From: Gemmatimonadota bacterium
GTDB lineage: Bacteria > Gemmatimonadota > Gemmatimonadetes > Gemmatimonadales > GWC2-71-9
Assembly: GCA_039591615.1 (NCBI GenBank)
Contig: JBDHDH010000024.1
Span: 6,017 to 70,016 of the forward strand
Length of the DNA stretch: 64,000 nucleotides
Reading direction: 5' to 3'
Shown here: one piece after another, positions 1-64,000 of the stretch
How positions within the stretch are numbered: position 1 is the stretch's first letter
How the letters are laid out: every line of letters begins with the position of its first letter
Notes under the pieces: generated by a model
Databases searched by the model: none
Seen by the model: the letters and a program-made list of their open reading frames with translations, nothing else
Told to the model about the DNA's origin: nothing
Program-made: the position numbers and the translations under genes

Positions 1-203
1 GTGATCGAGGTCCGCTAGATGCTGAAGTCATCGAACATGACCTCCTCGCGATCGACGCCTAGCCCGCCTGAATCTAACCTCCGTCGACGCGGGTCAGGTT
101 GGCTGGGTCTTGGGCGAGGACCCGCCGCGACTTGAGCTCTCCTCCTTCGCATATCATTTATAGGGTCGCTGGATGCAGATCCGAGTTCTCGGGAGGAGGT
201 CTC

Positions 204-500
204 ATGGACATGGACGGCATTGGCACCTTCGCGATGTTCATCGCCGCGGGCGGCGTGAGCGTCGGATGCATCATCCTGGCCGGGTTTCGTATGAAGCTCA
301 AAGCACAGCTCGAGCGTGAACGGATTCGCTCGGGCTCGACCGGTGCCGAGGAGGAAATCCGGAGGGAATTGCATGACGCCCTCGCACAGCAGCAGTCGCA
401 GCTGGACGAACTCTACGAGCGGCTCGACTTCACGGAGCGGATGCTGACGAGTGGTGGGCCGTCCGAAGGAGCCTCCTCGTCCGAGAGTGCGCCTCGCTGA
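204..500 (+). CDS. Small single-TM hypothetical protein with C-terminal coiled coil
   Basis: GGAGGAGG RBS at 192-199 before ATG 204; hydrophobic N-terminus; QQQSQLDELYERLDFTERML coiled-coil-like tail. ORF track start 99 is probably too long. Confidence 0.7.
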   Translation: MDMDGIGTFAMFIAAGGVSVGCIILAGFRMKLKAQLERERIRSGSTGAEEEIRRELHDALAQQQSQLDELYERLDFTERMLTSGGPSEGASSSESAPR

Positions 501-610
501 TAAGCCAATCACTTACCACCGGCACCCCACATTGCCCGTAATGCCTTGATGGACAACGGGTTTTCGGTGACGCCCATCCGCGTGACCCAGCACGTCGTTG
601 TGCCGCGCCC

Positions 611-697
611 GCACCGTTTCCGAACTTCTCCGAACACTTTCTTTCACGTTTCTGTAACCGGCCGCGACGATCCGGCGTAGGTTGTCGGGAACGGTGC
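611..697. promoter_or_regulatory. Candidate operator or leader structure upstream of the HTH-kinase-permease gene
   Basis: TCCGAAC direct repeat at 619-625 and 629-635; GCACCGTTTCCGAA (611-624) is a 12/14 inverted match to 684-697. Confidence 0.3.
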
Positions 698-727
698 CTC
701 TGACTCCCGCGACCCCGGGGGACCCCA

Positions 728-3700
728 GTGCGGATTCGTCTCAAACGTGACCCTCTGCTCGAGCTGATCGCCCGAAGCAACCGGAGTCAGAACCATTGGG
801 CAATCCGGCTCGGACTGTCTCGAGGACATTGGTCGGACATTGTGAACGGGAAGCACCCGTATCCCTCGGGCCGAACACGGGAGAAGCTGCTGGAGGCGTT
901 CGACGTGGCATTCAGCGAGCTGTTCGAGGTCGAGGCGAGCGCTTCGACCTTGCCGGACCACACTTTCCAGCGGGCCATCGCCGACCAGTATCTGATCGAT
1001 CGCGAGGTGGGTCAGGGCGGAATGGGAACCGTATACCTTGCACGGGACGTCAAGCTCGGTCGTTCTGTGGCCATCAAGGTGGTCTCCCCCGAGGCGGTGA
1101 GCGGAATAGGAGCCGAGGAGTTCCTCAGGGAAGTCGCCCACACGACTCGACTGCAGCATCCCCACATCCTTCCCATCTACGATGCCGGACAAGCAGCCGG
1201 AAGCCCGTTCTACGTCATGCCCTATGTCCGAGGGGGCTCCCTGCGGGATCTCCTCCAACGCCGGGGGCCCCTCGCGGCGGACGAAATGCTCGGCATCGCC
1301 ACCGGCGTGGCCGCTGCGCTGACCCACGCACACGACCACGAGGTGCTGCACTGCGACGTGAAGCCGGGCAACGTTCTTCTCTCCGGCCAGCATGCATACC
1401 TCTCCGACTTCGGTATTTCCCGCGCCATCTACACCGAAGCTTTCGGCCTCGCCCGTCGACCCAAGATCGACTCCTCAGCGGGCACGCCGGCGTACGTGAG
1501 CCCCGAGCAGGCGAGCGGCGAACGCACGCTGGACGCCCGCTCTGACGTCTACAGCTTCGGCTGCATGGTTTTCGAGATGCTCTCGGGCCGTCCGCCGTTC
1601 ACGGGCAACACCTCGTTAGCTGTCGTCTCGCAGCGATTCACAGCCGACGTGCCGAACCTCAAGGCGATGGCGCAACATGTGTCGCCGGCCGTGGCCGAAG
1701 CGGTGACGAGAGCAATGGCCTTTGATATGAGCCGGCGCACACAGTCGGCAGCGGCGTTTGTCGACGACCTCGAACGGGGTGCAGCCCACACGAAACCCGG
1801 GCTTCGTGCGCGCGCCGCCCTCGCTCGCGCTCGGGTGGGTAGTTGGAGTCGCCAACGCCTCGCCACGCTCATCCCCAAACTCAGACCTCCTGGGCTCAAC
1901 CAGCACAGCGCAGTAGGACCGATGCTCGATTCGTTGAAGCAGGATCTCGCTTATGCACTGCGCACCCTTGGGCGCGCGCCTGGCTTTGCGTTGCTCGTCA
2001 TCCTCACTCTCGGGTTCGGCATCGCGGCCAACACGACGGTGTTCAGCCTGCTCAACCCCTATCTCCTGCGACCGCTACCGTTTGGGGCGCCGGAGCGACT
2101 GGTCCAGATCGGACAGGTCGACCCCGTAACCGGGTGGGATGGTGTGCGTTTCTCACTTCCGCAGTTCTTGGACTGGCGGGAGCGAAGCAGGGCTTTCGAG
2201 GACGTGGCCACGTACACGTACACGTCGATGAACGTTACCGGACCGGAGGGGCCGGAACGCGTCCTGGTCAGCACCCTCTCGGGAAACATGTTTTCCGTGC
2301 TGGACGCCGAGGCGGCGCTTGGCCGCGTGTTTCGAGAAGGGGAAGATGGTCCGGCGGCGCCACGAGTGGCGGTTCTGAGTCATGGCCTGTGGAACGCCCG
2401 GTTCGGCGCAGATCTGCAGATCCTCGGTCGCACCCTCATGATCGACGGAACGGCGTACTCGGTGATCGGGGTAATGCCCAGGGGATTCGTCTTCCCGTTC
2501 GGTAGCGTGGATCTCTGGGTGCCGTTCGCTCAAGATCCCCGCGCCGAGGCGCGGGACAGAGACATCCATCTGATTGTCGGTCGGCTGCTGCCCGACTGGA
2601 CTATCGGTGGGACTCAAGATGAGCTCACGGCCATTCAGCGGGAGTTGGGCACGATCTATCCGGAGGTTGAAGGCAAGTACGTGGGTGTGAGTGTCACGCC
2701 GATTCGAGAGGCGCTGAACTTTGCCTGGGACCCGTTGCGGATCACCTTCGCCCTCATGTTGGCCGCCGTCGGTTTCGCTCTGCTCCTTGCCTGCGTGAAC
2801 GTGGCGAGCCTCTCGCTCGCCCGGGCCACCGCCCGGAGTAACGAGGTAGCGGTGCGTACGGCCCTGGGCGCCGGACGACGGCGCATCGTTCGGCAGTTAC
2901 TCACTGAAAGCGGACTCCTGGCCGTCGGCGGCGGCATGATTGGAATCGGGGTCGCGTACTGGGCGGCGCGAGCCATAGGGAGCGCCATTCCGGAGGATCT
3001 CTACCGCGTCGGCGAGTTCACGGTCGACGGCCGCGTGTTGTTGTTCACGCTGCTGGTGACGGCAATAACGCCAGTCCTGTTCGGTCTCGCTCCGGCGCTC
3101 TCAGCGACACGAACCGATCTCAGCGCTGTCCTCAAGGAAGGAGGTGGGCGGGGTTCTCTCGGTCTTCGCTCGATGCGGACACGGCGCATATTGGTCGTAT
3201 TCGAGATCTCCATGGCCGTAGTACTGGTGGCAGGGACGGGGCTGATGATCCGGAGTTTTCGGGCAGCCCAAAACATGAATCTCGGTTTCGACGTGGACCG
3301 GGCGCTCACCGTGGTCGTGACACCACCTGCGTCGGAATACTCTATCGAGCGGCTGGAAGACTACTATCGGAGATCGGAGGAGGCCCTCGCGAATCTGCCC
3401 GGGGTGCGGGCGGCAGGAACCGTGATGTGGCTACCCCTGAACCACGAAACGTCGATGCTCCAGTTCGCCCTCCCGGGGCAGGAACCCGCAACCCCAGGTG
3501 AGTGGCCCGTGGCGATCCAAAACCTGGCATCGGGTGATTACTTCGCCACGATCGGCATTCCACTGGTGGCGGGACGGACGTTCGATGCGACCGATACGCG
3601 GGACGCGCCGCCGGCCGTCATGGTGAGCCGAGCGCTCGCGGAGCGCTACTGGTCCGGCCACAGTCCAGTGGGACGATCGCTACTGATCGGCGATCCCGAG

Positions 3701-4345
3701 AGCCCAACGTCGGCCACTGTCGTCGGGGTCGTTGGGGACGCTCGCCACGAAGGCTTGGTCGATGAGGTGCGTCCGCAGATCTATCGGCCGCTTACGCAAC
3801 GGCCAAGCCGGCGACGGTTCTTCGTGCTCGCGACCGACGGCCCTCCAGCTTCCTTGACCGCTTCCGCGCGGCAGGCGCTCCACGGTGTGGACCCCAATCT
3901 CCCTGCTTCGGTGCGTCCCCTGCGGGATATCGTGAACGAGAATATGCTCCTGTGGTCGATTCCGTCGGTGTTGCTGGGCGTTCTCGGGGTCGGGGCACTG
4001 CTCCTGGCCGCCGTGGGCATCTACGGCGTGATCGGCTATTCGGTCGCGCAGCGCCGTCAGGAGATCGGTATCCGGATGGCCCTGGGCGCGAGCCGAGAGC
4101 AAATCCGACATGTCTTCGTGCAGGATGGACTCCGGCTCACCCTGGTGGGCCTCGGCGCCGGCCTCGTACTTGCGGTCGGAGCCGGCCAGCTGATTCGCGG
4201 GGTCCTGCTGGGGGTATCACCGTTCGATCCCGTCACCCTAACGGCGGTGCTAGTGGTATTCGCCGTCGTGGCGATTCTGGCGAGCTTCCTTCCCGCCGAA
4301 CGGGCGAGCCGTGTGGACCCACAACGTGTATTGAGGTACGAGTAG
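728..4345 (+). CDS. Fusion: XRE-family HTH + Ser/Thr protein kinase + ADOP (duplicated MacB-PCD/FtsX) permease
   Basis: N-terminal SQNHWAIRLGLSRGHWSDIVNGKHPYPS HTH; kinase motifs GQGGMG, VAIK, HCDVKPGN, DFG, GTPAYVSPE; then MLDSLKQDLAYALRTL...GIAANTTVFS and the two ADOP repeats (RSNEVAVRTALGAGR, RRQEIGIRMALGA). No internal stop. Confidence 0.9.
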   Translation: MRIRLKRDPLLELIARSNRSQNHWAIRLGLSRGHWSDIVNGKHPYPSGRTREKLLEAFDVAFSELFEVEASASTLPDHTFQRAIADQYLIDREVGQGGMGTVYLARDVKLGRSVAIKVVSPEAVSGIGAEEFLREVAHTTRLQHPHILPIYDAGQAAGSPFYVMPYVRGGSLRDLLQRRGPLAADEMLGIATGVAAALTHAHDHEVLHCDVKPGNVLLSGQHAYLSDFGISRAIYTEAFGLARRPKIDSSAGTPAYVSPEQASGERTLDARSDVYSFGCMVFEMLSGRPPFTGNTSLAVVSQRFTADVPNLKAMAQHVSPAVAEAVTRAMAFDMSRRTQSAAAFVDDLERGAAHTKPGLRARAALARARVGSWSRQRLATLIPKLRPPGLNQHSAVGPMLDSLKQDLAYALRTLGRAPGFALLVILTLGFGIAANTTVFSLLNPYLLRPLPFGAPERLVQIGQVDPVTGWDGVRFSLPQFLDWRERSRAFEDVATYTYTSMNVTGPEGPERVLVSTLSGNMFSVLDAEAALGRVFREGEDGPAAPRVAVLSHGLWNARFGADLQILGRTLMIDGTAYSVIGVMPRGFVFPFGSVDLWVPFAQDPRAEARDRDIHLIVGRLLPDWTIGGTQDELTAIQRELGTIYPEVEGKYVGVSVTPIREALNFAWDPLRITFALMLAAVGFALLLACVNVASLSLARATARSNEVAVRTALGAGRRRIVRQLLTESGLLAVGGGMIGIGVAYWAARAIGSAIPEDLYRVGEFTVDGRVLLFTLLVTAITPVLFGLAPALSATRTDLSAVLKEGGGRGSLGLRSMRTRRILVVFEISMAVVLVAGTGLMIRSFRAAQNMNLGFDVDRALTVVVTPPASEYSIERLEDYYRRSEEALANLPGVRAAGTVMWLPLNHETSMLQFALPGQEPATPGEWPVAIQNLASGDYFATIGIPLVAGRTFDATDTRDAPPAVMVSRALAERYWSGHSPVGRSLLIGDPESPTSATVVGVVGDARHEGLVDEVRPQIYRPLTQRPSRRRFFVLATDGPPASLTASARQALHGVDPNLPASVRPLRDIVNENMLLWSIPSVLLGVLGVGALLLAAVGIYGVIGYSVAQRRQEIGIRMALGASREQIRHVFVQDGLRLTLVGLGAGLVLAVGAGQLIRGVLLGVSPFDPVTLTAVLVVFAVVAILASFLPAERASRVDPQRVLRYE

Positions 4346-4459
4346 CGCGCAGTTACCGCCGCGCTGCTCCCATCGTCAGCCGATCGTTCCATCACGGGCT
4401 AGCGCAGCAGCAGCGGCTGAATCCGTCAGGTATTGATTCGCTCCCCGGCTGCCACCGGC

Positions 4460-4963
4460 TCACGAGCTCTCCGGACTCAGGAGACCGTGCACCATCATTC
4501 GATGGATCTGCCACGTGCCGTCATCCGACCGTTTCCACACCACCACGTACCGACCACGGTATTCGTCTGGTGGCGCCTCGTGGCGACCGCCGACCTCAGT
4601 GTATGTCCCGAACTCGTAAACGGTGTCGTCGTGGACCGTGAGCTCCGTGGTGCGATTGGTCACCTTGGTGAGCGTGAACTGCTCGAACATCTCGCTGGCG
4701 AATCGCTCAATGGCTCCACGACCACGGAAGGCGGCCATGCCGGGCTCCATCAGGATCGCGTCGTCGGTGAACATCGACGCCAGGGCCGGAGCATCGCCAC
4801 GCACCAAGATCTCACGGTACTCGCCCCAGCGGAGGGCGATCGTGTCAGCGATTGCCCAGGTGGAAGAACCGTCCACCTCAGCTGTTTCCGTCCGGATGCA
4901 CCCGAGTACCAACAGGGTCACCGCACCGCCTGCACTCAAGCGCTGAAACGCTCGTCGAGTCAC
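4460..4963 (-). CDS. NTF2-like/SnoaL (DUF4440/SgcJ-type) protein with signal peptide
   Basis: GDAPALASMFTDDAILMEPG...GRGAI and GRYVVVWKRSDDGTWQIHR are typical of the fold. Confidence 0.8.
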   Translation of the reverse strand: MTRRAFQRLSAGGAVTLLVLGCIRTETAEVDGSSTWAIADTIALRWGEYREILVRGDAPALASMFTDDAILMEPGMAAFRGRGAIERFASEMFEQFTLTKVTNRTTELTVHDDTVYEFGTYTEVGGRHEAPPDEYRGRYVVVWKRSDDGTWQIHRMMVHGLLSPESS

Positions 4964-6621
4964 TGCCTCCTAGCGTAACGTCGGACGTACGCTTCCGCCA
5001 CCACCACCTCGGGACGATCACCGTCGCCTTTTTGCGTAAGCGTGAGGTAGCGCATGAACCAATCGGCGGCGCTTTCGTGCTCTCCCAGCAATTGAGCCGA
5101 CCATGCCGCGCCAAAGAGGCTCCGTGCGCGGTTGGGCGCTGATTGGAGCACCGCTTCATACTCGGCGCCGGCGTCCTCATATCGCCACATCTCGATCAGG
5201 AGATCACCCAGGAGCTCCCGGGTCGGGACCACCGGAGGGGGGAGGGCGGGGTGAAACTCGAGGCTATCCTCCCGATCGGCCGCTTCCGCTGCGAGCAGCA
5301 GAGCACTCGTCGTGTCGCCTTGTGCGAATGCCACCCAGGCCGAGATCGCCAACCGCTGCGCCTCGGTGCGTCGGCGCCAAGGACCTCGCGTGTTCGGCAT
5401 CGATCGCTCGACGGCGAGCAGCTTTTCGAATTCGGCGCGGGTCGTCTCCAGGTCACGGTTGCGCGCCGCCCCGAGCGCTCGCGCGAACCGCGTCACGGCC
5501 TGAGCGGAGGGAGATCCTGACGCCTCGGGTTCCGGCAGGGTCGCCGCACCAGCCCAGTCTCGACGCTCCAATGCGTATCGCGCGGGAACAGCGGCGAGCA
5601 CGTGATGGGCAGGCTCGAGCAGGCGTGCGTCCGGAGCTCTCTCTTGGAGCCGCGCGAGCTCCTTGACCACCTTCCTGGCGTCGTTGTCACGACCTTGCTG
5701 GAGATAAGCGTACACGAGGAAGTCGAGCGCATGAACCCGAAGATCGTTTATCTCTTCTGCCTCCTCCGTGCTGTCCACCCCTTCACGAGACACTTCCAGG
5801 GAAAAGGTGTTGGCCTCGATCACCTCGTCCCACATTCCCAGCCGTGTATAGATATGTGACGGGATGTGTCGTGCATGGTCGGTCTGCGGTGCCGACCGTG
5901 CAAACCGGTGCGCCGCGTCCAGCCCGCGGTGTGCGAGGGCTGGATGATCGTAGATGTGAATGAGATAATGCGCGATGCCCGGATGAGCCGGATGCGATGC
6001 AAGGAGGCTGTCGAGCTCCGCACCGATCTCGACGCGGCGCTCGAGCGTTGTATCAGTTGCTATGGCATTCGCGGCAACTGCTCGAGCGTAGAACACCCTC
6101 GCCTCGAGATCGTCGGGATACCGCTGTGTCAGCTCACGCATCTTCACTTCATAGGTGAGCGAGCGCGCGCCGTGATCGTGCTGACCGGCGTTCCTGAAAT
6201 ACACCGTGACGGCTTCCAAGTATTCGCGCTCCCGCGGCGTCACAGCCTCCAGATTCGTGGCGCTGCTCAACAACGACCACGCTTCTCGTAGGTTCGCTTC
6301 CGGCGGCTCCCCCAAGAAAGGGTTCCCGCGGAGCGCCATGGCGAGCCCCCACTCGGCCATCGCGCACGTGGAATCTCGCACTGCGATCTCCCGAAACTCC
6401 TTGTCTGCTTCCTTCCACCTGAATGAGTGGAGGAACGAAGCGCCGCGCTCGAACTGCGCCTGACTCTCCGGCCTGCACGATATCGGAAACTGGACGCGGC
6501 CCAATTCCTCTCGCACCTGGACCGATTGGTCTTGTGCTTGGATCGGTCGTGCGAGCCCTGGAAGGATGGCGAGCGACAGCGCGCCAATCAGGCCAAAACG
6601 CATGATTCCGGGCGACGGCAT
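4960..6621 (-). CDS. Secreted TPR-containing protein
   Basis: Signal peptide after ATG 6621; LGRVQFPISC..AQFERG..FLHSF and HPGIAHYLIH...HARHIPSHIYTRLG motifs of a conserved TPR family; 4-nt overlap with the next gene. Confidence 0.75.
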   Translation of the reverse strand: MPSPGIMRFGLIGALSLAILPGLARPIQAQDQSVQVREELGRVQFPISCRPESQAQFERGASFLHSFRWKEADKEFREIAVRDSTCAMAEWGLAMALRGNPFLGEPPEANLREAWSLLSSATNLEAVTPREREYLEAVTVYFRNAGQHDHGARSLTYEVKMRELTQRYPDDLEARVFYARAVAANAIATDTTLERRVEIGAELDSLLASHPAHPGIAHYLIHIYDHPALAHRGLDAAHRFARSAPQTDHARHIPSHIYTRLGMWDEVIEANTFSLEVSREGVDSTEEAEEINDLRVHALDFLVYAYLQQGRDNDARKVVKELARLQERAPDARLLEPAHHVLAAVPARYALERRDWAGAATLPEPEASGSPSAQAVTRFARALGAARNRDLETTRAEFEKLLAVERSMPNTRGPWRRRTEAQRLAISAWVAFAQGDTTSALLLAAEAADREDSLEFHPALPPPVVPTRELLGDLLIEMWRYEDAGAEYEAVLQSAPNRARSLFGAAWSAQLLGEHESAADWFMRYLTLTQKGDGDRPEVVVAEAYVRRYARRQ

Positions 6622-6919
6622 AAGGCACCCCCGACTTTGAATGTGAACCCGGCTGTATCGACCGCACGGTGAGCGAGTCACAGGTGGGCGCCACCCTGTA
6701 ACCATCCGCCAAGAATATGCGTCTTACTCAAACGGACCGTGACGGGGGTCACATGGTTACGACGTGCAGCACGCCACTTCCCCGCATGACTCCGCAGGGG
6801 CGGCCGCGGCGAGGTCCCCGATGCGTCGCCGGGGCCCGGCCGGCGGAGCTGGGGCGCGTCTGGAGGAATCGCGGCCTGACTGAGCGCGATGCGGGGAGGG
6901 TATGCGACTGAGAGGCCTT

Positions 6920-8272
6920 TTACTGAAACAGGGCGACGACCAGGGGAATCGCCTGCCTCAGCGTCAGATAGAGCACGGCGAACAGCACCAAAGGGATCAC
7001 GGCTCGGAGGAGCCAGAGCCACCCGATCACCAACCGACCGAATCGAAAGCCGCGAGACAGTTCCTCGCCCGCTCCGTGTGACCAGACCCACCCGGTCAAC
7101 AGTGCCGTGAGCAACCCGCCCACGATGAGAAAGACCTCCCCCACCATTTTGTCCACGAAGGCGAGCCAGTTGGTGCTCAAGGCACCAGGGATACCGAAGA
7201 GAGCGATGGCGGCACCGGCCATGAGGGTCGTGCGACGGCGCGGCCAGCCCCAGGCGTCGATGACCCCGGCGACCACGACTTCCAGCATGACGGTGGCCGA
7301 CGTGAGCGCAGCGATGTACAGCGTAAAGAAGAAGACGGTAGCCACCAGCGTGCCACCTGTCTCGAGAGCGCTGAAGGCGCCGGGCAACGTAATGAACAGG
7401 GCACCAATCGGACTTGCGCCGACCTGCTCTTGCAGGCCCAAATGGTAGATCACCGGGAAGACCACGAGTCCTCCGACGATTGCGACGCTCGTGTCGGCGA
7501 GCGCGATCGTACCGGCCTGCCGCGCGAGATTACCGCGTCCCCGCTCCATGTAGGACGCCAGCGTGATCAGCCCACCCATGCCCAGGGAGAGCGAGAAGAA
7601 TGCTTGGCCGGCGGCGGCGGCGATGACGTCGGCATTCAACAGATCTTTCACGCTCGGTCTGAGGTAGAACCCGTAGCCAGCCGACGCACCGGACAACGTC
7701 GCCGCCCATCCGGCGAGGAGCACTAGTAGGAGAAACAGCACCGGCATTAACAGCCTCGCGGCGCGTTCGATCCCGGCTCGAATCCCAGCGGAGACGACGA
7801 GTACCGTGATGGCCATGCTGATGAGATGCGGGGGGACGGCGGAGGCGCCGGCGCTGATCTGCGCGAAGTGCGCAGCGGGGTCGGTGGGCAGGGCCCCTCG
7901 GACCGAGTCCAGCAGAAGTCGCGCCGTCCACCCCATGATGATGGAGTAGCTCGACAGCACGAAGAAACCCACCAGAACGAACATCCATCCCACCCATGCC
8001 CAACGGCGACTGCCGATCCGGGCAAGGGCTCGGATGGGGCTGAGCCGGGTGTGGCGCCCGATGGCGAGCTCGGCGGTCAGCAGGGGGAGGCCCACTACCA
8101 AGACGAAGCCCACGTACAGTATCACGAACGCGGCACCACCACCGCGAGAAGCGGTGTAGGAGAAGCGCCAGAGATTGCCGAGGCCTACCGCGGCGCCAAC
8201 GGCAGCGAGGAGGAAGCCCGCAGTGCTACGCCAAGATTCACGGTCGAGAGGTCGGGGCGGGGCGGAGCTCAC
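6920..8272 (-). CDS. Sodium-dependent transporter (NSS/SNF family)
   Basis: RESW...GFLLAAVGAAVGLGNLWRF..GGGAAF signature; AAGQAFFSLSLGMG. GTG 8272 overlaps the upstream stop (GTGA). Confidence 0.92.
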   Translation of the reverse strand: MSSAPPRPLDRESWRSTAGFLLAAVGAAVGLGNLWRFSYTASRGGGAAFVILYVGFVLVVGLPLLTAELAIGRHTRLSPIRALARIGSRRWAWVGWMFVLVGFFVLSSYSIIMGWTARLLLDSVRGALPTDPAAHFAQISAGASAVPPHLISMAITVLVVSAGIRAGIERAARLLMPVLFLLLVLLAGWAATLSGASAGYGFYLRPSVKDLLNADVIAAAAGQAFFSLSLGMGGLITLASYMERGRGNLARQAGTIALADTSVAIVGGLVVFPVIYHLGLQEQVGASPIGALFITLPGAFSALETGGTLVATVFFFTLYIAALTSATVMLEVVVAGVIDAWGWPRRRTTLMAGAAIALFGIPGALSTNWLAFVDKMVGEVFLIVGGLLTALLTGWVWSHGAGEELSRGFRFGRLVIGWLWLLRAVIPLVLFAVLYLTLRQAIPLVVALFQ

Positions 8273-8811
8273 CGAGCGCTGTGCTCTCCTGAACCGCGCC
8301 AGGTACCGCGTATCTGCTGTGTCAGTGCAGGCTCGAGTCCCATGAGACGCGCGTAGAGGGCCAGTTGGCCCCGATGATACATCTCCTGCGCGATCCCATG
8401 GTGCAGCCACTGTATCTTCGTGCCTTGTTTCCCGTCGAAGCGTCGCATGAACTGAAGGAGGAAGAGCTCACCGACTCGGCGAAAGGCCCTGGCCCCGTCC
8501 AGAACCTGCGACTGTAGAAGGGTGATGAGCTCACCTTTGGTGTTCGCCTCATACGCCGGACCCCCGTACATCTTCACCAACTTGGTGAAGGGTGCGCGCC
8601 GAAGATCGGTGTCCGCTCGCGTGAGCTCACCAGTCATCATCATGGACACCTCCAAGATGTGCTGCGCCAGCTCCCGAACCGTACGGCTCTCCGGAGTGGG
8701 GCGGAAATCGAACTTGTCGGCTGGGATATTGTCCAGTTCGGCAATGATACCCTCACGTGCGTCGCGCCAGGCTTCGAGGGTCTCTTCGAGAAACGACGGG
8801 CATCCCTCCAC
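8269..8811 (-). CDS. DinB family protein
   Basis: FDFRPTPESRTVRELAQHI ... QEMYHRGQLALYARLMG metal-binding His pattern. Confidence 0.85.
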   Translation of the reverse strand: MEGCPSFLEETLEAWRDAREGIIAELDNIPADKFDFRPTPESRTVRELAQHILEVSMMMTGELTRADTDLRRAPFTKLVKMYGGPAYEANTKGELITLLQSQVLDGARAFRRVGELFLLQFMRRFDGKQGTKIQWLHHGIAQEMYHRGQLALYARLMGLEPALTQQIRGTWRGSGEHSAR

Positions 8812-8904
8812 GGCGATCTCCTTCGGATCCGGGATCTCAGAATGGAAATCGAGGATACAAGAAAATAGCGCGGTCAGATCATCGACCTAAACCCACGATT
8901 GCCG

Positions 8905-9066
8905 TCAGCGAGCGCCTACCAGATGGCAACCGATGAACGCGAGGCTGTTCGTATCCGCCGCGACCCGCCGCTGTGCGAGCTCGTCAGTGACATCCTCCAG
9001 ACAGTTCATGAAGAGGCGCGTGTTGAGGCCGAGCAGCACGTCAAGAGGGCGGACGGCAGGGTTCAT
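8905..9066 (-). pseudogene. Truncated DinB-like N-terminal fragment (53 aa)
   Basis: ATG 9066 gives MNPAVRPLDVLLGLNTRLFMNCLEDVTDELAQRRVAADTNSLAFIGCHLVGAR, then TGA. Resembles a DinB N-terminal half (N-S-x-x-F-x-x-x-H). Below the ORF-track cutoff. Confidence 0.55.
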
Positions 9067-9076
9067 GGGCGGCTGC

Positions 9077-9421
9077 TCACGGCTTTCCCTTCGGGCGGAG
9101 TGAGCCCGCTAACACCGTCGCACTGCCGGCCAGGACCATTGGGAACAGCAGGGTGATGGCGAACACCCCCCAGCCTGGAAGGCCCATGACGGCGCCGACT
9201 TTGTTCCCGAGGTCGAAGACCGGACTGCCGACGGCTGCCCACGCCAGGAGGACGGCCCAACTCAACCCGGCGGCCGCAGCAGCTGTCGTGACCGGCCAGG
9301 TCTCCTTCGCAGCCACGAGTCCCCAGAGCCCACCGATGATCGGGATGGTCCACCAGCTGAGGGCGAGTGTCGCCAAGGCGAAGGCGACGAGCAGAATGGT
9401 CACACGCATGACGGCTCTCAT
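9077..9421 (-). CDS. Small multi-TM hypothetical protein
   Basis: ATG 9421 overlaps the acylase stop (ATGA); 3-4 hydrophobic segments. Confidence 0.7.
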   Translation of the reverse strand: MRAVMRVTILLVAFALATLALSWWTIPIIGGLWGLVAAKETWPVTTAAAAAGLSWAVLLAWAAVGSPVFDLGNKVGAVMGLPGWGVFAITLLFPMVLAGSATVLAGSLRPKGKP

Positions 9422-12015
9422 CGCTCGCCTCCCCGAGGTCGGAGGATGAGAGTCGCGGCAATCCGATCTTCGTCGAAGTCGGCGGCCTGTGACGGAAAGA
9501 GGACAGGATCCAGCTCGCCCGCCACCCATTTGTCGATCCGGTCCCGGTACATCGGGCTCACCGGGTTCCCAGACTGTCCTCCGGGATAGATCGTCCACGC
9601 CCGTACGTTCGGTCGTAACTCGACGACCATCCGCCAGCTGGCACCGAAGATCCCACGCCCCGAAGACGGATTCAGGGTGCTCGGCCCACCCTGGATCGGC
9701 AACGCTAATGCCGAGAGACTTGGGAAGCCCAGCAGGTGATAGATGTTCGCATGGCGAATCCCCTCCCATCTCCAACCACTACCCTCAGGGGACCCGTACT
9801 CAGCTTTCGCACGTCCAAGCGCCGCCTCTAGGCTCGCGTTGAGGATCGCGTCGCGATCCTCCAGCGTCTCCTCCGTTCGCTGATCATCCCACCACGTGCC
9901 ATGCGGGCTCTCCAGCAGCGACGCGAGGACGCCGGAGCCGGGCGTACTGATACGGCGAGGAGGTGTCGAGTCGCTCTCGGCCGGGAGCATGAGCTCGTCC
10001 CAGACTCGATTCACGAGCTCATCCATGGCGAGCTCGAACAGGATCGCTCGCTCATTCTCTCTCGTGTACCGACGGTCCCACTGAGCCAACAGCTGAGCGG
10101 CTTCCCGCAGTTCGTCGTCCCCCTCGACACGCGTGAGCGCCCGTTCCGCTGCCTGGAGGAACGCCGGCACGAAGCGGTCGGCACGGGCGCTCCCAGGATC
10201 GAGCTGGAAGCGCTGCATGTCTTCCGGCGTGACGGCGGTGTCCGCCCGCAGGAGTTGGTTGATCCGGATCGCGCGCCACGGACCCGGCCAATTCACGCCG
10301 AGGTACGTGCTGTCTGACGATGGGTCCAGTGGCTCTTGGTTGGCGGAAGCGAGGAATCCCTGCGGTGGATCGATGGCTTGAGGCAATCGATCGACAGGCC
10401 AGTCACCCAGCCAGTCACTGTCAGACCGGCTCCCATCCCGGATCCTCGTGCCGCGACCATCCCCGGGCCGCAGCGGGAACCGTCCAGTGGACCGGATCCC
10501 GATGGACCCGGTCCAATCGGCGACGAGCATATTCTGCGGGGGCGCCCCGTAGCGTTCCATCGCTCCGAGCCAGTCCGTGACGCTCCCGGCCGTCGCAGCC
10601 TCCGCGAGTGCCCCGATTTCACCAGATTCTTCGAGAACGGTCCAGCGCAGGGAACGGGCCCGTCCCTCGCTCCGGAGCAGCGGCCCCCTGTGGGTGAAGT
10701 AGAGGGTGTCCGTTGCCAGCTGCCGACCACTCGGCCCACGGAATTCCTCGATCCGTCGCGTCAGCGGTCGCCAGTCACCGTCTACGGCATGTGCCGTGGG
10801 CTCGTCGGGATCGTCGAGTACCTCTTCGTAGAAATCCAAGACATCGGCCTCGGTATTGGTGAAGCTCCAAGCGACTCGGCGATTGAACCCGATCACGACT
10901 CCGGGCACACCGGGAATCGTCACTCCATAGACGTCGATTTCCCCAGGGACGACCATGTGCACTTCGTACCAGATGGACGGCAGTGTGAGCCGGAGATGCG
11001 GGTCCCCCGCCAGAAGCGCAAACCCGGCCTCTGTCCGGGCCGGCGACACCGCCCAGTTGTTGGAGCCCACCGCATCACCACTCGGCCCGGCGTCTGCGAT
11101 CGCTCCCAGCCACCCGGCACCGTGAGCCCCTTCAACTCCGCCCCCGCCGCCGAGCGCCGCTCCGGCTTCCTCAACCCACGGCTGCGAACCGGCGGCCTCG
11201 TCCCCTTCTCGCTTCTTGCCGCCCGGTCGCAGCGCCACCGGTATCGGAGCGACTACCGAGTCACCTTCCATCGCGCCGCCGTTCACATGTGGGGCGGTCG
11301 GTGGAACGATCGGCTCCTGTATGGGACTGTGATCGGGAAACAGTTGCCCGGTGGCATCGACACCGATGATGGACCGAATCCGCTCGCGGCGAAGGTCACT
11401 GGCATTGTAGCTGAGCGTGAATCCCATCCGCTTGATCAGATAGAAGGTGTGTGCTGGTTGCCAGCGCATGGGGCGAGCATCGAGTAGCCGATACTCCAAG
11501 GGCAGGTCACGGGGGCCCATCCCGTCGATCCACGCATTCACGCCGTCGGCGTACGCCTCGAGGAGCTGCGCCGCAAGGGAGTTGGGGTCCAGCGCGGCGA
11601 AGTTGCGTTCGGCTGCCCACGCCAGGCCGTAGCTCCGCTGGGTCCGATCGAAGTCCAGGGCCCGTGGTCCAACCAGCTCGGACATCGTCCCCGCGGTGGC
11701 CCGGGTTTGCAGCTCGAGCTGGAAGAGCCGGTCCCTGGCCACGACGTAGCCCAGTGCTCGCGAGGCGTCAGTGACGCTTCCGGCAAAGATGTGTGGGACG
11801 CCGCGATCGTCGTACAACACGCGTATCTGGCTCTCCAGCCCAGCCACCTCCGCTGCCACCTCCCGCGGTAGCTCGGCACTCGTCGCCACCGCCCAAACGC
11901 CGGTCCGGGGGTGGAGGAATCCACCGAGCGGCGGTACCGGACCGACCGACCAGTTACCGGCATACAGCGCAGCGGCGAGAAGGAGGCTCGAGGTGGTGAT
12001 CTGGAGACGGCGCAT
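9418..12015 (-). CDS. Penicillin acylase family (peptidase S45, Ntn hydrolase)
   Basis: YDDRGVPHIFA, ARDRLFQLE, GSNNWAVS..RT..G..LLAGDPHL (beta-subunit Ser nucleophile), GQSGNP.SP.YRD. Confidence 0.93.
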   Translation of the reverse strand: MRRLQITTSSLLLAAALYAGNWSVGPVPPLGGFLHPRTGVWAVATSAELPREVAAEVAGLESQIRVLYDDRGVPHIFAGSVTDASRALGYVVARDRLFQLELQTRATAGTMSELVGPRALDFDRTQRSYGLAWAAERNFAALDPNSLAAQLLEAYADGVNAWIDGMGPRDLPLEYRLLDARPMRWQPAHTFYLIKRMGFTLSYNASDLRRERIRSIIGVDATGQLFPDHSPIQEPIVPPTAPHVNGGAMEGDSVVAPIPVALRPGGKKREGDEAAGSQPWVEEAGAALGGGGGVEGAHGAGWLGAIADAGPSGDAVGSNNWAVSPARTEAGFALLAGDPHLRLTLPSIWYEVHMVVPGEIDVYGVTIPGVPGVVIGFNRRVAWSFTNTEADVLDFYEEVLDDPDEPTAHAVDGDWRPLTRRIEEFRGPSGRQLATDTLYFTHRGPLLRSEGRARSLRWTVLEESGEIGALAEAATAGSVTDWLGAMERYGAPPQNMLVADWTGSIGIRSTGRFPLRPGDGRGTRIRDGSRSDSDWLGDWPVDRLPQAIDPPQGFLASANQEPLDPSSDSTYLGVNWPGPWRAIRINQLLRADTAVTPEDMQRFQLDPGSARADRFVPAFLQAAERALTRVEGDDELREAAQLLAQWDRRYTRENERAILFELAMDELVNRVWDELMLPAESDSTPPRRISTPGSGVLASLLESPHGTWWDDQRTEETLEDRDAILNASLEAALGRAKAEYGSPEGSGWRWEGIRHANIYHLLGFPSLSALALPIQGGPSTLNPSSGRGIFGASWRMVVELRPNVRAWTIYPGGQSGNPVSPMYRDRIDKWVAGELDPVLFPSQAADFDEDRIAATLILRPRGGER

Positions 12016-12027
12016 AGTAGATGGCGT

Positions 12028-12126
12028 TAGGTGTTAGGTGTCGGGATCCGGAGACGGCAACACGCGTAGGTCGTCACCATGGGATATACACCCGGCACCC
12101 GCGACCCGATAGCCACTGCTCATTGG
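12028..12126. repeat. Heptamer tandem arrays in a divergent intergenic region
   Basis: TAGGTGT x2 (12028-12041); C-rich 7-periodic run ACACCCG GCACCCG CGACCCG ATAGCCA... from about 12078. Confidence 0.6.
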
Positions 12127-12217
12127 CCACTACCCTTGAACCTCCCTATCCAAGACCGCTACTATCCGGCCGCGACCCAAATGCGCATCGACCCGAGACG
12201 ACCAACGGAGCGCGAGC

Positions 12218-14689
12218 ATGGCACGCCGAGGCAAAGGACACGAGGCACCGCCCTTCGAAAAGCTGGGGGCATTCTATCTGGGGCGAGTATACGACCCGGA
12301 ACGCGACGCGGTCACGTCGGATCTGTTGTTGTACGACTCGAAGGATCTCACCACTCACGGCGTGTGTGTGGGGATGACCGGCAGCGGTAAGACGGGGCTC
12401 TGCATCTCGCTGCTCGAGGAAGCCGCCATCGACGGGGTGCCGGCCATTGCTATCGATCCCAAGGGAGATCTTGGCAATCTCCTCCTGACCTTTCCCGGAC
12501 TCCGCGCATCGGATTTTCGTTTCTGGATCGACGAGGGGGAGGCCACTCGCAAAGGAGCGACCGCCGACGAGTATGCCGCATTGACCGCAGCACTGTGGCA
12601 GCGCGGCTTGGCGGACTGGGGCCAAGACCGCGCCCGCATCGAGAGGCTCCGGGCGGCGGCCGACTTCACCATCTACACACCCGGGAGTAGCGCCGGCCTT
12701 CAGCTCAATCTGCTCCGGTCCTTCGCGGCACCGCCCCCGGAACTCGTGGAAGACGCCGACGCATTTCGCGAGCGCCTGACAACCGCCGTATCGGGACTCC
12801 TGGCGCTCCTAGGCCTGGATGCCGATCCCCTCCAGAGCCGAGAACACATTCTCGTCTCCAACGTGTTCGACACCGCCTGGCGCGCGGGTGAGAATCTCGA
12901 TCTCGCCATGCTCATCCAGCAGGTGCAGTCGCCGCCTTTCGATCGAATCGGGGTCATGGATCTCGAGTCGTTCTTTCCCGCGAAGGACCGCACTGCTCTG
13001 GCGATGAACTTGAACAACCTCTTGGCGTCACCCGGCTTTGCGGCCTGGATGGAGGGAGAACCCCTCAAGATTCCCCGTCTGCTCTGGACCGACGCCGGGC
13101 GTCCCCGGGTATCGATCCTGTCCATCGCCCATCTTTCGGACGCCGAGCGAATGTTCTTCGTGACCCTCCTCCTCAACGAAGTGATCGGCTGGATGCGGTC
13201 GCAGTCCGGGACCTCGAGCCTCCGAGCCCTCCTCTATATGGATGAGGTGTTCGGCTTCTTCCCGCCGGTAGCGAACCCACCGTCGAAGACGCCCATGCTC
13301 ACCCTCTTGAAACAGGCGCGCGCGTACGGCGTGGGTGTGTTGCTGGCCACCCAGAACCCGGTTGATCTCGATTACAAGGGACTTTCGAACGCCGGCACCT
13401 GGTTCCTAGGTCGGCTTCAGACCGAGCGGGACAAGATGAGGGTCATCGAAGGGCTCGAGGGAGCTTCGGCAACGGCAGGGGCCACGTTCGACCGCCAGCG
13501 GACCGAACGAATCCTAGCCGGTCTCAAGTCCCGAGTGTTCCTGATGAACAACGTGCACGAGGACGAGCCGATCCTCTTCCACACGCGTTGGGCAATGTCC
13601 TACCTTCGGGGACCACTGACCCGAACGCAGATTCAGGAGCTGATGAACGAGCGAAAGGCCGCAGAGGTACCAGAAGCCAGCGTCCCATCGGCAGCGGCCA
13701 AACGTGCGGCGACTGGCCGCAAGGTTCCAAAGACATCGACGACACGACCTGTGGTTCCACCCGAGGTCTCGGAGTTCTTCGTCACCCCCGTCGATACGCT
13801 GCCCGCAGATACCCGCCGGCTCTACCGCCCCGCTCTGCTCGGAACGGCAGACCTCCATTTTGCAAACGCGCAGGCTGGCGTCGACACGTGGGAAACGGTT
13901 TCATATCTCACCGTACTCGCGACGCGTCAGACGGGGAACGTCTGGTCCAAGGCCGAATCGCTCCCGGAGGGAGAGCCCGCGATGGACCGTGAGCCCGTGG
14001 AGGACGTGGAGTTCGCCTCGCTTCCAGCGGCGGCCGGCCGCTCGAAGAGCTACACCTCCTGGGAAAAGGCGTTCAAAACGTACCTCTATCAGAGCCACAC
14101 GCTCACTCTCTGGAAATGCACCTCGCCCAAGCTCACGGCATCCGTGGGTGAGAGCGAGGCCGATTTCCGAGTACGGGTGCGGGAGGCAGCCCGGGAGGGG
14201 CGGGACACCGCGGTTGAGAAACTCCGCAAACGCTACACACCGAAGCTCGCGCGGCTGCAAGACCAGATCAGGCGCGCGGAGGAGCGGATGGGACGGGAGG
14301 AGTCGCAATACGGCCAGCAGAAAATGCAGACCGCCATCTCGATGGGCGCCACCGTCCTTGGCGCGCTCTTCGGCCGGAAGCTGGGGAGCGTCGGGAACGT
14401 GGGCCGGGCTACGACCACGATGCGGGGTGTCGGCCGCGCCGCCCGGGAACGTGAGGACATCGCCAGAGCGAAGCGCCGGGTGGAGGAACTGCACGCCAAG
14501 CTCGCGGACCTCGAGGTGGAATTCGAGGACGAGACCGCACGCCTGCGCGATGAAGCGGATCCCGAACTCATCGAGATCAAGGAGCTGCCGGTCCGCCCCC
14601 GGAAGTCCGACATCACGATCAGACAGGTCGCGCTGGCGTGGTTACCGTTCTCGGTGGGCGAAGATGGGGTAGCAGAAGCAGCATTTTAG
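12218..14689 (+). CDS. HerA/FtsK-superfamily ATPase (DUF87/DUF853-like) with C-terminal coiled coil
   Basis: Walker A GMTGSGKT, IDPKGD, Walker B LYMDEVFG, LLKQARAYGVGVLLATQNP. Confidence 0.85.
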   Translation: MARRGKGHEAPPFEKLGAFYLGRVYDPERDAVTSDLLLYDSKDLTTHGVCVGMTGSGKTGLCISLLEEAAIDGVPAIAIDPKGDLGNLLLTFPGLRASDFRFWIDEGEATRKGATADEYAALTAALWQRGLADWGQDRARIERLRAAADFTIYTPGSSAGLQLNLLRSFAAPPPELVEDADAFRERLTTAVSGLLALLGLDADPLQSREHILVSNVFDTAWRAGENLDLAMLIQQVQSPPFDRIGVMDLESFFPAKDRTALAMNLNNLLASPGFAAWMEGEPLKIPRLLWTDAGRPRVSILSIAHLSDAERMFFVTLLLNEVIGWMRSQSGTSSLRALLYMDEVFGFFPPVANPPSKTPMLTLLKQARAYGVGVLLATQNPVDLDYKGLSNAGTWFLGRLQTERDKMRVIEGLEGASATAGATFDRQRTERILAGLKSRVFLMNNVHEDEPILFHTRWAMSYLRGPLTRTQIQELMNERKAAEVPEASVPSAAAKRAATGRKVPKTSTTRPVVPPEVSEFFVTPVDTLPADTRRLYRPALLGTADLHFANAQAGVDTWETVSYLTVLATRQTGNVWSKAESLPEGEPAMDREPVEDVEFASLPAAAGRSKSYTSWEKAFKTYLYQSHTLTLWKCTSPKLTASVGESEADFRVRVREAAREGRDTAVEKLRKRYTPKLARLQDQIRRAEERMGREESQYGQQKMQTAISMGATVLGALFGRKLGSVGNVGRATTTMRGVGRAAREREDIARAKRRVEELHAKLADLEVEFEDETARLRDEADPELIEIKELPVRPRKSDITIRQVALAWLPFSVGEDGVAEAAF

Positions 14690-14788
14690 GTGCGCGGTGC
14701 GCGGTGCGCGGTGCTAGGGTCTAGGTCTGGTCACCCTTGACCGTCGTCTAACCACCCTAACAGCTGGCACCTCGCACCTAACACCCCT
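14687..14788. repeat. Inverted heptamer arrays between convergent genes; possible bidirectional terminator
   Basis: TAGGTGC GCGGTGC x3 TAGGGTC TAGGTCT (14687-14728); complementary GCACCTC GCACCTA ACACCCC (14768-14788). Confidence 0.7.
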
Positions 14789-14795
14789 CCCTTGC

Positions 14796-15203
14796 CTAGT
14801 GCGTAATCATGGGCTGCATCCGCTTCGCCTGACTGATCCACTCGTCGACCACTTCTTCCGACGGGGTCGCCCGGGTCAGCTTCTTCTGGTGGTTGATCTC
14901 CTTCATCTTGAGCGCGAGGTTCGCGGCATTCCGCACCGCGAGCTCCTTCACCGTGTCGACACCAGCTGCTTCCAGTAGATCTGAGTACTCGGAGCCGATT
15001 CCCGAAACCCGCATGAGATCGGCGCGGTTGGCCCACTCGAGGAGCCGCGACTCGCTGAGCCCGGTCTTCGCCGCGACACCCCTGCGGCCATCCGGCGTAC
15101 AGCAATGTTTCAACAAGTCGTCGGTCGTGGCGATGTTGGCCGTCGCGAGCTTCTCCGCGTACATCGGTCCAACCCCTTCGATTTCTGCGATCTTGTAACC
15201 CAT
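14796..15203 (-). CDS. DUF4332 domain protein (helix-hairpin-helix-like)
   Basis: IAEIEGVGP.YAEKL, WANRADLMRVSGIGSEYSDLLEAAGVDTVKELA.RN. Confidence 0.9.
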   Translation of the reverse strand: MGYKIAEIEGVGPMYAEKLATANIATTDDLLKHCCTPDGRRGVAAKTGLSESRLLEWANRADLMRVSGIGSEYSDLLEAAGVDTVKELAVRNAANLALKMKEINHQKKLTRATPSEEVVDEWISQAKRMQPMITH

Positions 15204-15336
15204 TTCCTACCCTCTCCTCGGAAAGACAATGTGACCGCGCTCTACAAGAATTCAAACACGGCAGCCGGCGTGCCCGGAGAGCGCGAGGTTGATTCGGCCT
15301 CTTACCCGTTGACCCGGCCCAATCGCCGAGCAGTGC

Positions 15337-16551
15337 TCAAAACTCGCTCCAGCCGAGGTGCACCGCTCCCACTCGAACACCTCCCCCTTCTCCCGGAACC
15401 GTCCACGCAACGAGCACCTCGTCACCAGCCCGCGCAATCCGGGGGAAACCACTGGCGCGTGCATCCACCGTTCGGCCAATGGGCCAGGACGGGGCCGACC
15501 CACCATCGCGACGAACGCCGCGGGCTCGAATCTCGGCACCGGAGGCGGTGACCTCCAGCCAAACGACCAGGGCCGTACTCGCTGCTGCGTCGAATACGAC
15601 ATCGACCCGACCTCGAGGCAGGCCGTCGTCGACGCGAACTGGATCGCCGAACGATGACGCACCATCGGTGGAGAACGCGACATAGACCCGTGGCGAGTCG
15701 TTCGCTGCCGTGAACCAGGCAACGGCGACCGTGTCACCAACCGCGTCAAGCTGCGGTCCGTTCACCGGGCAAGCCGAGATGCGCCAGCGATCTGGGGAGA
15801 CCATCGTGGGCGCGGACCAACGTGACCCGTCGTAGCGCACAACCGCGATATCGCGGATTTCTTCTGGAGACCGGTCGCGGTAGGCCGCCACCAGGCCACT
15901 GGTTGTGCGAGCAAGCGCCGTCGCGCAGCACTCGCACGTTCGGTCGTCCAACAGAACGTCCGGGTCCACCTCGCCGGCGGGGCCGACAAAGGTGGCTCGT
16001 GCTGTCATGTCTCCCTGTGTTTGCTCGTGTCCGGTCTCACCCCCTCCCTGCATGGCTCGGCCATCCAACCAGATCAGCGCTGCCCCCTTTTCCCAGGGGA
16101 CCATGGAGACGAACCCGTGCTCGGTGGGTGAACGATCACCGTGCGGCACCATCGGGTCGCTCCAGGTGCGTCCACGATCTCGGGACCACGCCAGCTTCAC
16201 GTGATACGCGTATGGGTCGGCCGCAACCTTGGCGAGCCAGTGCGCCAGCCACGTCCCGTCGTGAAGCTCCACCACGGACGGAAAATCGGCCCAATTCACG
16301 AAAAATCCCGAGCCCTGCGTCACCACTCGAGCGGTTACCCAGACGCCTTCGTCGCGCTCGGCGACCCTCAACACATGCGCCGTGTCGCCCACCGGCTCGA
16401 ACCAGCTCATGAGGGCACGGCCATCGGCCGTGGCAAAGAGGTGAGGCTCTCCACTTCCCGGAGGACCGATAAACTCGACGGCGACGTGCGGTCTCGAACG
16501 TCCGCAGCCGAGGACGAAGACAGAGAGGCAAGCGAGGAGCGCGAGGGGCAT
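15337..16551 (-). CDS. Sialidase-like/BNR-repeat lipoprotein
   Basis: Lipobox-like VLGC; Asp-boxes SRDRGRTWS and STDGASSF; TCECCAT and CPVNGP motifs. Confidence 0.8.
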   Translation of the reverse strand: MPLALLACLSVFVLGCGRSRPHVAVEFIGPPGSGEPHLFATADGRALMSWFEPVGDTAHVLRVAERDEGVWVTARVVTQGSGFFVNWADFPSVVELHDGTWLAHWLAKVAADPYAYHVKLAWSRDRGRTWSDPMVPHGDRSPTEHGFVSMVPWEKGAALIWLDGRAMQGGGETGHEQTQGDMTARATFVGPAGEVDPDVLLDDRTCECCATALARTTSGLVAAYRDRSPEEIRDIAVVRYDGSRWSAPTMVSPDRWRISACPVNGPQLDAVGDTVAVAWFTAANDSPRVYVAFSTDGASSFGDPVRVDDGLPRGRVDVVFDAAASTALVVWLEVTASGAEIRARGVRRDGGSAPSWPIGRTVDARASGFPRIARAGDEVLVAWTVPGEGGGVRVGAVHLGWSEF

Positions 16552-16670
16552 AGGTGCTAGGTGTTAGGTGTTAGGTGTTAGCCCTAAGAGGGTTAGTTGA
16601 CGAGGAAGGTGATGGCAAGGGGAAGGGAAGGCTGAAGGATGAGGGCAGAGGGCAGAAGGTAGAAGGCAGG
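16551..16670. repeat. Two different heptamer tandem arrays
   Basis: TAGGTGC TAGGTGT x3 (16551-16578); AGGCTGA AGGATGA GGGCAGA GGGCAGA AGGTAGA AGGCAGG (16629-16670). Confidence 0.8.
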
Positions 16671-16794
16671 ACTCTCCACGTAGAACGTTTCCGGGTTCGC
16701 GGAGCGACCGAAAGGGGGTTAGCTTCGCGGGCTGACTGATGCGACGCTGGGTGTCGAGCTCGACCGACACACCGACGTGCTGGAGGGGTGCCTG

Positions 16795-17355
16795 ATGCGA
16801 TCAGATCGAACTGCCGTCCTTTGCCTGCTTTGTTGTGCGGCGTTACCCGTAGCGGCCCAGGGGCAGACAGCCAGCCCGACCGGGGGCGAGGTGCCGGAAG
16901 CGGCGGTGGACGATGTCTCGACCGTGAACGGCATCATCGCCGCTATGTACGACGTCATCTCGGGCCCAGCCGGCCAGAAGCGGGATTGGGATCGCTTCCG
17001 GTCACTGTTTCTGCCGGAAGCACGGCTCATCCCCACCGGCTTTCCGCAAGGCAGCGATAGAGCGCGGGCTCGAGTGATGACGGTGGATGATTACGTCACG
17101 AACAGCGGGCCCTTCCTCGAGGAGCGTGGATTCTTCGAGGCCGAGGTCGGTCGGGTGATGGAGCGGTTCGAGAACATCGCACACTTATTCTCGACCTACG
17201 AGTCCCGCTGGAAGCCCGACGATGCCGAGCCATTCCAACGGGGAATCAACAGCATTCAGCTGATGTGGGATGGGGGGCGCTGGTGGATAGCCAACATCAT
17301 GTGGAGAGGGGTGGAACCGGATGTCGAGATTCCGATGAAGTATCTGGGTAAGTAG
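16795..17355 (+). CDS. Secreted NTF2-like hypothetical protein
   Basis: GGAGG RBS then ATG 16795; signal peptide; YDVISGPAGQKRDWDRFRSLF...RGINSIQLMWDGGRWWI. Confidence 0.8.
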   Translation: MRSDRTAVLCLLCCAALPVAAQGQTASPTGGEVPEAAVDDVSTVNGIIAAMYDVISGPAGQKRDWDRFRSLFLPEARLIPTGFPQGSDRARARVMTVDDYVTNSGPFLEERGFFEAEVGRVMERFENIAHLFSTYESRWKPDDAEPFQRGINSIQLMWDGGRWWIANIMWRGVEPDVEIPMKYLGK

Positions 17356-17359
17356 CAGC

Positions 17360-17408
17360 GGGATTGGCGGGATCGGTGCGACAAGATGGGTGGCTCTCCC
17401 GCCGATTC
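17360..17408. terminator. Hairpin built from 9-mer repeat units between convergent genes
   Basis: GGGATTGGC GGGATCGGT (17360-17377) partly complementary to TCCCGCCGATTC (17397-17408). Confidence 0.4.
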
Positions 17409-18039
17409 ACTCCCACCCCATTTCCACCCCGAACCGCGCCACCGTGACCTGTAACGGCACGGCTCGTCGCTGGACCTCTCGATCAAAGCGCTGAAACTCG
17501 AACTCGCCCATCGCGCGGATCCGCCCATTCGGCGTGCCGATGGACGTGCCGAGACTCAGTTCGACGGCTAGGCCCGCGGCTCCACCACCGCTGAACTGCG
17601 GCGCCACGAGATAGGCACCTCGTCCCCACACCGTGGCGATCCGGGATAGCGGATACTCCGACAGAATCCCGACCCGGACGAGTCCGACCTCCTGCGTGGC
17701 GAAGTCGGGATCGATCCAGCGACGTCCAGCGCCGACCTCAACGGCGATCGACCGGGCGAAGAGCACGCTAACCCTCCCGTCCACCTGCACGACCTCGAAC
17801 GCGGTGTTATCCGGTCTGTCCGGATCGAGGTCCGCCCAATAGCCACGCGCCTCGAAGGCGAACCGACCGAGTCGGAGGCCGAGGAGCCCACCGACGCCCA
17901 AGCCGTTGGCTTTGAGCGACTCATCTACCTCGCTGTGGGTGACCGTAACGCCGTGGACGCCGAACCGAACGGTCTGGCCGTCGACGGGCGACGCACACAC
18001 CACCAGCGTCGCGCAGGTAAGCGCGAGAGCGCGCCTCAC
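17407..18039 (-). CDS. Secreted hypothetical protein, probable outer-membrane beta-barrel
   Basis: Signal peptide; alternating beta-strand pattern; aromatic C-terminus (RFGVEMGWE); GTGA overlap with the upstream gene. Confidence 0.6.
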   Translation of the reverse strand: MRRALALTCATLVVCASPVDGQTVRFGVHGVTVTHSEVDESLKANGLGVGGLLGLRLGRFAFEARGYWADLDPDRPDNTAFEVVQVDGRVSVLFARSIAVEVGAGRRWIDPDFATQEVGLVRVGILSEYPLSRIATVWGRGAYLVAPQFSGGGAAGLAVELSLGTSIGTPNGRIRAMGEFEFQRFDREVQRRAVPLQVTVARFGVEMGWE

Positions 18040-19061
18040 GGGCCGGGAGACCGCCCGGGAGTGATAGTCAAGGTAACCTGGCCCCGCCGCCGCTCGTTCT
18101 CCACGGCAATTTCGGCGTTGCGCTGCGCCACCTGTTCACGAAGCAGCTGATTGTACAGAATGTTGGCCTGCACCGGCCGGGGATCCGGCTTCTTCACGCT
18201 CATCACGAGTCCGGTGACCAGGGCGCCCACGCTCACGCTGAGGATGGCCGGTCTGACGCCCCCACCGAGATCGGTGTCCTCCAGGGCGAGTGTGGCAGCG
18301 CTGGTGAGTCCGGCATAGAGCACTGAGACACCGAGGGGCCGCCAGTCCCTTGGTGGGGACTCCAATTCCGGCAGCTCGCTGTACCCAGGCAGGCTCGTCA
18401 GGTGTCCGACCGTGTCGACCGGCGAATGGTCTACGCGCAGTGGCGTTGTCGCTGAGAATTCGTTTCGCCCCTCAACGGCGGTCACGATGACCTGGTATTG
18501 GCCCTCCGGCACCGGCTCGCCTCCGGGCGTGAGGCCTTCCCAACGAAGTCGACGGGAGCCAGCCACCAGTTGCGAATCGACCACCACATCAACACGCTGA
18601 CCGACAACGCGCGTGACGGCGCGTCCGGCTCGCGACACCTCGAATTGGATCGGCGCCCCACCTTCGCCTGCCACGAACGACGTACTGTCGACGGTGAGGC
18701 GTCGCACGACCAGCACCTGGCCGAGGGCCGATGCGTAGAGGGAGGTAATCCGCGGGGACACGCGATCGACGTCCGGCTCCCGGTCGGGATCGAGGAAGAT
18801 CAATTCCTTGAAGGCGTCCACAGCCTGGCGAGCCGAATCGAGCACGCCGTACGAGTACGCAAGCACTTCATATGCGAGGATCCGGTCCTCGGCATCCAAC
18901 CGGTTCTGAAGTGCTCGCCGAGCCGCCGAGATCGCGCCCACAAAATCAAGGGCATCGTAGGCGGACTTCGCACGGACGACGGCAGGGTGTTCTTGGCCGG
19001 GGAGTCGACCGGGCGCGACGAGGACCCCCGACAGCATGAGCAGAATGAGGGGCCGCGTCAC
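18036..19061 (-). CDS. Secreted protein with TPR-like N-terminus and FlgD-like Ig region
   Basis: Helical repeat with ARQAVDAFKELIFLDPD; LRWEGLTPGGEPVPEGQYQVIV resembles the FlgD-Ig motif. Confidence 0.6.
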   Translation of the reverse strand: MTRPLILLMLSGVLVAPGRLPGQEHPAVVRAKSAYDALDFVGAISAARRALQNRLDAEDRILAYEVLAYSYGVLDSARQAVDAFKELIFLDPDREPDVDRVSPRITSLYASALGQVLVVRRLTVDSTSFVAGEGGAPIQFEVSRAGRAVTRVVGQRVDVVVDSQLVAGSRRLRWEGLTPGGEPVPEGQYQVIVTAVEGRNEFSATTPLRVDHSPVDTVGHLTSLPGYSELPELESPPRDWRPLGVSVLYAGLTSAATLALEDTDLGGGVRPAILSVSVGALVTGLVMSVKKPDPRPVQANILYNQLLREQVAQRNAEIAVENERRRGQVTLTITPGRSPGP

Positions 19062-20692
19062 GGCTGCTCTTTGATGAGCGTCTTCAAGAGGCGTATGGGA
19101 CGTGACGGGTCGCTCGACCTGACCTCAATGGTGTCCGTAATGGTCACGAAGCCTTCGCGACGTATCTCGATGATGTGACTCCCCACCGGGAGTTCCACCC
19201 CGACCAACGGCGCCTCGCCAAAATCGCGACCATCGATGTAGACGGTCGCGTAGCTCTGGACGTTCTGATCGGCCACCCCGATCGTGAGATAGCCGACGCT
19301 GGGTGCCGGTTCCCGAACGGGCGCCCGGCGCACCGGAGTGCGGCTGGGTTGGGGAGCGGGTCTTGCGGGTTCCGTAACCTGTTGCTCGGGCGGCGCGGGA
19401 GTTTGCTGAATCTGGGAATCCGCTGTTGACGTGTCCAGCTCAACGGATGCCGAATCCGCCGGAATGATGGGTACCGACGTCGGCTGAGAGTCGGGCGCTG
19501 CGAGCATGGCCGTCTGCGTCTCGCCCCCACCTGGCGCATCGCGACCCAGGATCGGTAGGCCATCACGACCCATTACGAGGGTCGCTCCCGCCACGCCGCC
19601 GACCGCGAGCAGCAAGGTGATGCCCCCCACGACGGCCACTCGCTTTCCACGTTTCCGCGACGGCACGGGCGAGGTAATCTCGGTCGCGGCGTCGAGCGAG
19701 GTTCGGGTCAAGCTGCCACCCGAAACGGAGTAGTCCCGCACCGGGTGCTCCGGCCAGACCGCGGTGGCAAACTCCTCCATGGTAGCGAACCGATCGTCGG
19801 CCTCCTTCTGAATCGCCCTGTGAATGGCTGTCCGGAGGAAATCCGGTGCGTCCGGGCGAAACATCTCTAGCGGCGGAGGCATCTCAAAGATGTGCTTGTA
19901 AATGACCGTATGGACGGAGTCGTCCATGAACGGCAGCCGTCCAGCGAGCATGCGGTACGCCACGACGCCCAACGAATACTGGTCGCTGCGCCCGTCTACC
20001 GTGACCCCTTTGGCTTGTTCCGGGCTCATGTAGTGGGGCGTGCCGATGACCTGACCCGTAGCCGTGAATTGATGGGCCGACTCGAGAGCTTTGGAGATGC
20101 CGAAGTCCGTGACCATCGCAAGGCCGTGATCGTCAATCATGATGTTGGCCGGTTTCACGTCCCGATGCACGACGCCGCGGGAGTGCGCATGTCCGAGAGC
20201 GCATGCCGATTCCCAGAGAATCCGCTGCGCCACATCGATGGGCAGAGGTCCACTCTGCAGCAACTGATCCAGCGTCCGCCCCGTCACGAACTTCATCACG
20301 AAGTAGTTGACTCCGTCACTGATCTCGACGGCGTAGATCGGGATGATGTGGGGATGGTCGAGCTTCGCTGCCGTGCGAGCTTCGTGTTCGAACCGGTCGT
20401 AGAACCTCTTGTCCTCCGACAGATCGGGCGGGAGCACCTTGATGGCTACCGGCCGGTCGAGAGACTGGTCGATGGCCAGGAACACCGCTCCCATGCCACC
20501 ACGACCCAACAACTTCTTGACGTCGTATCGGCCTCGGACCGCAGCGCGAAGCTTGTTCTGGAGATCCGCCGTCGTGCCGAGGCTCACGCGTGGGCTCGAT
20601 GCCGGATCCTCGGTATCCGCACCGCAGGCTGGACAGAACCGGCTCCCGTGCGGGAGGGGCGAGGAGCAGTGGATGCAGGTCACGGTCGCCAT
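19058..20692 (-). CDS. Ser/Thr kinase with zinc ribbon, TM and PEGA domain
   Basis: CxxC...CxxC N-terminus; GRGGMG, VAIK, HRDVKPAN, DFG, GTPHYMSPEQ; TM helix; C-terminal YIDGRDFG..P...LPVGSHIIEIRREGF. Confidence 0.92.
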   Translation of the reverse strand: MATVTCIHCSSPLPHGSRFCPACGADTEDPASSPRVSLGTTADLQNKLRAAVRGRYDVKKLLGRGGMGAVFLAIDQSLDRPVAIKVLPPDLSEDKRFYDRFEHEARTAAKLDHPHIIPIYAVEISDGVNYFVMKFVTGRTLDQLLQSGPLPIDVAQRILWESACALGHAHSRGVVHRDVKPANIMIDDHGLAMVTDFGISKALESAHQFTATGQVIGTPHYMSPEQAKGVTVDGRSDQYSLGVVAYRMLAGRLPFMDDSVHTVIYKHIFEMPPPLEMFRPDAPDFLRTAIHRAIQKEADDRFATMEEFATAVWPEHPVRDYSVSGGSLTRTSLDAATEITSPVPSRKRGKRVAVVGGITLLLAVGGVAGATLVMGRDGLPILGRDAPGGGETQTAMLAAPDSQPTSVPIIPADSASVELDTSTADSQIQQTPAPPEQQVTEPARPAPQPSRTPVRRAPVREPAPSVGYLTIGVADQNVQSYATVYIDGRDFGEAPLVGVELPVGSHIIEIRREGFVTITDTIEVRSSDPSRPIRLLKTLIKEQP

Positions 20693-22356
20693 GTGCGGAG
20701 CGCTTCCGGAAACACGACGCTGGGCGGTCGGAGCTGCTTGGCCGCCTGGTGTTTCGCCCGGATGCGCTCCACGTCGGCGGAGCCGGCGCTTGCGGCGGCG
20801 GCGGGAGCCGCCCCCACGGGGGGCGCGGTGAGGGCGCTGCTGAGGGTATAGCCGGTGGGCACCCCGGTGAAATCGAAGACCACCAGGAAGTAGCCGCCGG
20901 CCGGAAGCAATCGGTTCTCGATTACTTCATCCACGTCTCCGGCGGTGGTGGCGCCCAGGACGAGCACGAGGGAGTCGGGTCGGAAATCCCGAATCAAATA
21001 CATGTCGAGATCGGCATCGGGAGTGCCGTCGGTCCTGGCGGTGGCGTTGAAAACCTGTCCCGCCGCAACACTGAACCGGTACCAGTCGACATCGTGTGGG
21101 TTGTCGATGGTGAGCGGAGCATTCCCAGTGGGAAGCGGACCGGCGGCATCGCAGTAATCGTTCTCTTCCTCGCTGTCTCGACCAACCCCTCCGAGGGTAA
21201 CGTAGCCGGGAAGAACGAGGACCTCATACGATGCCGCGCCGCCCTGCGGCACAAAGGGCACGAAGACGTGATAGGTACCGACCGGCAGATCGGCGAGGGA
21301 CACGATAGTGAGTGGAAAGGGAACCTCCGCAAACGTCACCGGCTCACCGGAGCCGGATGCAGTCAACTGGAGGCCGTCGCACCGGTAGGTCTCTCTCCCG
21401 ATCGTCCACGCGGAGCTGCCGAATTCGAAGTCGAACTTTCCACCATCCCAGAAGATCGAATCCGTGACGAGCGTGACGAAGGTTTCGGCACCCACCATCT
21501 GGGAGAAGACGGCGAGCGTCCGGTCCCGCACATCGGGATTCGTAAAGGTGTACCAGTCCACCGCAACTTCGGTCTCGGTGCGCACTCGCGCTTCGAACGC
21601 GAGGGCGGGGTTTCGAAAGCCGAGGGGGATTGGCCCGAGGGCGGCCGGAATAGTGTCGTTGAACTCGTAGACGTCTCGCTGCACGATGTTCAGCGTATCG
21701 GGCACCAAAAGCCCACCGTTGAAGCCCACAAAGAACATTTGTGACTGCCGTGGCGCCGGTGGTGGCACCCAGACGAACAAACGTCCCAGGCGATTCGGCT
21801 CACTTTGGTCGTTGGGAATCCAGTCGAGAATCTCGGCCTCAGTCCCGCCGATGGTCACCGCAAACAGGGAATCAGGACTCAACCCAACACCGAAGATCTC
21901 GAGGAGATCTCCGAACCGTGCGGTGCCGGGCGCCCGGTCGGTATTCGTATTCCGAATACTGTCGACTTCCAAGAGGCCACGCACCTGGGCAGTGCGGGTG
22001 GCGGGATCCGTCTCGTCGTATCCGACGGCGGTCGCCGTGACCGTGGCAGCTCCCACTCCGACGGCGAGCAGACGGTTGTCTCCCGTGACAGTCACGACCG
22101 CCAGATCGTCCGAGCCGTAACTGATGACCGCGTTGGGAATCGTCGTTCCGGATCCATCCACGAGGCGAGCCCGCAACTCGACGGTGTCCTTCACGAAGAG
22201 ATCTGGGAGGATCTCCATCTGCACCTGGAGCTCGTCGGACCGATCGGTGGGGAGGAGGCATCCCCCGATGCCCTCAACCAGGACCGCCGGTACCCACCAC
22301 AGAATTCGGCCGAAACGCTGCAAAATCACCTCACTCCAGGCTAGCCTCGCGAACAT
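20680..22356 (-). CDS. Putative lipoprotein with Ig-like (Big_2) and PPC domains
   Basis: Signal ending GIGGC; SDDLAVVTVTG..LLAVGVGAATVTATA (Big_2); DVDWYRFSVAAGQ..DADLDMYL (PPC). Confidence 0.7.
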   Translation of the reverse strand: MFARLAWSEVILQRFGRILWWVPAVLVEGIGGCLLPTDRSDELQVQMEILPDLFVKDTVELRARLVDGSGTTIPNAVISYGSDDLAVVTVTGDNRLLAVGVGAATVTATAVGYDETDPATRTAQVRGLLEVDSIRNTNTDRAPGTARFGDLLEIFGVGLSPDSLFAVTIGGTEAEILDWIPNDQSEPNRLGRLFVWVPPPAPRQSQMFFVGFNGGLLVPDTLNIVQRDVYEFNDTIPAALGPIPLGFRNPALAFEARVRTETEVAVDWYTFTNPDVRDRTLAVFSQMVGAETFVTLVTDSIFWDGGKFDFEFGSSAWTIGRETYRCDGLQLTASGSGEPVTFAEVPFPLTIVSLADLPVGTYHVFVPFVPQGGAASYEVLVLPGYVTLGGVGRDSEEENDYCDAAGPLPTGNAPLTIDNPHDVDWYRFSVAAGQVFNATARTDGTPDADLDMYLIRDFRPDSLVLVLGATTAGDVDEVIENRLLPAGGYFLVVFDFTGVPTGYTLSSALTAPPVGAAPAAAASAGSADVERIRAKHQAAKQLRPPSVVFPEALRTWRP

Positions 22357-22505
22357 CGCTGTTTGCGTGTCTGGCTGTCAAGCCAACTGGGTCACAATTC
22401 TAAGAGTTTGTCCCATAAAAACTTAAAAGTATGGAGCCACTCGAAAACGGAGACCCGAGAACCGGAGGTAGCGCACCTCACGGACGGACGGTATCTCCAT
22501 GCCTC

Positions 22506-22706
22506 ATGTGCTCGGTTGTCTGGCGCCCACCCGCCGAGCTCGTCGCCCGGGCGAACGTTACGCGCTTCATGCGCACGCTCGGGATGGCCGATATCGATTC
22601 TCTTTATCGGCGCTCCGTGGAGCAAGCTGAGTGGTTCTGGGACACCGTCGTGCGCGACTTGGGCATCGAGTTCTCGGAGCCGTACCACGCCGTCATCGAC
22701 ACGAGT
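22506..22706 (+). pseudogene. N-terminal fragment of an AMP-forming acyl-CoA synthetase
   Basis: VWRPPAELVARANVTRFM...LYRRSVEQAEWFWDTVVRDLGIEFSEPYHAVIDTS matches the AcsA/AACS N-terminal region. Similarity stops about 60 nt before terC; no adenylation core. Confidence 0.7.
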
Positions 22707-22767
22707 GCCAGTCGCTCGAGCTCGAGCGTGAGATATCTTTCCCACCGCACCTTCCCCGAGAACTCCC

Positions 22768-23544
22768 ATGGACTGGCTTACCAACCCCGAGATCTGGATC
22801 GCCCTGGTGACCCTCACGGCCCTAGAGGTCGTGTTGGGCATCGACAACCTCGTCTTCATCTCGATCCTCGCGGGCAAGTTACCAGCAAGCGCGCAGCCGC
22901 GGGCACGCCGGATCGGGCTCGTAGCTGCGATGCTGATGCGGGTCCTGCTCCTACTCTCCCTCGCGTGGATGATCCGCCTCACGCGGCCACTCTTCGACGT
23001 GGCGGGATACGAGATCTCCGGCCGGGACCTGATTCTCATCGTCGGAGGTCTATTCCTGATTGCCAAGGGAACTCACGAGATACATGACAAGCTCGAAGGG
23101 GAACAGGGACGGTCCAGCGCCAAGGTCCGGGCGGCCTTTTGGTCGGTCATCGGCCAAATCATGCTGCTAGACGCGGTCTTTTCGCTCGACTCCGTGATCA
23201 CTGCGGTGGGGATGGTGCGGCAGATCGGCGTCATGGTGGCCGCAGTGCTGATCGCCGTAGTGATCATGATGATCTCGGTCGAGGCCATCAGCGGGTTCAT
23301 TCACCGACATCCGACGGTAAAGATGCTGGCCCTGAGCTTCCTCCTGCTGGTGGGCTTCACACTCGTCGTCGAGGGACTCCATCAGCACATCCCCAAAGGC
23401 TACATCTATTTCGCCATGGGCTTCTCGATATTCGTAGAATCGCTCAATATCCGCATGCGGGCTGCCCGCGCGAGAGAGGCTCCCATCCAGCTGCGCGAGC
23501 CGTATACGGGCGAGCACGCGAGCCCGGAGGGCGGGCCGGCATAG
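22768..23544 (+). CDS. TerC family membrane protein
   Basis: LTALEVVLGIDNLVFISI, LDAVFSLDSVITAVG, KGYIYFAMGFS. Confidence 0.93.
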   Translation: MDWLTNPEIWIALVTLTALEVVLGIDNLVFISILAGKLPASAQPRARRIGLVAAMLMRVLLLLSLAWMIRLTRPLFDVAGYEISGRDLILIVGGLFLIAKGTHEIHDKLEGEQGRSSAKVRAAFWSVIGQIMLLDAVFSLDSVITAVGMVRQIGVMVAAVLIAVVIMMISVEAISGFIHRHPTVKMLALSFLLLVGFTLVVEGLHQHIPKGYIYFAMGFSIFVESLNIRMRAARAREAPIQLREPYTGEHASPEGGPA

Positions 23545-23747
23545 CACGGCCGGCCCCGCCAGGGGGGTCCGCTGAACTCGTCCGCGGGGCCCCTGGCCAG
23601 AAGGGGCCTCCCAGAACCGGCCGGCCGATTCATCAGTTACCTTCACAGCTGCTTCATAGTCTCTAACACCACAAACACCACTTGTTTATCTTTAGACCGC
23701 TCAAGCCCTTACAGGAATGGAACCACCAACCAAAACCCGAGGATCCC

Positions 23748-25037
23748 GTGGGAAACAACACCCTGACCATTACCGATAATCGCAACGGCAAGACCTACGA
23801 TGTCCCCATCGCCGACGGCACCATCCGCGCGATGGATTTGCGACAGATCAAGGTGAGCGATGACGATTTTGGATTGATGGCATACGATCCGGGATTCGCC
23901 AACACCGCCTCATGTCGCAGCGCCATCACCTTCATCGACGGCGAAAAGGGCATCCTACGCTACCGGGGATACCCCATCGAGCAAGTAGCTGAGCAGAGCT
24001 CTTTCTTGGAGACAGCGTTCCTGCTGCTCTACGGCGACCTCCCGACCAAACAGGAGCTCGATCAGTGGACGTACGATATCATCCATCACACGTTCGTCCA
24101 CGAGAACATCAAGAAGTTCATGGACGGCCTTCGGTACGATGCCCATCCCATGGGTGCGTTCATCAGTACCGTTGCCGCACTGTCGACGTTCTACGTCGAA
24201 GCCAAACGGATCCGGGACGAGGGCTGCGTGAGGCACCAGGTTCGGCGGCTCATTGCAAAGACGCCGACGATTGCCGCTTTTGCCTATCGGCATATGGTCG
24301 GTCTGCCATACGTGTACCCGGACAACGGGCTCTCTTATGCCGGGAACTTCCTGAACATGATGTTCAAGACGACGGAGCTGAAGTACGAACCGAATCCGGT
24401 GCTCGAGAGAGCGTTGGACGTGCTCTTCATTCTCCATGGCGATCACGAACAAAACTGCTCGGCGAACGCGATGCGCAGCGTGGGATCGAGCGAATCGGAT
24501 CCCTTCAGCTCGATGGCGGCGGCAGCCGCGGCACTGTACGGGCCTCTTCACGGTGGGGCCAATGAGATGGTCCTGCGCATGTTGCGGGAGATCGGCGACA
24601 AGAAGGCCATCCCCGCGTACATCAAGCGCGTGAAGAACAAGGAAGTGCGCCTGATGGGCTTCGGGCACCGCGTCTACAAGAACTACGACCCGAGGGCCGC
24701 TATCATCAAACGGATTGCGCACGAGGTCTTCGGGGTCACGGGAAAGAACCCATTGATCGATATCGCAGTGGAGCTCGAGCGGATCGCGCTGGAGGATGAT
24801 TTCTTCGTCTCCCGAAAGCTGTACCCCAACGTCGATTTCTACTCGGGCATCATCTACGAGGCGATGCGTTTTCCCGTGGAGATGTTTCCGGTGCTCTTCG
24901 CCATCGGCCGGACCCCGGGATGGCTGGCGCAGTGGATGGAGATGCTGGCGGATAAGGACCAGCGCATCGCCCGGCCGCGGCAGATCTACGTAGGAGCCGA
25001 GGAGCGGGCGTACGTGCCAATCGACAAGCGGAAATAG
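23748..25037 (+). CDS. gltA: Citrate synthase
   Basis: DPGFANTASC, HGDHEQNCS, GPLHGGANE, GFGHRVYKNYDPRA, YPNVDFYSG; GTG 23748 is the likely start. Confidence 0.96.
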   Translation: MGNNTLTITDNRNGKTYDVPIADGTIRAMDLRQIKVSDDDFGLMAYDPGFANTASCRSAITFIDGEKGILRYRGYPIEQVAEQSSFLETAFLLLYGDLPTKQELDQWTYDIIHHTFVHENIKKFMDGLRYDAHPMGAFISTVAALSTFYVEAKRIRDEGCVRHQVRRLIAKTPTIAAFAYRHMVGLPYVYPDNGLSYAGNFLNMMFKTTELKYEPNPVLERALDVLFILHGDHEQNCSANAMRSVGSSESDPFSSMAAAAAALYGPLHGGANEMVLRMLREIGDKKAIPAYIKRVKNKEVRLMGFGHRVYKNYDPRAAIIKRIAHEVFGVTGKNPLIDIAVELERIALEDDFFVSRKLYPNVDFYSGIIYEAMRFPVEMFPVLFAIGRTPGWLAQWMEMLADKDQRIARPRQIYVGAEERAYVPIDKRK

Positions 25038-25093
25038 GAGCGCAGGGGGCGTCCCCACGTGCCCCCACCTCCCTCGACCATTGTCAGGCTCGC

Positions 25094-26932
25094 TCAGGGA
25101 ATCCGGATCCCCGGGATGCCTCTCGTGAGATTCCGCAGCTCGGCCGCGAGCTGCTCCTGGACCGCCTTCACCTCGTCGAGTCGCATGGCGACGGTATCCT
25201 GAACCCGCTCCCGCAGCGCGTCTACCTGTAACGTCGCCTCGGCGAGACGGGGTTGCAGCAGCCGGTCGACCTCCGCACGCACCTGTTCCTCGGCATGTTG
25301 GATCTCACGCCCGACCTCCTGACGGAGGCTCCGCGCCACCGCCTGCCCGAGGTTGCTGCTCACCGAGAGCGATGGATGCTCCAGCGACCCTCTGAGACGC
25401 ATCTCCACTTCGACGCGCCGCACCCCCGAGAGGGTGCGCCACACCAGGTCTTTCGCCCACGCCGCCGTGCCGATCTGGAGATTGCCGCCGGCCGCCTGGG
25501 ACCCCCGGCCCCGCTCCCAGCTCACTCCCGTGGAAACCCATCGTAGTCGCGCTTGGATCTGGCCGCCATTTCGTCCGAGCGAGAATTCGCTGGTTCCCTC
25601 TCCCAGCAGCAATCGCCCGCCGATGGCGCTCAGGTCCACGGTGGGAAGCGTGACACCACTCACGTACAGGGACACGGAGTCTTGAAGGGGACGTTGGGCA
25701 TGCCGCAGGGTCGCGGTGAGGCGTAGCTCACGTGGCCCTCTGGCAGCACCAGTGCGGCCGGCCGCGATCTCAACCGGTTGCCCGTAGAGCGACGGCGCCG
25801 ATGAGAGACCGCGAACCAGCGCCGCGTACTGACCAGCTGCCGCCCCCGTGCCACCGATCTCAAGATCCGTCGCCCCGTACTCCAGGAGGAACCGTGGATA
25901 CGTAGCTCGACCCGGGTAGTTCACGGTGGTTCCGGATGCTCGGGCTCGTTGGGGTCCCGAGTGTCGCTTTGGATCCAGGCCGGGCGGGAGATACCGCTCG
26001 GCGGTCTTCACCCAGTAGAGGACCGGTTTGAGCCACGCGATGGCCGTCTCCCCGAACAGCGCAGGCGAGATGCTCGGCGCGTCGAGGGAAGGCAGGTTGA
26101 GCAGGCCCCGTGCGTACGCGAGGTCGGCATCCCTCATGGCGCCGAATTCTCGGACATTGTCTTGGAGTCGCCAGACGCCGGTGCGCACGGTGCTGTCGAG
26201 GACGGCAACCCCTCCCTGGAGAGCGCCGAGCATCGAGAGGGTGGAGCGGCCGGAGTTGACCAATTGGGTCACGCCGGTGATCCCGAGGCGTGCAGGATCG
26301 GCGCCCTGGATTCGCTCGACCAGGGCGCGGGCCGAATCGATCTGGGGTCTCGGATCGAGGGCCCGCAGTCGCCCCTCCCAGACCACGCGCATGGAGTCCG
26401 CCTGAGCGACGGTGGCGCGGGCGTGCGCGAGCGTCCGGAGACTCTCGGGACGAATGGCATCGATGTTCACGACGCCACCGAGGCCTTCGAGGGTGAACGA
26501 CGGCACGCGAAGCTGCCCGGCCCAAGCGTTCACCTCTCGCCAGGCTCGCCCACTCTCGGGGCTGGGATTCTCGAGCGCCCCCGACGTCGTGCGCGGGGTG
26601 CCGAACCGCATGCCCCGCACTGCCAGCGTTTCCACCACTACTTTCTTTTCCAGCAGTGGTGTGACCATCACGTTGGCGACGATCTCCCGCGCCTCGAGCA
26701 AATTGGTCATCGGCGCGTCCGGATTCGCAACGGCGAGTCCCCGGAGCCGCACGCGTCCCTCTCCCAATCGGACGTCCGCTGAGGCAACGTCGACTTTCGC
26801 CCCCACGACCGACGCGCCGGTCTCCTCGACGGCACGCTCCACCAACAAATCGAGCAACAGGACCCACCCCGCAGACAGGAGCACGAGGAACAGCACCAGA
26901 ACGACGATGGCCCGCCAACGAAATAGCGTCAT
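25094..26932 (-). CDS. TIGR03545 family (AsmA-like) protein
   Basis: N-terminal anchor; GAKVDVASADV, LLEKKVVVE; 3 nt downstream of a TIGR03546-like gene. Confidence 0.75.
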   Translation of the reverse strand: MTLFRWRAIVVLVLFLVLLSAGWVLLLDLLVERAVEETGASVVGAKVDVASADVRLGEGRVRLRGLAVANPDAPMTNLLEAREIVANVMVTPLLEKKVVVETLAVRGMRFGTPRTTSGALENPSPESGRAWREVNAWAGQLRVPSFTLEGLGGVVNIDAIRPESLRTLAHARATVAQADSMRVVWEGRLRALDPRPQIDSARALVERIQGADPARLGITGVTQLVNSGRSTLSMLGALQGGVAVLDSTVRTGVWRLQDNVREFGAMRDADLAYARGLLNLPSLDAPSISPALFGETAIAWLKPVLYWVKTAERYLPPGLDPKRHSGPQRARASGTTVNYPGRATYPRFLLEYGATDLEIGGTGAAAGQYAALVRGLSSAPSLYGQPVEIAAGRTGAARGPRELRLTATLRHAQRPLQDSVSLYVSGVTLPTVDLSAIGGRLLLGEGTSEFSLGRNGGQIQARLRWVSTGVSWERGRGSQAAGGNLQIGTAAWAKDLVWRTLSGVRRVEVEMRLRGSLEHPSLSVSSNLGQAVARSLRQEVGREIQHAEEQVRAEVDRLLQPRLAEATLQVDALRERVQDTVAMRLDEVKAVQEQLAAELRNLTRGIPGIRIP

Positions 26933-26935
26933 CGG

Positions 26936-27454
26936 TTACGGCCGGAAGAGGCGATACATGTTGTACAACTTGGACGCTCGAATCGCCTTGAAGAGCTTTG
27001 CGTCTCTGTAACGGGCATAAATCGTGGCTCGGTATCTCCCAACGGCCCACCGTGTCAGAAAGAAGATCGGGAACGCCAGCGCCATCCAACCTACGAGACT
27101 CCCGAGGACGATGCTGTTATTGAGATTGGTGAGGGCGAGCACCGGGGTGTTGTAGATCGTGCCCCAGAGGCCGTTCAAAGGCGGCACGTCGAGCAGCATG
27201 GTGCGACCGATGGCGTCGAAGACCGGATCCAGGGCAAAGCCAAGGGGGATGCAACAGACCCAGCCGAGCACGGCACCAGGCACCGAGACGTTGAGCACTA
27301 GTACGAGTGACAGGACGAGCACATTGTGCAGGTTCGCGATCGGTGTGAGCCCGACCACCGCACCAAGGGCCATTCCCGCCGCCACCTGGCCCGGCGTCCC
27401 TTCCGAGTTGAGGGCACGGACGAGGCTCTGGATGAGTTTGACGAGCCAGTACAT
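26936..27454 (-). CDS. TIGR03546 family membrane protein
   Basis: LNSEGTPGQVAAGMALG, LTNLNNSIVLGS. Confidence 0.85.
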   Translation of the reverse strand: MYWLVKLIQSLVRALNSEGTPGQVAAGMALGAVVGLTPIANLHNVLVLSLVLVLNVSVPGAVLGWVCCIPLGFALDPVFDAIGRTMLLDVPPLNGLWGTIYNTPVLALTNLNNSIVLGSLVGWMALAFPIFFLTRWAVGRYRATIYARYRDAKLFKAIRASKLYNMYRLFRP

Positions 27455-27492
27455 GGGTCGAATTGTTTGTGAGAAGGGGGCGATTGTCTAGG

Positions 27493-27519
27493 GGGAGTAG
27501 CGGGAGCGGCGGGAGGAGA
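27493..27519 (+). repeat. 9-mer array, left flank of the four-helix-bundle gene
   Basis: GGGAGTAGC GGGAGCGGC GGGAGGAGA. Confidence 0.8.
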
Positions 27520-27532
27520 TCCAGACCGTCAG

Positions 27533-27886
27533 CTACCGACGGCCTCTTTTCAGAAGCGCGAAGACGCCTGCCGTGATCTTCCATCGTAGCTCGTCGACCT
27601 CCCGAAGACTTGTCTCATCGAGCGGGTACAGTGTGGGCAGCGTGCACCTCATGGAGTCTACTTCAGCGGGGCTGGCAAGCGCGTAGTCAAAGAATCTCTT
27701 CATCTCCCGCCGTCCAACACGGGCATTCCCTTCTGCGATGTTGTTCTGCACTGACCAGGCTGCCCTTCTGAGCTGGGGCGTCGCCACTTGAAACTCTGCT
27801 GAAGGGAGTTCATCCGTAACTCGGTAGATGACTCGCACGAGGTCCCCGGCCCGCATCCACACATCGAGCTTCCGGTGGGTGTCCAT
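27533..27886 (-). CDS. Four helix bundle protein (23S rRNA-IVS / Avd-like family)
   Basis: KLDVW..A..L...IY.VT..LP, QLRRAAWSVQNNIAEG, matching consensus QIRRAAxSIxxNIAEG. Confidence 0.88.
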   Translation of the reverse strand: MDTHRKLDVWMRAGDLVRVIYRVTDELPSAEFQVATPQLRRAAWSVQNNIAEGNARVGRREMKRFFDYALASPAEVDSMRCTLPTLYPLDETSLREVDELRWKITAGVFALLKRGRR

Positions 27887-27951
27887 ACTACATCATGGGA
27901 CCGGGTCCTTAAACTCGCGCATCGTTTCGACGCCGTTACGGACCAATCCAC

Positions 27952-27978
27952 GCTACTCCCGCTACTCCCGCCGATCCC
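27952..27978 (-). repeat. 9-mer array, right flank, inverted relative to the left
   Basis: GCTACTCCC GCTACTCCC GCCGATCCC. Confidence 0.8.
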
Positions 27979-27993
27979 TGCTAAATTCCCCCC

Positions 27994-30213
27994 ATGCCGA
28001 CCAGATCTCTCGACCCCATTCTCCGACCGGAGTCCATCGCGCTCATCGGCGCGTCGCGGCAACCGAACACCATCGGCTGGCATATCCTGGACAACCTGCT
28101 GAAGCATGGATTCCAGGGACCCGTCTATCCGGTCAATCCTCACGCCACCGCCATTCACTCGGTGCCGGCATACCCGTCCATTGCCGCCGTTCCCGGGCCG
28201 GTGGATCTGGCCGTGATCGCGGTCCCCAAGGAGTACGTCCTGGAGGTCTCGCGCCAATGCCTCGATGCCGGGGTCCGCGGCCTCGTGGTGATCTCGGCGG
28301 GTTTCAAGGAGGTGGGAGGCGCGGGTATCGAGCGGGAACGCGAGCTCATGGAGGTGATCCACTCGTCGGGCGTGCGTCTCGTTGGACCCAACTGCCTCGG
28401 CGTGATCAACACCGAGCCGGCGGTCGGCATGAACGCGTCCTTCGCCCCGACCATGCCACCGCCGGGACCGGTGGGGTTTATCAGCCAGTCGGGCGCGATG
28501 GGATTGAGCGTACTCGACTATGCACAGAGTCTCGGAATCGGGATCTCGATGTTCGTTTCGTCGGGCAACAAAGCGGACGTGAGCGGGAACGATCTCTTGG
28601 AGTACTGGCGGGACGATCCGAACACATCCGTCATGCTCATGTACATCGAGAGCTTCGGAAACCCTGCCCGATTCGTGGAGCTTGCGCGCAGCATCACGCA
28701 GGAGAAGCCCATCTGCGTCGTGAAGTCGGGTCGCACCGGTGCCGGCCAGCGAGCGGCCGCCTCACACACCGGGGCCCTCGGAGGGACCGAGCTCGCCACG
28801 GACGCCATCATTGCGCAGGCGGGGGCGATTCGTGTTCAGACGGTCGGCGAGCTGTTCGACCTCGCGATGGCATTCTCGAACCAGCCACTGCCAGCCGGCA
28901 ACCGGGTGGCCATCGTGACCAACGCGGGCGGTCCGGGCATCATGCTGGCCGATGCGTGCGAGTCCCAAGGCCTGGAGGTGCCCGCCCTGGCATCCGAAAC
29001 CGAACACGAGCTGCGGTCCAAGCTCCCGGAAGAAGCGAGTGTCAAGAACCCGGTCGATCTCATCGCCAGCGCCACGCCGCAGAGTTACGAGTTTGCCCTC
29101 GAGTGGGTATTCGACGATCCGAACGTCGATGCTGCTATTGCCGCCTTCGTTCCGCCTCTCGGCATCCAAGCCAGGGACGTGGCCGAGGCGATCGTCCGCG
29201 TGAACAGGAAGCATCCGGAGAAGCCACTCCTCGCGGTGTTGATGGGTCGCGAAGGCGTGCCAGCCGGCATGGCGGAGCTGCATGAAGCGCGCGTTCCCGC
29301 ATACATCTTTCCAGAGTCTGCCGCTCGGGCGCTGGGGGCGATGTGGCGACAGCGTCAGCGGACCGAGCGGCCGATGGGAGCGTTCGTCGAATTCGACACT
29401 GACGACGCCACCGTCACCGCAATCATCAACGACACCCTCGACGACGGACGCGCCAAGCTCTCGGAGCCGGACGCGATGCGATTGCTGGAGGCCTACGGCA
29501 TCGCCATGCTACCATGGGAGTTCGTGTCGAAGGAGGGGCCGGCGAGCCTTGCCGCAGGAGCGGCGGCAGCGGCGTCCCGCATCGGGCTGCCCGTCGCCAT
29601 CAAGATCGTGAGCCCGGACATCGTCCACAAAACCGACGTAGGCGGCGTGCAACTCGGCCTCCAGACCAAAACCGAGGTGGAGCGAGCCGTCCGGGCCATG
29701 ATACGACGGGTGACGGAAGCCAGGGAGGGCGGAGCGGAAAGCGAAGCGTGGGACGTAACGACGGGGGACACAGGCTCTGCCGTCAATCACCCAGGCTCCG
29801 CCTCGCCCCGAGAGCCCCGGATCAGCGGTGTCCTGGTCCAGCAAATGGGGGATGGTGGGACCGAGACGATCGTCGGGCTCACCCGCGTGCCCGGTGTAGG
29901 CCCGCTGGTGATGTTCGGGCTCGGCGGGATCTACGTGGAGGTGATGCGGGACGTCGTCCTCCGTCTATCCCCCCTGCGCGACAGCGACGCCAGTGAGATG
30001 GTGGGCACCGTCCGACTCCGCCAACTCCTAGAGGGTGTCCGCGGACAGCCACCGCGTGACGTGGCGGCCATCGCCCAGGCGATCCTCCGCCTCTCGCAGC
30101 TGGCGCAACGCCATCCGCGCATTCGAGAAATGGACATCAACCCGCTCTTGGCCCTCGAGCACGGAACGGTGGCAATCGACGCGAGAGTGCAGTTGGAAGA
30201 GGGCGGCCAATGA
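27994..30213 (+). CDS. Acetate--CoA ligase family (ADP-forming; CoA-binding + ATP-grasp)
   Basis: SIALIGAS, VGPNCLG, SQSGA, SGNKADV, KSGRT..GQRAAASHTGAL, HKTDVGGV, EMDINPL. Confidence 0.93.
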   Translation: MPTRSLDPILRPESIALIGASRQPNTIGWHILDNLLKHGFQGPVYPVNPHATAIHSVPAYPSIAAVPGPVDLAVIAVPKEYVLEVSRQCLDAGVRGLVVISAGFKEVGGAGIERERELMEVIHSSGVRLVGPNCLGVINTEPAVGMNASFAPTMPPPGPVGFISQSGAMGLSVLDYAQSLGIGISMFVSSGNKADVSGNDLLEYWRDDPNTSVMLMYIESFGNPARFVELARSITQEKPICVVKSGRTGAGQRAAASHTGALGGTELATDAIIAQAGAIRVQTVGELFDLAMAFSNQPLPAGNRVAIVTNAGGPGIMLADACESQGLEVPALASETEHELRSKLPEEASVKNPVDLIASATPQSYEFALEWVFDDPNVDAAIAAFVPPLGIQARDVAEAIVRVNRKHPEKPLLAVLMGREGVPAGMAELHEARVPAYIFPESAARALGAMWRQRQRTERPMGAFVEFDTDDATVTAIINDTLDDGRAKLSEPDAMRLLEAYGIAMLPWEFVSKEGPASLAAGAAAAASRIGLPVAIKIVSPDIVHKTDVGGVQLGLQTKTEVERAVRAMIRRVTEAREGGAESEAWDVTTGDTGSAVNHPGSASPREPRISGVLVQQMGDGGTETIVGLTRVPGVGPLVMFGLGGIYVEVMRDVVLRLSPLRDSDASEMVGTVRLRQLLEGVRGQPPRDVAAIAQAILRLSQLAQRHPRIREMDINPLLALEHGTVAIDARVQLEEGGQ

Positions 30214-30277
30214 CCGATCCGGAATGCCCAATGACCAATTCAGCATTGGGCATTCGGCGTTGAGCATTCAGTTCAAC
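30208..30277. repeat. Palindromic heptamer array between convergent genes
   Basis: CAATGAC..GAATGCC CAATGAC CAATTCA GCATTGG GCATTCG GCGTTGA GCATTCA; AATGCCCAATG pairs with CATTGGGCATT. Confidence 0.7.
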
Positions 30278-30288
30278 GTTCCCGGTTG

Positions 30289-31422
30289 CTACGTCCCGTA
30301 CGGCTGGTATCCTGCTGCCGCGTCGATGGCTGACTGGGGTCCCGAGACGACGGTCAGTTGATCGAGCCAATAGGCGTCGTCGTCGCGCAGCGCGATGATC
30401 ATCTGCCCGTAATCTTCCGACCAGTGGGACCGGTGGTAGCGCATGTAGATGAACCGCTCATCGGCTCCGGAGATCTCGATCTTTCCGGTCGCATGGGACA
30501 TGACGAAGCGCGCGCGCTTCGCCAGCCCTGAGACGCGCCGGTTTGCCTCCGTGAAAATCTGAAGCCCCTCGACGATGGGAACTTCATAAGGCTCATTACC
30601 CGCGGTCGGGCGCCCCTGGAAAACGTAGTACGGTGGGCAGCCCAGGAAGGACAATTCCCGAAAGAGCGTCGCGAAGGTCTGAGGTCGATCGTTCACACCG
30701 CGGACGATGGGGCATTGATTCACGATCTGCGCGCCGGCCTCGAGGAGGAGCCGCAGCGCCTCCCGTGCCGGGGGCGTCAGCTCCCGTGGATGATCGAAGT
30801 GGTTCATGACATACACTTGCGTCTTGCTACCACTGTATTCCCGGATCAAGCGGAGCAGGTCGGGATCGTCCAGCACCCGAAACGGATTGAACGCCACCAT
30901 CTTGGTGCCGATCCGGATGATGCGGACGTGCGGGACGGCAGCCACGTCGCTGAAGATCTTCTCCAACCGATGCGTCGACATGATCATGGGGTCGCCGCCC
31001 GTGAGGAGCACGTTGGTGATCTCCTCGTGTTCCGCGATGTAGTTGAGTCCGTCGCTGTAGTCGATGGAGGCGTCGTCGTTGTCATTCATGAACAGCCGCT
31101 TCCGGAAGCAGTAGCGGCAGTACGCCCCGCAAACCTCGTTGACCAAGAGCAGCGCCGTATCCGAATACTTGTGTTGGCACCCGCGAACCGGCGTGTAGCT
31201 CGCCTCCTCGCTGGCGTCCAGGTTGCCCCAGTCGTTCAACTCGTTCGCATCGGGAATGACCAGCCGCCGAATAGGATCGTCGGGGTCGTTCCAGTTGATG
31301 AGGTTCAGGTAGTAGTCGTTGAGACGGAAGACGTAGCGTGCGGCAACCGGCTCGAGGCGACGGCGTTCTTCGGGCGTGAGGCCGTCGAGCTGCGATAGGC
31401 GGGTGATATATCGGACACGCAA
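30289..31422 (-). CDS. KamA-family radical SAM protein (lysine 2,3-aminomutase-like)
   Basis: CGAYCRYCFRKR (CxxxCxxC), VLLTGGDP, NHFDHPRE, NQCPIVRGVND, PPYYVFQ. Confidence 0.9.
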   Translation of the reverse strand: MRVRYITRLSQLDGLTPEERRRLEPVAARYVFRLNDYYLNLINWNDPDDPIRRLVIPDANELNDWGNLDASEEASYTPVRGCQHKYSDTALLLVNEVCGAYCRYCFRKRLFMNDNDDASIDYSDGLNYIAEHEEITNVLLTGGDPMIMSTHRLEKIFSDVAAVPHVRIIRIGTKMVAFNPFRVLDDPDLLRLIREYSGSKTQVYVMNHFDHPRELTPPAREALRLLLEAGAQIVNQCPIVRGVNDRPQTFATLFRELSFLGCPPYYVFQGRPTAGNEPYEVPIVEGLQIFTEANRRVSGLAKRARFVMSHATGKIEISGADERFIYMRYHRSHWSEDYGQMIIALRDDDAYWLDQLTVVSGPQSAIDAAAGYQPYGT

Positions 31423-31570
31423 ATGCCCCTCCTAACGGCTCGTGTGTGCGAGTGCTTGCGCTCTATCCCCTCCACACAGGGTATTGTTATTCGACACCTG
31501 AAAGTTACGTGCCGGGCGAGGCGACGGCTATCCCGAAGACGGTACTACTCACACTGTGGAGTCAGTGTCA

Positions 31571-32468
31571 ATGCGCGTCTTCCTGACCGGCGGAACCGGG
31601 CTCATCGGGCGGCGGCTCGTGGGGGATCTCGTGGATGCCGGCGCTGAATGCGTCGTGCTCTCGCGGTCCGGGCGTAACCCGTGGAATAGCAATAGGGTAC
31701 GCGTCGTGGACGGAGACGCCACCGTCCCGGGCGCTTGGCAGGCCGAGGTGGCGCAGGTGGAGGTGGTGGTGAATCTGGCCGGCGAAACGCTCGTCCATCC
31801 TCTACATCGGTGGACCGAGGACCGGAAGAGGCGGATCCGAACCAGCCGAATCGAGACCACGCGCAACGTCGCACGAGCCATTGCACAGGCCGCATCCCCT
31901 CCCCGCGTGTTCGTGAGCGCCTCGGCAGTCGGCTATTACGGCGATGGCGGAGACCGGGTGCTCGACGAATCGGCTCTGCCGGGCGACGACTTCCTGGGGC
32001 GCCTCTGCGTCGAATGGGAGGAGGCCGCCCGGGCAGCCGAGGATGTGACGCGGGTGGTGCTCGTCCGCACGGGGATGGTCCTGGCGAAGAGAGGAGGCGT
32101 GCTCGATCAACTCCTCCCCCTCTTTGAGTTCTTCCTTGGCGGACCGTGGGGGAGCGGGCGGCAGTGGTGGCCCTGGATCCACTTGGCCGACGAGATCGGC
32201 CTCATCCGTTTCGCCATGGAACGAGACATCTCCGGGCCATTGAATCTCACTGCACCGAATCCCGTGACGGTCGAGGACTTCGCCACCGGGCTGGCCGACG
32301 CGCTGCGCCGACCGTCGTGGGCCAAGGCACCCGCCTTCGTACTGCGACTCACCCTCGGATGCCCTACTCGCTTCGCTCCGGGTGGTCCCGCGGCGGGCAC
32401 AAGAATCGGGGTATGCGTTCGCATTCCCGAAGTTGAAGGAAGCGCTTGCGGATCTCCTGAACGAATAA
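31571..32468 (+). pseudogene. TIGR01777 family NAD-dependent epimerase, frameshifted near the 3' end
   Basis: TGGTGLIG, VVNLAGE, SASAVGYYG, WPWIHLADE. The C-terminus DALLASLRVVPRRAQESGYAFAFPKLKEALADLLNE* is in another frame from 32358 to TAA 32466-32468. Confidence 0.85.
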
Positions 32469-32570
32469 CGCTGGACATTGGGCGATCGAATCAGGCTGGC
32501 GGCCCGGCGAACAGCGGGTTGCGGTGGAGACCGCGACCTCTCTCTCGGGTAGCGGCGCTCCCACCCCCCT

Positions 32571-33101
32571 ATGCGCAAGGCTCTCTGGGCGACGGTGATC
32601 ATCTTCCTGGCATTCGCCGCCGTGCTAACGCGCTTTGGAACGCGCTGGCCGGCTGTCTACTACATGACAGGTTCCTCGATGGAACCCACCATCTCTCCAC
32701 GGGAGCTATTCCTGGTCTGGGCTCCAGCCGGACAGATCGAGCTTGGTGATCTCGTCTTGTTTCGCTTCACCGATGAAGACGGTGAGTACCACGTGCTGCG
32801 ACGGGTGGCGGGACTCCCAGGGGACACCGTCGCGATGTGGAAGGGGCGCGCGATCGTCAACGGTCGACCACAGAGCTGGCCGTACCGCATTGAACGGCCG
32901 GAAGCATGGCGCTCCCCACTTGCTCTCGAGGGAAACCTGTTCACGTGGGGACCATGGGTCGTTCCGACCGATTCAGTTGTGCTCTTGGCGGACACCCGGG
33001 ACATGCTTGGCTGGCCCGACAGTCGCTTCGTGGGATTCGTCTCGCGATCCGCTATCGTGGGAAAGGCGGGGAGGGCTTTAACGGGACGGCAGCTCGAGTA
33101 A
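32571..33101 (+). CDS. Signal peptidase I (S26) homolog with atypical catalytic site
   Basis: TGSSMEPT (box B), RRVAGLPGD (box D, K replaced by R), PDSRFVGFV (degenerate box E). Confidence 0.75.
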   Translation: MRKALWATVIIFLAFAAVLTRFGTRWPAVYYMTGSSMEPTISPRELFLVWAPAGQIELGDLVLFRFTDEDGEYHVLRRVAGLPGDTVAMWKGRAIVNGRPQSWPYRIERPEAWRSPLALEGNLFTWGPWVVPTDSVVLLADTRDMLGWPDSRFVGFVSRSAIVGKAGRALTGRQLE

Positions 33102-33188
33102 GCAGGGGGCAGAGGGCAGAACTCCGCCTCTCGGCAGCCTGTGCGATCCCCGCACCGGTATTCGTTCAGCTTCCGGTCACTCTGCCCG

Positions 33189-33464
33189 TCACACCCCCGG
33201 CAGCTTCCTGGAGTCCTTGGACCCGTGGTGCACGCCGAGTCCGACGCCGGTCCCGAAGACGATGGCGGTTGCGGCTCCCACGACGGGGAGCAAAGCCACG
33301 ACGGGCGCTGCGAGGAGCGCAGCAGCCGCTCCGCCGATCACGGGAGCGGCGGGCTTATGCGCTGCGTCAACGAACCGGAGCCGACCGCGCACGAACTGCC
33401 GCGTCTTGATATAGCCGAAGGCCGAGGCCGCACCGGTAACGCCTAGCCATAGGATTTCGATCAT
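33189..33464 (-). CDS. Small membrane hypothetical protein
   Basis: Hydrophobic 91-aa ORF with RQFVRGRLRFVDA motif; convergent with the S26 gene. Confidence 0.7.
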   Translation of the reverse strand: MIEILWLGVTGAASAFGYIKTRQFVRGRLRFVDAAHKPAAPVIGGAAAALLAAPVVALLPVVGAATAIVFGTGVGLGVHHGSKDSRKLPGV

Positions 33465-33490
33465 GGTCGCTAACCCCTAGCTGGATTCTG

Positions 33491-33562
33491 GATACTCCCG
33501 CTCCTCCCGCTGCTTCCGCTACTTCTGCTGCTCCCGCCGCTCCCGCCACTCGCGCTGCTCCC
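33491..33562 (-). repeat. Eight-unit degenerate 9-mer tandem array
   Basis: GATACTCCC GCTCCTCCC GCTGCTTCC GCTACTTCT GCTGCTCCC GCCGCTCCC GCCACTCGC GCTGCTCCC. Confidence 0.85.
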
Positions 33563-33658
33563 GTGTCTCTATATACCACGACGGGCCAGACCGCGGGTGA
33601 GTTTCACCGCGGGTCCCGGGTACCTTGCGCGTCCCGTACCGCTGGAGCACCATTCGGG

Positions 33659-34297
33659 ATGATGCCGTCTGAGACGTTGTTGCGCTGGATCATCGAAGGG
33701 GAGTCACACATCAGCCGATTCCGCGAGAAGGAACGGATCGTCAATCAGGTAGTCATCCCCCTCCTTGCAAACGGCACGGTCAGAGAGCTCGCATCGGGCT
33801 ACCTCGTGAGCAAACGCCGAGGATGCCAAGTGTGGTTTATGGTACTCACCAACGATGGTCGTGTCGATGAGCTTCGAGCGGCCGTCGAGTCTCATCTCCG
33901 CGAGATCCCGTGGCGGCGCGAGCAGGCCGACGTCGACGACCCGTTGCTCGACCCAGATACCGTCTCATACCGGCAGCTCCTGCGGGAAGTCACCGATGTC
34001 GCCCTCGATCTGCATGGTGACCCGAATCTCATCGAGCACCAGATGCACTTGATTCATATCGCTTGCGGCACCGCGGACGCTGCCGGCGAGTTGCTCGACT
34101 TCCTCCATCAGTACAGCCGAACGTTCGCCGCCTTTCCCGAGCACCACAAGCTCGAATTCTGGACTGCATTCAAGCAGCCAAGTCCCCACCCCAAACTCCC
34201 CGTTCCCATCCAGTGCTTTTGGAACATCGTGCTGGGCTGCGAGCCGGCGCCCGGCGGGAATCCTGCAGCCGTAGCTGACTTGATCGGAATAGCGTAA
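33659..34297 (+). CDS. Hypothetical protein, family not recognised
   Basis: GGAG RBS then ATGATG; globular-looking composition; the only long ORF in this gap. Confidence 0.6.
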   Translation: MMPSETLLRWIIEGESHISRFREKERIVNQVVIPLLANGTVRELASGYLVSKRRGCQVWFMVLTNDGRVDELRAAVESHLREIPWRREQADVDDPLLDPDTVSYRQLLREVTDVALDLHGDPNLIEHQMHLIHIACGTADAAGELLDFLHQYSRTFAAFPEHHKLEFWTAFKQPSPHPKLPVPIQCFWNIVLGCEPAPGGNPAAVADLIGIA

Positions 34298-34400
34298 TCG
34301 GCGAGGCCGCTGGATGGGGCCAACCACAGACCGCACAGGCGCGCCATGCGCCTCGCCGTGCGGGCCGTGGGCGGTGGATCCGATCATCCGTCGGGAGTAG

Positions 34401-35861
34401 CTAGGATGGGTTGGGCGGGACCGCCTGGGGGGCTGGAGGAGGGGGTGAGGATCCGCCCGCACCGACGACGCGGTTTCTCCCTCGTCGTTTCGCCGCGTAG
34501 CAGGCCGCATCCGCCTGGGCGATCAGGCGGTCGGCGTTCACCGGATACTCCTCGGTGGCCGCCGTTCCGAGACTCAACGTCACCCCAATGGGCCGAGGTA
34601 TACCCTGCGTCACTAGCGGCACCGCCGTGACCGTTTGTCTAATGCGCTCGGCGAGATGCTGGGCGTCCGTGGGCCCCGTGTGTGGCAGCAGGACCAGGAA
34701 CTCCTCCCCGCCCCATCGAAAGAGGAGGTCATGTTCACGCATCACCCCGCGAACGCGGTTGGGCAGGAGCCGCAGCACCCGGTCTCCCACCTCGTGGCCG
34801 AACTCGTCGTTCACGGCTTTGAAGCTATCGATATCGAAGAACACGACGGAGACGCCCTGGCCGAGACGACGACTGCGCTCGACCTCCCGCTGAAAGAGAT
34901 CCGGAAAGGCCCGGCGATTGAAGCAGCCCGTGAGCACGTCCCTCAGCGCATGTCGGCGCTCCCGCTCACCGATGCTCGCCAGCGCCGCGCTGAACACCGA
35001 CGTCGTGAGCAGCGTCACGGCGAATAGCAGCGCCAGAAAGAGACCGATCTCACCGAAATGGGCGAGCACCGGCGTCCCCTGCGGCGTCAGCACGCTCGCC
35101 GCCACCTGCAGCGCTTCCGCCGCCATCCCGACGCCCTGGAAGACCAGCACGCCCAGAAGCCCGAGCGCGATGAGCATGAGCACGGCCGTACGGATGTAGC
35201 TCATGTGCCGCCGCGGGGGGATGCCCATCTGCCGATCGATCCACGGGCGCACCGTTGGTCCCATCCAGTGTAGCAGCGGCGGGACCAGTAGCCAGAACTG
35301 AATGAGATCGCCGATGAGCCAACCTTGCCAGATCCGCTGCCCGGTGGCCAAGTCCAGCCCTTGCGCGTTGTTCCACATCAGGGCCGCCAGTGACGAGGCC
35401 GTAGCGGCAATCAGCGTGACGACGAGATAGAGAACGAAGTGTCGGAGACCTCTCAGATCGGGGTGGATGTCGAGGGTGACCATCGATCCCCAGATCAGCA
35501 GCAGCTCGAGGGGCGTGACTGCGGCAAAGAGTGCCGCCACCGGAACCGTCATCCCGCCAAGGAGTCCGCTGGCGAATGTGGCCGCGTAGCCAGGGAGCAT
35601 CCCCCAGACGGGTCCCAGCCAGATGGTGAGCATCACGGTCACCAGAAGGGGCGGATACACGGTCACTCCCACCGTGAAGCCACCAACCGTCACCGGGAGT
35701 CCGCTCCAGCCGAAGCCGGCTTCGGCGATCGCCATGATGACCCCGAGCACTGCGATCACGAGCCACAGCGCCGTGATTCTCCGAACGCCGGGGCTGGCGA
35801 GCTGGCGCCACGCGACGTCGATCGGCCACCAGGTAGGCCCGAGGGCAAGCGTGTCGGGCAT
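34401..35861 (-). CDS. Diguanylate cyclase with multi-TM (MASE1-like) sensor
   Basis: DVLTGCFNRR, DIDSFKAVNDEFGHEVGD, RxxD I-site (REHD), GGEEF; 7 or more TMs; likely ATG 35861. Confidence 0.9.
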   Translation of the reverse strand: MPDTLALGPTWWPIDVAWRQLASPGVRRITALWLVIAVLGVIMAIAEAGFGWSGLPVTVGGFTVGVTVYPPLLVTVMLTIWLGPVWGMLPGYAATFASGLLGGMTVPVAALFAAVTPLELLLIWGSMVTLDIHPDLRGLRHFVLYLVVTLIAATASSLAALMWNNAQGLDLATGQRIWQGWLIGDLIQFWLLVPPLLHWMGPTVRPWIDRQMGIPPRRHMSYIRTAVLMLIALGLLGVLVFQGVGMAAEALQVAASVLTPQGTPVLAHFGEIGLFLALLFAVTLLTTSVFSAALASIGERERRHALRDVLTGCFNRRAFPDLFQREVERSRRLGQGVSVVFFDIDSFKAVNDEFGHEVGDRVLRLLPNRVRGVMREHDLLFRWGGEEFLVLLPHTGPTDAQHLAERIRQTVTAVPLVTQGIPRPIGVTLSLGTAATEEYPVNADRLIAQADAACYAAKRRGRNRVVGAGGSSPPPPAPQAVPPNPS

Positions 35862-35931
35862 AGGAGGGATTATTGGCGATAGGACGGATGGAGGGAAGGA
35901 CTGGGTGAGATGCGCTGATGTGTGTGCCGGG

Positions 35932-38900
35932 TCAGGGTCCCGGCGCCGGCTCCAACCCCCCGACCCGCTCGAGCTCCTCCAGCTCGTCGCGAGCCAATTG
36001 TGCCCGGGCGAATCCGGGGTCGGCGCTCTCCCATGCCCGGAGCGCCGTCCGCAGATGCTCGAGCGCCCTCCCCCGATCGCCGCGATCGGCGAAGACCAGG
36101 GCGAGCTCATAGTGGGCATTGGGGTCCGACGGGCGAACCTTCAGCCGTTTGCGCAGGTTGTCTTCAGCGGCGTCGAGCCTACCGAGCTGGCGCTCACACT
36201 GGGCGGCGTAGAGGTGGACGACGGATCGCGTAGGCTCGGACTGCAAGACACGATCGTAGCTGCGGAGCGCCTCCCGACAGCGGTCCTGGATCTGCTCCGC
36301 CCGGCCACGCGTCAGCACGACGTGGGGCCGCAGGCTCTCGAAGCCAAACTGATCGAGGAAGGTCGAGAACCGCTCGGCAGCCCCGAGGGCGCTATCAGGC
36401 TCCTCGAGCTCCGTGTAGAGCTCCATGTAGCCCAACTGCACGAGGAGGTTCCACGGTGAGCCGAGTTGCGTCTCGGCTTCTTCGAGAACGCGCTGTCCCC
36501 GCGTGGGCTGCCCAGCCATCACATAGGCATCCATCGAGCGAAGGTGACGTAAGACCGCGTAGAGCGGTGGTTGGAACCTGGCGTGCGCCTCGAAGCTCCG
36601 CTCGTGGAATACGATCGCACGCTCCAGCTGTCCACGGTACTGATGATGCGCGGCCAGACCGTCCAGAGCCTCGGCGCTGTCGGCGACGGTGCGACTCGCC
36701 TCGAGGGCGTCGCCGAGGAGCGCCTCGGCCCGTTCGAATTCACCCAAGTCGGAGGCGATGGTCGCGAGATTCACGAGCGTGGCAGGGTCGTCAGGCTCGA
36801 CCAGCAATGCTCGTTCATACGTCTCGCGTGCTCCCTCATGATTGCCTAAAAGCCTCTGGAGCTGAGCAACAGCACCCACGGCCCTTGCATCGTTGGGGAA
36901 CGCCCGGGCGAACCGATCGTAGTAGTCGAGCGCCGTCTCGAACTCGCCTTTTGCCTGGTGAAGGTCTCCAAGCAGCCTCAATACTTCGAGCTGCGTGGGG
37001 TCGATCTCGAGCACACGTTCGTATTCGGCAACGGCACTGTCCCGTTGATCGCTCGCGGTATAGACCGCCGCGAGCGTCAAATGTGCCTGCGCGTCCTCCG
37101 GCACGAGCTCGACGTTCATCCGGTGGGCCGCCAGCGCCTTCTCCAAGTCCTGCCTCACTATGTGGTAGTACTCACCCTTCACGGTGTATTGAATCCGCTC
37201 GGGGAACCGATAGATGTGTCGCACGGCTGTTTCGAGCGCATCGGCGGCCTTCTCCGATGCGCCGGTATAGATGTAGACGCCGTAGAGCGTGTTGTGCGCC
37301 ACGGCGAAGGTGGGATCAATCGCTACAGCGCTCTCCAGGAGTCTCGTAGCCCGCTCCCAGTCCTTGTCGATGATAAAGGCCCGCAGTCCCTGAATGTGGG
37401 CTCGGTAGGCATCGAGGGAGTCCGTGAAGAAATTTCGCACCGGCTGATCCTGCACCTCGTCGAGGTGTTGCGCCGGCAACTCGAGATCGCGCTTCAGACG
37501 CGTCGTGATGGTATCGATGACCTCGAATACGTCCCCAGCGGTGAAGCGGCGCTCGTGGACGAGCTTGCCACTGTCGGTCTCGTGCAGCCGAAGCGTCACC
37601 GCAAGACTGTCCCCGCTGTTGGTGAACGAACCAGACACGATGTACGGAAGTCGGTACTCGTCGGCGATCTGCCTTCGGAGCGCAAAGGGCATCCCCATGC
37701 CGTCGGCGAATCCCGCCTCGTCCAGCCGGTTGACGAAATGCGGGGTCGAGCGGACGTCGAAGAACAGGTCCTGCTGGAGATCGATCAAGAGACCAAAGGC
37801 GACCCCGTGCCCAATCCAGTTCTGTGTCGAATCCCCCGTGCGATTCTCGAGGGGGAAGACAGCCAAGCGTCGACGGAACACGCTCTTGGGGACCACCCGA
37901 GTGATCCGTTCCCCCTCTTCATTGGTGAGCGTGACCGTTCGGGTCGCGGCACCGAGATCCTTGGATCCGAAGGTGACGAAGAGGAGTGCTGCCGCGGCCG
38001 CCAGGTTCACAGGGATCCCCACCTTCTCGAGGGAGCTCAGGCCCTCCCTTCTCGGCCCTCCACGCTTGTACGCCACGATCAGGACCGTGGGAATCAGCGA
38101 TGCCAGCGCCACAAGGCCGAATGAGGGCAGGTGGGGGGAAACGAGCAGCCGATCAACGAGGAACCGTAGCGCTGCCACCACGACCACGGCGATCCCCGCA
38201 TACAGCAGCAGCACCTGAGGAACCCGTCGTCTGACGAGTCTATTCACGAAGCCCGCGAACTGTTGGCTCGCCGTCGCCGTTTCCAGCTTGAGCGCGTTTC
38301 CAAACTCCCCGGCGCTGGAATACCGCTTGGACGGCTCCTTCTCCAGTGCACGACGAATGGCTCGGGCGACATGATCGGGCACGCCCTCACGGGTCTCGGC
38401 GACGTCGGGGGCAGGCGCCCCCAGGTGCCTCCGGATGACCGTCTCTACCGTCCCGCCACCAAAGGGGGGCTCGCCGGCGAGCATCTCGTAGCAGAGACAG
38501 CCGAGGGCGTACACGTCGCTCCGAGCATCGAGCGCGTCGCCCCCCGTGACCTGTTCCGGGCTCATGTAGGCGGGCGTGCCTATCGCATGCCCGACCTCGG
38601 TCACCCGATCGCCGCCGGCCGCGCTAATGGCGCGGGCGATCCCGAAGTCGGTGACGACGGCGTGGCCCGCCTGAAGCAGGAGGTTCTCGGGTTTGATGTC
38701 CCGGTGGACGACGTGGCGGCCGTGGGCGTAGTCGAGGGCGTCGGCCACCTCGCGGGTGAGCTGGATCGCCTCGTCCAGGGGGAGGCGCCCATCTCGATTG
38801 AGCCGTTGTCGCAGGGATTCCCCCTCGACGAAGGGCATGGCGAAGAACAGCGAGCCGGCTGCCTCGCCGGAATCCAGGAGCGGTAGAATGTTGGGGTGAT

Positions 38901-39111
38901 TCAGGCGCGCCGTGATCTTGATCTCCCGGAGAAACCGCTCGGTTCCCAGGGCTGCAGACAGCTCGGGGCGGAGTACCTTGAGGGCGACCTGCCGCTCGTG
39001 CTTCACGTCGTCAGCCAGATACACGGTGGCCGATGCTCCGCGTCCGATTGCTCGGCGGAGCACATAGCGGCCGTCCAGGGCGGCGTTGAGGCGCTCGAGC
39101 TGTTCCGTCAC
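35932..39111 (-). CDS. Ser/Thr kinase with TMs, TolB-N/FlgO-like domain and TPRs
   Basis: VALK, HRDIKPEN, DFG, GTPAYMSPEQ; RRLAVFPLEN domain; multiple TPRs. Confidence 0.92.
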   Translation of the reverse strand: MTEQLERLNAALDGRYVLRRAIGRGASATVYLADDVKHERQVALKVLRPELSAALGTERFLREIKITARLNHPNILPLLDSGEAAGSLFFAMPFVEGESLRQRLNRDGRLPLDEAIQLTREVADALDYAHGRHVVHRDIKPENLLLQAGHAVVTDFGIARAISAAGGDRVTEVGHAIGTPAYMSPEQVTGGDALDARSDVYALGCLCYEMLAGEPPFGGGTVETVIRRHLGAPAPDVAETREGVPDHVARAIRRALEKEPSKRYSSAGEFGNALKLETATASQQFAGFVNRLVRRRVPQVLLLYAGIAVVVVAALRFLVDRLLVSPHLPSFGLVALASLIPTVLIVAYKRGGPRREGLSSLEKVGIPVNLAAAAALLFVTFGSKDLGAATRTVTLTNEEGERITRVVPKSVFRRRLAVFPLENRTGDSTQNWIGHGVAFGLLIDLQQDLFFDVRSTPHFVNRLDEAGFADGMGMPFALRRQIADEYRLPYIVSGSFTNSGDSLAVTLRLHETDSGKLVHERRFTAGDVFEVIDTITTRLKRDLELPAQHLDEVQDQPVRNFFTDSLDAYRAHIQGLRAFIIDKDWERATRLLESAVAIDPTFAVAHNTLYGVYIYTGASEKAADALETAVRHIYRFPERIQYTVKGEYYHIVRQDLEKALAAHRMNVELVPEDAQAHLTLAAVYTASDQRDSAVAEYERVLEIDPTQLEVLRLLGDLHQAKGEFETALDYYDRFARAFPNDARAVGAVAQLQRLLGNHEGARETYERALLVEPDDPATLVNLATIASDLGEFERAEALLGDALEASRTVADSAEALDGLAAHHQYRGQLERAIVFHERSFEAHARFQPPLYAVLRHLRSMDAYVMAGQPTRGQRVLEEAETQLGSPWNLLVQLGYMELYTELEEPDSALGAAERFSTFLDQFGFESLRPHVVLTRGRAEQIQDRCREALRSYDRVLQSEPTRSVVHLYAAQCERQLGRLDAAEDNLRKRLKVRPSDPNAHYELALVFADRGDRGRALEHLRTALRAWESADPGFARAQLARDELEELERVGGLEPAPGP

Positions 39112-39157
39112 ATCACGACTCGCTGCGAGAAGCGTACAGGAAGCTAATAACTGGGGC

Positions 39158-39184
39158 GGGATTGGGGGGATCGGCGGGATTGGG
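39158..39184 (+). repeat. 9-mer array variant
   Basis: GGGATTGGG GGGATCGGC GGGATTGGG. Confidence 0.7.
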
Positions 39185-39318
39185 AATCTGCTAGACCGGT
39201 CTCACCGGACCCGAAGAGGGCGAAGAGGACTACGTGTTGGAACCGCTCGATCTGCCGGACGGGGGTCGCTCCTCATCTGTCGCAGTCACCCAAAGACCAA
39301 TGTTCGGTTCCGTTCCCA

Positions 39319-41727
39319 TCATCTCGGGGCGAGAACCAAGACCTCGTCTGCCACCGACTCCACGCGATCGCGCGAGTAGAACACCGGGAAGAACCGGTCG
39401 TTCGCCCAGAGGTCGAACAGGTCGCGGTAGTGCCGGTCTTCGGGATCGCCTGACTGGCCGGGACTGTTGGCGCCAACGGCCAGATCCCAGTCACTCGTGT
39501 CCACGATGATGCGGAAGGACGGGCCCGAGGTTTGGTTGTCACCGGAGCCGCTGTTGTTCAGCGTGTAACTGTTCCCGCCACGCGGGGCCGGGCCCGCTTC
39601 GAGCATCGCACGGACCTGTTCGTTGACGGCCGGGCTCAACGGATGCCGGATCAGCGCGTGCTTGTAGCGTTGCCCACCGTACCGCCACTGTTCCATGTCG
39701 TCCCCCAAGCGGCCTCTCAGGCCATCGACGGCCTCTGTCAGACTCCTCAACAGCAGCGAATCACGTCCAACGGTGGGTTGCGCGCCGAACTCGCCGGGCG
39801 GCGCAACGATCCAGTCGACGATCTTCTTCATTGCCAAGCTGCGAATGAATTCGCGCGCGGGCGCGGGCACGAACAGCTCGCGCATGTTCCGTTGCAGCCG
39901 ACGCTCCCACGCGACGTAGATTCCCGCCTCGTTTGAACTCTTGTCGAGCACGTAATCCCAATCGACCAACATCGTCCGGGCCCGCTCGGTATTGCGGTCG
40001 GACGCGACGAGGTCTTCGAGGAGAGGAACGAGGGTGCGGGCTGGAATGGAAACCTCGTCCGTTTGGAGCCGCATCATGTCCATCATGGAGTGGCGTCGCC
40101 CGGACGCGAGCACCTCACTGGCGCGTGCCCAGCGAAACGGGTCGGACCAGCTCCATCCGACAGCCGCGCGATGCTGGTAACCGGGTGGGATCAAGTTGTT
40201 GTTCGCGGTGGCGAAGTAGCCGTTCCCGGGATTGACGACGTGCGGCTTGGTCTTGATGGGCAAGTAGCCATCCCACTCGTACCTCCCGTCACCGGGCACG
40301 GGCACCAGCCCGCTCCAGTTGCGACGGATGGGAGCGATGCCCACCGCCTGCCAACCGATGTTGCCGTACATGTCGGCCCAGACCATGTTTTCGCCGGGAA
40401 TGTTGCTGTAGGTGCAGGCGTCGCGGAACTCTTCCCAGCTCTTCGCCTGGTCCATGCGGAGACTGGCGAGATACGGCGCGCCACCGATCTCCATCCACGC
40501 CGCGCGCACGGCATACGCCTTGTTTCGTCGTTCGTCTTCGAAGACAATCGGTCCGTGTCGACTGTACTTGAGGTCGACGGTCACGGGCTGCTCGCCTTTG
40601 ACCGGAATCGTCTCCCGAATCACGTTCATCTCTTCCCAGCGGCCCTCGTACCGATACTGCCGCGGGTTGGTGGGGTTCGTGTCGTAGACGTAGAGATCTT
40701 CGCCATCGGTTGCGAACACGGTGAGGCCCCACGCCCCATGCTCGTTGTGGCCGATGGAAACGCCGGGAATCTCGGGTTCGCCGCCTCCGATCACGTTCCA
40801 ACCCGGGCCGACGAGATGCACCCAGTACCGCAACGACGGCGCCGACTGTGCGCGGTGCGGGTCGTTGGCCATGATCGGAAAACCGCTTTGCGTCAGGTCC
40901 CCGTGCACGACCCAATTGTTGCTTCCAACATCTTCAGTGGCGAGACCGTGGTTCAACCCGTTGAGGCTGGCTAGCTCACCGGCGAGGCGTTCAGACGTTT
41001 CGGCGTCGTTACGAAACGCCATCTGAATGTCTTCGGGCCGGAAACGCACCGGCCGCCGAAAGGAGCTGTAGATGCCGAGAATGTCTTCGGACAGCGCGTC
41101 GCCATCGAGGGCGCTGTCCAACGTGATGTCGGGTTCCCCAGGGTGGAAGTTGGAAAGGCGCTTGACGGTCTCCGATCCCAGTGACGCCACTGCTCGACCA
41201 TAGTTCAGCTCTTGGAGGATATTGCCGAGGAGTCCTTGGTGCCGGGAGATGACCGTTTCCGTGGTCCATTTCCCCGGTGTGATCCCCAGTAATCGAAACT
41301 CCAGGGGTAGCAACGTCGGATCGCGCTGGGTGAGATCGATGTACGCATTCACGCCGTCGACAAAGGCGTTGATGATCTGGTCACCCCGGGGATGATAGTG
41401 ATTCAACTCCTGCGTCAAATCACCACGGAACTTGAACAGACGCGTTCCGATGTCCCGGTTGAGTTCGCGCGGCCCCAAGATCTCCGCCACGGTGCCATGC
41501 ACCTGCCGCCGCCACACCTCGAATTGGAATAGCCGGTCCCGCGCCGCACTGAATCCCTGGGCAAAGAACAGGTCGTGCTCGGTGCCGGCGTAGATGTGGG
41601 AGATACCCCAACGGTCCTGGATAATTTCGACCTCTTGGTCGAGACCGTCGAGCGAGAGGGTTTCTTGGGCGGCTAGTGGAACGACGAACAGAGCGATCAA
41701 GGCAGCAGCGAATGACGAGATGCGCAT
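39319..41727 (-). CDS. Penicillin acylase family (peptidase S45), second paralog
   Basis: DRWGISHIYA, ARDRLFQFE, GSNNWVV, ANDPHRA, GQSGDP; signal peptide from ATG 41727 (ORF extends to 41805). Confidence 0.92.
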   Translation of the reverse strand: MRISSFAAALIALFVVPLAAQETLSLDGLDQEVEIIQDRWGISHIYAGTEHDLFFAQGFSAARDRLFQFEVWRRQVHGTVAEILGPRELNRDIGTRLFKFRGDLTQELNHYHPRGDQIINAFVDGVNAYIDLTQRDPTLLPLEFRLLGITPGKWTTETVISRHQGLLGNILQELNYGRAVASLGSETVKRLSNFHPGEPDITLDSALDGDALSEDILGIYSSFRRPVRFRPEDIQMAFRNDAETSERLAGELASLNGLNHGLATEDVGSNNWVVHGDLTQSGFPIMANDPHRAQSAPSLRYWVHLVGPGWNVIGGGEPEIPGVSIGHNEHGAWGLTVFATDGEDLYVYDTNPTNPRQYRYEGRWEEMNVIRETIPVKGEQPVTVDLKYSRHGPIVFEDERRNKAYAVRAAWMEIGGAPYLASLRMDQAKSWEEFRDACTYSNIPGENMVWADMYGNIGWQAVGIAPIRRNWSGLVPVPGDGRYEWDGYLPIKTKPHVVNPGNGYFATANNNLIPPGYQHRAAVGWSWSDPFRWARASEVLASGRRHSMMDMMRLQTDEVSIPARTLVPLLEDLVASDRNTERARTMLVDWDYVLDKSSNEAGIYVAWERRLQRNMRELFVPAPAREFIRSLAMKKIVDWIVAPPGEFGAQPTVGRDSLLLRSLTEAVDGLRGRLGDDMEQWRYGGQRYKHALIRHPLSPAVNEQVRAMLEAGPAPRGGNSYTLNNSGSGDNQTSGPSFRIIVDTSDWDLAVGANSPGQSGDPEDRHYRDLFDLWANDRFFPVFYSRDRVESVADEVLVLAPR

Positions 41728-41809
41728 CGGCTTTCCTGCCCCTCTGCTCTCATGTGTCATTCTGCCCCCCCGATCAGCCGTCGCGACCATGCTGGACAGA
41801 AGCACACAG

Positions 41810-41881
41810 AGCCACCGGTCAGATTCGAACTGACGACCACTCGATTACGAATCGAGAGCTCTACCCCTGAGCTACGGTGGC
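41810..41881 (-). tRNA. trnT: tRNA-Thr(CGT)
   Basis: GCCACCGTAGCTCAGGGGTAGAGCTCTCGATTCGTAATCGAGTGGTCGTCAGTTCGAATCTGACCGGTGGC folds as a cloverleaf; CCA not encoded. Confidence 0.93.
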
Positions 41882-41892
41882 AAGGAGGGTGT

Positions 41893-41949
41893 GGGATCGG
41901 CGAGGAACGTGCATATCCGAACGCCCATCCCGCCAGTCCCGCCGATCCG
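41893..41949. repeat. Inverted 9-mer units in the tRNA spacer
   Basis: GGGATCGGC (41893-41901) versus GCCCATCCC GCCAGTCCC GCCGATCCG (41923-41949). Confidence 0.65.
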
Positions 41950-41974
41950 CCTGGGTGACGGGGGTGCGGGGAAA

Positions 41975-42056
41975 TGCCCTGGCCCGGATTCGAACCGGGA
42001 CGGCTCGCGCCACTGCCCCCTCAAGACAGCGTGTCTACCAGTTCCACCACCAGGGC
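41975..42056 (-). tRNA. trnL: tRNA-Leu(GAG)
   Basis: GCCCTGGTGGTGGAACTGGTAGACACGCTGTCTTGAGGGGGCAGTGGCGCGAGCCGTCCCGGTTCGAATCCGGGCCAGGGCA; long variable arm, anticodon GAG. Confidence 0.95.
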
Positions 42057-42087
42057 GGGAAACAGGCATAAGCCCTTAAGGCATGGG

Positions 42088-42116
42088 AAGCTATGGGATG
42101 CCGGGAGCGGGGTCAA
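42088..42116 (-). promoter_or_regulatory. Sigma70-like promoter for the tRNA pair
   Basis: TTGACC (42116-42111), 17-nt spacer, TAGCTT (42093-42088), about 30 nt upstream of tRNA-Leu. Confidence 0.6.
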
Positions 42117-42212
42117 GGCTACGGGAGGCCAATGGTGAGCGGCGGGATTGGGCGGGCGATTGGCCTACGCTCCGGGCCGAGTGCTCCGGTACGGGTATAG
42201 ACAATCCATCGC

Positions 42213-42617
42213 TCATCGGATGGAGGAATCGCCACCCAACTCATCGGGTGCCTCGGTGAAGATGAGCTCGCAGCCATTCAGGTCTCGGACGGTGAAGTCC
42301 ACGGTCCCCCACGGCCGAGTATCGAGCTCGCGCACTATCTCAGCTCCGGTGTGTCGGAGTTCGTCGTACAGGGACTCGACGTCTCGGACATAGAGGACGA
42401 TCTCCATGCCGGCACAGCGCGCGGCGCGGTCCGAGTCCACGAAGAACAGGATACGTGCCCTTCCCCGACTCACGCCGGCGTGGTCCGGTGGATCGCCCCA
42501 GAACCAATGCCAGTCACCGTTGAACCCCAGGACGCTCCGGTAGTACTGCACCGAAGCCTGAAGATCGCGACATGCGATCCACGGAGCGGTACCCAGCAAT
42601 TCCGGTCTCACACTCAT
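42213..42617 (-). CDS. VOC/glyoxalase (bleomycin-resistance-like) protein
   Basis: DLQASVQYYRSVLGF, YVRDVESLYDEL, RPWGTVDFTVRDLNG; ATG 42617. Confidence 0.85.
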   Translation of the reverse strand: MSVRPELLGTAPWIACRDLQASVQYYRSVLGFNGDWHWFWGDPPDHAGVSRGRARILFFVDSDRAARCAGMEIVLYVRDVESLYDELRHTGAEIVRELDTRPWGTVDFTVRDLNGCELIFTEAPDELGGDSSIR

Positions 42618-42794
42618 TGTGCACTCTCCGGTGGTTGGGCTGTGCCATGCGGCCGAGGCGCGGCAGCCGCGACGAGCCGAGCCGACGGGCTCCTTCCCAC
42701 CACCCAACGGACCCGGCCCAATCCATCCCCGCCCAAGGGGTCCCAACCGGTCCGTGGCAGAACTCACATCACATTCACCGGTTGATGGGTATGA

Positions 42795-43259
42795 TTGGAT
42801 CCCATGCCGGATCAAGGTACAAGCATGCTTCGAGCGCGCACGGTGGCCAGCGCCAGCGGAAAGAGGCGAGCTCTTCCGAAGGAACGCAGTGTGCTAGTCG
42901 TGGAAGATGACGCCGGCCAGCGGGAGGTCCTGGTTCTGGCGCTCACCGCCGCCGACATGAAGGTGCGCACCGTGTCCGACGGTATCGAGGCCTTCGAGGC
43001 GCTCCGGAATCAGGACTACCGGGCCATCCTATGCGACCTCCGGATGCCCAGACAGAGCGGCTTAACGTTCTATGAGCAGCTCGAGGAGATGCTCCCCCAT
43101 CTCGCGGCACGCGTGGTGTTTCTGAGCGCCTACGCAGGTGATCCAGAGGTTCGAGCGTACCTGGAGCGCACGGGACAACCCGTCATCCAGAAGCCCTACC
43201 GCATCAGGCAGCTTGTCGACGCCGTAAACCGGACCCTCGAGAAGCCGTTCCACCCCTGA
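42795..43259 (+). CDS. Single-domain response regulator
   Basis: VLVVEDD, ILCDLRMP, FLSA, QKPY; start uncertain (42825 possible). Confidence 0.88.
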   Translation: MDPMPDQGTSMLRARTVASASGKRRALPKERSVLVVEDDAGQREVLVLALTAADMKVRTVSDGIEAFEALRNQDYRAILCDLRMPRQSGLTFYEQLEEMLPHLAARVVFLSAYAGDPEVRAYLERTGQPVIQKPYRIRQLVDAVNRTLEKPFHP

Positions 43260-43314
43260 TTGGAGTGAAACGCCGGCAACCGGCAGCGACCTCGCGGCTG
43301 CCACGATCGTCCAC

Positions 43315-44580
43315 TCAACCGATCTCGATCCGGAGTGCCGCATGCGCATCGCGCAACGCTCTCTCCACCGCCATGGGCCCTTCGGCACGGGCGAAGATGA
43401 AGCCGAGATATCGGGATTCCTCGGGTAGCGGCACGAGGCGCTGGCCGCGGTGGGCGGTGATGATGACGTCGGTCACATAGCGGACCGCAAAGGCCTCCTC
43501 GAGACCGCGGACCTCGCGGAGTACCCCGGCCTGCGGGATGGGGATCATCATCACGCCTGCGGCCGGCTCTTCGCGTGGTGGAATCATCTCGAGTCGGTTC
43601 AGAGCCTGGGCGAGCACGAGCTCCTCGAGCGAGATCGCGGCGTCGGGCCCAAAGCGGAGCACCTGGCCGCACTTTCCACCGATGGGGCGCGCGGCGAGCT
43701 CGATGAGCCACGGGCCCTCTTCGTTGTAGCGAAGCTCGCAGTGAATCGGGCCCCGTTCGAGACCCAATGCATGAACCGCCTCTTGGGCCGTCTGCACGAG
43801 GGCATTCCGTTCTTCCCGAGAGAAACGGGAAGGGGTGACGTAGATCGTCTCCTCGAAGAACGGTCCATCCAGCGGATCCGGCTTGTCGAAGAGGGCCAAG
43901 ACATGGAGCCGCCCGTCCCTGAGCAGGCCTTCCAGCGCGAACTCCGGGCCTGGCACGAATCGCTCGACCAAGTATTCCCGCTTCCTCTCCCGCTCCTGCC
44001 ACTCCTCTCGCTTGCGCCTCTCGTGCCTTTCCCGGCTCTCCTTCTCCAGAATTGCCGCCAATCGCTCATGAGCCACATGGAACTCGTCGGGGTTGTTGGC
44101 TCGCATCACACCGCGGCTGGCGTTCAGCGACGTGGGCTTGATCACACACGGATACGCGACGGCGTGTGCGACGGCGTCGACAGGATCGCCCATCGAGCAC
44201 AGGACGAACTCGGGCATCGGAACACCACGCTCCCGCAGCATGCACCGCTGGAGGTGCTTGTTCCGAGCGGCCTCCATGGCCTTCACCGGATTGTGCGACA
44301 AACCGAGGGCCTCACTCACGACCGTGGCCACGAGGGCGGTGTCGTCGTCGACGCCAAACACGGCGTGAATGGGGCGGTCTGAAGCGAAGTGCACCACCTT
44401 GGCTGCCGCACGTTCGGGTGCCGCAAAATCCAGGGTCACCAAGCCGGCCGGCTCGTCTCCCGAAAACGCGCTGTCTTCCTCCGACGCGACCGTGAGATCG
44501 ACCTCGAGGCGCCGTGCGGCCTCGACGAAGGCTTCGGTTCTATAGGTGGTGGTCGGAAGAAGTAGCAGCAGGCGGGGCAT
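43315..44580 (-). CDS. ATP-grasp domain protein (L-amino-acid ligase-like)
   Basis: ARNKHLQR, YPCVIKP...ASRGV, LVERFVPGPEFALEG, IELAARPIGG; likely start MPRLLLLLPT at 44580. Confidence 0.85.
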   Translation of the reverse strand: MPRLLLLLPTTTYRTEAFVEAARRLEVDLTVASEEDSAFSGDEPAGLVTLDFAAPERAAAKVVHFASDRPIHAVFGVDDDTALVATVVSEALGLSHNPVKAMEAARNKHLQRCMLRERGVPMPEFVLCSMGDPVDAVAHAVAYPCVIKPTSLNASRGVMRANNPDEFHVAHERLAAILEKESRERHERRKREEWQERERKREYLVERFVPGPEFALEGLLRDGRLHVLALFDKPDPLDGPFFEETIYVTPSRFSREERNALVQTAQEAVHALGLERGPIHCELRYNEEGPWLIELAARPIGGKCGQVLRFGPDAAISLEELVLAQALNRLEMIPPREEPAAGVMMIPIPQAGVLREVRGLEEAFAVRYVTDVIITAHRGQRLVPLPEESRYLGFIFARAEGPMAVERALRDAHAALRIEIG

Positions 44581-44589
44581 AGGGTGAGT

Positions 44590-44623
44590 GAGGAGCGGGA
44601 GCAGCCGGAGAAGCGGGAGTGAG
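44590..44623 (+). repeat. 9-mer array, intergenic
   Basis: GAGGAGC GGGAGCAGC CGGAGAAGC GGGAGTGAG. Confidence 0.6.
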
Positions 44624-44657
44624 CTGGCATCAACCTGATGCCTCCCGCCGTTCCGAC

Positions 44658-45251
44658 CTACTTCGTTCCTGCCGTGAAATACGGATTGGTCCCCGCCGAG
44701 TGGTCCGTGATGTCTCTGATCCCTCTGAGCGACGGGAATTGGCGCCGGAGCGCTGCCTCGATGCCCTGCCGCAATGTGACGTTCGCCATCCCGCACCCCT
44801 GACATCCACCCATCATCCGCACGACGACCGTCGCGTCCTGCACATCGATGAGCTCGACCTTGCCGCCATGTTGTGCCACGACCGGGTTGATCTCCGCATC
44901 GAAGATCTCGCTGACGACGTCGAAGAGGTCATCATCTGAAAGAGAAGCGGGAGCAGCGGGAGGAGCGGGAGAAACAGGCAGCCGGGCGGCCGCCTCGATG
45001 GCGTAGCGAATCTGGGCCTCGAGGGCGTCCCATGGCCGGGTGCCGTCCTGTACCGCCGTCACCACGTTGCCCGAAACCACTACCTCGCAGATCCCGGGCA
45101 CCTCGAGGATGGCTTGTGCCACCGGCGAGTCTCCGGCCTCCGCAGCGGAAGTGAACTGCCGCACACCGCGCGCATGGACAGCACGGTCCAGGATGAACTT
45201 GCAGCGGTGAGCGTCAACGGGCTCGGCAGTTACATGAACGGGCGTGGTCAT
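44658..45251 (-). CDS. NfuA/NifU-type Fe-S scaffold (Nfu_N + NifU-C)
   Basis: SPVAQAIL.VPGI..V N-terminal domain; EINPVVAQHGG.V, GGCQGCGMA..TL..GIE; ATG 45251. Confidence 0.88.
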   Translation of the reverse strand: MTTPVHVTAEPVDAHRCKFILDRAVHARGVRQFTSAAEAGDSPVAQAILEVPGICEVVVSGNVVTAVQDGTRPWDALEAQIRYAIEAAARLPVSPAPPAAPASLSDDDLFDVVSEIFDAEINPVVAQHGGKVELIDVQDATVVVRMMGGCQGCGMANVTLRQGIEAALRRQFPSLRGIRDITDHSAGTNPYFTAGTK

Positions 45252-45360
45252 GAGGAGTAGATTAGCGGGTGGTGCCGCGAATTCAAATGGGGGCTGGTGT
45301 GGAAGAGGTGGTGAGAGGCAGGAGAAGTCGCAGAGCGCCCTCTCCCGCCTCCTCTGTGCG

Positions 45361-48300
45361 CTAGCTTCCTTCCTCCGCCTGCTGCGCCTTGCTCGCCGGC
45401 AACAGAACGGCCGGGACGTTCTTGTCCCGCACGAACGCATTGAACGCCGGTATGTCGGTGTCCACGATCGTGTTCAAACGATCGAGGTGGGTCTGGAGCG
45501 CGGAGGACAACTGCTCGAAGACGGCATACGCCTGTTGCGTCGGCCGGGCATCAGCACCGTCCACATAGCGCGCCAGGGCGGCGAGCTTGTTGTTGAGCTT
45601 GATGGGGAAGTTCAGCGGATCCTGGTTGCTCCGGTTCTTGACCTGATAAATCTCGGCCTCGATCGCGCCGAGTCGATCCTCGAGGGCCTTGGCGGCGCTG
45701 GAGATGGTATCGGCGTCCGCGTGCTCCTTTGCCCGCTTCGCCACACCGTCGAGCTGCGACTTGATGTCACGGATCTTCCTGACCGCGTCGTTGGCTTCGC
45801 TCACCCGATCGCGGATCTGTGTCAACAGCGCGAACTGTTCCTCGAGGTCCGCCGGGGTGCCCCGCGAGCGTGGATCCTTCAGGAACTGGAACGTGCGCGT
45901 CTGGGACCAGTCACCAACGGTGAGACGCACCTGGTAGGTGCCCGGGATCGCCGTGGGCCCCTGCCGCTGGGCGCCCCACATGATCATTCCGGGGAAACGC
46001 GAGAACCCTTCGTACCGCATGTTGAACGCGAACTGGTTCATCCCGGCGTCGATGGGTGGTGAGGACGGTTGTCCGCCACCGAAGAACGCCGCGCCCGGGC
46101 TCGGCTCCTCCTCGGCTTCACCGCCGGTGAACGAGCGAATCACGGTGCCGTCCTGCTCCAAGAAGTCGAGCGTCACCGGCTCGGTGGGCTTCTCGCGAAG
46201 GTAGTACCGCACCATGACGCCGGACGGTGGATTCCGAGCGGACTGCAATCGGTGGCTGTTGTCGCTGCCCGCCGTCAGCCGATAGACGTCTCGAGGCTGG
46301 AAGAGATAGCGCTCAGCCCGGGCGACCTCGTCGGAGAGCTGATGAAGCGACGTGAGGTCGTCCAACACCCAGAACCCTCGCCCATGGGTCGCTGCCACCA
46401 GGTCGCTGTTCTCGACTGCCAGGTCGTGCACCGGAGTCACAGGCAGATTCAGTCGCAGCGACTGCCAGTTCGCGCCGTCGTCGAAGGATACGTACACACC
46501 AAACTCACCACCGGCATAGAGCACGCCGGGGCGATCCGGATCTTCCCGGATTACCCGGATGAAATGGTCACCAGGAATCCCGTTTACTATTTTGCGCCAG
46601 CTGTTGCCGTAGTCGGTTGTCTTGTAGATGTAGGGCGCAAAATCGTCGAGCTTGTATCGCGTGGCTGCGAAGTAAGCGGTACCCTGCTGATGCGTAGACG
46701 CTTCGATGATGGAGACGAGCGCCCACTCCGGAAGGCCTCCGGGCGTAACGTTGTCCCAGGTCTGTCCAGCATCTCGGGTGACGTGCACCAACCCATCGTC
46801 GCTCCCCGCCCAGATGACGGTCGGATCATGAGGCGACGGCGCGAGTGCAAAGACGACATCGTAGTACTCGACGCTCGTGTTGTCTTTGGTGATGGGCCCT
46901 CCGGAAGGCCCTTGTTTGCTCTTGTCGTCGCGAGTCAGATCGGGACTGATGGTCTCCCAACTCTGCCCCTCGTCGACCGAACGATGGACGAACTGCGAGG
47001 TCACGTACAGCACGTTCGGATCGTGGGGTGAGAGCACGATGGGGAAGGTCCACTGGAACCGGTGCGCCAGGCTGTCGGCACCCCAACCCATGGGGTTCTC
47101 CGGCCAGACCATGATGCTCCGCCCCTGACCGGTGGACCGGTCGACACGATCCAGCTGACCGCCGTAGCAGCCTGCATACGAGATGTTCGTGTCGTCGGGA
47201 CGCGTGGTCACGTAACCGCTCTCGCATCCGCCAACCGAGTAGTAGTCCTGAATGCCGATCCCACCGCCGTCGGTACGGCTCGGCACGCAGATGGTACTGT
47301 TGTCCTGTTGTCCGCCGCACACCACGTAGTGAAAGTCGTTCGTGACCGTCCCGTGGTACATCTGGGCGGTGGGTTGATTCTCCTGCCCGGTCCACGTCAC
47401 GCCACCGTTATAGCTGACGTTGGCACCCCCATCGTTTCCGTTGATCATCCGCTCTGGGTCGTTGGGGGCGATCCACAGGGCGTGGTTGTCGCCATGGGGA
47501 ACTCGAATAGAGGAATACGTTTTCCCTCCATCGACCGATCGGTAGAACCCCGTGTTGAGAACGTACACCGTCTCCCGATCCTCCGGGTCGGCGTAGATGT
47601 GCGTGTAGTACCAGGCCCGCTGCCGGAGCCGGCGCTCGCTGTTGACCAGATTCCAGGTGCTGCCGCCATCGTCGGACCGGAAGACGCCGCCGTTCTCGTT
47701 CTCGACGATGGCCCACACGCGGCCGGGATCGGCCCCCGAGACCGTCACGCCGATCTTGCCCACGGTTCCTTCGGGGAGCCCCTTGTGACGCGTGATCTCG
47801 CTCCACGTATCGCCGCCGTCGGTGCTCTTGAAGAGGCCGCTGCCGGGACCGCCGCTCTCGAGCGCCCACGGATACCGCCGCACCTGCCACAGGGCAGCGT
47901 ACATGATCCGGGGATTGCTGGGATCAACGGCGAGGTTCACCGCGCCGGTGTGTTCGTCCCGATAGAGGATCTTCTCCCACGTCTGCCCGCCGTCCCTCGA
48001 ACGAAACACGCCGCGGGTCTCGCTGGGACCGAAGATGTGGCCGAGGACCGCCGCGTACACGAGGTCGGGATCGGTGGGGTGCACGTGCAGGTGGGCGATC
48101 TGGCCGGCATCCTCGAGCCCGGCGCGGGCCCACGTCTTTCCCGCGTCCGTGGACTTCCACATCCCATTCCCCGGAGAGACGTTGCCGCGTGGGGGTTCCT
48201 CTCCGGTGCCGACATAGACGACGTTCGGGTCCGAGGGTGCGACGGCAATGGCGCCGATGGAGCCCGCCATCCGCGTGCTGTCCGCCATGGGCTCCCACCT

Positions 48301-48558
48301 CATTCCACCGTCGACGGTCTTCCAGACGCCGCCTCCCGTCGCGCCAAAGTAGTACACGTACGGTTGGCTGGGCACGCCGGCGACCGCCGTGGCCCGCCCT
48401 CCGCGGTAGGGGCCGATGAACCGCCACGTCATCGCCTGAAAGAGACTGGAATCGTAGGGCGCCTGGGCTTGTCCTGCACTGGGCAGTGCAGTCCCGACAG
48501 TCAAGGAGAGAACCGAAAGGCCTACGGCACGCCAGATCGCGTTCTTCGCGTTTCGCAT
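45361..48558 (-). CDS. VPS10/sortilin-like BNR beta-propeller protein (paralog 1)
   Basis: WRFIGPYRGGR, repeated (S/T)xDGGxTW Asp-boxes, YxVCGGQQDN, C-terminal helical region; ATG 48558. Confidence 0.88.
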   Translation of the reverse strand: MRNAKNAIWRAVGLSVLSLTVGTALPSAGQAQAPYDSSLFQAMTWRFIGPYRGGRATAVAGVPSQPYVYYFGATGGGVWKTVDGGMRWEPMADSTRMAGSIGAIAVAPSDPNVVYVGTGEEPPRGNVSPGNGMWKSTDAGKTWARAGLEDAGQIAHLHVHPTDPDLVYAAVLGHIFGPSETRGVFRSRDGGQTWEKILYRDEHTGAVNLAVDPSNPRIMYAALWQVRRYPWALESGGPGSGLFKSTDGGDTWSEITRHKGLPEGTVGKIGVTVSGADPGRVWAIVENENGGVFRSDDGGSTWNLVNSERRLRQRAWYYTHIYADPEDRETVYVLNTGFYRSVDGGKTYSSIRVPHGDNHALWIAPNDPERMINGNDGGANVSYNGGVTWTGQENQPTAQMYHGTVTNDFHYVVCGGQQDNSTICVPSRTDGGGIGIQDYYSVGGCESGYVTTRPDDTNISYAGCYGGQLDRVDRSTGQGRSIMVWPENPMGWGADSLAHRFQWTFPIVLSPHDPNVLYVTSQFVHRSVDEGQSWETISPDLTRDDKSKQGPSGGPITKDNTSVEYYDVVFALAPSPHDPTVIWAGSDDGLVHVTRDAGQTWDNVTPGGLPEWALVSIIEASTHQQGTAYFAATRYKLDDFAPYIYKTTDYGNSWRKIVNGIPGDHFIRVIREDPDRPGVLYAGGEFGVYVSFDDGANWQSLRLNLPVTPVHDLAVENSDLVAATHGRGFWVLDDLTSLHQLSDEVARAERYLFQPRDVYRLTAGSDNSHRLQSARNPPSGVMVRYYLREKPTEPVTLDFLEQDGTVIRSFTGGEAEEEPSPGAAFFGGGQPSSPPIDAGMNQFAFNMRYEGFSRFPGMIMWGAQRQGPTAIPGTYQVRLTVGDWSQTRTFQFLKDPRSRGTPADLEEQFALLTQIRDRVSEANDAVRKIRDIKSQLDGVAKRAKEHADADTISSAAKALEDRLGAIEAEIYQVKNRSNQDPLNFPIKLNNKLAALARYVDGADARPTQQAYAVFEQLSSALQTHLDRLNTIVDTDIPAFNAFVRDKNVPAVLLPASKAQQAEEGS

Positions 48559-48754
48559 GATTGGACGGCCCCCAGCGAGAGACGACGGAAACGGGAAACG
48601 CAAGATGTTATTGCGCGTAAACTGCGAGCGCCAGGGTGAAGACATATGTCCTGCCGCACACCTTGCGGTCCGGTGCATTTCGATTTGGTTTGAGATGCCC
48701 TCATCCACGCGGAGCCGTGCGCTCCTCATTCTCGTTCTCTATCGGAGAAAGCCG

Positions 48755-51700
48755 ATGTCAGCTGGCTGGCGTCTTGTCTTACGTTCCCTGGCCCAGAGCC
48801 TGATCGTCCTTCTGGCAGGCGCCTCCGCCGCGAACGGGCAGGTGGACTTTTCCTTGCTCGAAGGAATGGAAGCCCGCAACATCGGCCCGGCCGGCATGAG
48901 CGGTCGCATCGGCGCCATCGACGCGGTGAATAGCAACCCGAACGTCATCTACGTAGGCGCTGCCACGGGGGGGTTGTGGAAGTCTACGACCGGCGGAATC
49001 ACTTGGGAGCCGCTCATGGACTCCCTGCCCGCAGCCTCCGTCGGGGCGGTGAGCATCTTCCAGCCCAGCCCGGACATCGTGTGGGTCGGCACCGGAGAGC
49101 GTAACCGCCGCAACAGCGCCGGCGTGGGGACGGGCGTGTACAAGTCCATGGACGGGGGCGTCACATGGATGCACGTGGGTCTCGACAGCACCGGCGCCAT
49201 CGATGCCATCATCCTGCATCCCACCAATCCCGACATCGCCTACATCGGTGCCCTCGGCAACACATGGACCGACAGCGAGCACCGCGGTGTTTACAAGACC
49301 ACCGACGGTGGCAAAAGCTGGACCAAAATCCTCTACGCCAACGCACGCGCGGGCGCCGGCGATCTCGTCATGGACCCGTCGAACCCCAACAAGCTCTTTG
49401 CCGCCATGTGGGAGCACCGCCGCTGGCCGTGGTTCTTCAAGTCGGGCGGGCCGGGCAGCGGCCTGCACGTCACATACGACGGTGGCGGTACCTGGAAGCA
49501 GCTCACCGCCGACGACGGACTGCCTGCAGGCGAGCTGGGGCGTGTCGGCCTCGGGTTCTCTCGGAGCAATCCGGACGTCGTCTATGCGGTCGCGGAGGCA
49601 GAACGGAGCGTGATGCTGCGCTCCGAAGACGGCGGCCGGTCCTGGAAGACCGTGAACAGGGAACGCGGCATCGCGCCACGTCCCTTTTACTACGCCCAGG
49701 TCCGGGTGGACCCCCGCAACGAGAATCGTGTGTACAACGTGCACGGCACAATCGACCTAAGCGAAGACGGTGGACGGAACTTCAGAACGTTCGTTCCCTT
49801 CGCCCGTGTGCACGTGGACCATCACGCCCTGTGGCTCAGCCCTGACGGCAGAACCATCGTCGACGGGAACGACGGCGGCGTCTACATATCGCGAGACCGT
49901 GGAGAGACCTGGCAGTTCGTCCTCGCCCTTCCCCTAGCCCAGTTCTACCACATCGCCGTGGACATGGCGACGCCGTACCACGTTTACGGCGGTCTCCAAG
50001 ACAACGGCTCGTGGATGGGTCCCAGCCAAGTGTGGCACAACGGCGGGATCCGGTTCTACGACTGGACAGAGGTGAACTTCGGGGATGGGTTCGCCACGAT
50101 CTCGGACCCCGACAATCCACGCTACGGCTACGCGATGTCACAGGGTGGTTCTCTCGTACGTTTCGACAAGGAGACCGGCGAGCGCAAGGCGATCCGGCCC
50201 GCGCACCCGAACGGCGTCCATCTTCGGTTCAACTGGAACGCAGGAATCGCCATCGATTCCCACAACGGTGCCATCTACTACGGAAGCCAGTTCGTGCACC
50301 GGAGCACGGACATGGGCGCCACCTGGACGATCATCAGCCCCGACCTCACAACCAACGATCCTGAGAAACAGCGGCAGCGGGAAACGGGCGGGCTCACCAT
50401 CGACAACTCCTCAGCAGAGAATCACACCACGATCATGACCATAGCGCCGAGTCCGGTGGAGCCTGGGGTGATCTGGGTGGGAACCGACGATGGCAACGTC
50501 CAGGTCTCGCGGGACGGCGGGCAGACGTGGAGCAACGTGGCGGGTCGGATCCGCGGCGTGCCACCGAACACGTGGGTCCCGCACATCGAGGCTTCGAAGT
50601 TCGAGGGGGGGACGGCCTTCGTGGTGTTCGATGACCACCGACGGGGCAACGACCGTCCCTATCTCGTCAAGACCACCGATTACGGCCGATCGTGGCGCAG
50701 TCTGGTGACGCAGGACGTTGAGTATTTCCTGCATGCTCTCGAGCAGGATCCGGTGAATCCCAACCTGCTCTACCTCGGCTCGGAGTTCGGGCTGTACGTG
50801 TCACTGGACGGGGGCGAGCGCTGGCGTCTGTGGCGACACGGCGTGCCCAGGGCGCCGGTGCGGGCATTGGTCGTCCACCCACGTGACCACGATTTGGTGA
50901 TAGGCACGCACGGGAGATCGGCCTACATCCTGGACGACGTTCGGCCACTCAGGGCGCTGGCCGCCAGCCCGGGGCTCCTGAACGAGAACCTGCACCTGTT
51001 CGAGATCCCGGCAGCGATTCAGCACCGCGTCGCCCAGGTGGGCGGGATCCGGTTCACTGCCGACGGGATCTTCCACGGTGGGAATCGGCCATTCGGCGCG
51101 TTGCTGACGTATTACGTCGGCGGGAGCAGCGGGAGCAGCGGGAGCAGCGAGAGCAGCGGGAGCAGCGGCAACGACGGGGGCGACGACAGCCTCAAAGCCA
51201 AGATCGAGATCCTCGACGGCGACAGCGTCATCCGCAGCTTCGAGGGTCCGGCCAAGGCGGGCATCAATCGCACCGCGTGGAATCTTCGGCACGACGGCTT
51301 CAAGCGGCTCCGGGACGAAGACGACGACGCCCCGGAAGAGTTTCTCCCACCCGGTCCCGATGTGCTACCGGGAGTATACGCTGTACGCGTGACGGTGGGT
51401 GATCACGAGGCAACCCAAGCCGTGGAAGTGCGTCCCGATCCGCGCTTCACCGTGACCATGGCCGACCGGGAAAGCAAGCGGGACGCGTTGATGCGGGCTG
51501 GACGGCGGCAGGAGGTCGCCGTCGAAGCGGTCGAGCGACTGCGCAAGGCCGTTGAAGCGATCGACTTCGTCAAGAAGGAGCTCGACGACGACGGGTCAGA
51601 CGCTGCGACGGCTCTTCGGAAGGCTGGTGATTCGCTGAAGCAGCGTCTGAAAGACATCGAGGAAGACTTCACCGGCCCCCGAGACATCCAAGGCTTCACC

Positions 51701-51943
51701 TCCGATCCCAACGCGTTCTTGTCGAGAATGCGCCTCGCCTACAATCAGATGAGCTCGTCCTGGGAGCGTCCTACCGAAGCGCAGCGGATCATGTTGGAGC
51801 AGGCGGAGGCTCGGTTGACGGCGCTGCTCCCCGCAGTGAATCAAGCGCTCACCCAAGACCTTGCGCAGTTTCGTGAGCAGGCTCTGGGCCATGGCGTGGA
51901 GTTGTTCCCGACATTCGAAGCACTGATGGTTGTTGACAGGTAG
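48755..51943 (+). CDS. VPS10/sortilin-like BNR beta-propeller protein (paralog 2)
   Basis: ARNIGPAGMSGRI, Asp-boxes, GGLQDNGSW, ATHGR-like GTHGR; ATG 48755. Confidence 0.88.
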   Translation: MSAGWRLVLRSLAQSLIVLLAGASAANGQVDFSLLEGMEARNIGPAGMSGRIGAIDAVNSNPNVIYVGAATGGLWKSTTGGITWEPLMDSLPAASVGAVSIFQPSPDIVWVGTGERNRRNSAGVGTGVYKSMDGGVTWMHVGLDSTGAIDAIILHPTNPDIAYIGALGNTWTDSEHRGVYKTTDGGKSWTKILYANARAGAGDLVMDPSNPNKLFAAMWEHRRWPWFFKSGGPGSGLHVTYDGGGTWKQLTADDGLPAGELGRVGLGFSRSNPDVVYAVAEAERSVMLRSEDGGRSWKTVNRERGIAPRPFYYAQVRVDPRNENRVYNVHGTIDLSEDGGRNFRTFVPFARVHVDHHALWLSPDGRTIVDGNDGGVYISRDRGETWQFVLALPLAQFYHIAVDMATPYHVYGGLQDNGSWMGPSQVWHNGGIRFYDWTEVNFGDGFATISDPDNPRYGYAMSQGGSLVRFDKETGERKAIRPAHPNGVHLRFNWNAGIAIDSHNGAIYYGSQFVHRSTDMGATWTIISPDLTTNDPEKQRQRETGGLTIDNSSAENHTTIMTIAPSPVEPGVIWVGTDDGNVQVSRDGGQTWSNVAGRIRGVPPNTWVPHIEASKFEGGTAFVVFDDHRRGNDRPYLVKTTDYGRSWRSLVTQDVEYFLHALEQDPVNPNLLYLGSEFGLYVSLDGGERWRLWRHGVPRAPVRALVVHPRDHDLVIGTHGRSAYILDDVRPLRALAASPGLLNENLHLFEIPAAIQHRVAQVGGIRFTADGIFHGGNRPFGALLTYYVGGSSGSSGSSESSGSSGNDGGDDSLKAKIEILDGDSVIRSFEGPAKAGINRTAWNLRHDGFKRLRDEDDDAPEEFLPPGPDVLPGVYAVRVTVGDHEATQAVEVRPDPRFTVTMADRESKRDALMRAGRRQEVAVEAVERLRKAVEAIDFVKKELDDDGSDAATALRKAGDSLKQRLKDIEEDFTGPRDIQGFTSDPNAFLSRMRLAYNQMSSSWERPTEAQRIMLEQAEARLTALLPAVNQALTQDLAQFREQALGHGVELFPTFEALMVVDR
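51122..51166 (+). repeat. In-frame 9-mer array inside a CDS (GSS x5 linker)
   Basis: GGGAGCAGC x3, GAGAGCAGC, GGGAGCAGC. Confidence 0.85.
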
Positions 51944-51946
51944 AAT

Positions 51947-52008
51947 GATGGGCGGGATAGGCTGGATTGGCTTGTCTCAGCTCTCCAATCCCGCCTATCG
52001 CGCCCATC
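51947..52008. repeat. Intergenic hairpin made of inverted 9-mer units
   Basis: GATGGGCGGGATAGGCTGGATTGG ... CCAATCCCGCCTATCGCGCCCATC. Confidence 0.75.
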
Positions 52009-52024
52009 GAGGAGACGTCTCGTC

Positions 52025-55000
52025 ATGAAGTATCTCGCCCTGCTGCTTGCGCTCACCACCATCACGACGACCCCGCTTTCCGGCCAACTCGACTCCGCCT
52101 TCTTCGCCGCAATGGAGGCGCGGAGCGTCGGGCCGGCAGGCATGAGTGGTCGTGTAGCCGCCATCGATGCGGTGGTGAGCAATCCCAACATCATCTACGT
52201 CGGCTCGGCCACGGGTGGCCTGTGGAAGTCGGAAGACGGGGGGCTCACATGGGCGCCGATGTTCGATGACCAACACACGTCGTCCATCGGCGCCGTCGCC
52301 GTCTTCCAGGCCAATCCCGATATCGTCTGGGTGGGAACGGGTGAGGGCAACCCACGCAACAGCGCAGGCGTCGGCTATGGAGTGTACAAGAGCGTGGACG
52401 GTGGCCACACCTGGATGCACCTCGGACTCGAGCGCTCAGAGCGGGTCCATCGCGTCGTGCTCCATCCCGTGAATCCCGACATCGCGTACGTCGCGGCAAT
52501 GGGACCCACTTGGAGCGACGGGGCAGAGCGAGGTGTCTACAAGACCACGGATGGCGGTACCACCTGGGAGCGCATGCTCCATGTCAACGAGCGCACGGGT
52601 GCCGCAGACCTCGTGATGGATCCCACCAATCCCAACAAGCTCTTCGCCGCCATGTGGGAGCACCGCCGCTGGCCGTGGTTCTTCAAGTCGGGGGGGGCCG
52701 GGAGCGGGCTCCACGTCACACACGACGGCGGCGTCACGTGGAGAGAATTCACGGAGAACGACGGACTCCCGAAAGGAGAATTGGGACGCATCGGGATCGC
52801 CATCGCCAGGAACGATCCCAACACGGTTTACGCGCTCGTGGAAGCCAAGCGAAGCGCTCTCATCAGGTCAGACGACGGCGGACGCACGTGGCGCACTGTC
52901 AACCGCGAGCCCGGTGTGGCACCTCGGCCTTTCTACTACGCCGACATCCGCGTCGATCCCGAGAACGAAAATCGGCTATACAACATTCATGGACGGGCCA
53001 CCGAGAGTGATGACGGTGGGAAAACTTATCGCACCATCGTACCCAGCAGCCTCATTCATGGCGACGTGCACGAGCTCTGGATCCACCCGGAGAACAACCG
53101 GCTGCTCATGATGGGGAATGACGGAGGTGTCGGAATCTCCTACAATCGCGGTGCCACGTGGCGTTTCGTGGAAAACCTCCCGCTGGCGCAGTTCTATCAC
53201 ATCAACGTGGATCTGGAGACACCGTTCAATCTCTACGGCGGCTTGCAGGACAACGGGTCCTGGATGGGCCCCAGTGAGGTCTGGCATGCTCGCGGCATCA
53301 TGAACTTCGACTGGGGCCGCGTGGGAAGCGGCGACGGATTCGCGACCCTCAACGATTTCGGCGACTCGCGGTATGGCTACAGCATGTCGCAACAGGGAAA
53401 CTTGAGGCGGTTCGACAAGCTCACGGGCCAGCGAAAGGACATTCAGCCGGTCCACCCCGACGGGGTCCCACTCCGTTTCAGCTGGAATGCGGCGATCAAT
53501 GTCGATCCCTTCGACTCCACAACCATCTATTTCGGCAGCCAGTTCGTGCACAAGTCGTCGGATGGCGGCGAGAGCTGGGAGATCATCTCACCCGACCTCA
53601 CCACGAACGATCCGGAGAAGCAGCGCCAGGCGGAGACTGGTGGTCTCACGCGGGACAACACCGGTGCCGAGAATCATACGACCATCATCACCATCGCCCC
53701 GAGTCCCGTAGAGCGCGGTGTGATCTGGGTGGGGACGGATGACGGCAACGTGCAGCTCACGCGGGACGGCGGCGAGACGTGGACCAACACGGTTGACCGC
53801 ATCAGTGGGGTGCCGCCAAACACGTGGGTCCCCCATATCGAGCCGTCGAAGTTCGACGGGAGAACGGCTTTCCTCGTGTTCGACGATCACCGACGGGGGA
53901 ATTGGACCTCGTACATCTACAAGACGACAGACTACGGGCGGAGCTGGCAGCGTCTTGCTACCGATGAGATCTGGGGCTTTGTGCACGTCGCGGAGCAGGA
54001 TCCCGTCGAGCCCGATCTCCTCTACCTCGGAACGGAGTTCGGCTTGTACGTGAGCCTGACAGGTGGACGCACTTGGACGCGGTGGAAGCACGGCGTGCCC
54101 ACCGTGCCTGTCCGCGCGATCATCGTGCATCCCCGCGATCACGATCTCGTGATCGGAACGCACGGCCGAGGAGCGTTCGTGCTCGACGACATCCGACCGC
54201 TTCGAGCTCTCGTCCGGGATCCCGGCCTGGGCACCCTACCGCTCCACGTGTTCGAGCCACCCCCCGCCGTGCAGCACGAAGTGACCGATCAGATCGGCTA
54301 TCGCGCAACTGGGCACGCGATGTTCACGGGCGAGAACCGGCCCTACGGGGCGCTGGTGACCTATGTATGGAACGGGTCCGGCGGCGAAACGGCCGTGGCG
54401 GGGAACGGGAGCGGCAGTGCGGAGGGAGCCGCGCAGGAGAGTGGTGACGACTCGAAGGGCTCTCGAGTGACCATCGAGATTGTCGACGCGGCCGGCGCGG
54501 TAGTTCGCACCATGGAAGACTCGGTGTCGCCGGGAATCAATCGCGTCAGTTGGGATCTCAGTCGCGATGGGTTTACGGCACCGACTTCGAGGGATACGAC
54601 GACAATCACAGGTCCGGACGTCGTACCGGGACGTTACTCCGTGCGGATCACCGACGGTCGGGGGAGCGTCACCGCGCCCGTCGAGGTCCGTCAGGACGCT
54701 CGGGTCGCCATCGACCACGCCGAACGGGAGGCCAACCACGCGACGGTCGTGCGGGTGGGCGAGCGCATCGAGATCGCCGGAGAAGCCGTCCGACGGATCC
54801 GCGCCGTCCGCGGCGCGGTCAGTCGAGTGGCCGATTGGCTAAAGGACCGAGACGATGCCGACTCCGAATCGCTCCACGCCGCGGGGGACTCGCTACAGGA
54901 AACCCTCGACTCCCTCGCGGCCCGGTTCGTCGATCCGCCCGGCAGGCAGGGCATCTTCGGAGGCGGTCGAACCGTCGTACAACAACTCCAAGGAGTCTAC

Positions 55001-55195
55001 TCCTCGCTCCGATCGTCCTGGGATGCTCCGACCGAGGCCCAGCGGATGGCGCTGGCGCGAGCCGAACAGGCGCTGGAGAACGCCGTGACGGCCGTGAACG
55101 CGGCGATGGTGGGAGAGGTGGCCGCGTACAGACAGCGCGTTGTTGCAGCCGGCGTGGAGCTCTTCCCGACGTTCGAGGTGCTCAACAGCAGGTAG
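52025..55195 (+). CDS. VPS10/sortilin-like BNR beta-propeller protein (paralog 3)
   Basis: Collinear with paralog 2 (GPAGMSGRV, WEHRRWPWFFKSGG, GGLQDNGSW). Confidence 0.88.
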   Translation: MKYLALLLALTTITTTPLSGQLDSAFFAAMEARSVGPAGMSGRVAAIDAVVSNPNIIYVGSATGGLWKSEDGGLTWAPMFDDQHTSSIGAVAVFQANPDIVWVGTGEGNPRNSAGVGYGVYKSVDGGHTWMHLGLERSERVHRVVLHPVNPDIAYVAAMGPTWSDGAERGVYKTTDGGTTWERMLHVNERTGAADLVMDPTNPNKLFAAMWEHRRWPWFFKSGGAGSGLHVTHDGGVTWREFTENDGLPKGELGRIGIAIARNDPNTVYALVEAKRSALIRSDDGGRTWRTVNREPGVAPRPFYYADIRVDPENENRLYNIHGRATESDDGGKTYRTIVPSSLIHGDVHELWIHPENNRLLMMGNDGGVGISYNRGATWRFVENLPLAQFYHINVDLETPFNLYGGLQDNGSWMGPSEVWHARGIMNFDWGRVGSGDGFATLNDFGDSRYGYSMSQQGNLRRFDKLTGQRKDIQPVHPDGVPLRFSWNAAINVDPFDSTTIYFGSQFVHKSSDGGESWEIISPDLTTNDPEKQRQAETGGLTRDNTGAENHTTIITIAPSPVERGVIWVGTDDGNVQLTRDGGETWTNTVDRISGVPPNTWVPHIEPSKFDGRTAFLVFDDHRRGNWTSYIYKTTDYGRSWQRLATDEIWGFVHVAEQDPVEPDLLYLGTEFGLYVSLTGGRTWTRWKHGVPTVPVRAIIVHPRDHDLVIGTHGRGAFVLDDIRPLRALVRDPGLGTLPLHVFEPPPAVQHEVTDQIGYRATGHAMFTGENRPYGALVTYVWNGSGGETAVAGNGSGSAEGAAQESGDDSKGSRVTIEIVDAAGAVVRTMEDSVSPGINRVSWDLSRDGFTAPTSRDTTTITGPDVVPGRYSVRITDGRGSVTAPVEVRQDARVAIDHAEREANHATVVRVGERIEIAGEAVRRIRAVRGAVSRVADWLKDRDDADSESLHAAGDSLQETLDSLAARFVDPPGRQGIFGGGRTVVQQLQGVYSSLRSSWDAPTEAQRMALARAEQALENAVTAVNAAMVGEVAAYRQRVVAAGVELFPTFEVLNSR

Positions 55196-55274
55196 GCGGC
55201 CGATGCCCGCCACGCGCGCCGGCCCACCGCGCATCGGGCTTCCCCGACGGCGAGGGGGTCAGACCGGTCACGAG

Positions 55275-56267
55275 TCAGTCTTCTCTTTGCAACAGCAACA
55301 CGGCAAACCACTCGCGGTCGTCGGTGAACACTTCCCGCGCTCGGAATCCGAAGTAGCGAACGAACTCAATGAGATCGCCGATAACGAACTTGCGGCTGAT
55401 CTCGATCATGATCTGTTCACCCGACCGGATGACGTGGTGTCGATCCAGCGGTTTCACGCGGATCGTCTGCGTCGCATGAAACCGCGCGAAGATCTCCATC
55501 CGCTGCCAGTCAGCATTGTACTTAGCGACATGCTCGATGCTCGAGACATCGATCTCGGCCCCGAGCTCCCGGTTCATCCGCTCGAAGAGGTTACGAGTAA
55601 ACTCAGACGTCACCCCAGCTGCGTCGTTGTAGGCAGCCTCCAATACGTCAGCATCCTTCACGAGATCGACGCCAAGCAGGAAATAGTCGCCGGCCGCCAT
55701 GTTGCCCGCGATCTTCCGCCAGAACCAGGCGGACTCGGTCGGGTTGAAGTTCCCGATGCTACTCCCCAGAAACAGCACCATCGCGGGTGAGGCCTTGGCG
55801 AAGAGCGGGAACGCCTCGCCGTACGTTCCAACCACTGGACTCATCGTGACGCTGGGATGGCGTTCCGTAATCACCCTGCGAGCATGTCGGAGAATGCTGT
55901 CACTCACGTCGACGGCGACGTAATGCACGGGGTCGTCGTCGTCCGCGTACACTCCGAGGAGAACATCGGTCTTCGACGAGCTGCCGGAGCCGAGCTCGAT
56001 GAGCGTGACTGGACCCGTGGTCTCCCGGATTTTGGCGGCCGATTGCCCGAGAATCGCAGCCTCGAAGCGGGTCGGATAATACTCCGGTTGTTCGGTTATC
56101 CGCTCGAAGAGCTCGCTCCCGCGCACATCGTAGAGGTAGCGGCACGGTAACCAGCGCGGGGTATCGGTGAGCCCCATTCCGACCGCCCGCGCAAAATCGA
56201 GAACCTCGTCATCGGCCACCGGCGCGAGCACGCGCTCGAACCGGTCACGTCGATCAGTCGGCTTCAT
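55275..56267 (-). CDS. egtD: L-histidine N(alpha)-methyltransferase
   Basis: LPCRYLYDVRGSELFERIT..PEYYPTR.E, IELGSGSSSKT, FLGSSIGNF, GVDLVKD..VLEAAYNDAAGVT, EISRKF; ATG 56267. Confidence 0.88.
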   Translation of the reverse strand: MKPTDRRDRFERVLAPVADDEVLDFARAVGMGLTDTPRWLPCRYLYDVRGSELFERITEQPEYYPTRFEAAILGQSAAKIRETTGPVTLIELGSGSSSKTDVLLGVYADDDDPVHYVAVDVSDSILRHARRVITERHPSVTMSPVVGTYGEAFPLFAKASPAMVLFLGSSIGNFNPTESAWFWRKIAGNMAAGDYFLLGVDLVKDADVLEAAYNDAAGVTSEFTRNLFERMNRELGAEIDVSSIEHVAKYNADWQRMEIFARFHATQTIRVKPLDRHHVIRSGEQIMIEISRKFVIGDLIEFVRYFGFRAREVFTDDREWFAVLLLQRED

Positions 56268-56555
56268 GTTGGGGGACCGATGTGGCGATTGGGCCGTGGA
56301 TGGGACACCTCGGGTCGTGGATCGGATGTTCGCTCGCGGTGCATCCAAAGGTAGCGCCCTGACACGGCGAGGGCCAACCAGCGTCGAGACAGGATGAGTC
56401 GTGAATCGGCAAGGAGGCAGGTGTTCGACTGCCACCCCCTGCATGGTACAGAGTGGGCGAGCGACCGCGGAGGCGGTCCGGAGTCTCTCTCGCAACCGAC
56501 CGTCGCACTCTCGCGGATCAGCGGGGTAGATGGGGGAGTCCGTCAAGGAGGTTGC

Positions 56556-57077
56556 GTGCGCGCCGATGGTCGTGCCAGAAACACCGTCGCCCTAGGGCTC
56601 GCTTTGCTCGCTGCTGGGCCGTCGCCGGGACGAGCCCAGTCTTGCGCGCAGACCGAGGGACACGCGGTCGTCCAGCTGATCAACGAAGCACGTGCGGCCC
56701 ACGGACTGGCGCCGCTCGACGTCGATACCCGGCTGGTGGAGGCGGCCCAGGTGCACGCGCATGATCTAGCTGCCCACGGCCACGTAGCACACGAGGGATC
56801 AGACGGTTCTGAACCGGCCGTTCGGGCGACGCGAGCCGGCTACGCATGGACCTTCATCGCGGAGAATGTGGCGGCGGGGTACGCGAGCCCTCCGGAGGTC
56901 GTGGAGAGATGGTTGCGGAGCCCATCCCATCGCGAGAACATGTTGAGCGACCGTGCTCGTCACGTGGGTATCGGGTACGCTCGGCGGCAAGGGACGCGCT
57001 TCGATCATTTCTGGGCAGCGTCCTTCGGCATGACCGGCGATGAAAGGAGGCCGCCGGCCAACGACTGCCACCCCTGA
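56556..57077 (+). CDS. CAP (SCP/Tpx-1) domain protein
   Basis: AAGGAGG then GTG 56556; LINEARAAHGL.PL, AQVHAHDL, AENVAAG, WLRSPSHRENML. Confidence 0.88.
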   Translation: MRADGRARNTVALGLALLAAGPSPGRAQSCAQTEGHAVVQLINEARAAHGLAPLDVDTRLVEAAQVHAHDLAAHGHVAHEGSDGSEPAVRATRAGYAWTFIAENVAAGYASPPEVVERWLRSPSHRENMLSDRARHVGIGYARRQGTRFDHFWAASFGMTGDERRPPANDCHP

Positions 57078-57086
57078 TGAGGTGCT

Positions 57087-57509
57087 CTACGTCTCCTTGT
57101 AGACGGCCCCCCCGACGAGGGCAGCCACGATCATCTCGACCGCCTGCCACACCACCGCCGTGACGTAGAGGCGCGCGGGCGCCAGGTTGATCATGCCGTC
57201 CCCGACAGCCGGCCACAAGTACGCGAGAGCCCAGACGATCACGCCAGCAATTATCGCCGTCTTGGGACCCGGCCCGAACCGGGGCCGGATGGCAGCGTAG
57301 AGCCAGACGGTAGCGATCCCGATGAGGAACCCGAACACGACGAACACCATCACCGCGGCGCCACCGACCGGTGGCAGTCCCAGCGCCTCCATCGCCGCTG
57401 CCGACTCGTTAGCGATGACCCCTAGGTTGAGGATCGATTCGCTGACGTTGATGATCAGGCCCGCGAAGAGACCACCCACGAGCACACGACCGGCGTTGAT
57501 CTTCCCCAT
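57087..57509 (-). CDS. Four-TM hypothetical membrane protein
   Basis: INAGRVLVGGLFAG, YAAIRPRFGPGPKTA conserved-looking motif; ATG 57509. Confidence 0.7.
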   Translation of the reverse strand: MGKINAGRVLVGGLFAGLIINVSESILNLGVIANESAAAMEALGLPPVGGAAVMVFVVFGFLIGIATVWLYAAIRPRFGPGPKTAIIAGVIVWALAYLWPAVGDGMINLAPARLYVTAVVWQAVEMIVAALVGGAVYKET

Positions 57510-57658
57510 ACCAGCGCTCCTTACCGGGAACTCTTTGTCGCGAATCGGCATTCGAATGAGACGCTCAGAGATTTGACCGCCGGAAGACAGGATGTCAACA
57601 CTTGAGCCGGGATCGTCTCGGCCTTACGCTACGGTCTCGCACGACAGGAGGTGCGAAC

Positions 57659-58150
57659 GTGACAGCGTCCGGCACTCTCGACGCAATCTGGATCAAGCGA
57701 GCACACCGCGGTCCCATGGATCAGCGTCCTCGTGCAACACTGCGAGCCGACGAAGGTCTCCTCGACAACGCGGACCAGCGGGGGCGACGGCAGGTCACCA
57801 TCATCGAGCGCGAGGTGTGGGAGCCTCTCATGACGCAACATCCCTCCCTGGATGCTTCCGCCCGCCGGGCCAATCTCATGGTGAGTGGCATCCGCCTGGC
57901 GGACAGCCGGGGCCGCGTGCTCCGCGTTGGGAGTTGCCGGATTCGAATCGGTGGAGAGACGAAGCCGTGCGAGCGGATGGACGAAGCGCTGCCCGGTCTC
58001 GAACAGGCACTGTACCCCGACTGGAAGGGCGGCGCGTACGGAGTCGTGCTCGATAGCGGAGAGATCGCAGTGGGCGATCCAGTCGAATGGGTCGAAGACG
58101 ACCGCGCCGGCAACGTCCGACGCTTAGCAGACAGGCAAAGGAGCCAATGA
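57659..58150 (+). CDS. MOSC domain protein
   Basis: AGGAGG then GTG 57659; [34 protein letters not shown]. Confidence 0.88.
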
Positions 58151-58154
58151 CGTC

Positions 58155-58571
58155 ATGACGAAGCGAGTCGACAAGCCAGAGGCTGCGTGGCGAGAGAAGC
58201 TCACGCCGCAACAGTACCACGTCACCCGCGAGAAGGGCACCGAGCCGGCGTTCAGCGGCAAGTACTACGATTGCAAGGATCCGGGCGTCTACCGGTGCGT
58301 CTGCTGCGGAACCGGGCTCTTCACGTCCGATACCAAGTACGACTCCGGGACGGGATGGCCGAGCTTCCACGCGGTCGCTGGCCCCGACCGCGTGAGGACC
58401 GAAGCCGACCACAGCCACGGTATGCGCCGCACGGAGGTTCTCTGCGCCGCCTGCGATGCTCACCTCGGTCACGTCTTCGAGGACGGCCCGGCGCCTTCGG
58501 GACTCCGCTACTGCATCAACTCGGTGGCACTCGATCTCGACGAGGACGCGAAGCCAGCCGACGGGGCATGA
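58155..58571 (+). CDS. msrB: Peptide-methionine (R)-S-oxide reductase
   Basis: [47 protein letters not shown]. Confidence 0.96.
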
Positions 58572-58574
58572 TCG

Positions 58575-58988
58575 TTACGACTTTCCGCCCAACCTCAACA
58601 GCTTGTTCCATTGAGGCGCCGGCACGGGAACGACGGACAGGCGTGGCAGACGGACGAGGGCTAGATCCTCGAAGGAACCATCGGACTTGATCTCCGCCAG
58701 CGTGACTCGCCGTCGCAGTGACCCCTTCGCCTCGATGTCCATTACCACCAACTTGGGATCGTCCTGCTCGGGGTCGGGATACGGAGCCTTGACTATCTCC
58801 GCCAGGCCGACGAGCGCCTTTTCCTTGCCCGAGTGATAGACGAGCGCGTGGTCGCCCTGCTGCATCGTCCGAATATGACGGAGGGCCAGGTTGTTCTTCA
58901 CGCCGTCCCACACCGTACGCCTTTCCCGCCGCAGATCGTCGAAGCTGTAGGTGGTTGGCTCGGTCTTGAGAATCCAGTAGTTCGGCAT
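58575..58988 (-). CDS. EVE domain protein
   Basis: YWILKTEP..YSFDDL, WDGVKNNLA, YHSG; ATG 58988. Confidence 0.92.
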   Translation of the reverse strand: MPNYWILKTEPTTYSFDDLRRERRTVWDGVKNNLALRHIRTMQQGDHALVYHSGKEKALVGLAEIVKAPYPDPEQDDPKLVVMDIEAKGSLRRRVTLAEIKSDGSFEDLALVRLPRLSVVPVPAPQWNKLLRLGGKS

Positions 58989-59068
58989 GGTCACAAGATA
59001 AGTCGGGTAGGCGACGGAGGGCATGAAGAAACGGAGAAACGCGAAGGGGCGTCGAAGAAGGAGACTGC

Positions 59069-59734
59069 CTACCCAAGCCCCTGAACCCACTGAGTGATCG
59101 CCTCGGCGAGATCCGCCAACACGTCATCGGCTGTGCGGCCGGAGCGCTTGCGCACCTTGAAGGAGTGATCGCCATCCTCCGCCACGTGCATCGTGGCGCC
59201 CAAGCGCTCGACAATCGGTGTGAGGAGCCCGAGGTCGGCGAGGTCATCTCGCGTACCCTGTAGGAAGAGCATCGGGATCTTCACCGCCGCGAGATGGGCC
59301 GCGCGCTGTTCACTGGGTCGCTTGGGCGCGTGCAACGGGAATCCGAGAAACACCAAGCCCCTCACGGCCGAGAGTGGCGCCTCGGCCTGGGCTGATGACG
59401 TCATGCGCCCACCGAGTGACTTCCCCCCGGCAACCAGCGGCAGTTCGGGCTCGAGCTCTCGGCCCTTGGCTACGGCGGCCCGCACCGTTCGCTGGAGCCG
59501 TACCGGCGGGTCCGGAGTCTTCCTTCTTGCCTCCATGTACGGGAATTGGTAGCGCAGGGTGGCGACACCCCGCTCGGCGAGGGCCTCGGCAATCCCCTCC
59601 AGAAATGGGTGGTGCATTCCGGCACCGGCACCGTGGGCGAGCACATAAAGTGCCGTTGCGCCGTCCGGCCGGAGCAGCCGGCCCGTCACCCGCCCCACAC
59701 CGTCTCCGACTTCGATGACAACCGGTCTGAGCAT
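59069..59734 (-). CDS. Alpha/beta hydrolase (KANL3/Tex30-like)
   Basis: [35 protein letters not shown]; ATG 59734. Confidence 0.88.
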
Positions 59735-59893
59735 CAACAGGCTCCGCCGCCCAGCAACGACACGGATCGCTCCATGGTGAACGCCGCCCCGATGGCGCCG
59801 GGAACGGCGAGCCCAGCGGCAGCCCACGTCACCGGAACGCACTGCTGCAGGCGAGCTGTCCCGCGTCCCCACCCGGCAGCTCGAGCATTGCGA

Positions 59894-60100
59894 CTACTCC
59901 AGGGTGAAGCCGACGCGGAGGGTGACCTGCCAGTGACCCACGTGGTCGTCCTCCACCGTCCCCCGTGTCTCCACCACTTGAAACCAACGCATGTTCCGTA
60001 CGGTCTTTGCCGCCCGTCGAATGGCCTGCTGGATCGCGTCGTCGATCCCCCGCGTCGAGGATCCGACGAGCTCGATGGTCTTATAGACGTGATCGGCCAT
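59894..60100 (-). CDS. Dodecin (flavin-binding)
   Basis: [12 protein letters not shown]...[24 protein letters not shown]...WQVTLRVGF. Confidence 0.93.
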
Positions 60101-60199
60101 GTATCTCCTCCCCGGTCTCCGAAGAACCTTTTTTCTCCCTCTGCTCCCGCTGCTCCCCTCCGAGCTCAGACTAGTCGAAGCGGCGGGAAGACGGGGAGG

Positions 60200-60466
60200 C
60201 TACCCCTCCCGGAGCAGCTCGCGCAAGCCCGCGTATCCACCGCTCGCCGGCCGTTCCGACGCCAACCGGAAATATTCAGAGTCAGCAGTGAAGCCGAGAC
60301 CCTCCACCAGACGGTTCATGAGATTGAACAATGCGCACACCGCCACTGCGTCATGCAGCGCTCGTTCATCCCCGTGGCACTCGAGGAGCGACTCCGCCGT
60401 CCGAGGAAACGCTGTAAACACGTCCAGGGGCACGGCTCTCGAGGGCAGCGACCGGAGATACGCCAT
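60200..60466 (-). pseudogene. AhpD/CMD-like peroxidase-related protein with an in-frame internal deletion
   Basis: N-terminal (LDVFTAFP.TA..LLE.H) and C-terminal (DERALHDAVAVCALFNLMNRLVEG) motifs abut at about 60372; the central CxxC region is absent. Confidence 0.6.
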
Positions 60467-60709
60467 GCGTACCGGATCCGGTCATCAGCTCGCGGCCAAC
60501 ATACGAGTGACGTCAGAGACCGGCAAGGCGACATCAGCGTGCCTTCACAGATTTCCCGTCAGCGGTCATCTTTCAGCGTGTAGGTCACCACCTCGTGCCA
60601 CCCGACACACGATCGGCTCTGAACGCGACGGGGTCCCTTTCGAAGATAGGTGTGAGATGAGGAACGCCCGCGTGTCGTCAATTACGTGCATCACCGGAGA
60701 GCTGTCTCC

Positions 60710-62077
60710 TTGACTATCACCGCCATCAACCCGGCGACCGGCCGCACCATCAAGGAGTACCAGGAAGCGACCGCGAATGATGTCGTCGCTGCAATCGAGG
60801 CCGCGGACACGGCGTTTTTCGAATGGCGCGAGACGTCTTTCGCTCATCGAAGCACGCTCATGCGATCGGCCGCGCGCAACTTGCGCGGACGGGCCGAGCG
60901 ATATGCCCGGCTCATGGCCCAGGAGATGGGCAAGCCTCTTCGAGACGGCGAGGCGGAGGCCGAGAAGTGCGCTTGGGTGTGCGAGTACTACGCAGAACAC
61001 GCCGAGGCGTTTCTCCAACCCGAGCGCGTGGAAACCGACGCCAGCAAGAGCTATGTGACCTTCCAACCCATCGGCGTGGTGCTGGCGGTGATGCCGTGGA
61101 ACTTTCCCTTCTGGCAGGTGTTCCGGTTCGCGGCGCCCGCGCTGATGGCCGGCAACGCGGGGCTGCTCAAACACGCCTCGAACGTCCCCGGTTGCGCGTT
61201 GGCCATCGAGGACATCTTTCGCGAGGCTGGATTCCCCAAAGACCTCTTCCGCACGCTGCTGGTTGGAAGCGGCCGGGTGTCGGCTATCCTCACGCATCCG
61301 CTCGTGCGCGCCGCAACGCTCACCGGCAGTGCACCTGCCGGTCGGGCGGTGGCAGGCGAGGCTGGACGGGTTCTCAAGAAGACGGTGCTGGAGCTTGGCG
61401 GCAGCGATCCCTACCTCATCCTGGAAGACGCCGATCTCGAGGACGCGGTGGCGACGTGTGTCGCGAGCCGGCTCATCAATTCCGGACAGAGCTGCATCTC
61501 CGCCAAGCGCTTCGTGGTGGTCGAGTCACGACTGACGACCTTCGAGAGACTCTTCGTCGAGCGAATGCAAGCCGCACGAATGGGCGATCCTCTCGATGCA
61601 CGAACCGAGGTGGGGCCTCAAGCTCGGGTGGATCTCCGGAACGACCTCCACCGCCAAGTGAGGGAGAGCATCGCGCGAGGAGCCCGCTGTTTGGTGGGTG
61701 GAACGATTCCCGAGGGTGAGGGGGCATTCTACCCTCCGACCGTGCTGACCGCCGTACGTAAGGGTATGCCGGCCTATGACGAAGAGCTCTTTGGACCCGT
61801 GGCAGCCATTATCCCCGTGCAGGACGAAGCGGAGGCCATCGCTGTTGCCAACGACTCGAGCTTCGGTTTGGGCGCTGCGGTCTTCACCCGGGATGTCGTG
61901 AAGGGGGAGCGGATAGCGGCTTTCGAACTCGACGCCGGCTGCTGCTTCGTCAATGCCTTCGTGAAGTCCGATCCGCGGCTGCCCTTCGGGGGTGTCAAGG
62001 AGAGCGGGTACGGGCGGGAGCTTTCGCACTACGGGATCAAGGAGTTCGTGAACATCAAGACGGTGTGGGTGAGGTAG
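60710..62077 (+). CDS. NAD(P)-dependent succinate-semialdehyde dehydrogenase (Sad/GabD-like ALDH)
   Basis: AVMPWNFPFWQ, KHASN, TLTGS, LELGGSDP, NSGQSCISAKRF, EELFGP, FGGVKESGYGREL. Confidence 0.92.
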   Translation: MTITAINPATGRTIKEYQEATANDVVAAIEAADTAFFEWRETSFAHRSTLMRSAARNLRGRAERYARLMAQEMGKPLRDGEAEAEKCAWVCEYYAEHAEAFLQPERVETDASKSYVTFQPIGVVLAVMPWNFPFWQVFRFAAPALMAGNAGLLKHASNVPGCALAIEDIFREAGFPKDLFRTLLVGSGRVSAILTHPLVRAATLTGSAPAGRAVAGEAGRVLKKTVLELGGSDPYLILEDADLEDAVATCVASRLINSGQSCISAKRFVVVESRLTTFERLFVERMQAARMGDPLDARTEVGPQARVDLRNDLHRQVRESIARGARCLVGGTIPEGEGAFYPPTVLTAVRKGMPAYDEELFGPVAAIIPVQDEAEAIAVANDSSFGLGAAVFTRDVVKGERIAAFELDAGCCFVNAFVKSDPRLPFGGVKESGYGRELSHYGIKEFVNIKTVWVR

Positions 62078-62111
62078 GTGTCGGCCTGAGTCTCTCGACG
62101 AGATAGGCACA

Positions 62112-63971
62112 CTACGGCCGAGCGCTATAGCCGAAGCGTTCCTCCAGCTGTTGCAGCCCGACCGGCTCTCCCAGGATCGTGAGGCGGTCCCCTTCTTCCA
62201 GCACCGTGCCCCCGCGCGGAACGATCGGCTGCCCCCTCCGGAGGATCATCGCCACCAGGCTCCCTTCGGGCATCTCGAGTTCCCGGAGCGCCCTGCCGAT
62301 GAGGGTTTCGGTGTTGCTGCCCGTTTCGACGCGGAGCGAAAGGAAGCGATCGTCCCGCAGCAGCGTTTCCTTCAGTTCTTGCTCGTCCAGATCCGCCACC
62401 CACTCGTCCATGAAACCATCGTCGTCCACCCTTCCCGCCAGTTGTGCCAGGATGCGCAGATGCCGCCCGGGATCGCTCTCGCCGCTCACCAAGAAGAAGA
62501 CGGCCCGGATGGGAACCTGAGACGCCTGCCGCACGAGGCTCTCGTCACCGGTATCGACGCGGACACCGCCCGAACACCGCACAAGGACCATTCCCGAGTC
62601 GTCGAACCCCGGGAGCCGCGTATGGAGCAGGGCGGCGCCGTGGGAAACCGGGGTCCCTCCCATCTGCGTCCCCCGTGAGAAGTCTCCCGCCAGATAGACC
62701 GCCGTAGCGGGAACGTGCACGGCCAATCGTTCTGAGGCGTCAGCAATGATCCGCTCGAGGCTGGTGGGTTCCGGGAGATCGATCACCTCGGCGCGGGCGA
62801 TTACCACGTCGAAGGGATCTTCTGCGCGGAGGCCTTTCTCCTGCATGATTTCGCGGAGCTCCCGATCGAGCCCAGCGAAGCGGCGGCGGCCAAGGCGTTC
62901 AAACACGTGATAGATGGCTCCTTCACGAGCCAGATGGCCCCGGGCGTAGTAGGTATACCACGCGAGACTCAAGGTCACCACGGCCATTGTGAACAGCGCC
63001 GGAAACCAGCCCATCTCCGCGACGAGTACGAACGGAAAGACGATCCCCGCCAGCTGCATCCAGGGATAGAGTGGTGACCGAAAGCCCGGATCGTACGCTT
63101 CGATCCGGCTCTCCCGCATCACCACCACGGCGACATTGACGAGGGCGAAGATGGTCAGCTGGAGCGAGCTCGCCAGCTTTGCCACCTGTTCCACATCCAG
63201 CACGACGAGGAAGACCACAAGGACGGTACAGGTGATGAGGATCGCCGGCACTGGCGTTCGGAAGCGTCCCATCTTCTTGAAGTAGTCGGGGACCAGATGG
63301 TCTCTGGCCATGGCTAGGGGATAGCGGGACGCGGCCATGATCCCCGCGTTCGACATCGAGGCAAAAGCCGCGATGGCGGCGGCGACAACGAGCAGCACTC
63401 CGATGCGACCTGGGAGCCAGTGAAAGATCACCCCCGCAGTGTCTGCCACGGGGGTGAGGCTGGCGCTCAGTCGTCCGGGACCGAGCGCCGCAACCATGAT
63501 GAATACGCCAAGGACGTAGATCAAGGTCACGGAACCGAGCGACAGTGCCATCCCCAACGGAATGTTGCGATCGGGGTCGGTTACTTCTTCCGCCAAACTC
63601 GCAACTTTCGTGAGACCGATGTACGACACGAACACGAGCCCGACCGTGGCCAGTAGCCCGTCGATCCCTTCGGGCATGAACGGGGTGAATCGGGCTCCAA
63701 CCGTCATACCCTCGTGTCCGAGGACAAACTCGACCAGTCCGTCGACGATGAACGCGCCAAGCACCGCTAGGAGCGTGAGCACCAGGACGCGGAGGAAGCC
63801 GCTGGACTGCTTGGCACCCACGATGTTCAGAGTGGCGAAGAGCGCGGTGAGCGCGATGGCCAGTGGCTTGAGCGGGACATCGAGGAATATGGCCAGGTAG
63901 GCGCCCATTCCGATGAGCGCAAAGGCGCTCTTGAGCACCAACGTGAGCCAGGTCCCGACGCCTCCGATCGT
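62112..63971 (-). CDS. APC amino-acid/cation permease fused to PTS EIIA-2 and TrkA-C domains (5' partial)
   Basis: GLTKVASLAEEV.DP.RNIP, ASRYPLAMARD; GTPVSHGAALLH and HLRILAQLA (EIIA); LIGRALREL..P.GSLVAMILR.G (RCK_C). Start lies beyond the window or the edge duplication. Confidence 0.85.
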   Translation of the reverse strand, partial: TIGGVGTWLTLVLKSAFALIGMGAYLAIFLDVPLKPLAIALTALFATLNIVGAKQSSGFLRVLVLTLLAVLGAFIVDGLVEFVLGHEGMTVGARFTPFMPEGIDGLLATVGLVFVSYIGLTKVASLAEEVTDPDRNIPLGMALSLGSVTLIYVLGVFIMVAALGPGRLSASLTPVADTAGVIFHWLPGRIGVLLVVAAAIAAFASMSNAGIMAASRYPLAMARDHLVPDYFKKMGRFRTPVPAILITCTVLVVFLVVLDVEQVAKLASSLQLTIFALVNVAVVVMRESRIEAYDPGFRSPLYPWMQLAGIVFPFVLVAEMGWFPALFTMAVVTLSLAWYTYYARGHLAREGAIYHVFERLGRRRFAGLDRELREIMQEKGLRAEDPFDVVIARAEVIDLPEPTSLERIIADASERLAVHVPATAVYLAGDFSRGTQMGGTPVSHGAALLHTRLPGFDDSGMVLVRCSGGVRVDTGDESLVRQASQVPIRAVFFLVSGESDPGRHLRILAQLAGRVDDDGFMDEWVADLDEQELKETLLRDDRFLSLRVETGSNTETLIGRALRELEMPEGSLVAMILRRGQPIVPRGGTVLEEGDRLTILGEPVGLQQLEERFGYSARP

Positions 63972-64000
63972 GCACCAACGTGAGCCAGGTCCCGACGCCT
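63935..64000. repeat. 29-bp direct duplication at the window edge, probably an assembly artefact
   Basis: GCACCAACGTGAGCCAGGTCCCGACGCCT at 63935-63963 and 63972-64000; the 37-nt period breaks the APC frame. Confidence 0.8.

Follow-up and report, generated by a model that had tools for sequence, protein, structure and literature searches.

A single gene on the forward strand of the 64-kb stretch of Gemmatimonadota DNA analysed here (the window) encodes a chain of 1205 residues in which an XRE-type helix-turn-helix (HTH) domain is followed by a Hanks-type Ser/Thr kinase and then by a full-length duplicated MacB_PCD/FtsX permease of the ADOP family. We lean towards reading this protein as a membrane-tethered, autoregulated one-component sensor/kinase that takes its input from the ADOP module and works in a manner akin to Bce-type systems, with putative DNA binding and signalling functions.

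Results

One conserved reading frame

Translation of positions 728..4345 (+) yields one stop-free frame with a GTG start, 1205 codons and a stop, and its N-terminus, MR(V/I)RLK, coincides among homologues of this GTG-initiated protein. The chain consists of an XRE/Cro-type HTH head (residues 1-70, 728..937, +), delimited by HTH models, PDB profile matches and an AlphaFold model; a non-RD (HCD) kinase domain (residues 87-345, 986..1762, +), delimited by the Pkinase match, its residues and Foldseek; a variable, basic and partly helical linker (residues 346-402, 1763..1933, +), recognized by its low identity and in the AlphaFold model; and the ADOP permease (residues 404-1205, 1937..4342, +), supported by TIGR03434, hydropathy, AlphaFold and Foldseek. 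An earlier note, made from the sequence alone, had proposed this combination in one open reading frame, and the domain search bears it out with matches to Pkinase and TIGR03434 and with two matches each to MacB_PCD and FtsX.

The same note had asked whether the fusion might be an artefact. The protein is no assembly artefact: 5 contigs, drawn from 4 assemblies (three NCBI assemblies of metagenome-assembled genomes, or MAGs, and one Logan assembly), carry it in identical form. We retrieved more than 110 full-length fused homologues with 38-89% identity, and all 80 of the 80 listed loci from species-representative genomes belong to Gemmatimonadota. We conclude that the fusion is genuine, conserved and under selection. 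An artefactual or functionally split frame, be it through chimeric assembly, through a recent fusion by deletion or through a main start at an internal ATG producing a separate permease, is largely refuted, and we give it almost no credence. The internal ATG lies at 1925-1927 (M400) and not near 1922, as first reported; it is preceded by AGGA with a gap of 3 nt, and a methionine occupies this column in 44/111 homologues. These features would suit a separate permease, but the methionine is not kept across the family, and purifying selection on the head is strong. We also considered split versions of the gene. Short HTH-kinase entries do exist in the databases; most represent genes cut off where a short contig ends and therefore do not show that kinase and permease are encoded separately.

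Conservation is unevenly distributed along the chain. Mean pairwise identity is 0.68 in the HTH and 0.63 in the kinase, as against 0.25 in the linker and 0.34 and 0.30 in the two periplasmic domains, a pattern that fits a constant signalling head placed on a variable periplasmic input.

The HTH head and the kinase

The head belongs to the XRE/Cro-C1 group of HTH domains (Pfam clan HTH; HTH_31, HTH_19, HTH_3). On the query itself, HTH_31 scores below its Pfam cut-off of 27 bits, with 18 bits for the full-length protein and 23.3 bits for the isolated head; across the family, HTH_31 matches 39/39 heads (best E-value 4e-8) and HTH_19 matches 34/39. A profile of the head finds exclusively XRE/Cro-type HTH structures in the PDB, and the AlphaFold model gives it five helices. 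G33, H34, S36, G41 and H43, in the region of the recognition helix, are invariant in the homologue alignment. Residue 47 is a serine in 110/111 members that carry the kinase but in just 16/39 of those that lack it; S47 and T50 in the head, like S250 and T253 in the kinase's activation segment, are candidate phosphorylation sites.

The kinase matches PF00069 over residues 90-339 (E-value 6e-46; 157 bits, cut-off 31.7). The earlier description of a complete kinase with HCD in place of HRD holds: K117, E135, H208, C209, the DFG aspartate D227 and T253 are present in 111/111 homologues and D210 in 110/111, while N215 is invariant in an alignment of 33 sequences. Because C209 is found in all homologues, HCD is a family trait, and the arginine that precedes the catalytic aspartate in RD kinases is replaced throughout. 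Our best reading of these residues is that the kinase is catalytically competent and non-RD. In Foldseek comparisons the domain resembles the kinase domains of PknB (TM-score on the target 0.75-0.85, 30-36% identity), and the protein shares with PknB/Stk1-type receptor kinases both this fold and the joining of a cytoplasmic kinase to an extracytoplasmic sensor. It differs from them in its non-RD loop, its sensor of eight transmembrane (TM) helices and its additional DNA-binding head. No PASTA domains were found in the 1205-residue protein; the PASTA-kinase model NF033483 reaches 266 bits, against a cut-off of 450, and its alignment is confined to the kinase part.

The permease body and its topology

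The C-terminal 802 residues constitute a full-length member of the ADOP family (TIGR03434 in NCBIfam, 'duplicated orphan permease'), residues 404-1205 aligning with positions 2-803 of the 803-position profile at 870 bits, well above the curated cut-off of 622.3. Ordinary ADOPs are about 800-860 residues long and have no cytoplasmic head, whereas the present protein carries an HTH and a kinase. The genome contains ten ADOP copies in total, and the other nine have open frames of 807-861 residues, too short to include a kinase.

Hydropathy and the AlphaFold model (mean pLDDT 89.5) agree on eight TM helices with the N-terminus inside. On the forward strand, TM1 (1985-2041) is followed by the first periplasmic domain (2042-2740) and TM2-4 (2741-3091), and TM5 (3188-3244) by the second periplasmic domain (3245-3964) and TM6-8 (3965-4288). 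The HTH and the kinase are thereby placed in the cytoplasm, in line with what the earlier note had stated of the segment before TM1 in MacB-type proteins. In the model the linker forms a helix and then a low-confidence stretch, and a continuous helical path leads from the linker through TM1.

Among the few invariant positions of the ADOP part are E706, R710, G714, R719, E727, R1116 and G1120, which lie in the FtsX cytoplasmic loops TM2-TM3 and TM6-TM7; judged by MacB-type structures, these loops would be the counterparts of the coupling helices. The best Foldseek match of the permease part is E. coli YbbP of YbbAP (9ge6_A, E-value 1.8e-19, 890 columns), and 5gko is also matched. YbbAP-TesA and MacB, Type VII ABC systems that work by mechanotransmission (PMC12646458, PMC5985334), are therefore its closest structural relatives, at an identity of 14-21% only. 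MacB carries its ATPase domain at the N-terminal cytoplasmic position before TM1, where the present protein has the HTH and the kinase, and no ATPase is fused or adjacent here. The chain has no ABC_tran match, and the window has no MacA-type adaptor.

A direct repeat upstream of family genes

Almost every family gene is preceded, 60-170 nt before its start, by a direct repeat of the form (T/C)CGAAC-N5-CGAACACTTT, which we found upstream of 66/69 family genes. In the window the repeat GAACTTCTCCGAACACTT at 622..639 (+), within the full site CCGAACTTCTCCGAACACTTT at 620-640 (+), is the sole match and the candidate operator of the family. We scanned both strands of 923 kb with a position weight matrix (PWM), counting matches of at least 20 bits as strong; 65 of the 67 strong matches lie just upstream of the start of a family gene. 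Some ten plain-ADOP-like ORFs in the same loci have no strong match, and the association of the site with head-bearing genes is exclusive. Only two occurrences fall away from the family's own promoters, both in one locus (L024). Given this rarity, the transcriptional output of the protein may be little more than autoregulation. The presence of a common site upstream of nearly every family gene suggests a membrane-located transcription switch that is under the control of the permease module.

The repeat stands in fixed phase with a predicted promoter. Across 66 loci, an AAC signal occurs at +24..26 and a TAnnTT signal at +46..51 from GAACACTT. In the window these correspond to TGTAAC at 653..658 (+), tentatively assigned as a −35-like element of the extracytoplasmic function (ECF) type, and to CGTAGGTT at 676..683 (+), tentatively assigned as a −10-like element and kept in a relative of 89% identity (L089). 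Transcription is predicted to start about 6-10 nt downstream of the latter, at about 689-693, which would put the repeat at a position resembling that of a class I activator. The promoter scan detected no sigma-70 consensus promoter in 450-4700.

From the co-occurrence of repeat and head we infer that the head binds the repeat. XRE HTH proteins usually bind inverted rather than direct repeats, which counts against this assignment. Direct repeats with a period of 10-11 bp are typical of OmpR/PhoB-type regulators, so that the site might instead belong to another factor, such as a winged-helix response regulator or an activator linked to an ECF sigma factor, leaving the head some other role, for example on another DNA target or in a protein contact. 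The ECF-like −35 and −10 elements are in keeping with this idea, as is an ECF sigma gene divergently upstream in 4 loci. We nonetheless regard it as improbable, for the site is missing from the plain-ADOP-like ORFs, it accompanies the head in another phylum and in another architecture (see below), and no conserved accompanying regulator gene was found.

Kinase-less relatives in Acidobacteriota

Soil Acidobacteriota and Gemmatimonadota carry ADOP permeases in great abundance. Using nine N-terminal heads as queries, we retrieved 8 genomic loci, all from Acidobacteriota MAGs, in which a full-length ADOP bears this HTH head with no kinase in between, giving proteins of about 900 residues. In 4/7 usable loci, the best match of the Gemmatimonadota PWM anywhere in the 8.2-kb locus falls 69-87 nt upstream of the kinase-less gene; a fifth locus has a variant of the repeat with wider spacing. 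On this sequence evidence the DNA site travels with the HTH head through two phyla and two architectures, as a membrane-tethered one-component regulator predicts. The existence of these relatives also means that the kinase is dispensable for any coupling between HTH and ADOP. Head and permease body have decoupled histories. The tree of the ADOP part, built for counting fusion events, has a weak backbone, and some of the rows labelled 'plain' probably represent pieces of family genes.

These proteins also bear on regulated proteolysis, by which a signal would trigger cleavage of the linker and so free a soluble HTH-kinase head for action on DNA and on substrates. Such a scheme could draw on the variable, low-confidence linker at residues 346-402 and on the many short HTH-kinase entries, but the partial nature of most of these entries speaks against it, as do the tether of the kinase-less relatives, just 30-60 residues long, and the failure to find a conserved protease gene nearby. 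We think it very unlikely.

Gene neighbourhood and the missing ATPase

A tblastn search with a relative's proteins as queries found no ABC ATPase, adaptor or ECF sigma factor in the 64-kb window, and no ABC ATPase is among the genes called in the 8 kb that flank the gene on each side. The permease is thus an orphan at this locus, lacking an adjacent cognate ABC ATPase, in agreement with the earlier note's remark that none was nearby. Clustering of ORFs within 4.5 kb across 81 loci revealed no neighbour common to more than 11 loci, and no conserved gene for a substrate, an FHA protein, a PP2C/phosphatase partner, a regulator or a protease.

Four relatives depart from this picture. L002, L003, L012 and L014, which are 53-58% identical and among the closest in species-representative genomes, are followed immediately downstream, in the same orientation, by genes for an HlyD/MacA-like adaptor and an ABC_tran ATPase. 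Because of them, the module may yet function as a Type VII ABC machine, and the proposal that ADOPs are receptors rather than exporters poses a false choice. One could picture a self-inducing pump, in which the permease is both effector and sensor: together with a trans-encoded ATPase, the ADOP module would form a Type VII ABC machine for envelope extraction or efflux, and the head would report its activity and call for more pump on demand. In addition to the four operons, the partnership of YbbP, the closest solved fold, with the ATPase YbbA would agree with such a machine, as would the near confinement of the repeat to the family's own promoters and the FtsX loop motifs among the few invariant ADOP positions. 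The loop motifs do not discriminate, however, because they are general FtsX signatures; the operon occurs in 4 loci only, and neither ATPase nor adaptor was found in the window or near the Acidobacteriota loci. We consider the pump a possibility to be taken seriously but a less probable one. It overlaps with the sensor/kinase reading and differs from it in the physiological output.

Discussion

In the sensor/kinase reading that we favour, the input would be received by the ADOP module, whose eight helices are joined to two periplasmic domains of MacB type, and a conformational change would pass through TM1 and the N-terminal helix to the cytoplasmic linker, then to the non-RD kinase and on to the XRE-type HTH. 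The HTH would bind CGAAC-N5-CGAACACTTT, a repeat whose centre lies about 60 nt before the point at which transcription of the gene itself is predicted to start, with two heads arranged in tandem along the same face of the double helix; bound there, the protein would therefore control, and probably activate, its own synthesis. The kinase could be part of the switch, through dimerisation or phosphorylation of the head, or provide a second output. The sign of regulation, the gating of the head by the ADOP module and the targets of the kinase are inferred parts of this scheme. The earlier suggestion of a periplasmic sensor that signals to a kinase and a DNA-binding head is supported by the fusion, the topology, the conservation pattern and the travelling site, whereas its receptor-not-exporter part is over-stated.

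A close functional analogy is with BceAB-BceRS of Firmicutes, where sensing is 'need-based': the FtsX-type permease, which has a large domain outside the cytoplasm, is the sensor, drives a kinase and governs expression of the system's own genes (PMC9169098, PMC10314905, bioRxiv 10.1101/2020.02.28.969956). The proposed model likewise combines a sensing permease, a kinase and control of its own gene. Bce systems comprise four proteins (ATPase, 10-TM permease, intramembrane histidine kinase and response regulator), whereas here permease, Hanks kinase and DNA-binding domain share one chain. HisKA, HATPase_c and Response_reg domains are absent from the protein, and none is annotated in the genes called up to 8 kb away in either direction; nor did tblastn find an ATPase in the window. 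The locus has no BceS-type kinase, BceR or BceA ATPase. By analogy, the logic of HTH-kinase-ADOP proteins is best read as that of a Bce-type module, in which the 'transporter is the sensor', condensed into a single chain.

With a predicted DNA-binding domain and TM helices in one chain, the protein also qualifies as a putative one-component transmembrane regulator, like ToxR, CadC and BcrR (census in PMC10269533), which join a cytoplasmic DNA-binding domain to membrane or periplasmic sensing and presumably bind DNA at the membrane. BcrR, which has 4 TM helices, shares the N-terminal XRE-type head. What sets the present protein apart is that an entire duplicated permease of Type VII ABC type makes up its sensor part and that a kinase lies between head and membrane. 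That no characterised protein has this architecture, as the earlier note surmised, stands for the literature searched, in which we found neither the name 'duplicated orphan permease' nor anything relevant on an FtsX/MacB_PCD permease combined with a Hanks/Pkinase domain. The census does count MacB_PCD (76), FtsX (72) and Pkinase (27) domains, in a supplementary table only and undiscussed. New here are the conservation contrast, the upstream repeat, the kinase-less Acidobacteriota fusions, the decoupled histories and the adaptor/ATPase-bearing relatives.

More speculatively, HTH-(kinase)-ADOP proteins could in general be single-chain switches in which the transporter is the sensor, their heads (in at least one pair along with the linker and TM1) forming a portable cassette recombined onto many ADOP bodies and diversifying the receptor repertoire of soil bacteria. 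The orphan ADOP family might then consist largely of envelope sensors whose regulators are in other cases provided in trans, for example by PadR neighbours. A natural fusion of an ADOP to a DNA-binding head, be a kinase present or not, together with a conserved candidate operator, offers a concrete and cheap test for the family. If true, our reading would carry both the idea of the MacB/FtsX-type machine as a sensor and that of transcription factors working from the membrane beyond Firmicutes and histidine kinases, and would add a Hanks-kinase/HTH hybrid to bacterial one-component signalling.

Results

The family gene reads without interruption through 1205 codons from a GTG start (728-4345, + strand). 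Pfam assigns residues 90-339 of its product to a protein kinase domain (E 6e-46) and also recognizes two MacB_PCD and two FtsX domains; residues 404-1205 cover the NCBIfam ADOP model TIGR03434 from end to end (870 bits, cut-off 622). The N-terminal 70 residues score slightly under the Pfam cut-off for HTH_31. Despite this, we assign them to the XRE/Cro-type HTH fold because HTH_31 is matched by all 39 family heads tested (best E 4e-8), a PDB search with the head profile returned XRE/Cro HTH structures only, and the head modelled by AlphaFold has five helices. Hydropathy and the AlphaFold model of the whole protein (mean pLDDT 89.5, pTM 0.70) place residues 1-419 in the cytoplasm and delineate eight transmembrane helices and two periplasmic domains of 230-240 residues each; in Foldseek, the best-matching structures are YbbP from the Type VII ABC system YbbAP of E. 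coli, as well as MacB and PknB-type kinase domains. The protein is a bona fide ADOP, non-RD Hanks kinase and XRE-HTH protein, and the single frame joining HTH, kinase and duplicated permease that the earlier note had described is confirmed by the reading frame, Pfam, NCBIfam, the head profile and the model.

Five contigs carry the same protein, identical and in constant context; three of the source assemblies are NCBI MAGs and one is from Logan. All of the 120 best database matches combine Pkinase with MacB_PCD (and FtsX); about 110 of them are full-length proteins of about 1160-1240 aa, with overall identities as low as about 38%. An assembly artefact is ruled out by the identical protein in four assemblies and these full-length fused homologues. 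The internal ATG at 1925, suspected of starting a separate permease, encodes a Met in only 44 of 111 homologues, and such a product is therefore not a family-wide feature. Sampling one genome per species confirmed 127 loci, of which all 80 listed belong to Gemmatimonadota, some genomes carrying 2-5 paralogues. The window's own genome holds ten full-length ADOP copies, with a kinase-sized open frame in the family gene only; the nine others are scattered on other contigs, and four adjacent partial ADOP-model matches (single-FtsX-type permeases) lie on one strand of contig C1 (19625-24385). At another locus (L030, 1-3877), a family gene starts at the contig end (3562-3876) and runs on into the sequence with which the contig opens, which reflects either two copies in tandem or an assembly that is collapsed or circularised.

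Mean pairwise identity is 0.68 in the HTH head and 0.63 in the kinase, 0.41-0.50 in the transmembrane segments, 0.34 and 0.30 in periplasmic domains 1 and 2, and 0.25 in the linker. All 111 homologues have K117, E135, H208, C209, D227 and T253, and 110 have D210, so that the kinase, already noted as intact with HCD in place of HRD, is very likely active, and the non-RD loop is a family trait.

Upstream of the family genes, GAACACTT occurs with at most one mismatch in 66 of 69 regions, with another GAAC one helical turn ahead of it (consensus (T/C)CGAAC-N5-CGAACACTTT). We scanned the window and the loci (923 kb, both strands) with a PWM built from Gemmatimonadota sites. At a threshold of 20 bits, 62 of the 67 matches are found no more than 300 nt upstream of a listed family start, two others precede family starts that the locus table had set too far upstream, and a further one stands in front of a second copy of the family gene; the sole match in the 64-kb window is at 622-639 (+). 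The remaining two form the only repeat away from a family promoter, a divergent pair in a single intergenic region directly 3′ of the family gene of one locus (L024, 4660-4760). They face a 110-aa TPR ORF (−) on one side and, on the other, a 65-aa ORF and a putative lipoprotein of 409 aa (+), the latter matching a beta-propeller weakly; all are possible extra regulon members.

Two signals follow the site at fixed phase, counted from GAACACTT: AAC at +24 to +26 (TGTAAC in the window, 653-658, +) and TAnnTT at +46 to +51 (CGTAGGTT, 676-683, +). The pair resembles an ECF-type promoter, an assignment that would put the repeat centre near −60; a promoter scan found no sigma-70 consensus promoter at the family gene. 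Operator spacing shifts along with head clade: in eight loci (L028, L037, L043, L044, L048, L056, L061 and L066) the copies are 12-13 bp apart (TCCGAACACCTTGTCCGAACACTT) instead of 10 bp, and the N-terminus, in the seven of these present in alignment A3, is mostly MR(Y/Q)RL(R/K/N)LD(R/Q)L. In a further subclade (L021, L032, L038-L041 and L062), the repeat is merely 58-61 nt from the ATG and TA(G/C)CTT 7-8 nt before it, which suggests leaderless transcripts.

A head profile search of 1.84 billion representative proteins yielded 171 clusters at E ≤1e-10, which fall into two size groups of about 1160-1230 and about 886-954 aa. The shorter proteins (P0276-P0374, about 900 aa) join the same head, through a tether of 30-60 residues and without a kinase, to a full-length ADOP (TIGR03434, 672-860 bits). 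Genomic loci were obtained for eight, all from Acidobacteriota MAGs (L081-L088); the kinase-less genes are preceded, at a distance of 69-90 nt, by a related GAAC...GAACACTTT repeat. In four of the seven usable loci, when all 8.2 kb are scanned with the Gemmatimonadota PWM, the top match falls 69-87 nt ahead of the gene; the site variant in a fifth has wider spacing. We estimate the chance of four rank-1 matches within a 240-nt window of about 16,360 positions to be of the order of 1e-6. Plain-ADOP-like ORFs in the same loci have no strong PWM match. On these scans, the site goes with the head rather than with the permease or the kinase, which is our chief reason for proposing that the head binds it.

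Head and ADOP identities are decoupled, since proteins with 80-90% identical heads show pairwise ADOP identities from 0.29 to 0.86. For instance, P0086 and P0093 are about 88-90% identical over HTH, kinase, linker, N-terminal helix and TM1, and fall abruptly to about 25-30% past residue 430; in 40 further pairs the change point is at the kinase end (residues 318-345). Either bodies would have been swapped under a constant head by cassette exchange, or heads homogenised among paralogues by gene conversion. Kinase-fused, HTH-only and plain forms are interleaved in the ADOP-part tree, whose backbone is too weak for counting fusion events.

The window's family gene appears to be monocistronic. Its upstream neighbour, a 96-aa gene, ends 228 nt before it, and two genes converge on it: a SnoaL-like gene (153 aa, 4460-4963, −), also called in the identical contigs, and one for a 553-581-aa protein with C-terminal TPR repeats (4960-6705, −). 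A TPR gene is also found downstream in an 89%-identical relative (L089), and family neighbourhoods overall are not conserved. The 64-kb window contains no ATPase, as the earlier note had stated for ABC ATPase genes nearby, and no adaptor or ECF sigma factor; no ATPase lies near the Acidobacteriota kinase-less genes.

Discussion

In logic, the protein resembles a Bce-type module (PMC9169098, PMC10314905) as well as transmembrane transcription regulators such as BcrR, ToxR and CadC (PMC10269533). It belongs to neither the Bce nor the MacB system because their defining parts are absent. A census of transmembrane regulators lists MacB_PCD (76), FtsX (72) and Pkinase (27) in a supplementary table only (PMC10269533). 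The literature searched contained neither the phrase “duplicated orphan permease” nor anything on the HTH-kinase-ADOP architecture.

What we observe is anatomy and associations; from these we infer that the head binds the site, in which direction it regulates, how the ADOP module is coupled to it and what the kinase phosphorylates. The ADOP body would sense an envelope cue, which could be its own work cycle or a ligand of the variable periplasmic domains. From there the signal would travel along TM1 and the continuous N-terminal helix into the linker, changing how the kinase-HTH heads pair or what state they are in. Two of them would then take up the tandem repeat near −60 and regulate their own gene, probably by activation, the kinase acting as an added switch or second output. 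We favour this model of a membrane-tethered, self-regulating head as a whole, by a modest degree.

The proposal that ADOPs are receptors rather than exporters does not hold as an opposition: sensor and pump are not alternatives, given that four relatives (L002, L003, L012 and L014; proteins 53-58% identical to that of the window) carry a HlyD/MacA-like adaptor and an ABC_tran ATPase directly downstream on the same strand (9695-11700 in L002). A self-inducing pump, in which the permease is an effector as well, is a compatible sub-reading of the sensor model that we put forward tentatively. Each of these four loci is a candidate complete pump operon under the family gene's promoter, and the module may still run as a Type VII ABC machine in those genomes.

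Follow-up and report, generated by a model that had tools for sequence, protein, structure and literature searches.

Positions 27493-27978 of the window probably hold one copy of an armed PF05635 cassette, that is, a gene for a small four-helix-bundle protein enclosed by two inverted arms of short tandem repeats, and this copy would belong to a sub-lineage in which the repeat unit of the arms is 9 nt long instead of the usual 7. The window, by which we mean the whole 64,000-nt stretch of DNA that was analysed, is contig C24:6017-70016 of a 4.53-Mb assembly (64% GC, 95% complete). The locus has the features by which we recognize such cassettes: a PF05635 gene, two inverted arms with the 3' one at the stop codon, a span of about 0.5 kb, and absence from the orthologous sites of relatives.

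The cassette and its protein

The gene (27533..27886, minus strand) encodes a protein of 117 amino acids with a net charge of +4. The ATG occupies 27884-27886 and the stop codon 27533-27535. A spacer of 13 nt (27520..27532, minus strand) separates the stop codon from the 3' arm (27493..27519, minus strand), which consists of three 9-mers that read GGGAGTAGC GGGAGCGGC GGGAGGAGA on the plus strand and are C-rich on the gene strand. On the other side, a 65-nt spacer (27887..27951, minus strand) lies between the ATG and the 5' arm (27952..27978, minus strand). The three 9-mers of this arm are G-rich on the gene strand, where they read GGGATCGGC GGGAGTAGC GGGAGTAGC (in the forward direction, GCTACTCCC GCTACTCCC GCCGATCCC). 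A promoter or conserved motif for the four-helix-bundle gene was sought in the 5' spacer, and none was recognized.

The two arms match at 20 of 27 positions in register. A repeat search aligned them over 26 nt at 77% identity, or over 19 nt at 89% with a shift of one unit, and the best self-period of both is 9 (0.72 for the 3' arm, 0.83 for the 5' arm). The arrangement described in the sequence-only reading, with one 9-mer array 13 nt beyond the stop codon and the other about 65 nt upstream of the ATG, is thus reproduced on re-measurement. That reading had also suggested that the G-rich arm pairs with the C-rich arm so that the ORF lies in a loop, and the predicted folds of the 516-nt gene-strand RNA agree, as an arm-arm stem closes both the MFE and the centroid structure. 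A search of Rfam returned no rRNA match between 27000 and 28400; one sub-threshold snoRNA match over the locus was dismissed.

The cassette is located between two divergently transcribed host genes. To the left is a gene for a TIGR03546/DUF2062 membrane protein (26936..27454, minus strand), and to the right is an ADP-forming acyl-CoA ligase-type gene (27994..30213, plus strand; CoA_binding, Succ_CoA_lig and ATP-grasp_5 domains). Immediately beyond the 3' arm comes a sigma-70-like promoter of the TIGR03546 operon (27462..27490, minus strand), with TAGACA-17-AACAAT at 7 nt from the ATG; its -35 box is the TTGTCTAG motif that is conserved in empty sites. Directly outside the 5' arm is the conserved flank TGCTAAATTCCCCCC (27979..27993, plus strand), with a -10-like box just 5' of the CoA-ligase ATG. 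When filled and empty sites are aligned, relatives read GCTAGATT or GCTAAATT at this flank.

Profile searches place the protein in PF05635 (23S_rRNA_IVP; 71.4 bits, cut-off 33.8) and in TIGR02436 (four helix bundle protein; 64.4 bits, cut-off 24), above the curated cut-offs in both cases, and the family membership claimed from the sequence alone is confirmed. The AF2 model (pLDDT 93.8) is matched by Foldseek to 2GSC, which is XCC0516 of Xanthomonas campestris (TM 0.95, rmsd 1.0), and phmmer links the two sequences as well (E 3e-15). The superposition on BT_0352 (2RLD) is less close. The accessory protein Avd of diversity-generating retroelements (DGRs; 8UB7, 4DWL) is matched at TM 0.75-0.84 (probability 1.00, E 0.06-0.2), with 10-12% sequence identity in the structure comparison. 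The sequence profile finds 2GSC and 2RLD, and the Avd chains gave no sequence-level match, profile search included. Of the earlier claim of homology to Avd, then, the likeness of fold stands, by structure comparison only, and no relationship is detectable at the level of sequence. The entries for 2GSC and 2RLD contain five chains each, and by analogy the protein is probably pentameric, like 2GSC and Avd. It has no nuclease or transposase fold. Within its family it sits on a long branch of the tree and has a low family score, and the protein itself may be drifting.

Recurrence and descent of armed PF05635 genes

Short tandem arrays of at least three copies are common in this genome (141 of period 7 and 68 of period 9). 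Strict GGGA[GT]N4 arrays with at least three units number 25, versus none in a reversed-sequence control, and are mostly intergenic. We scored inverted repeats as the best local alignment of the left flank of a gene to the reverse complement of its right flank. Among 807 control genes the 95th percentile of this score is 25 and the 99th is 32; the locus in the window, with 28, is near the 97th. Given the wealth of short arrays and a score only at about the 97th percentile, a lone flanked gene might be coincidence. Chance is settled against by the recurrence of armed PF05635 loci: inverted arms above the 95th percentile occur at six of the seven PF05635 matches in the genome (binomial probability ~1e-7). 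The arm units differ between all seven copies. They include GCAGAGG/CCTCTGC over about 130 nt at C27, GAGCAGT at C18, GGCGATT at C21, ACCCGGN at C107 and the 9-mer GAGGGCGAT at C7. Only two other, unrelated coding sequences in the genome, at C155 and C4, have inverted arrays of like units around them.

The same holds across the order. We collected 145 PF05635 loci from 50 genomes, 141 of them with enough flank to be scored; 130 of the 141 exceed the 95th percentile of controls and 120 the 99th, a level exceeded by none of the 29 TIGR03546 loci taken from these relatives as controls. The sequence-only reading had proposed looking for flanking arrays at other four-helix-bundle genes, with their absence there to count against it. 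These genes do have flanks, with six of seven armed in the genome and 120 of 141 in the order.

The geometry of the 120 armed cassettes is regular. The 3' arm begins at a median of -2.5 nt from the stop codon, the 5' arm ends at a median of 83 nt before the start codon, and the whole cassette spans a median of 550 nt. Polarity is G-first (the 5' arm being G-rich on both strands) in 91, C-first in 4 and neutral in 25. Counted by period, with the window's own locus included, there are 46 armed loci of period 7, 21 of period 8, 3 each of periods 9 and 10, and 1 of period 11. In a further 45, about a third, the inverted repeats are long but show no simple period; an armed cassette therefore need not have a phased repeat.

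The history of the site can be followed because the divergent TIGR03546/CoA-ligase pair is kept in four further genera of the family, with intervals of 60, 76, 119 and 163 nt that contain neither arrays nor a gene. The comparison suggested by the sequence-only reading thus does show empty sites. Within the genus, the interval is 539 nt in this genome (G000), 616 nt in G002 and 219 nt in G001. Two motifs conserved in the empty sites, TTGTCTAG and GCTA(G/A)ATT (the latter immediately 5' of the CoA-ligase ATG), adjoin the arms at their outer ends. Thus, the arms are the termini of the inserted segment. No target-site duplication is visible when filled and empty sites are aligned.

The two sister species retain the cassette in decayed form. 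In G002 the gene occupies the same position and strand but has a frameshift near codon 60. All that remains of it in G001 is the final 26 codons (…LRRRINAGIFALLRGDIGKRR*), on the opposite strand and between intact arms, an outcome to be expected from recombination between the arms that flipped the loop, with most of the loop lost by deletion afterwards. For G001, inversion of the entire intergenic region was considered and rejected, as the flank on the CoA-ligase side is ancestral in comparison with other genera and the flank beside TIGR03546 resembles the -10 region of that gene. Synonymous divergence (dS) between G000 and G002 has reached saturation, with dN/dS at 0.12-0.22, which marks the insertion as old and the protein as subject to purifying selection for most of the time since. 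Despite this divergence, the two arms of each of the three species still match one another (duplexes of -53 to -96 kcal/mol; z from -2.5 to -7.1) and have period 9, although the unit reads GGGAGTAGC in this genome and GGCAGGAGR in its sister species. Unit sequence thus turns over, but complementarity and period persist.

From these site comparisons we conclude that the gene and its arms evidently entered as a unit between back-to-back promoters, in the ancestor of the genus, and that the cassette has since been inherited vertically, intact here and decaying in both sister species. The view that gene and inverted micro-arrays are one unit is thus upheld by the empty sites, by the arms at the ends of the insert and by nonamer arms at three loci (see below). 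Recent movement, as implied by the label of a mobile cassette, is not: the gene is fixed at its site throughout the genus (three species), dS is saturated, and near-identical copies were found nowhere. An 8-copy family in G043 was considered as a case of recent transposition and set aside, because its copies are only 65-72% identical at the nucleotide level. No empty allele polymorphic within a species was seen. In the absence of near-identical copies, a target-site duplication and a within-species empty allele, mobility is deduced from deep comparisons only. Unlike a transposon or MITE, the cassette has neither a TIR sequence common to all copies nor a target-site duplication.

A scan with this single protein, limited to one genome per species, found four loci. 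The closest relatives of the protein (58-67% amino acid identity) are at two other loci, in other Gemmatimonadota MAGs, and the scan gives 58-60% identity for the two. One, L179, lies between an ECF sigma/anti-sigma pair and uppS, and the other, L180, is a pseudogene after a Zn-dependent dehydrogenase gene. The arms of both are G-first and of period 9 (GGCAGAGGA; GGAGGGGAA). The lineage has five members (two intact and three decayed) at three genomic sites, and 9 is the best period of all ten arms. Arm-arm duplexes in the lineage range from -53 to -99 kcal/mol (z -2.5 to -7.1), and the arms of the window's copy are the weakest (z -2.5). The alignment of the clade was also used to seek related loci, and it offered no stretch conserved enough.

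On a tree of 125 proteins, arm period requires 12 changes, compared to 21.6 +/- 1.4 when shuffled (minimum 16 in 500 shuffles). The gene in the window falls in a clade of 37 members (local support 93) with arms of period 8, 9, 10 or complex and one exception of period 7; the remainder of the tree has mainly period 7. Genomes with both kinds of cassette follow the same rule. When each locus was compared to its nearest non-syntenic neighbour in another genus, the period class agreed for 49 of 61 (shuffles gave 32 on average and at most 47 in 1000 rounds). Syntenic and same-genus pairs were left out of this test because many cassettes share flanks across genera (129 locus pairs). Arm period is thus a trait inherited with the protein clade, non-syntenic loci included, although the tree has just 128 columns and is poorly resolved, which makes the link a strong lead rather than proof. 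Joint travel of gene and arms would produce such a link, and so would a protein that reads the repeat phase. The link could also be simple co-descent, with the period kept by replication slippage. Residues that differ between period-7 and period-8+ proteins (positions 58, 63, 101, 109 and others) are inseparable from phylogeny.

We also identified about 19 gene-less hairpins of inverted 7- or 9-mer arrays in the genome, with loops of 14-145 nt and mostly G-first, as in the cassettes. Lacking in the 64-kb window is any gene-less array hairpin of the cassette's type. An inverted pair at 43976/44590 has one arm within a coding region and was judged a chance occurrence. Some arrays in the window are coding, such as that at 44942-44975, which encodes a Pro/Ala linker, and arrays also flank or sit in unrelated genes (e.g., a NifU-like gene at 44590-44975). 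The loops of 21 array hairpins of the genome were searched for remnants of four-helix-bundle genes, with nothing convincing found. The best match, at C76, has an E of 6e-5 uncorrected for the 143 queries and coincides in part with the repeats. With no detectable remnants in the loops, descent from cassette to empty hairpin is unproven in either direction. The suggestion that gene-less hairpins in the window are empty versions of the cassette therefore fails for the window itself and keeps some force for the rest of the genome, where the roughly 19 hairpins share the polarity of the cassettes and the cassette of the sister species G001 is decaying towards such a form.

Relation to known elements and rival explanations

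Excision of the gene from transcripts by RNase III had been proposed. Matches to PF14622 are absent from this genome and matches to PF00636 from 21 genomes of the order, and no RNase III motif of the ERLEFLGD type occurs in any of the six frames. Across the class, PF14622 was found in none of 66 genomes, eight of them closed, whereas 14 of 15 genomes in other classes of the phylum encode it. Thus, the proposal lacks its enzyme. Furthermore, no host transcript need cross the cassette, because it sits between two divergent promoters. The arms are also independent of RNase III, since 9 of 13 PF05635 genes in the RNase III-positive classes are armed. Literature searches on the absence of RNase III in Gemmatimonadota found nothing relevant. 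The sequence-only reading saw no transposase or reverse transcriptase nearby, and the latter is missing more widely, with no match to RVT_1 (PF00078) anywhere in the 95%-complete assembly; a role in a DGR is thereby excluded here. A TR/VR-like repeat was not seen. An integron attC site and a CRISPR were rejected on architecture.

Intervening sequences (IVSs) of 23S rRNA are inserted in helix 9, 25 or 45, and ORF-bearing ones are also present in Leptospira. In architecture, these IVSs are the nearest published relatives of the cassette. The IVS of Coxiella burnetii is 428 nt long, with a terminal stem of 28 bp and an S23p ORF in the loop; it has tandem heptamers in its 5' region, and its cleavage by RNase III was shown experimentally (Warrier et al., 2016; PMC4990558). 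It was acquired horizontally and then inherited vertically, and its ORF is prone to decay (PMC4990558). The cassette in the window resembles it in having a PF05635-family protein in the loop (486 nt compared to 428 nt), terminal inverted repeats that enclose the ORF, short tandem repeats on the 5' side of the ORF, a decay-prone ORF and vertical inheritance after insertion. It differs in that the repeat period is 9 rather than 7 and both arms are built of repeats. Unlike the 23S rRNA IVSs, it lies between protein-coding genes and not in an rRNA helix, its host class is without RNase III, and crossing by a host transcript is not needed. The cassette is a nonamer variant of a type that we found in print only as 23S rRNA IVSs.

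A second point of comparison is provided by G-rich heptamer repeats, GGGAATC in Xanthomonas and GGGGAYT in Nostoc, of which many form convergent inverted pairs (Rehm et al., 2015; PMC4692102). Xanthomonas has 70-75 such pairs per genome, which could form stem-loops; the heptamer type of repeat is kept between species while sequence and length vary, and the repeats are read as G-quadruplex formers (PMC4692102). Four-helix-bundle genes are not named in the text of that paper, and no link to the repeats is made (PMC4692102). The arms in the window share with these heptamers an intergenic location, short G-rich tandem units, GGG tracts and variable copy number. They differ in their 9-nt unit and in having three units per arm, and so fall outside the heptamer definition used by Rehm et al.; heptamer versions do flank other PF05635 copies of this genome. 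With three GGG tracts, each 9-mer arm lacks the fourth that a canonical intramolecular quadruplex would need. The closest solved structure, 2GSC, comes from X. campestris, a member of a genus with inverted heptamer pairs. Literature searches on TIGR02436, or on the family name together with heptanucleotide or tandem repeats, found nothing relevant. Only two pieces were thus found in print, separately: the Coxiella IVS with its heptamers (PMC4990558) and the unexplained inverted heptamer pairs of Xanthomonas (PMC4692102).

We favor an explanation in which the arms would be the cassette's own cis elements, with a stem of about 27-35 bp that closes the gene into a loop, and the small basic protein would bind the phased repeats of its own cassette, as RNA or DNA. 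Such binding would explain why period and protein subfamily go together. Given the G-first polarity, a transcript that starts inside the cassette would leave with an unpaired C-rich tail, and a read-through transcript would pair both arms. Through Rho-type termination or R-loop effects, this polarity may keep the cassette insulated from the genes around it. Insertion would have occurred without a transposase, reverse transcriptase or RNase III encoded by the cassette. A bolder version, which we offer tentatively, holds that PF05635 proteins are period-specific readers of their own arms, with subfamilies matched to 7-nt or 8-10-nt repeats, and that gene and arms form an autonomous hairpin element. 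Such an element would spread and persist without transposase, reverse transcriptase or RNase III, and the classic 23S rRNA IVSs would be copies that landed in rRNA.

The main rival to the favored explanation is that the hairpin is itself the selfish element and the gene a passenger, with self-maintaining palindromic arrays (REP- or MITE-like) moved or made by replication or repair enzymes of the host, no interaction between gene and arms, and the association of period and clade due to co-descent only. We consider this possible, if doubtful. It accords with the excess of gene-less over gene-bearing hairpins in the genome (about 19 versus 7), with the arms outliving the gene in G001, and with the inverted heptamer pairs of Xanthomonas, which have no linked gene (PMC4692102). 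Unit sequences that differ between copies within one genome argue against a single sequence-specific enzyme, and slippage alone would conserve the period. A mere passenger is harder to reconcile with the arming of 85-92% of the order's PF05635 genes, when only the C155 and C4 coding sequences are otherwise bracketed in the genome, or with a dN/dS of 0.12-0.22, which indicates selection on the protein while in the loop. The fixed geometry, in which the 3' arm sits at the stop codon and the 5' arm some 80 nt upstream of the ORF, and the lack of detectable gene remnants in hairpin loops also speak against it.

The remaining alternatives are far less probable. An IVS-type RNA element, in which the arms pair in a host transcript and RNase III cuts the stem to excise the gene-bearing loop, would fit the architecture of the Coxiella IVS (PMC4990558) and the predicted gene-strand fold that closes with the arm stem. 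We regard it as very unlikely, given that RNase III is absent from all 66 genomes of the class, that between divergent promoters no host transcript need traverse the cassette, and that within the phylum arms are found in RNase III-positive and RNase III-negative groups alike. Two intergenic arrays might instead have come to lie in opposite orientation around the gene by chance, in a genome with 141 period-7 and 68 period-9 arrays, some of which flank or lie inside unrelated genes, and at a locus that reaches only about the 97th percentile. This is scarcely credible, as it is refuted by the recurrence statistics (six of seven loci in the genome and 120 of 141 in the order), by the array-free empty sites of other genera and by nonamer arms that accompany the same lineage at three loci. 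Just as improbable is a DGR remnant in which the protein is an Avd working with a reverse transcriptase. The protein is similar to 8UB7 and 4DWL in fold (TM 0.75-0.84) and, like Avd, is a small basic four-helix bundle, with related solved structures that contain five chains per entry. Unlike in a DGR, there is no reverse transcriptase, TR or VR, the sequence has no detectable similarity to Avd (identity 10-12%), and the context is a repeat-armed cassette; the search for RVT_1 in the assembly was likewise negative.

To our knowledge, the large family of "23S rRNA intervening-sequence proteins" has been without a known function since the 1990s, and the short 7-9-nt tandem repeats of bacterial intergenic DNA are, so far as we are aware, a separate and unexplained feature. 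In this locus and its relatives the two meet, and the arms are a concrete candidate ligand for the PF05635 protein. Since RNase III is absent throughout the class, the one mechanism demonstrated to date for such elements is not available, and the arms must do something else. The class includes closed genomes, among them G057 (4.64 Mb, three cassette copies), in which the cassettes and their arms are open to bench work.

RNase III and four-helix-bundle genes across the phylum

The genome that contains the window (G000) lacks a gene for RNase III, the enzyme that excises 23S rRNA intervening sequences, as searched for with the profiles PF14622 and PF00636. Both profiles are absent from all 66 genomes of the window's class, eight of which are closed; PF14622 was identified in 14 of 15 genomes from other classes of the phylum. 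A literature search on Gemmatimonadota found no published description of this class-wide absence. PF05635 genes are common in the window's order (50 of 61 genomes), whereas only 6 of 15 genomes from other classes (G061-G079) encode them, and half of the 20 PF05635 matches from those classes contain internal stops.

Cassettes with heptamer or non-periodic arms

The G000 genome encodes a heptamer-armed cassette (L001, C107:4543-4860) that has a TolC-like gene on one side and a response-regulator gene on the other; its 3' arm supplies a translated C-terminal tail to the ORF. Its flanks are homologous to those of cassettes from six other genera (L038, L071, L075, L081, L140 and L150), and the 7-mer unit differs in each of these cassettes. 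Two readings fit: a single orthologous cassette of great age, or a hot spot for insertion. Another cassette sub-family is present in eight copies in the genome of a relative, G043 (including L065, L079, L080, L087, L105 and L122). Its arms are non-periodic inverted repeats of 45-77 nt that are conserved in part among copies, and nucleotide identity among the copies is only 65-72%.

Arrays at other places in the genome

Arrays of the heptamer AGAGGGC occur at three successive intergenic spots in G000 (C155:3694-4717). The last inverted pair encloses no four-helix-bundle gene but what appears to be a piece, from the C-terminal end, of a gene for an outer-membrane beta-barrel. Two identical 9-mer arrays in direct orientation, 2 kb apart, surround two genes on another contig (C162:2178-2214 and 4221-4257); about 60 nt of flank is also identical, and the repeat is either a duplication or an assembly artefact. 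At L007 (C7:52774-54183), the 9-mer array GAGGGCGAT is followed by the N-terminal half of a four-helix-bundle gene, whose reading frame continues into that of a recQ helicase. The window itself has two direct 9-mer arrays of the GAGAAGCGG type, one immediately 5' of where an ATP-grasp gene begins (44590-44619) and the other coding for a Pro/Ala linker of a NifU-like protein (44942-44975).

Leaders of the divergent host genes

The TIGR03546 and CoA-ligase genes that border the window cassette have -10-like boxes (AACAAT and TAAATT/TAGATT), beyond which the leaders extend only 6-8 nt, both in the window (27462-27490 and 27979-27993) and at the corresponding site in relatives (L012, L013, L015 and L018). 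Leaders this short suggest that transcripts in the window's lineage are near-leaderless.
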